Shown here one piece after another: positions 1 through 24,000 of a stretch of DNA of 24,000 bases. How positions within the stretch are numbered: the first letter of the stretch is position 1; every line of letters starts with the position of its first letter. The DNA is from Rhodospirillales bacterium 20-60-12. GTDB lineage: Bacteria > Pseudomonadota > Alphaproteobacteria > Acetobacterales > Acetobacteraceae. The stretch covers positions 9,739 through 33,738 of the forward strand of contig NCAP01000015.1 in assembly GCA_002255495.1 (NCBI GenBank), read 5' to 3'. The position numbers and the translations under genes were made by a program. Below the pieces are notes generated by a model. It had not been told where the DNA came from and did no database searches. It saw nothing but the letters and a program-made list of their open reading frames with translations.

Positions 1-1
1 G

Positions 2-1000
2 GCGGATGTCGCGCGTTACCGCGATCAAATCCTCGCCCAGGTTGTGCCGCTCCTGGCCCGGTTGCTAGAGGCGCGCCGCGCCGACCAAGGCTGGGATATA
101 TTGTATGTCTGGGACGAGCCCTTGATGGACCCCTTGGGCAATCCCGCGCCACGCGGCGACCATGATCAATTGGTTGAAGCCGGACAGATCATGTTCGACC
201 GAATGGACCCTGGCATGGGGGCGTTTTTCCGGCGGATGAATGAGGGTGGGTTTCTCGATTTGAAAACCCGCCCGACGAAAGCGCCGGGCGGATTTTGTGA
301 AACATTTCCGACCGTCGGCATGCCGGTTATTTTTGCCAATTTCAACGGCACGCACCAGGATATCGGCGTCTTTACCCATGAGATGGGCCATGCGTTACAA
401 TTTTTCGCAAGCCGCAACCTACCCTGGATCGACATGCTGTCACCGACCATCGATGCCTGTGAAATTCATTCCATGGCGCTTGAGATGTTGACCTACCCGC
501 ATATCGGCCTGCTCTTGGGGCAAGATATGGCGCAGCGTTTCCAGCGGATGCATCTGGAAACATGTCTGCATCTCTTGGTCGGCTGCGCGCTGGGCGATCA
601 TTTCCAGCACGAGATTTATGCCAATCCTGACGCGAGCCCCGCCGAACGGCACGCGATCTATCGCGCGCTCGAACAACGTTACATGCCGTGGCGTAATTAT
701 GGGGATTTGGCCTATGCGGCGGCGGGAACCACCTGGCAGCAGGTGCTGCATTTTTATGAAGTGCCGTTTTATTATATCGATTATGCTTTGGCCTGTTGTT
801 GCGCCATGCAGTTCTGGGTGAAGGCCAAGAGCGATCCGCAAGCGGCACTCGCAGATTATCTTGCACTCTGCGCGCGCGGCGGTTCGGCCTCCTTCAGCGA
901 TCTGGTGGCCTCAGCGGGGCTGGTTTCACCTTTCTCCTCCGGCGCGCTGGATGCTGTGGTGCAGCAGGCAGCGGCCGCGCTTGAAGGGAATTCAATTTAA
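2..1000 (+). CDS. M3-family zinc metallopeptidase (oligoendopeptidase F/PepF-like), C-terminal part; the 5' end lies upstream of the window
   Basis: The frame of the listed ORF (44..1000) stays open back to nt 2, so the gene is truncated by the window edge. The HEMGH zinc-binding motif is encoded at 377-391. The downstream pattern (FYYIDYALA...) resembles M3B oligoendopeptidases from memory. Confidence 0.8.
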   Translation, partial: ADVARYRDQILAQVVPLLARLLEARRADQGWDILYVWDEPLMDPLGNPAPRGDHDQLVEAGQIMFDRMDPGMGAFFRRMNEGGFLDLKTRPTKAPGGFCETFPTVGMPVIFANFNGTHQDIGVFTHEMGHALQFFASRNLPWIDMLSPTIDACEIHSMALEMLTYPHIGLLLGQDMAQRFQRMHLETCLHLLVGCALGDHFQHEIYANPDASPAERHAIYRALEQRYMPWRNYGDLAYAAAGTTWQQVLHFYEVPFYYIDYALACCCAMQFWVKAKSDPQAALADYLALCARGGSASFSDLVASAGLVSPFSSGALDAVVQQAAAALEGNSI

Positions 1001-1022
1001 CAATTCGATCAAGGCGTTTGAT

Positions 1023-1514
1023 ATGCGGTTCATGTTGGTCAGTATCTTGATGGCGATTTCAATGGCCGCCACCGCGCGAGCCGAGCCGCCGCCTTCGATT
1101 AAGATCGGTCAATTGACCATCGAGACCGCTTTGCAAATGGCCCGCGCCGCGCTCGATGAATGCCGCAAGGCGGGGTATCAGGTGGCGGTGACGGTCGTTG
1201 ACCGGGATGGTGTGACGCAGCTTTCCGAGCGCGATACGCTGGCAGCCCCCGTCGCCAGCACAATCAGCTTCGAGAAAGCCTATACCAGCGCGATGTTCGA
1301 GGCCAAAGGCAGCGATTTGGCAAAATTCCCCGATCGGGCGGGGCTTGGCAGCGCCAATGCCCATTTGCTGTTCAGCGCGGGGTCCGTGCCGATCAAGGCC
1401 GGTGGCTATTTTTACGGTGCCATCGGCGTCAGCGGCACGCCCAGCGGCGCGCTAGACGAGCAATGCGCGCAGGCCGGGCTGAACGCGGTCAGCGACGCAT
1501 TGGAAATGCAGTAG
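1023..1514 (+). CDS. GlcG/HbpS-like (DUF336) heme-binding family protein, secreted
   Basis: The internal ATG at 1023 gives MRFMLVSILMAISMAATARA-EPP, a Sec signal peptide. The C-terminal GGYFYGAIGVSGTPSGALDEQCA block is the DUF336/GlcG signature. The listed ORF start at 861 overlaps the upstream peptidase gene and is unlikely to be used. Confidence 0.75.
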   Translation: MRFMLVSILMAISMAATARAEPPPSIKIGQLTIETALQMARAALDECRKAGYQVAVTVVDRDGVTQLSERDTLAAPVASTISFEKAYTSAMFEAKGSDLAKFPDRAGLGSANAHLLFSAGSVPIKAGGYFYGAIGVSGTPSGALDEQCAQAGLNAVSDALEMQ

Positions 1515-1566
1515 ATCTGGCGCGCGCTGAGGGTATAAAAGGACGCAAATCAGGGGGCGAAACCAT

Positions 1567-2682
1567 ATGAGCCGCATCCGTTTACTCGTGGGGACCAAAA
1601 AAGGCGCATTCATCATGACCGCAGATGGCGCGCGCGAGGACTGGTCGATATCCGGCCCGTTTTTCCCTGGATGGGAAATCTATCACGTGAAAGCCTCGCC
1701 GGTGAATCCGGACCGGATTTACGCCTCGCAAAGCTCGGGCTGGTTTGGCCAATTGATCCAGCGCTCGGACGATGGCGGCGTAACTTGGAACGCTGTCGGC
1801 AATGATTTCCAATATGACGGCGTGCCAGGCACACACCAAAATTTCGATGGCACCAAGCAGCCCTGGGCATTCAAGCGAGTGTGGCATCTCGAACCATCAC
1901 TGACCTGTGCCGAGACCGTTTATGCCGGGGTTGAGGACGCCGCACTTTTCAAATCGAGCGATGCCGGGGCAAGCTGGCAGGAGCTTTCGGGCCTGCGCCG
2001 ACACGAAACAGGATCGGCCTGGCAACCCGGTGCCGGCGGCATGTGCCTGCACACCATCATTCTCGATCCAACAAATCCAGACCGCATGTTCATTGCGATT
2101 TCAGCAGCCGGCGCGTTTCGCACCGACGATGCCGGCCAAAGCTGGCGGCCGATCAATCGTGGCCTTGTTTCGAGCTTCATGCCCGATCCCCATGCCGAGA
2201 TCGGCCATTGCGTGCATCACATCGCCATGCATCCGGCCCGGCCGAACAGCCTGTTCATGCAAAAACATTGGGACATCATGCGTTCGGATGATGCAGGCGA
2301 TTCCTGGTTTGAAGTGAGCGGCAACCTGCCTACCGATTTCGGATTTGTTATCGACGTGCATGCCCACGAACCCGAGACCCTCTATGTCGTGCCGATCAAG
2401 AGCGATACCGAGCATTTTCCCTTGGATGGAAAATTGCAGGTCTTTCGCAGCCGCAGCGGTGGCCATGATTGGGAGCCGCTGGTCAATGGCCTGCCCCAGG
2501 AGAATTGTTATGTGAACGTATTGCGAGACGCCATGGCGATCGATCGCATGGAATCCTGCGGCATTTATTTCGGCACCACCGGCGGTCAGGTTTATGTCTC
2601 GGCTGATTCAGGGGATCATTGGCAGACCGCGGCCCAGAATCTGCCTGCAGTGCTCTCGATCGAAGTGCAAACTTTGCCGTGA
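1567..2682 (+). CDS. BNR/Asp-box repeat beta-propeller protein (sialidase-like or Ycf48-like fold), function unknown
   Basis: Six S/T-x-D-x-G-x-(T/S)-W type Asp-boxes: [32 protein letters not shown], a degenerate SRSGGHDW, and SADSGDHW. No signal peptide is evident. A purine-rich RBS (cagggggcg) lies upstream of the ATG. Confidence 0.8.
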
Positions 2683-2984
2683 ATACGCTCATCCATGTTG
2701 AGCTGCCAGCCAGCCTTGGCCTGATCGCGCGCGCCGATCGGCATGTGGCTCTCAGCGTGCCCGCCCCGGTGACGCAGCGGCGGATTCTCGATGCGCTGGA
2801 AGCGCTTTATCCGGTTCTGCGCGGCACCATCCGCGATCAGAGCAGCCAGGTCCGCCGCCCGTTCATCCGGTTCTTTGCCTGCAAAACCGACTTATCGCAT
2901 GAGCCCCCCGATGATCCTCTGCCGCCGGGCATTTGCGACGGCACGGAGATGTTCCTCATCGTCGCCGCCATTGCTGGTGGATGA
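2679..2984 (+). CDS. MoaD/ThiS-family ubiquitin-like beta-grasp protein with a C-terminal Gly-Gly
   Basis: The GTG at 2679 overlaps the TGA of the upstream gene (GTGA). The ~101-aa product ends ...[15 protein letters not shown], matching the MoaD/ThiS pattern DGDEVxxxPPVxGG. The listed longer ORF (from 2619) would overlap the propeller gene by 64 nt. Confidence 0.7.
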
Positions 2985-2997
2985 TGCATCACGACAC

Positions 2998-4782
2998 TCA
3001 AAATGTCGCCAGCGCATCGACATTGATAAAACTGCCGGCGCGGGTATGGCCAGGGATCGGGTGGAATTGCACGCCGGCTTGAATATCCAGCGACAAAATC
3101 GTGCCGAGCGTGTAGTTGGCGCCTAAGCCCAGGCTGGCCAGATCGGTCGATGCGGGATTTCCCGGCTGGGTTTTCACGTCAAATACATGGGCATAATCGA
3201 AAAATATATCGGGCCGCAGCGCATCCGGGCCGATTCCACCTGAAATCCGCGAGAGCAGCGTGAACGGTGGCGCGCGCAATTCATTGCCGATCACCACACC
3301 TTCGCTGCCGCCGGCAATATCGGTCGGGTAGCCGCGCACACTGCCAAAGCCGCCGATGCTGAGCTGCTCGCTGGGCAACAAATTACTGCTCGCCACCTGC
3401 GCTGTCAGGCGGGCCCGCCAGATAAAGCCGCGCGGCAGGGCGGTCAGCCGTTCAACATCGAGCCGGGCATAGACATACTCGGCGCGGGCGTAATAAGTGC
3501 CGCCATTATTGGCCCCGGGCTGAAAGGCAGAGTTGGTATTGCCGCCGGTCAAGCCGCCGGGGCTGAGCACCAATTGCGGCACCAGCGTGGTCTGGCCGTA
3601 ATGATCGCGCAGAGTGGCGCTATAGGTGATCGGAAATTGATCGATCTCGGCACTCGATGTTGAAACGGTCGCGCCGCCGAAAGCGATGTTGTTGTCACTG
3701 GTTTTATAATCATAACCCAGACTGATCTGCTGGATCAGCCCGTGCCAGTCCGGCAACGGATGATCGAAGCGCAGGCTCGCCTGGCCGCTGTGGCCGACAT
3801 TGACGAAACCACTGGGCAGACGAGGAACAACCCGTTCATAATCGCCGAAAATGCGGATCGTATCGCGTGAGGCGAGCGGAATGGTCAGGCTGATCGAATG
3901 GGCCAGATAGCGCGGCAGGTTTGTGCCGCTGGCAAACAGATGCGGATCGCGCAAAAAATCATCGCTGGTGGTGAATTGATAGCCCAGCAAAATACCCCGC
4001 CCCAGCACATTGCCGGTCAGTAGGCCAAGCTTCCAGCGATCATCGCCGGTTAGCGCATTGCCCGCATTATCAAAGCCGATGGTCGCGGCGAGCGGCAATT
4101 GATCATGCACGACCAGATTGAGATTGGTGGTGCCTGCCACGGCTCCTGGCGAGGCCAGCAGATCAACCCGGCGGAACGGATTTTCGTTCAGCCAGGCCAG
4201 ATCCGATTCGACCCGGTTGATATTGATCGTCTGACCCGGCTTGACCCGCAAAGCGGATTTGATCTGCGCGCTTGAGAACCAATGATTATCCCGCACGGTC
4301 ACGGCGCCGACGCGATATTCAAACACCAGATATTGCACAACGCCGGTTGCGATATTTTGCGGCGGCAGCACGACATCGACAAACGGATGGCCCTCGGCGC
4401 GATAGAGCAGAATGATCCGCGCTTCGATGGCATTTAACGTCGCCATGCTCGCCGGCGCGCCGATAAAGCCCAATAAAATCGCGCTGAGTTGTGGCCCGAA
4501 CGCGACATCCTCGCCACTCACGCCCGGGTTGTTCACCCCGGCCGGAACAAGCAATGACGGTGCGCCGACCAGCCGGAGCCCGAGCAAGCGCGGCACAATG
4601 ATACGCGGGCTGCCCGGCGGTGCGGCAGGCGGCGGCGGCACGACAATCCGCGGGGCTTGCAGAGGTTTGAGAACCGGTGGCGCCAGCTGATTATAATTTT
4701 GCGCCAAAGCAGGTGCGGCCAGCGACAATGACGCAGCCCAAATGCCTGCCGTGAGGCAGTGTCGAGCCATTAGCTTGCTCAT
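2998..4782 (-). CDS. Two-partner secretion transporter TpsB (ShlB/FhaC/HecB family Omp85 beta-barrel)
   Basis: Signal peptide MSKLMARHCLTAGIWAASLSLAAPALA-Q, followed by a Pro-rich linker and POTRA-like region. The conserved loop-6 motif is present (FGSVRGYP) and the protein ends in Phe (…ALATF), as outer-membrane barrels typically do. The start ATG overlaps the tpsA stop (ATGA at 4779-4782). Confidence 0.9.
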   Translation of the reverse strand: MSKLMARHCLTAGIWAASLSLAAPALAQNYNQLAPPVLKPLQAPRIVVPPPPAAPPGSPRIIVPRLLGLRLVGAPSLLVPAGVNNPGVSGEDVAFGPQLSAILLGFIGAPASMATLNAIEARIILLYRAEGHPFVDVVLPPQNIATGVVQYLVFEYRVGAVTVRDNHWFSSAQIKSALRVKPGQTININRVESDLAWLNENPFRRVDLLASPGAVAGTTNLNLVVHDQLPLAATIGFDNAGNALTGDDRWKLGLLTGNVLGRGILLGYQFTTSDDFLRDPHLFASGTNLPRYLAHSISLTIPLASRDTIRIFGDYERVVPRLPSGFVNVGHSGQASLRFDHPLPDWHGLIQQISLGYDYKTSDNNIAFGGATVSTSSAEIDQFPITYSATLRDHYGQTTLVPQLVLSPGGLTGGNTNSAFQPGANNGGTYYARAEYVYARLDVERLTALPRGFIWRARLTAQVASSNLLPSEQLSIGGFGSVRGYPTDIAGGSEGVVIGNELRAPPFTLLSRISGGIGPDALRPDIFFDYAHVFDVKTQPGNPASTDLASLGLGANYTLGTILSLDIQAGVQFHPIPGHTRAGSFINVDALATF

Positions 4783-7700
4783 GGCGCGCTCGCGGTGGTG
4801 ATACCGATGATAAAGGGCTTGCCGCTGGCACCACTTGGTTGCACCGCGCTGACCGCACCCGCGACCACCACGGGTGTGAGTTTGGTCGGTTGTAGTTTGG
4901 CCGCTATGGAGCCGACCGCGGCTGTGGGTTTGGCGCTGGTTTTCGGCGTGGTGGGCGTGGCTGTCATTTTATTCGCGATGCTGCTCGGGCCGGTCGCCGT
5001 TTTGCTGCCGGTATCGGTTATTTTCGGTGTTGCAACGGTCGGCTTGGCGGGGCTTGTCGTGGCGGACTTGGCCGGCATTGTCACAGATGATGTTTTTGCC
5101 GCTGCCGAAATTGTTGCAACCGTGGACGGCTTTGCCGCTGTTGTGGTCGACACCTTGCTGGATGAGGCCGCGCCAGTCGTTTTTGCAGCACTGCTGGTCG
5201 CCGGTGTTTTCGCCGCCGCCTGTGAACTGCTCGATGAACTTGACGAACTCGAGTCCGTTGCTGGCGCAGTCTGTGTTGCGAAATTCTGGCTCGCCGCGGC
5301 GGTATCAAGCAAAGGTTGATTTGCGGGATTGGCCGCAGCCGTTACGGCCCCAGCCATGGCGGTTGCAGCCGCCGCCGCGGCATCATTGAGCGCCGACGTG
5401 GTATCCCCCGCGCTATTGGCGGCACTCGCTGTACCGGCCGCGCCGCTTGCGGCATTGGTGGCCCCGATGATCGTATCGAGTGCGGCGCTGATCGCGCTCG
5501 ATGCGGAATCGGTCGCGCTGCTGGACGAAGCGGGGATCACCGCAAGCGCGCCCGCCGAAGGCGAGGCGCCGACGCTGTTATCAATTCCCGTCAAGGCCGA
5601 TATCAACGCCGCGACGCCGGTGCTCGTGGCGGGTGTGGCCGGTGCGGTCGCTGCGGCACTGCCCGGGCTCAATGCAGCTGCAGCCGCATCGGCGGCAGCA
5701 GAGGTCCCATTTCCTATGGCGGAAACAGCCTTACCCGTGGAGATATAGTCGCTGAACATGGAACTTGCAGCGCCGGCCGTCGGGCTTGCCGCGGCAGGAG
5801 CCGCAGGTGTCAGGCTGGTCGCCACCGTGTAGCTCTGCATCATCTGATAATCCTGCGATCCGGCAAAACTCGTCTGGCTGCCATCGGCGCTGTTATATTG
5901 GCCTGCCGGTCCGGATGCAGCGGCGACGGCCGTTCCCACCGCCGTGAAAGCGGCGCTGAACGCAGCTTTCGCCGTCGCTTCGACTGAGGTCTGCGTGCCC
6001 AGCGCCATATCGCCATTTGGATTATTGATGGTGCTGCCTGTCAGCCCCGTGTCCGGCGTGCTCGGCACGACCGGTGCAGGTGCTGCCGGCGTGACCGAGA
6101 CCAGACTGGCGGTCGGTGAATACGAGCTTATGCCCAAGGATGGCCCGGTGCTGCCATTGGCGTTGAGCAATGAATTGGACAGCGGTGCAATGGCATTCAC
6201 GCTGGCGTCACCGGGCGTGCTTGCAGCTTGGGTCGTCGCAGCTTGGGTGGTCGCAGCCGGGGTGTCCGCCGTGCTAGGCGTACTCGGCGTGCTCGGGGCC
6301 GGCGGATTGAAGTTTTTACTGAACAGATTGCCTGCTGGCGTCACAGAATTGAGACCGCTATTGGCGATAATATCCTGGCCGTTGCTCAGCGGCGTACCGG
6401 CCACGGAATCTGGCGTCAGGCCGCTCGGGCCATAGCCCAGCGGATCGCTCGATCCACCGCCGCCGCCTTTGGCGGCCGGCGCTGTCGCATCATAAATGCC
6501 GCTCGTCGTCTGGCCGGAATCATAGCCTTGAACGCCCATATCCGTCGTGTAAGGGGCGGCACTGGTGCCGCCGGTGCCTTTGCCGGCCTTGGTGCCAGGC
6601 CCCGGTGCGGTAACGGTCGTTGGATTGATGGAGGCCGCACCGGCCGAGGAGATACCCGTGGCGCCGACGATCGAGCCCGACCCGAACGAGCCTGCCTGCA
6701 TCCCGCCCTGTCCCGGCATGCCGGCGAACGAAGCGCCGGCCGAAGAGACCCCGGTTGCGAAAATGATCGAGCCGGGTGCGAGCCCCGTAGGCGTCAGCCC
6801 GCCTTGGCCGAACAAATCAGCGAGCGAGGTGCCCGCAGCACTGTCACTTTGCGCAGCCTGCGCCAAACTGCCGGTAGGAATGCCGTTATTCATGACGCTG
6901 TTGCTGACATTGATCGGCGCGCCATCGAGGCCGAGCGCGTCATAGCTGATCGTCGTCGTCATCATGGTGGCAGGATTCGGCAGCATGGTGTTGGTCGGAT
7001 CATTGATCAAGGCAACATCCACCATCACCGAATTGCCCGCGTCAAAACCACTCAAATTGAGCGGTTTGGTCACACCATTATTGCTGCCTGCGGTTTTCGG
7101 CGCGATCGTGGATTTGCCTGCCGGCGGCGCGCGTGTGGTCAGCCCGATTTTGATCAGCTGCGCGGCCAATTGATTGGCTTTCGCAATGATGGCAGCGGCA
7201 GCCGCGGCGGCCGAATTGGTCGGCGTTTTAGGCGGTGGGTTTTTCGGCGGCGGCGGGGGGTTCTTCGGCGGCGGCGGCGGATTTTTCGGCGGCGGCGGCG
7301 GCGGTGCCGCCAAGCCCGGGAACAAGCCGGTCTGGAAAGCAAGGTAAGGCAGCGCGCGCGGAGTCGCCGGGAACGTCCAGATTGCCGGCGCAAAACCACC
7401 GAAGCGGGCGGTGCCGGTGGTGGATGAGACAGTAAATGTGCCGGTCGAGCCGCTGCCATTGCCGATCGCTTTTGACGTCGCCGACAAAGCAGGGTCGAAA
7501 AATCCGTTCGCCACACTGCCGGAGCCGACCAGTGCGCCGACATCCGCACCCGAGCCGCCGCTGACCGCACCGGCAGCATAAATATTCGTCGCGGTATCGT
7601 AATTCAGCCCGATGACGCCACCGACATAGGTCACGGCACTGCCGATACTGGGACCACCAGAGACAGCGCCTGTCGCATAACTATCGCTGACCGGGCCGGA

Positions 7701-10700
7701 ATAATTCCACCCGACGAGCCCGCCCACGCTTTCACCATTGAGCGAACCCGTATTGCCCGCCCCAGTTCCGCCCTGCACAGTGCCGGTGGCGAAACTTTGC
7801 TTGATGGTCGCGTAATTGACCGCGACCAGACCGCCGATATTACTGCCGCTGCCGGCACTGACATTGCCCGTTGCATAGGATTGCGAAATGGTCCCGAAAT
7901 TCGACGCGACCAATCCGCCAATCGTTGAATTACTACTTGTGCTGAGCACCTGCCCGCTTTCGCCAGAGAGTATGATTGTTCCGTTATTTCCACCCGCGAC
8001 ACCACCGATATAACTATTGGGTGCAGTCACACTGGCAGCAGAAAAACTGTTGCTGATCGTGCCATCATTATATCCAACGATGCCACCCACGCCACGGCCT
8101 TGTGGACCCGATGACGAGGTGACAGCGCCGCTGACCGTGACATTATTGATCACGCCCGCGCTATCGTTGATGCCCGCGACCGGACCGAACCCGCCGATCG
8201 GCTCACCCCCGCCAGGCGATGTTGCGGTATTGAGGATGGAGACATTGCCGAAATTGATATTCTCGATCGTCCCTGCATTATCAACGAACATCCCGAAATT
8301 CCCGCCCGTATTATCGGTGATCGAGAGATTATTGATGCTATAGCCGAACCCGTTGAGCACGCCCGCAAAACGCGAAATCGGCGTGAAATTGCCGGTGAGA
8401 TTGATATTGGTATTCAGCGCGAAACTGGCACCCGGCGCGATCGCGATTTGAGTGAGATCATGTTGGCTGTCGAGCAATTGATAATAAATGAGCTTGCCCA
8501 CGACATTATTATAAACGCCGCTCGGATTGGGAAAGCCCGGCGGATGATCAAACACGGTTAAAGTGCCATAAGGAATTTGAAAGCCGCCCGGCAGAAGCAC
8601 ATAGCCTTGGTCGGTGGCTTTACTATCGGCATATAAGGTTGCTTGCGCGCCGGTGCCGGACACCGAAATGGGTGCAGTACCGATAATATTATGCACCGCC
8701 GCAATGTTCAAAAATCCCGCCGCACTCAAGCCGTTGACGCCGCCGAAATTGGTGATGTCAATCGAGCCACTTGTCGCCAGCGCCAGCGCACCGGTTTGCC
8801 CCGCCAATTGCGTGATGGCGTTGCCGGCATTGTTCAAATTCACCGTCCCCCCTTCGAGCAGCAATTGAGAAACGACAAGCGGTACGCTCTGCCCGATCGC
8901 TGTGGGGTTTGATAATGCCAGGGTAAAATTGGGAATATTGGCAACCGCCTGATCCATCGTCAGGCTGGCGCCACTGCCGGCGAAAATAAGCGTGTTTGTG
9001 GCGTTCAATGGTATGATGCCGGTCGCGCCTATCTCGGCATCGGCCGGGGTGGCGCCCAGGCCGCTGAGATATTGCGCAAAGATCGATTTGGCGCTGGTCG
9101 ATGCGCTGTTGAGCCAAACCGTATCGGCGGCAATCGCCAGCCCGGCCACGGAACCTGTTGTGCCGGCCAGCAAAGTTTGCCCGCCATCGGCGGTGAGAAC
9201 CAGATTTTTGCCGGTGGCGATGCTGCCCGAGGGCAGTAAAAACTCATAACTTCCATCGGCGAAACTTGTCGCGTTACCGCTGCTGAGCAGGGAATTCAGC
9301 GCCTTGCCGTTCAACACGGCATTCACCACCTGGCCCGATTGCACGCTGCCGCCGATCGAGGCGGAACTGACCGTGCCGGAAATAACATCCGGTGCCGACG
9401 GCGCCTGCCAGGTGAGATAGGGGAACAAAGCGCCGGCCGCGATTTGCCAGGTGCCGGCGGCAAAGCCCGCTGGCAAAATACTGGATAAAGCGGCACTCGT
9501 CAGGCCCGTGCCGAACCCGCCCGCGCTGTCGGCGGTCAGCCCGCTGGTCGATTGATCCCAATAGACATTGCTGCCGGTCGCGGCACTGCCAAGGACCTGC
9601 CCGCTATCCCCACCGATTGTCACATTTTGGTCGGTGGCGGTGTCGCGGACGATGCCGATCGCCAGATCGCGCGCCAAATTGCCACCCGATACCGACCCCG
9701 CGAGGCCGCCCAATGCAACACCGTTGGCATTATTCGACGCTGCCGTGGTGACACTGCCCGCGCTATAGGAATCCTCAACCACGCCGCCCGTGATGCTGCC
9801 CGCCAGACCACCGAGTGCGACTGGACTGGTGCCGGCAGATGGTCCCGTGCCGGGCCCCTGCCAGCCGACCGCAGAGCCTGCAAAATCCTGCGCCAAAGTC
9901 CCGGCATTCTGCGCACCCACCAGGCCGCCGACATCGCCGCTGCCGGTCAGAGCGACGCTGCCGACCGCACTTGATTGCTCGATCATGCCACTATTGGCAC
10001 CGGCCAGCCCGCCTGCATGGCTGATCCCGACACCACCATGGCCCGTAACCGTTCCCGACGCCGCGACCCCGGCAATGATGCCCGCATTATCCCCAGCCAG
10101 AATGCCGGTATCGCCCACGCCATTATTCGCAATCGCCGCATTGCTCAGCGTCAGATCATAAATCACCGCGGGGCTCGCCAGGGAGCTGAACAGCCCGACC
10201 GCCCCAGTGCCATTGACCGTGAGGCCGGAAATCGTCAGCCCTTGACCATATAACGTCCCCGCAAACCCCGCCGCGATAGGCGTAAAATTCGCACCTGCCG
10301 CATTGATCGCGCGGCCCAATGCGTAAATGCCGGTCTGGTTGCTCCCCAGCGCCTGCAAATTCGCCAGGGAATTCACCAGCATATAGGCGGTCACCTGCGA
10401 AGTGACGCCGGGATTAACCGCAATGCCGGCCGAATAATCGACCGGCGCCGAATAGCCGCCGGCCGGGTTATAGAAAATCGTCACATGGCCGGTGCTGCCG
10501 GCGAAATTGATCTGGCCGTTCAACGCGACAGCACCGCTGCCATCGCCGGTGTTATCGGCCCGAAGCGTGAGGCTGCCCGATCCGCTCTGCGTCACGCTGA
10601 CACCGGCATTGAGGATGATATTGTGATAGGCGCTCAGCGTCAGGCTGTTCGAGCCCGACCATGCGACATTCGCGGCGATATTGATGTCACCCGCTTGCTT

Positions 10701-11933
10701 GCCCCCGGCACCGGTTTGCAGCGTGACATTGCCGGCCGCCAAAGCCGCCTGCAGGCTCGCGACCGTCAGCACCGAATTATCGACATTGCTGATAAAGCTC
10801 CCCGTGCCCGCCGTGGCGGTTGAGGGGCCGGTGGCCGCGATTGTCAGATTTTCGGGGTCGAGCAATAATTCACCGCCGCTGCCGCCCGGTGCATTCAGCG
10901 CAACCTGGCCGGTGAAAGCCAGATGCCCGGCGCTGGAGACTTCGACCATGCCGCCCTTGGCCTGCGCCAGGGTTGGCCTTGCATCGATATGGCCCGAAAA
11001 ATCGGTCGATTTGGCAGACATGATCACGACATGGCCGCCGCTGCCATCGTGATTATGCGCAGCGAGCGTGCCGGAAACCGTGGCGGCGCCGCCGGCACTC
11101 AGCCAGATCTGACCGCCGCGGCTGGTGGTGCCGCTTGCCGCGACCGTGCCCCCGGTATTTCCCGCCATGGCATAGACATTGCCCTGCGCCGCATCGAGTG
11201 CGGCAGCGGCAGCCGCGATCTCGCCGCTTTGGCTGACATTGCCGCCGCCCGAAATCGCCACCGCGACATTACCGTCCTTCGCACCGGCATCGAGCATGAC
11301 CTGATTGCCCGCGACCAAAGCCGCCGTGCCGTTGGGCGCCGTGATGCTGCCCTGATTGGCGACATTCTGACCGATCAGAACGACATCGCCTGAGGTCGAT
11401 GAAATGGATCCCTGATTGAGCACGTTGCCCGGCCCGCTGCCCGCCGCACTCAGCGCGCCGCCGGCCATGAATTGCGGGTTACTGATATCGCGCGAGGAGG
11501 CAACAAAACTGCCCCCGGTGACAATTTTGCCCCCCGCACCGATCACCACGCCGGCGGGATTGATGAGGTAAATACTGCCCGTGCCCGTCAGCGAGCCCAG
11601 GATGCTCGATTGCTGACCACCGGTCACCCGATTGAGCGTCGCCCCGGAACCGTTAGCGATATTGACCTTATTGCCCTGGCCGATCGAAAAATCCCGCCAA
11701 TCGATCACGCCGCGCGATGTCGTTTGATGGATCTGCAATGAATTGCCCGACTGGGCGAGCGAGCCCGCACCGGCTACAAAATGCCCGCCCGAAGGCAATT
11801 GCGGCGGGTTGGCACGTGCTGCCAGCGGCGTGAACACCAGGGCAACACTGCAAAGCAATGCGCGGCGACTGCAGGGCCTGCACAACCATAAATTGTTGCC
11901 TGCACAAATCTCGATCGTTGCGAATCTGTCCAT
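4779..11933 (-). CDS. Giant TpsA exoprotein (2384 aa): filamentous-hemagglutinin-type TPS domain, beta-helical repeats, two GLUG-type repeat modules, a Pro-rich repeat and a long low-complexity tail
   Basis: N-terminal secretion domain (nt ~11030-11810): LPSGGHFVAGAGSL…IDWRDFSIG…ATLNRVTGGQQSSILGSL…IYLINPAGVVIG, i.e. the NPNG-like motif of the haemagglutination-activity domain. Many GGLAG/GGLVG/GGVAG (GLUG) units follow. The start is uncertain: ATG at 11933, or a downstream TTG giving MCRPCSRRALLCSVALVFTPLAARA-NPP. Confidence 0.9.
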   Translation of the reverse strand: MDRFATIEICAGNNLWLCRPCSRRALLCSVALVFTPLAARANPPQLPSGGHFVAGAGSLAQSGNSLQIHQTTSRGVIDWRDFSIGQGNKVNIANGSGATLNRVTGGQQSSILGSLTGTGSIYLINPAGVVIGAGGKIVTGGSFVASSRDISNPQFMAGGALSAAGSGPGNVLNQGSISSTSGDVVLIGQNVANQGSITAPNGTAALVAGNQVMLDAGAKDGNVAVAISGGGNVSQSGEIAAAAAALDAAQGNVYAMAGNTGGTVAASGTTSRGGQIWLSAGGAATVSGTLAAHNHDGSGGHVVIMSAKSTDFSGHIDARPTLAQAKGGMVEVSSAGHLAFTGQVALNAPGGSGGELLLDPENLTIAATGPSTATAGTGSFISNVDNSVLTVASLQAALAAGNVTLQTGAGGKQAGDINIAANVAWSGSNSLTLSAYHNIILNAGVSVTQSGSGSLTLRADNTGDGSGAVALNGQINFAGSTGHVTIFYNPAGGYSAPVDYSAGIAVNPGVTSQVTAYMLVNSLANLQALGSNQTGIYALGRAINAAGANFTPIAAGFAGTLYGQGLTISGLTVNGTGAVGLFSSLASPAVIYDLTLSNAAIANNGVGDTGILAGDNAGIIAGVAASGTVTGHGGVGISHAGGLAGANSGMIEQSSAVGSVALTGSGDVGGLVGAQNAGTLAQDFAGSAVGWQGPGTGPSAGTSPVALGGLAGSITGGVVEDSYSAGSVTTAASNNANGVALGGLAGSVSGGNLARDLAIGIVRDTATDQNVTIGGDSGQVLGSAATGSNVYWDQSTSGLTADSAGGFGTGLTSAALSSILPAGFAAGTWQIAAGALFPYLTWQAPSAPDVISGTVSSASIGGSVQSGQVVNAVLNGKALNSLLSSGNATSFADGSYEFLLPSGSIATGKNLVLTADGGQTLLAGTTGSVAGLAIAADTVWLNSASTSAKSIFAQYLSGLGATPADAEIGATGIIPLNATNTLIFAGSGASLTMDQAVANIPNFTLALSNPTAIGQSVPLVVSQLLLEGGTVNLNNAGNAITQLAGQTGALALATSGSIDITNFGGVNGLSAAGFLNIAAVHNIIGTAPISVSGTGAQATLYADSKATDQGYVLLPGGFQIPYGTLTVFDHPPGFPNPSGVYNNVVGKLIYYQLLDSQHDLTQIAIAPGASFALNTNINLTGNFTPISRFAGVLNGFGYSINNLSITDNTGGNFGMFVDNAGTIENINFGNVSILNTATSPGGGEPIGGFGPVAGINDSAGVINNVTVSGAVTSSSGPQGRGVGGIVGYNDGTISNSFSAASVTAPNSYIGGVAGGNNGTIILSGESGQVLSTSSNSTIGGLVASNFGTISQSYATGNVSAGSGSNIGGLVAVNYATIKQSFATGTVQGGTGAGNTGSLNGESVGGLVGWNYSGPVSDSYATGAVSGGPSIGSAVTYVGGVIGLNYDTATNIYAAGAVSGGSGADVGALVGSGSVANGFFDPALSATSKAIGNGSGSTGTFTVSSTTGTARFGGFAPAIWTFPATPRALPYLAFQTGLFPGLAAPPPPPPKNPPPPPKNPPPPPKNPPPKTPTNSAAAAAAAIIAKANQLAAQLIKIGLTTRAPPAGKSTIAPKTAGSNNGVTKPLNLSGFDAGNSVMVDVALINDPTNTMLPNPATMMTTTISYDALGLDGAPINVSNSVMNNGIPTGSLAQAAQSDSAAGTSLADLFGQGGLTPTGLAPGSIIFATGVSSAGASFAGMPGQGGMQAGSFGSGSIVGATGISSAGAASINPTTVTAPGPGTKAGKGTGGTSAAPYTTDMGVQGYDSGQTTSGIYDATAPAAKGGGGGSSDPLGYGPSGLTPDSVAGTPLSNGQDIIANSGLNSVTPAGNLFSKNFNPPAPSTPSTPSTADTPAATTQAATTQAASTPGDASVNAIAPLSNSLLNANGSTGPSLGISSYSPTASLVSVTPAAPAPVVPSTPDTGLTGSTINNPNGDMALGTQTSVEATAKAAFSAAFTAVGTAVAAASGPAGQYNSADGSQTSFAGSQDYQMMQSYTVATSLTPAAPAAASPTAGAASSMFSDYISTGKAVSAIGNGTSAAADAAAAALSPGSAAATAPATPATSTGVAALISALTGIDNSVGASPSAGALAVIPASSSSATDSASSAISAALDTIIGATNAASGAAGTASAANSAGDTTSALNDAAAAAATAMAGAVTAAANPANQPLLDTAAASQNFATQTAPATDSSSSSSSSSSQAAAKTPATSSAAKTTGAASSSKVSTTTAAKPSTVATISAAAKTSSVTMPAKSATTSPAKPTVATPKITDTGSKTATGPSSIANKMTATPTTPKTSAKPTAAVGSIAAKLQPTKLTPVVVAGAVSAVQPSGASGKPFIIGITTASAP
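7224..7304 (-). repeat. In-frame 21-bp tandem repeat inside tpsA encoding PPPPPP-KN / PPPPP-KN / PPPPP-KN / PPP-KT
   Basis: Read directly from the plus strand: …ggtttttcggcggcggcgggggg ttcttcggcggcggcggcgg atttttcggcggcggcggcggcgg. That is about 3.5 units of (CCG)n-AAR-AAY. Confidence 0.9.
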
Positions 11934-11965
11934 CTTGAAACATTAGGCAACTTGCTGCCACATCG

Positions 11966-11987
11966 AAACTATCAGAAATGATAGGTT
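11966..11987 (-). promoter_or_regulatory. Lux-box-like dyad (CT-N12-AG) in the 60-bp luxR-tpsA spacer
   Basis: AAACTATCA-GAAA-TGATAGGTT. The core perfect inverted repeat CTATCA/TGATAG spans 11969-11984. It is ~20 bp long and centred ~43 bp upstream of the tpsA ATG. It could instead be a weak luxR terminator hairpin. Confidence 0.3.
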
Positions 11988-11993
11988 TTACAT

Positions 11994-12740
11994 TTACAGC
12001 GTGACATAGCCCTGAGTGACCGCCAGAGCAGCGAGATGGGTGCGCGAGGCGGCGCTATATTTGTTCCGGGCGTTGAGCAGATGAAACCGCACGGTTGGTT
12101 CGGACACGCCCATAATGGCGCCCATTTCGCGATCCGAATGGCCGCGCACCAATAATGCCAGGCATTCGATCTCGCGGGCCGTCAGGATGGGCGCCGCCTG
12201 GCCGGGCTCCGGCCCCTGTTCGATCCGCTCGGCTGCTTCGAACGCTGCCCGCCCGACAATGGTGAGGAATGTCTGCTCGGCCGGTCTAAGGGATTGACGC
12301 GCGCCACCCATGGCCACCAGACCAAGCGCATTATCCACCCCGCGCATCGGGATCGCCATGCCCTCGAGATAGCCGAACGGGGCCGCCGCAGCGACCACCA
12401 CGCGGCCTGGATCACGGACCGGCAACACATTGATCAATGCACTCCAGGTGAGCGCACGGCCCGAACTGCGTGCCCAACGCGGCAGCGGGTCGATCAGCAA
12501 AAAATCCGATTCCATATATAATTTGATCCAAGCCTCGGACCAGTTGGTGAAATGAAATGGCTGGCCCGAAGCCGCTTTCGGGCCCGAGACAAAACCACTG
12601 GCCGCCGCGGTGATGCCAAGCGGCTCGATGATAGCTTGCAGTGCGGCGGCCAAGGAGGGCACCGAGGATTGGCTCCGGCTTTCCGTGACGAATGCAAAGG
12701 CCATGGCGTTCAAAGCCTCGTCCGATACAACATCGCTCAT
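11994..12740 (-). CDS. LuxR-family quorum-sensing-type transcriptional regulator (autoinducer-binding domain plus LuxR HTH)
   Basis: The six ligand-domain invariants occur with exact TraR/LuxR spacing: W-x3-Y-x8-DP-x13-W-x27-G, within AWIKLYMESDFLLIDPLPRWARSSGRALTW…YLEG. The HTH invariants E-x3-L-x5-G lie in REIECLALLVRG. Start ambiguity: GTG 12806 (longest ORF), ATG 12740 (reported here), or ATG 12704. Confidence 0.85.
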   Translation of the reverse strand: MSDVVSDEALNAMAFAFVTESRSQSSVPSLAAALQAIIEPLGITAAASGFVSGPKAASGQPFHFTNWSEAWIKLYMESDFLLIDPLPRWARSSGRALTWSALINVLPVRDPGRVVVAAAAPFGYLEGMAIPMRGVDNALGLVAMGGARQSLRPAEQTFLTIVGRAAFEAAERIEQGPEPGQAAPILTAREIECLALLVRGHSDREMGAIMGVSEPTVRFHLLNARNKYSAASRTHLAALAVTQGYVTL

Positions 12741-12915
12741 CGGTGACACACGCGCAGTCGCCTGCCGGGAGTCATACTCACTGAGGCACTGCGCATGAAT
12801 TGGCACTCCATGGACATGATCATCATGCCTGAATAACGGGCGGGATCAACCAAAGAAAATCGAGGCTTGAACCGGACCGGCAAACACTCTCCCTCAGAGC
12901 CGTCAAACAGGAAAT

Positions 12916-12929
12916 TATTTTATAAAATA
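12916..12929. promoter_or_regulatory. Perfect 14-bp A/T palindrome in the AT-rich divergent luxR / cysD intergenic region
   Basis: TATTTTATAAAATA is its own reverse complement. It sits in the only strongly AT-rich stretch of the window (~12905-12975), between divergently transcribed genes. Confidence 0.3.
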
Positions 12930-13092
12930 CAATTTCATAGTAAATTTTCCTCAATTACATGATTTTTCCGGCCTTAAGTTGCACAATTTGGCCTGACGGG
13001 CGTATCAGACCTGCAACCGGTCGATGATCGTGATCTCAAATCGTGCAATGGCCCATTCTGGACCGCACCCGTATGAAGTTTGATAATATCCT

Positions 13093-14049
13093 ATGGCGGA
13101 GCCGCTCATGCACCCTATCAATCTGACCGCCCCGCGCCCCCGCCAGGGCCCGGCCCTGAGGCATTTGGCACGCCTGGAGGCGGAGAGCATTGCCATCATG
13201 CGCGAAGTGGTTGCCGAAGCTGAACGGCCGGTGATGCTCTATTCGGTGGGCAAGGATTCCGCCGTGATGCTGCATCTGGCACGCAAAGCCTTCTTTCCCG
13301 GCAAGCCGCCATTTCCGCTATTGCATGTCGATACGACTTGGAAATTCCGCGCGATGTATGAATTGCGCGACCGCATGGCGCGCGAAAGCGGGATGGAATT
13401 GCTGGTCTATCAGAACCCACAAGCCAAAGCCCGCGGCATTAATCCCTTCGATCACGGATCGGCCTTGCATACCGATATGTGGAAAACCGAAGGCCTCAAG
13501 CAGGCGCTTGACCAGTACGGGTTCGACGCCGCTTTCGGCGGCGCGCGGCGGGATGAGGAAAAAAGTCGTGCCAAAGAGCGCATCTTTTCCTTCCGATCAG
13601 CCAATCATCGGTGGGATCCGAAAAACCAGCGCCCGGAATTATGGCATCTCTATAACGCCCGCAAGGCACGCGGCGAATCGATCCGGGTATTTCCGATTTC
13701 CAACTGGACTGAGCTTGACATCTGGCAATATATCCAGCTTGAATCGATCCCCATCGTGCCGCTTTATTTCGCGCAAGAGCGCCCCACCGTGATACGTGAC
13801 GGCATGATATTGATGGTCGATGATGAGCGCTTTCCGCTGGCCGAAGGGGAGACCCCGGTCATGCGCTCGATCCGCTTTCGCACATTGGGCTGCTACCCGC
13901 TCACCGGCGCCGTCGAGAGCCATGCGACCAGCTTGTCCGAGGTGATCCAGGAAATGCTGCTGACCAAAACATCCGAACGCCAGGGCCGCGCGATCGATCA
14001 TGATCAATCCGCGTCGATGGAAAAGAAAAAACAAGAGGGATATTTCTGA
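13093..14049 (+). CDS. cysD: Sulfate adenylyltransferase subunit 2
   Basis: Near-colinear with E. coli CysD as recalled: [76 protein letters not shown], and the C-terminal KK.EGYF. An alternative start at ATG 13108 has a GGAG six nt upstream. Confidence 0.95.
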
Positions 14050-14051
14050 TC

Positions 14052-15965
14052 ATGACGATCATCGATCATCACTCATCCTACCAGACCCAGGACCTGATCG
14101 CCGCCGATATCGATGCGTATCTGCTGCAGCATCAGCATAAATCCCTACTGCGCTTCATCACCTGCGGCTCGGTCGATGATGGCAAATCAACATTGATCGG
14201 CCGATTGCTCTATGACAGCAAAATGATTTTCGAGGATCAGCTGGCCGCCCTCGAAGCCGATAGCAAGCATCTCGGCACCCAAGGCCAAAATATCGATTTT
14301 GCCCTGCTCGTCGATGGGCTGGCAGCCGAGCGCGAGCAAGGCATCACCATCGATGTCGCTTACCGATTTTTTGCCACCGAGAAGCGCAAATTCATCGTGG
14401 CCGATACGCCGGGCCATGAGCAATATACCCGCAACATGATCACCGGCGCATCGACGGCTGACCTCGCGGTGATCCTCATCGATGCCCGCAAAGGCGTACT
14501 GACACAGACCAGACGCCATAGCTATCTCGCTCAGCTGATCGGCATTCGCCATATCGTGCTGGCGGTGAACAAAATGGATCTGGTCGATTACGACCAGGCG
14601 ACATACGAATCGATACTCGCCGATTATCGTAACTTCGCTGCCGGCATCGGCATCCATTCATTCACCCCGATTCCTATCTCGGGCTTCATCGGCGATAACA
14701 TCACCAGCCGTTCAGCCAATATGCCTTGGTATGACGGCCCTTGCCTGATGACGCATCTGGAATCGGTCGAGGTCGATTCCACCGCCGATCAGGCCAAGCC
14801 GTTCCGCATGGCGGTGCAATGGGTCAACCGGCCGAATTTGGATTTTCGCGGCTATTCAGGACAAATTTCCAGCGGCAGAATCAGGCAGGGCGATCTGCTC
14901 AGGGTTTTACCCTCGGGCAAAACATCGCGCCTGTCGCGCATCGTCACGTTCGATGGTGATCTCGATGAGGCGGTCGCGGGACAATCAGTGACATTATGCC
15001 TCGCCGATGACATCGATTGCTCGCGCGGCGATGTGCTGAGTGTCGCTGACGAGCCGCCACAAATTGCCGATCAGTTTGAAGCCACCATCGTCTGGATGGC
15101 CGAGGAACCGATGCTCGCCGGGCGCACATATTGGCTCAAACTCGGCACGCAAATGGTCGGCGCGACGATCCAGGCGCCGAAATATCAGATCAATGTCAAC
15201 ACGCTGGAGCATCGCGCCGCCAAGACTCTCGAACTCAATGCCATCGGCGTCGCCAGCCTGACCACAGACAAGCCGATCGTTTTCGAACCTTACAGCGAAA
15301 ATCACGATTTTGGCGGATTCATTCTGATCGACAAAATGTCAAATGCGACGGTCGCAGCGGGCATGTTGAATTTCTCCCTCCGCCGCAGCCAGAATATCCA
15401 TCGGCAAGCCATCGATGTGACCCGCGAAGCGCACGCCAATTTGAAAAACCAAAAGCCGGCCATCCTGTGGTTCACCGGCCTCAGCGGTGCCGGCAAATCA
15501 ACCATCGCCAATCTGGTCGAGAAAAAACTCCACCGGATGAACCGCCATACATTTTTGCTCGATGGGGACAATATCCGCCACGGCTTGAACAAGGATCTCG
15601 GATTCACCGATGCCGACCGCGTGGAAAACATCCGCCGCGTGGGCGAAGTGGCAAAATTGATGGCAGATGCCGGGCTGATCGTCATCACCGCCTTCATCAG
15701 CCCGTTCCGCGCCGAACGTGAAATGGTGCGCAACATGATGGCGCCTGGCGAGTTCTATGAAATTCACATCGATACCTCGCTCGCCGAAGCCGAACGGCGC
15801 GATGTCAAAGGGCTTTACAAAAAGGCGCGCGCGGGAAAACTCGCCAACTTCACCGGCATCGATTCCCCCTATGAAGCACCGCTGACAACGGAAATTCACA
15901 TCGATACCACTATTCTCACCCCCGATGAGGCCGCCGCACTCATCGTCGAAGAATTACTGAAATGA
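14052..15965 (+). CDS. cysNC: Bifunctional sulfate adenylyltransferase subunit 1 / adenylylsulfate (APS) kinase (CysN-CysC fusion, NodQ-like)
   Basis: N-terminal GTPase motifs: [21 protein letters not shown]. The C-terminal APS kinase carries the P-loop GLSGAGKST and [16 protein letters not shown]. The start lies 2 nt after the cysD stop. Confidence 0.95.
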
Positions 15966-16702
15966 CCGACGCCGACCTTGCCTTCACACTCGCCACACAA
16001 GCAGGAGATCTCCTGATCTCGCTGCAAAAGTCAGGATTATTCGACGGAAAACTGCTCGGCAAAGCCGGCGACCGGGTTGCCAACGCCTTCATCATGGAAG
16101 CACTCGCGGCACAACGCCCCGCTGATTACGTGCTCTCCGAAGAAGAGGCCGCCAACCCCGCACGCCTCACCCATAGCCGGGTCTGGATCGTCGATCCGCT
16201 GGACGGCACACGCGAATATGGCGAGGGCCGCACCGATTGGGCGGTCCATATCGGGCTTGCGATCGATGGTGTCGCCAGCATCGGCGCGGTCGCCCTGCCC
16301 GGGCTGAACGTCACCCTCTCCACAGCCGCGCCCCCCGCGCCACCGCCGCCGGCAAACAAACTGCGCATGCTGGTCAGCCGCACCAGGCCCGCCGCCGAAG
16401 CACTCGCTGTCGCCGCCAGCCTCAACGCCACCCTCATCCCGATGGGTTCGGCCGGTGCCAAAGCCATGGCCGTGCTGCGCGGAGAGGCCGATATCTATCT
16501 CCATTCAGGCGGCCAATATGAATGGGATAGCTGCGCCCCGATCGCCCTCGCCCACGCCGCCGGACTGCATACATCACGCATCGATGGCAGCGCCCTGCGC
16601 TACAACCAACCCAACCCCTATCTGCCGGACCTGCTGATCTGCCACCCCGATCTCGCGACGCGCATTCTCGATCTCATCGCGCAATCATCACATGCCGCCT
16701 AG
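15962..16702 (+). CDS. cysQ: 3'(2'),5'-bisphosphate nucleotidase (PAP phosphatase), inositol-monophosphatase family
   Basis: [12 protein letters not shown] metal-binding motif and a downstream …YEWDSCA motif. ATGA overlap with cysNC. The operon context is typical for cysQ. Confidence 0.85.
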
Positions 16703-16708
16703 ATCAAT

Positions 16709-16748
16709 ATTGGTTTAGGTGGAGTCACTCGGCTCCAGTAAAACCAAT
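16709..16748 (+). terminator. Compound imperfect hairpin just downstream of cysQ (possible terminator or RNA-stability element)
   Basis: Outer stem ATTGGTTT/AAACCAAT (16709-16716 / 16741-16748) encloses inner stem TGGAG/CTCCA. No U-tract follows, so intrinsic-terminator function is uncertain. Confidence 0.35.
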
Positions 16749-16760
16749 GAACTTGGTCCA

Positions 16761-16806
16761 CAAAAAGAACATAGAGCGTGTCGTTGTAAAGCGGTCACGC
16801 TCTATG
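16761..16806 (-). terminator. Rho-independent terminator for the MAPEG gene
   Basis: Perfect 11-bp stem CATAGAGCGTG (16770-16780) / CACGCTCTATG (16796-16806) with a 15-nt loop. On the minus strand it is followed by TTCTTTTTG. It starts 7 nt after the MAPEG stop. Confidence 0.7.
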
Positions 16807-16812
16807 CCCCGA

Positions 16813-17199
16813 TCATAAACCGCCGATCAACAGCACGAACGAGGCAAAGGCTATAACGCCCACCGTTGCCATGGTGCCGCCGCCGCGCAAGCGCATGTCG
16901 TCGGGTTCCTGCGCCATGCCATAGGCGTGGGCAAGTCGGCCGCCCAAAAGGATCAGGCCCAGCAGATTGAGCAACCAAGGACTGTCATGGCGCAACTCCA
17001 TAAAGATGAGCAAAATCAGCGCTAACGGCACATATTCCGCGAAATTCGCGTGCACGCGCATCGCCCGCTCCAGGCGCACATCGCCACCACTGCCAAGCAC
17101 AATTTTACTCGCCTTCCTGGCTTTGCCTACCCGGATTGTCAGCCAGATATAAACAAAGCCCAGGATTGCCCCGTAAAATGGAATGATCGTGGGTGTCAT
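16813..17199 (-). CDS. MAPEG-family inner-membrane protein (YecN-like)
   Basis: A 128-aa protein with about four hydrophobic helices. The motif R..R.H.NF.EY.P….L….E (LERAMRVHANFAEYVPLALILLIFMEL) resembles the MAPEG/YecN signature from memory. Confidence 0.7.
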   Translation of the reverse strand: MTPTIIPFYGAILGFVYIWLTIRVGKARKASKIVLGSGGDVRLERAMRVHANFAEYVPLALILLIFMELRHDSPWLLNLLGLILLGGRLAHAYGMAQEPDDMRLRGGGTMATVGVIAFASFVLLIGGL

Positions 17200-17281
17200 G
17201 ATGTCTGCTCCTCACACCGGCTTCATGCCGAATCTGACCGCACCCAAACACGCCCGGCGCCTGCACATCAAGCAATATTCC

Positions 17282-17596
17282 TTACTGCGCCCTCGCCGAC
17301 GCTTGCGCCGCCACATCGATGCGCTGCTGCAAAGCCGCATCAGCATTGGCCGCTTTGCTGATTTTGGCTTGATAAGATGCATCGCTTTGATTAATCGCGC
17401 TCATAGCCCCACCGGTCTGCTCGACCGATCGGTCAGACAGATTAAGCCCCGCGCCAAGCCCCAAACCGAGCCCACCCGCGCCGCCGGCGTTTGCCGTCGC
17501 ACCTACCTCGATATTTCCGCCCAGCGAAACCTGCGCGAGCGCCGGACCCGCCATCAAAAAGCCCGCCAATGCCATGGCAACCGCCGAATATGTCAT
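17282..17596 (-). CDS. Small secreted hypothetical protein (Gly-rich core, Ala/Gln-rich C-terminus)
   Basis: An internal ATG gives MTYSAVAMALAGFLMAGPALA-QV, a Sec signal peptide. It is followed by ANAGGAGGLGLGLGAGLNL and a probably helical tail. No family was recognised, and coding status rests only on the ORF and the signal peptide. Confidence 0.45.
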   Translation of the reverse strand: MTYSAVAMALAGFLMAGPALAQVSLGGNIEVGATANAGGAGGLGLGLGAGLNLSDRSVEQTGGAMSAINQSDASYQAKISKAANADAALQQRIDVAAQASARAQ

Positions 17597-17748
17597 CAAT
17601 CTACAATCCCTTTGCATGCCGGCGAGATGGTGCAGGACACGGCGAGCAAATGCGTCAATTGCGGCATCGGTGGACTGACATCGCGTAAGGCACATGGCAG
17701 ACCATCACATTCACGGCATTCATCTTTGCTTGCCGAACCGGCTTGAAC

Positions 17749-17764
17749 CGGTTATGCATAACCG
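17749..17764. promoter_or_regulatory. Perfect 16-bp palindrome abutting the leuA leader ORF
   Basis: CGGTTATGCATAACCG is its own reverse complement and ends 1 nt before the leader ATG (17766). It could be a dimeric-regulator operator or a 6-bp-stem RNA hairpin. Confidence 0.3.
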
Positions 17765-17765
17765 A

Positions 17766-17825
17766 ATGTTTCGCGCCGCGCATATTGATGGGCTCCTCCT
17801 TCGACTTACCCACCCCTGGGCGTAA
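17766..17825 (+). promoter_or_regulatory. Candidate Leu-rich leader peptide ORF upstream of leuA (MFRAAHIDGLLLRLTHPWA*)
   Basis: A 19-codon ATG ORF with four Leu codons in a five-codon stretch (CTC CTC CTT CGA CTT). It ends 84 nt before the leuA ATG, on the same strand. No strong SD and no obvious U-tract terminator follow. Confidence 0.4.
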
Positions 17826-17909
17826 CGCCGCGCGCACATTGATGGCCGGCATCGTTCAGGGGAAAGCCCAACGCTCCATCTTCTCCGGCATTCACAAGTG
17901 AGACTTTCA

Positions 17910-19484
<1,575 letters not shown>

Positions 19485-19501
19485 ACGGGAGACTATAACG
19501 A

Positions 19502-19524
19502 CCAAGGGGCTTTATGCCCCTTGG
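19502..19524. terminator. Hairpin between convergent leuA and the lipoprotein gene (likely bidirectional terminator)
   Basis: Perfect 9-bp GC-rich stem CCAAGGGGC (19502-19510) / GCCCCTTGG (19516-19524) with loop TTTAT. The flanks are only weakly T-rich. Confidence 0.6.
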
Positions 19525-19561
19525 ATCCTCCAGAGCCGCCAGACGGCAGTTCAAGCCTCTT

Positions 19562-19813
19562 TCAGCGACCGACCAGAGGGGCGCCCAGATTGATGGTGTG
19601 GGCATTGGTGACGGCACCGCCCAACGCACCGACACCGCCGCCGATCAGCGCGCCTGTGCCGGGTCCGATACCCGTGACAGCACCGACAATGGCACCCGCG
19701 CCGGCGCCGATGGCACCGCCTGAGAGGGCGCGCGAGCCCGGGGTGTAACCGCAGCCGGCGAGACTGATGGCCGTCACGGCAAGAAGCGCCGAAACGCTGA
19801 GTTTACGGATCAT
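19562..19813 (-). CDS. Glycine-zipper small lipoprotein (OsmB / 17-kDa-antigen-like), copy 1
   Basis: The ATG at 19813 gives MIRKLSVSALLAVTAISLAG-C, with lipobox LAGC. GxxxG-rich zipper: GGAIGAGAGAIVGAVTGIGPGTGALIGGGVGALGGAV. Confidence 0.8.
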   Translation of the reverse strand: MIRKLSVSALLAVTAISLAGCGYTPGSRALSGGAIGAGAGAIVGAVTGIGPGTGALIGGGVGALGGAVTNAHTINLGAPLVGR

Positions 19814-19901
19814 GGTTGTTTTTCCTTGTTGGTGGGTGAGACTGGCGATTAAATGGGATGAGGTCGGCCAAAGCCGCTCAAACATGAACGAGATTTATGC
19901 C

Positions 19902-19933
19902 GCAGGACGGCAGTTCGACATAAATCGTCCTGC
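19902..19933 (-). terminator. Hairpin between the two lipoprotein paralogues
   Basis: 8-bp stem GCAGGACG (19902-19909) / CGTCCTGC (19926-19933) with a 16-nt loop, about 25 nt downstream of the copy-2 stop. The trailing U-tract is weak. Confidence 0.35.
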
Positions 19934-19958
19934 CATTCCTGCGGTTGGGCAGCCTATT

Positions 19959-20207
19959 TTATGGCGCGTGACCGAGATTGATGGTGTTGGGATTGGTGAC
20001 GGCACCGCCGATGGCACCAATACCGCCGCCGATCAGGGCCCCGGTTGCGGCAGACCCGCCGGTTGCAGCCCCGATGATCGCACCTGTGCCGGCGCCGATC
20101 GCGCCGCCGGAAAGGGCGCGCGAGCCAGGCGTATAGCCGCAAGCGGCAAGGCTGAGCGCCATGGCAGCAAGCAAAGCGGGGGTTAGGAATTGGCGTTTAA
20201 TCATCAT
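19959..20207 (-). CDS. Glycine-zipper small lipoprotein, copy 2 (tandem paralogue)
   Basis: MMIKRQFLTPALLAAMALSLAA-C, with lipobox LAAC. The mature part CGYTPGSRALSGGAIGAG… is identical to copy 1 over its first 18 residues and similar thereafter. Confidence 0.8.
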   Translation of the reverse strand: MMIKRQFLTPALLAAMALSLAACGYTPGSRALSGGAIGAGTGAIIGAATGGSAATGALIGGGIGAIGGAVTNPNTINLGHAP

Positions 20208-20344
20208 GATCTCCTGTATGATCGTGGGTCAGTGAAATCGGTATGGCGACTAGATAGTGATCCGATCCCGGCATTGCCACGGCAAGACGATGGCAGAACT
20301 ATGAAGCAGGCCCCTTGTGATGCAGCGTGCCAACCTGTAGGTGA

Positions 20345-21421
<1,077 letters not shown>

Positions 21422-21563
21422 GCTGCGTTGAACATCAGATCATGTAGGTCTAGGCTGTGAAATGAAGGCGATCTGGTCAGCATTCAATCTGCGGTGTCTG
21501 GGAGACATACGTGGATCAGCGTAAGCTGAGAAAGCTGATGGATGTGAGGGAGGCTGCCGGCTG

Positions 21564-22427
21564 ATGCTGCGGTTATCGATCCCGGTGCGACAGGCTTTGT
21601 CACGGCTGACTTTGCCGGTGATGCTGCTCGTCTCCTTGGGATTGGTGCTGATCGGCCGGGCTGACCAGGGGCTGGCCGGCCGTTTGCGGATCAGTATCAA
21701 TGATTGGCTGGCACCGGCCTATCAGGCGGTGTCGGCACCGCTTTCCGCCCTGGCGCGCAGCGGCGGGACGTTAGGCGATTTATTCAGGCTGGAAGCCGAT
21801 AATGCCCGGCTCCGGGTCGAAAATGACGAATTGCGCCGCTGGCAGTCGGTCGCGCTCGGGCTGGAAGCACAAAACGAGGCGTTGAAAAGCCAGTTGCACT
21901 ACGTGCCGACGCCGACGCCGAATTTTTTCACAGCCCGCGTGGTCGCGGATCTGGATGGGGTTTACGCCCGTTCGGTTCTGGTCGCGACACCCGATGGCGC
22001 GGGCAATGTGACCGGGGCGATTGCCATGGATGGCCGCGGGCTGGTCGGGCGGGTCGTGGAATCAGGCGATCGGAGTGCCCGGGTGCTGCTGATTACCGAC
22101 CTGAACAGCCGGATCCCGGTTTCGATCGGCACCGGCAATGAGCGGGCTTTGATGATCGGCAATAATGACGGCACGCCGGCCTTGAAATATTGGTCTCCAG
22201 GTCAGCCGCCGGCTGACGGGGCCATGGTTCTGACCAGCGCCGTGGGCGGCATTTTCCCTCCAGGTCTGCCGGTCGGCTTCGTTCATTATGACAGTGATAA
22301 TCAGCCCGTCGTGGTGCCCTTGGCGCAGCTTGATCAATTGGTCGTGCTCCGGCTGTTCGATTACGGGCCGGCGGCGCAGCCATCGCTCAGCAAGCCGGTG
22401 CCGCGCGTGCCGGGCCAGCATCGTTAA
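21564..22427 (+). CDS. mreC: Rod-shape-determining protein MreC
   Basis: N-terminal TM helix, a coiled-coil segment (LRVENDELRRWQ…LKSQL), then a beta-rich domain (GLVGRVVESGDRSARVLLITDLNSRIPV). Sits between mreB and mreD. RBS GAGGGAGG lies 10 nt upstream. Confidence 0.9.
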   Translation: MLRLSIPVRQALSRLTLPVMLLVSLGLVLIGRADQGLAGRLRISINDWLAPAYQAVSAPLSALARSGGTLGDLFRLEADNARLRVENDELRRWQSVALGLEAQNEALKSQLHYVPTPTPNFFTARVVADLDGVYARSVLVATPDGAGNVTGAIAMDGRGLVGRVVESGDRSARVLLITDLNSRIPVSIGTGNERALMIGNNDGTPALKYWSPGQPPADGAMVLTSAVGGIFPPGLPVGFVHYDSDNQPVVVPLAQLDQLVVLRLFDYGPAAQPSLSKPVPRVPGQHR

Positions 22428-22431
22428 GCCT

Positions 22432-22971
22432 ATGGCCCTCAATCTCCGCCGGAACCCCGGGTTTTGGCAGCGTCTGGATATCGCCTCGCGAATGACGTTT
22501 CCGGCCGCCAGCATTCTGTTCGGCATTTTGGTGTTGGGATTGCCAACGATTTTGCCGATGCAAGGCGCGTTGCGCCCGGCTTTTGTGCTGGTTTCGGTGT
22601 TTTTCTGGTCGCTCTACCGGCCATCGTCCCTGCCCGCTCCTGTGTTGGCTCTCCTCGGATTATGCCTCGACCTCGTCGGTGTATCGCCGCTTGGCGTCTG
22701 GCCGGTGATCTTGCTGTTGCTGCACGCGTTGGTGGTGCAATCGCGGCGGCTTTTGGTGAGCCAGGGTTTTTTCATGGTCTGGCTGGCTTTCATCGTCATC
22801 GCGGCCGCTGCCTGCTGGGCAGATTGGGCCGTGCAATCGCTGCTGATGCTGCGGCTGCTGCCGATCGATGCAAGCTTGTTCCAATGGGCGGTCACGATCG
22901 GGCTCTACCCGATATTGGCGGCCGGGTTGATCCGCGCCCATCGCGGCGCGGCGGCGCCGGAACTCGCATGA
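22432..22971 (+). CDS. mreD: Rod-shape-determining protein MreD
   Basis: An internal ATG 4 nt after the mreC stop gives a 179-aa polytopic membrane protein. Position and size fit MreD. The listed longer ORF (22288) overlaps mreC. Confidence 0.8.
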   Translation: MALNLRRNPGFWQRLDIASRMTFPAASILFGILVLGLPTILPMQGALRPAFVLVSVFFWSLYRPSSLPAPVLALLGLCLDLVGVSPLGVWPVILLLLHALVVQSRRLLVSQGFFMVWLAFIVIAAAACWADWAVQSLLMLRLLPIDASLFQWAVTIGLYPILAAGLIRAHRGAAAPELA

Positions 22972-22981
22972 GGCACGTCGC

Positions 22982-24000
22982 GTGAAGCGCGAGGCCAAGC
23001 GGGGCCCGGTTTTTACCCGCCGGGCGCTGATCATCGGCGGCGTGCAGGTCGCCGCCTTCGGGGCATTGGCCACCCGGCTGTACCGGATGCAGGTCGAGCA
23101 GCATGACCGCTACGCGACCTTGGCGCAGCAAAACAGCATCAGCGAACGCCTGATTGCCCCCGAACGCGGGCTGATCACCGATCGGTTCGGCACTATTCTG
23201 GCCGGCAACAAGCAGCATTGGCGGGCCTTGTTCATGCTCAGCGAGGCGCGTGACCCTCATGCCGTGCTGGCCCGCTTTGCCAGCCTGATCGCCTTGTCGG
23301 ACGACGAGATGGCCCGCATCAATCATGATCTGGCGGGCCGGCCGCGCTATATCCCGGTCATGCTGAAGGATTATCTCGATTGGGACGACATGGCGCGGAT
23401 CGAGGTCAATGCGCCCGATCTGCCGGGCGTCATCGTCGATGTCGGCTCCTCCCGGCTTTACCCTTTCGCGCCCAATCTGGCCCATACGATCGGCTATGTC
23501 GCCCGGCCGTCACAAACCGAGGCAGCTGCGGACCCGTTGCTGGCTCTGCCGGGCATGCGGGTCGGCCGGTCCGGTGTGGAACGCGCGCAGGATGAGGCGT
23601 TGCGCGGCAGTCCGGGCGTGTCGCAGACGGAAATGAATGTCCATGGCCAGGTGGTGCGCGTGCTCAATAGCGACCCCGGCGTGGCGGGCGACACGGTGCA
23701 ATTATCGCTCGATATGGGCATGCAGCAATTGGCCGGGCAGAGGCTGCAAGGCCAGATCGGCAGCGCCATCGTGCTCGATGCGACCAACGGCGAAATTCTG
23801 GCAATGGCCAGCGAGCCCTCCTTCGATCCGGCTTTGTTCGACAAAGGCGTGCCCGAGACCCAGTGGAAAGCCTGGATGGGCGACAAGCAGCATCCGCTGA
23901 CCGACCGCTCGACCAGTGGCCTATACGCCCCGGGCTCGACCTTCAAACCAACCGTCGCGCTGGCCGCTTTGGATTGCGGGGCCATTACCGGTGCCACCAT
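22982..24000 (+). CDS. mrdA: Penicillin-binding protein 2 (elongasome transpeptidase), N-terminal ~339 aa; continues past the window
   Basis: Translated by hand from GTG 22982 (GAGG 8 nt upstream): VKREAKRGPVFTRRALIIGGVQVAAFGALATRLYRMQVEQHDRYATLAQQNSISERLIAPERGLITDRFG… The frame stays open to 24000 and reaches the active-site SxxK (APGSTFKP). It is not in the supplied ORF track because it has no stop. Confidence 0.9.
   Translation, partial: MKREAKRGPVFTRRALIIGGVQVAAFGALATRLYRMQVEQHDRYATLAQQNSISERLIAPERGLITDRFGTILAGNKQHWRALFMLSEARDPHAVLARFASLIALSDDEMARINHDLAGRPRYIPVMLKDYLDWDDMARIEVNAPDLPGVIVDVGSSRLYPFAPNLAHTIGYVARPSQTEAAADPLLALPGMRVGRSGVERAQDEALRGSPGVSQTEMNVHGQVVRVLNSDPGVAGDTVQLSLDMGMQQLAGQRLQGQIGSAIVLDATNGEILAMASEPSFDPALFDKGVPETQWKAWMGDKQHPLTDRSTSGLYAPGSTFKPTVALAALDCGAITGAT

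Follow-up and report, generated by a model that had tools for sequence, protein, structure and literature searches.

What does a luxR-type gene control when it lies directly upstream of an operon for a giant secreted protein? The question is raised by a locus of an uncultured Acetobacteraceae MAG, analysed here in a window of 24 kb (the whole stretch of DNA studied). The ORF coordinates define three co-directional genes on the minus strand: a luxR-family gene (11994–12740, 248 aa plus stop), the exoprotein gene tpsA (4779–11933, 2384 aa) and the transporter gene tpsB (2998–4782, 594 aa). This arrangement had been proposed in an earlier note, and the ORFs and their Pfam domains agree with it. 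The neighbours on both sides are of housekeeping type, as was also claimed; M3 peptidase, HbpS-like and BNR genes were found by Pfam on one flank, and cysD, cysNC, cysQ, MAPEG, leuA and mreBCD on the other. Since luxR, tpsA and tpsB equal the flanking genes in GC and GC3, composition gives no mark of foreign origin. The start codon of tpsB overlaps the stop codon of tpsA by 4 bp, while the spacer between the luxR stop codon and tpsA is exactly 60 bp in length (11934–11993), the same as previously counted. The earlier note also took the boundaries of the three genes to be the only AT-rich spacers of the window. The region upstream of luxR (12873–13001) is indeed the AT-richest stretch, with a minimum of 18% GC per 60 nt, while the 37% GC of the 60-bp spacer is matched by 60-nt stretches at 725–815, 976–1059, 8446–8520, 12489–12563, and 13990–14087. 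In the upstream region there is a candidate promoter of the sigma-70 type (TTTACT-16-TAAAAT; minus strand, 12944 to 12917), recognised by consensus match only, and an imperfect inverted repeat of 20 nt (12909–12951), recognised by sequence match only. The candidate may serve as the luxR promoter.

Is the luxR product a receptor for acyl-homoserine lactones (AHLs)? The longest ORF reaches GTG at 12806, the start assigned previously, but ATG at 12740 is the likely start because it gives 248 aa and the homologues are mostly about 248 aa in length. In the ORF 11994–12806, Pfam detected an N-terminal autoinducer-binding domain (Autoind_bind, 72 bits, 4.3e-20) and a C-terminal GerE/LuxR HTH domain (GerE, 1.4e-11). 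All nine LuxR hallmark residues (WYDPWG plus E/L/G) are kept with ungapped spacing, as the earlier note had read them; in the 248-aa numbering, they are W71, Y75, D84, P85, W99, G127, E190, L194, and G200, mapped by an ungapped alignment with LasR (W60, Y64, D73, P74, W88, and G113) and by the family alignment. The AF2 model (pLDDT 86.9) has its best PDB matches among the full-length AHL receptors CviR, SdiA, RhlR, TraR, LasR, and QscR. The identity to any solved receptor is about 20–25%, and the protein scores far below every NCBIfam equivalog cut-off. The residues and the predicted fold suggest that LuxR binds an AHL. In the alignment, the ligand-contact position of TraR Tyr53 and LasR Tyr56 is occupied by a Trp that is invariant across the whole LuxR family, and LasR Ser129 is replaced by Ala. 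Thus, the ligand may differ from classical AHLs. The Pfam scan of the 23 ORFs in the window revealed no synthase of the Autoind_synth or acyltransferase type, in accordance with the earlier note, nor was a synthase found in the 8.4 kb past the left edge of the window, in the roughly 31 kb that surround luxR (about 20 kb towards tpsB and 11 kb the other way), or adjoining 42 loci of the LuxR family. Judging from these 31 kb, LuxR may be a solo. According to published reports, few acidophilic Acetobacteraceae have AHL synthases (PMC8776678: 3 species, 7%; PMC9040811); their rarity, together with the lack of a nearby luxI, makes an endogenous signal uncertain.

The 60-bp spacer contains a lux-type palindrome, CCTATCAtttcTGATAGT, which is predicted to be the operator box (ACCTATCAtttcTGATAGTT on the gene strand, 11967–11986). 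The lux, tra, and las boxes are 18–20-bp palindromes of the CT-N12-AG type, whose centre lies near −42.5 at class-II LuxR-dependent promoters. Here, the core CTATC-N6-GATAG (11969–11984) is the only perfect match to CTRTC-N6-GAYAG in the window. From the luxR stop codon, it is 8 nt to the start of the box and 10 nt to that of the core, while the box centre precedes the A of the tpsA ATG by about 43.5 nt. A −10-like hexamer, TAATGT (11940–11945, minus strand), begins 23 nt past the box and stops 6 nt short of the tpsA ATG. The box and the hexamer are unchanged between strain variants that differ at five other positions of the spacer. A canonical −35 hexamer is absent from the tpsA promoter region, which fits the expectation for activator-dependent promoters. 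The region preceding luxR has no such box, and hence nothing hints at autoregulation via the lux-type box. Since there is no strong terminator between luxR and tpsA, transcription from the luxR promoter may run on into tpsA and add to its expression. The predicted RNA fold of the spacer is no better than that of shuffled sequences (z = −1.49; a 6-bp AT-rich stem, no U-tract).

Is the box a conserved partner of luxR? Of the 50 loci examined, 39 have the motif CTRTC-N6-GAYAG in the 400 nt that follow luxR, and 36 of 47 have it after two duplicates and one doubtful match were removed; the background is 16 matches in 326 kb, which amounts to 0.02 for each 400 nt (per locus). Several of the misses are due to contig ends, truncated boxes, or two mismatches. 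The flanking bases are also conserved (all 36 loci have C at −1, and 32 of the 36 have T at +16). A TAnnnT hexamer lies 22–24 nt past the box in 23 of the 36 loci (exactly 23 nt in 17) and almost never at other offsets, which places the box centre near −43.5. Furthermore, the residue that stands just ahead of the recognition helix (the x of SExTVRFH) is P or A in all 23 loci with CTATC and T, R, or S in all 12 loci with CTGTC, a perfect co-variation with the half-site base (35/35), and the switches between the two residue classes occur on several branches. In one locus (L007), the box is 3.2 kb away from luxR, upstream of a convergent gene of 1042 aa, while another (L031) has a second copy, identical to the first, in front of an autotransporter gene. 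Thus, the box follows the cargo promoter rather than the 3′ end of luxR. The homologous luxR genes (55–70% identity at the protein level) precede genes for Hint_2 proteins, autotransporters, and other large proteins, including one PEP-CTERM protein. On the other hand, the luxR-tpsA-tpsB triad was found only in near-identical strains of one species-level lineage. The closest TpsA orthologues (53% and 46% identity) have tpsAB with neither luxR nor the box, and the orthologous loci L099 and L100 keep the tpsA-tpsB pairing. The triad, whose conservation the earlier note proposed to check and on which it made its reading depend, is therefore not conserved, while the wider pattern of luxR, box, and exoprotein gene is; what is conserved is luxR together with the box, joined in this genome to an adhesin-like TpsAB.

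The tpsA product has a TPS secretion domain (Pfam, 1.9e-24), GLUG repeats, and an NCBIfam adhes_NPXG match. The long N-terminal signal region read from the sequence (aa 1–41, ending in ...RRALLCSVALVFTPLAARA|NPPQ; 11811–11933) has counterparts of 44–49 aa in the orthologues P0239 and P0240, a similarity that speaks for ATG 11933 as the start codon. The TPS domain (aa 47–282, 11088–11795, NPAG(V) motif at aa 125) was located by Pfam and by PDB sequence matches to the TPS domains of EtpA (8e-33), HxuA, and HMW1. GLUG-type repeats form two blocks, one at about aa 560–760 (9654–10256; GG[LIV][AV][GA] motifs at aa 641–742 in a motif scan), preceded by a weak Pfam M26_N match at aa 521–625 that runs into it, and the other at about aa 1280–1430 (7644–8096; Pfam Glug at aa 1400–1425 and motif scan). 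Three copies of PPPPPKN follow (aa 1544–1563, 7224–7316; DNA repeat period 21 nt), and then a low-complexity region of 69% A/S/T/G/P (aa 1641–2275, 5109–7013), the length of which varies between strains; TpsA of the strain variant L012 aligns at 98% over aa 1–1876 and then differs by about 220 aa. The C-terminal segment (aa 2276–2384, 4782–5108, ending in ...GKPFIIGITTASAP) is 90% identical in L012, and its PFIIGIT motif recurs in P0239, the orthologue with 53% identity. The tpsB gene encodes an Omp85-family transporter (Pfam ShlB 2.7e-19, POTRA_2, and POTRA). Its domain content makes a surface fibre or an adhesin the most likely identity of TpsA. All the tpsA and tpsB features lie on the minus strand.

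Taken together, I consider it fairly probable that luxR and the 20-bp box just downstream form a conserved regulatory cassette, coupled here to the tpsA-tpsB operon. LuxR would be produced from its own AT-rich promoter, dimerise upon binding an AHL-type ligand, produced either by the cell itself or by its neighbours alone, and bind the palindrome. Since the palindrome centre is about 43.5 bp upstream of the presumed transcription start, LuxR would act as a class-II activator at the tpsA promoter, with TAATGT as the −10 element. The transcript would span tpsA and the overlapping tpsB and start at or beside the tpsA ATG, and hence the mRNA would be leaderless or nearly leaderless, as the box-to-ATG geometry demands; this is plausible in Alphaproteobacteria. 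Alternatively, translation may begin further along the gene, for instance at the TTG of codon 17. TpsB, with its POTRA domains, would export TpsA via the TPS domain, and TpsA would display on the surface a beta-helical GLUG region, a proline-rich linker, a long disordered Ser/Thr/Ala-rich tail, and the conserved extreme C-terminus. The direct control of tpsAB by LuxR, as suggested in the earlier note, thus gains from the box, its fixed distance to the −10 hexamer, and the co-variation, but the confinement of the triad to one lineage counts against it. Since the box is common to dozens of luxR genes, each before a different giant surface protein gene, LuxR most likely activates its neighbour.

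Could the adjacency be incidental, with the palindrome being a luxR terminator or an unrelated repeat and tpsAB being controlled otherwise? The unconserved triad and the position of the palindrome straight after the luxR stop codon would allow this, but the unremarkable RNA fold, the conservation of the box sequence beyond mere pairing, the fixed spacing, the boxes at distant cargo promoters, and the co-variation already disfavour this idea, which I regard as very improbable. A less improbable, though still unlikely, possibility is that LuxR is an EsaR-like repressor, whose apo-protein on the box blocks the tpsA promoter or the read-through from luxR until the signal releases it. Set between two genes that no strong terminator separates, the box might act as a roadblock, and boxes that overlap a −35 region are able to repress as well. 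However, the conserved spacing puts the box at about −43.5, the place of an activating box in luxI-, traI-, and lasB-type promoters, while EsaR-type boxes overlap the −10 element; the lack of a canonical −35 hexamer also speaks for activation.

The activator mechanism could also operate with a non-AHL ligand, either a small molecule derived from a host or community or an unusual endogenous signal, and this is the most credible of the alternatives, albeit well short of probable. Plant-associated and Photorhabdus LuxR solos sense such host- or community-derived molecules, and the lack of a synthase within about 31 kb and next to 42 family loci, the rarity of AHL synthases in acidophilic Acetobacteraceae, and the Trp and Ala substitutions are consistent with it. 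In contrast, the WYDPWG motif, which is altered in the known non-AHL solos PluR, PauR, OryR, and XccR, is fully intact here, and it is AHL-bound receptors that match best in both sequence and structure. As for the output, it is improbable that TpsA is a protein for contact-dependent inhibition (CDI) or other toxin delivery. Burkholderia thailandensis provides the precedent of a TPS-type CDI locus under quorum-sensing control, and Hint domains, known from the Aravind-group literature as release modules in polymorphic toxins, occur in other cargos of the LuxR family. However, Pfam and the motif scan found neither a toxin domain nor the pre-toxin motifs VENN and LYN in TpsA, its C-terminal 800 aa are of low complexity, and an immunity gene has no space where the tpsA stop and tpsB start overlap. 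By its TPS domain, TpsA falls in with two adhesins, EtpA and HMW1, and with HxuA, which binds haem/haemopexin. TpsA is probably not a toxin.

How does the locus compare with known systems? The TPS+GLUG architecture of TpsA is not unusual but common in Alphaproteobacteria; its N-terminal 1580 aa retrieved 1489 TPS+GLUG(+MBG/YDG) proteins at E ≤ 1e-10, and exoproteins of Asaia, Azospirillum, Bradyrhizobium, Azorhizobium, and others have the same domain types. None of the alphaproteobacterial members appears to be characterised, and the luxR-box cassette is missing from the two that are closest to TpsA. Like Bordetella FhaB, secreted by FhaC, TpsA is a giant protein with a beta-helix, a proline-rich region, and a conserved extreme C-terminus in the same order, which I speculatively take to resemble the FhaB prodomain arrangement, although there is no detectable sequence similarity outside the TPS domain and FhaB is controlled by BvgAS rather than by a LuxR-type receptor. 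With EtpBAC, HMW1ABC, and HxuCBA, the locus shares the most similar TPS domains (EtpA, HxuA, and HMW1) and a ShlB/FhaC-type TpsB encoded alongside, but it has no glycosyltransferase gene (EtpC or HMW1C), the order is tpsA then tpsB, the regulator differs, and the passenger has GLUG repeats and a long disordered tail.

LuxR resembles the AHL receptors LuxR, TraR, LasR, RhlR, CviR, SdiA, and QscR in two-domain architecture, hallmark residues, and predicted fold, and its box resembles theirs in type and predicted position. It differs from the canonical members in its low identity, below the equivalog cut-offs, in the Trp at the ligand contact, and in having neither an adjacent luxI nor a box upstream of luxR. 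A LuxR solo next to its pip target gene is cited in PMC9040811. In adjoining the presumed target, and in the lux-type box within the target promoter, the orphan LuxR of this locus is similar to the XccR/OryR-pip and PluR/PauR-pcf solos. PluR and PauR of Photorhabdus are orphan receptors whose adjacent target, the pcf operon, causes clumping, an output at the cell surface like the one proposed here. Those solos have altered pocket residues and non-AHL signals, whereas the LuxR described here keeps the AHL-type motif, has a type Vb secretion operon as its presumed target, and belongs to a family that swaps its target among unrelated giant proteins.

The three co-directional minus-strand ORFs claimed for this locus by the earlier note are present at exactly the coordinates that it gave (11994-12806 for luxR, 4779-11933 for tpsA and 2998-4782 for tpsB), and the spacer between luxR and tpsA (11934-11993) is exactly 60 bp, as claimed. 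The tpsA stop and the tpsB start overlap by 4 bp. Genes for an M3 peptidase, an HbpS-like protein and a BNR-repeat protein lie on one side of the module, and cysD, cysNC, cysQ, a MAPEG gene, leuA and mreBCD lie on the other. A 101-aa ORF without a Pfam match (2679-2984, plus strand) shares 4 nt with the end of the BNR gene and faces tpsB in a convergent orientation; all three near-identical assemblies of the locus (L012, L102 and L103) include it among their gene calls. From 1 to 8.4 kb beyond the left edge of the window, on the same contig in one of these assemblies (L103:1-7441), two genes encode a VWD and Hint_2 protein of 3853 aa and a Hint_2 protein of 689 aa. Contig DAICYS010000007.1 of the MAG GCA_027311525.1 contains the window at 100% identity. 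LeuA of the window shares 87% identity with Acidiphilium proteins and 82-83% with Acidocella proteins, and on this basis the host is placed among the acidophilic Acetobacteraceae.

In Pfam, the luxR ORF (11994-12806) matches both Autoind_bind (PF03472; 72.2 bits, cut-off 23) and GerE (PF00196; 44.3 bits, cut-off 23.5). Since its homologues are mostly about 248 aa in length, the gene probably starts at ATG 12740 rather than at GTG 12806. Public annotations of the start differ (12741-12806), giving a protein of 248 aa or 266 aa. The ligand-domain hallmarks used as a test were W57, Y61, D70, P71, W85, and G113 of TraR. In HMMER alignments, W71, Y75, D84, P85, W99, and G127 of the window LuxR are aligned with W60, Y64, D73, P74, W88, and G113 of LasR, while E190, L194, and G200 are aligned with the DNA-binding-domain triad (E178, L182, and G188 of TraR). 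Thus, the nine invariant residues that had been claimed are all there with ungapped spacing, and family alignments show no or almost no variation at these positions among the homologues. Two ligand-contact positions outside the nine differ: there is a Trp, invariant across the family, at the position of TraR Y53/LasR Y56, and an Ala at that of LasR S129. The AlphaFold (AF2) model, made from 17 homologues, is confident, with a pLDDT of 86.9, and its 33 best PDB matches in Foldseek are full-length AHL receptors (CviR, SdiA, RhlR, TraR, LasR, and QscR) with a probability of 1.00. Every family feature that can be tested computationally was found, and judging from its sequence this LuxR probably works like a canonical LuxR/TraR/LasR-type activator. 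I only infer that it binds an acyl-homoserine lactone.

Loci of LuxR homologues (40-70% identity) were taken with their surroundings from public assemblies, and it was found that a palindrome just past the luxR stop codon recurs in one locus after another. A scan for CTRTC-N6-GAYAG within 400 nt of the luxR stop, with one mismatch allowed, detected this box in 39 of 50 loci, or in 36 of 47 after two duplicates and one doubtful match were dropped. The rest of the same loci has 16 matches in 326 kb, which is a background of 0.02 per 400 nt. Among the misses are several boxes that run off a contig end, stop after the first half-site, or have two mismatches. In two family loci (L034 and L036), the box breaks off after the first half-site (CTATCAGAT followed by GGG), about 35 nt past the luxR stop, as though the cassette of luxR and box had been split by an insertion. 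In the window, the box core lies at 11969-11984 in the luxR-tpsA spacer (CTATCATTTCTGATAG on the gene strand) and is the only perfect match in the 24 kb. The flanking bases are conserved as well, with C at -1 in 36/36 and T at +16 in 32/36 loci, so that the full element is 20 bp in length (ACCTATCAtttcTGATAGTT, 11967-11986) and of the classical CT-N12-AG lux/las type. A single-protein scan of reference genomes with LuxR found only distant relatives (38-47% identity) in Caulobacteraceae, Sphingomonadaceae, and one actinomycete, none of which has the box beside it.

A hexamer of the form TAnnnT starts 22-24 nt past the box in 23 of the 36 loci, exactly 23 nt past it in 17, and almost never at other offsets. 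In the window, the -10-like hexamer TAATGT (11940-11945) matches this offset. Given this spacing, the expected transcription start would lie about 43.5 bp downstream of the box centre, at or within a few nt of 11933, and the tpsA mRNA would be leaderless. Such a position is typical of activator-dependent promoters, whose lux-type boxes are palindromes of 18-20 bp centred near -42.5. Moreover, the half-site covaries with the residue that immediately precedes the recognition helix (P215 in the window LuxR; x in S-E-x-T-V-R-F-H), which is Pro or Ala in 23/23 loci with CTATC half-sites and Thr, Arg, or Ser in 12/12 loci with CTGTC half-sites. On a rough neighbour-joining tree the switches occur on several separate branches; because the sequences are related, the covariation does not amount to 35 independent observations. 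It is the pattern that would be expected if each LuxR recognises the box beside it.

Is the palindrome an operator, or is it a terminator of luxR or another RNA element, as its position just past the luxR stop might suggest? The latter was rejected, as the RNA of the spacer has no Rfam match and its fold is not better than that of shuffled sequences (z = -1.49). Several observations act as controls for telling an operator from a terminator of luxR. In a family locus whose cargo, the large protein gene behind the box, is convergent (L007), the box is 3.2 kb from luxR in the promoter of the cargo itself, with the usual -10 spacing, and another family locus (L031) has a second identical box directly upstream of its autotransporter gene. 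The 60-bp spacer differs between the strain variants of the window locus at five positions, none of which is in the box or the -10 hexamer. The covariation of the residue with the half-site is a further control, as is the absence of the box upstream of luxR in every locus scanned. Direct control of tpsAB by the adjacent LuxR, as predicted from these comparisons, is well supported. The neighbouring 689-aa Hint_2 gene likewise has no box in the 368 nt upstream of it, so that nothing points to autoregulation or to a local regulon beyond tpsAB. The two identical boxes of L031 (L031:3087 and L031:4120) are 1 kb apart. Between its box and its -10 hexamer, the window has a weak hairpin (GGCAG-CAAG-TTGCC) that is not kept in a strain variant and is thus probably due to chance.

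The gene behind the box is not conserved among the family loci. In at least eight loci (L001, L004, L015, L016, L023, L024, L025, and L030) the cargo is a large Hint_2-domain protein, in four loci (L020, L031, L041, and L056) it is a classical autotransporter, and in single loci it is a 1857-aa protein with PATR repeats (L029) or a PEP-CTERM protein with Laminin_G_3 (L045), while the other family loci have a large protein without Pfam matches. The Hint_2 cargos start with MSGVYSG or MSNTLST and have no Sec signal peptide. In one of their loci (L004:8701-13940), the luxR-box-Hint_2 cassette, with a potassium-channel gene before it, lies between purC-purS and purQ-purL; this placement suggests that the cassettes land inside otherwise conserved housekeeping clusters. 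TpsA and TpsB stand behind luxR only in the window and its near-identical strain variants. No sequence similarity of TpsA to the other LuxR-linked cargos was detectable, and on a rough tree the window LuxR is sister to a mainly Hint_2-linked group. The closest orthologues of TpsA are P0239, with 53% identity across 96% of the query, and P0240, with 46%. Each has the tpsA-tpsB pair, and neither luxR nor the box was found in about 300 nt upstream of them. The swapped cargos and the luxR-less TpsA orthologues indicate that the conserved unit is luxR with its operator-promoter, which is here joined to tpsAB. Thus, the dedicated circuit from LuxR to a giant exoprotein that the earlier note proposed is backed by the conserved box as to direct control of tpsAB; the luxR-tpsA-tpsB triad, when checked across relatives, turned out to be confined to near-identical strains and is not a conserved unit.

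The module had been described as bounded by the only AT-rich spacers of the window. This is true of one boundary: 12873-13001, the candidate luxR promoter region, is by far the most AT-rich stretch. It is not true of the 60-bp spacer, since a number of other short stretches match its GC content (37%). The candidate luxR promoter is overlapped by an imperfect, AT-rich inverted repeat of 20 nt (12909-12951; ends GGAAAATTT and AAATTTCC). The strain variant L012 keeps the ends of this repeat, which may serve another regulator of luxR as its operator. As for a foreign origin of the three-gene module, GC and GC3 of luxR, tpsA, and tpsB are those of the flanking genes and give no sign of it, and no tRNA genes, mobile-element genes, or Rfam matches were found in the window. 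An empty site, which would show that the module is an insertion, was sought in relatives; their leuA neighbourhoods (85-87% LeuA identity) are not syntenic, and no exact-sequence record of the window CysD was found. This search gave evidence neither for nor against an insertion.

TpsA (2384 aa) has a signal region of 41 aa, read from the sequence and long as in its orthologues, followed by a TPS domain at aa 47-282 (87.4 bits, cut-off 33.5) that is closest to those of EtpA (8e-33), HxuA, and HMW1. It also has an adhes_NPXG match (49.6 bits), two blocks of GLUG repeats, three copies of a PPPPPKN repeat, and an Ala/Ser/Thr/Gly/Pro-rich stretch of about 640 aa, which differs in length by about 220 aa between strains. 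The adjoining TpsB (2998-4782, 594 aa) is an Omp85-family protein of the ShlB/FhaC type with ShlB (70.2 bits), POTRA_2 (26.4 bits), and POTRA (21.4 bits) matches. The signal region, the TPS domain, and the adjoining Omp85 protein with POTRA make the pair a type Vb system. TpsA is 2384 aa in the window and 2164 aa in L012; the difference lies in the low-complexity C-terminal part (4782-7013), while identity is 98% over the first 1876 aa and 90% over the last 109 aa. The extreme C-terminus (4782-4815, aa 2373-2384) has a G(K/R)PFIIGIT motif (GKPFIIGIT here) in common with P0239, which comes after hundreds of residues of disordered sequence. One assembly has the TpsA start 32 codons downstream (2352 aa; 11838-11933), which would remove most of the signal peptide. 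A low-GC patch inside tpsA (8228-8536; about 49-51% vs a mean of 60%) corresponds to an Asn-rich passenger part between the GLUG blocks.

The earlier note knew of no characterised circuit with this TpsA architecture. The architecture is not unusual, since the N-terminal 1580 aa have 1489 matches at E<=1e-10 in Asaia, Azospirillum, Bradyrhizobium, Azorhizobium, and others; the alphaproteobacterial exoproteins with TPS and GLUG (and MBG/YDG) form a very large and essentially uncharacterised family. A role in contact-dependent inhibition is unlikely because a motif scan and Pfam found no VENN, VDNN, or LYN motif and no toxin domain in TpsA, and because there is no room for an immunity gene. The best guess is that TpsA is an adhesin or a surface fibre.

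Is the LuxR a solo? The claim that the 24 kb lack a synthase holds, as there is no Autoind_synth match among the 23 window ORFs. Near luxR, the search covered about 31 kb of the 99-kb contig DAICYS010000007.1 (about 20 kb on the tpsB side, which takes in 8.4 kb left of the window, and 11 kb on the opposite side) and found no AHL synthase; nor was there one in the annotated contexts of homologues (family loci L001-L016). None was found either among 25 of the 60 matched families listed for 96 mid-sized flanking ORFs in 42 family loci, which is weak evidence. AHL synthase genes were found in only three species of acidophilic Acetobacteraceae, 7% of those examined (PMC8776678), and the Acidiphilium genomes surveyed had one LuxI homologue, without a LuxR partner (PMC9040811). 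This rarity makes it plausible that the LuxR is a solo, eavesdropping receptor.

It is possible, if rather doubtful, that these loci represent an undescribed system of uncultured acidophilic Acetobacteraceae. In this system, members of a clade of AHL-type LuxRs, mostly without local synthases, would each have their own operator-promoter cassette, and the cassettes would have been recombined repeatedly before unrelated giant surface or secreted proteins (Hint-domain proteins, classical autotransporters, a PEP-CTERM lectin-like protein, and, in the window, TpsAB). Receptor and operator would co-evolve, and the cell surface would be remodelled one giant protein at a time. If so, the co-evolution could keep paralogous circuits insulated, and neighbouring species, not kin, may be the source of the signals for surface remodelling. 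For most LuxR solos, no target or ligand is known. Here, comparative genomics alone leads to a precise and testable model for a lineage known only from metagenomes, with a 20-bp operator, a predicted transcription start, a candidate specificity residue, and a giant secreted output. The family-wide cassette pattern is the more interesting result. One cassette with interchangeable giant surface proteins would show how signal-controlled surface display evolves by promoter-cassette shuffling, and orthogonal receptor/operator pairs could be drawn from it as well. Should the pattern not hold, an ordinary LuxR homologue beside an ordinary TPS operon is left.

In the literature on LuxR with Hint-domain proteins, LuxR solos with two-partner secretion, and lux boxes with filamentous haemagglutinin, this arrangement was not found described. 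There is little documentation of quorum-sensing control over type V secretion, and according to a 2019 review the link needs more study (PMC6567927). The window locus differs from CdiBAI and BcpAIOB, which have a pre-toxin motif (VENN or NxxLYN), a variable toxin, and an immunity gene, as it has none of these. It also differs from EtpBAC and HMW1ABC, which have a dedicated glycosyltransferase (EtpC or HMW1C); none was found at 2998-13092 or in the flanks. The proline-rich repeat and the conserved C-terminus of TpsA recall the prodomain layout of FhaB. As for the regulator, PluR with pcf is a LuxR solo that controls an adjacent gene, to which the window LuxR can be likened. XccR with pip, as cited in PMC9040811, is another. 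In solos of the OryR/XccR/PsoR type, the substitutions W57M and Y61W go together with an adjoining pip gene, while the window ORFs near luxR include no proline iminopeptidase gene and the LuxR has W71 and Y75 intact. Thus, unlike the XccR and PluR solos, the window LuxR retains the AHL-type pocket motif.
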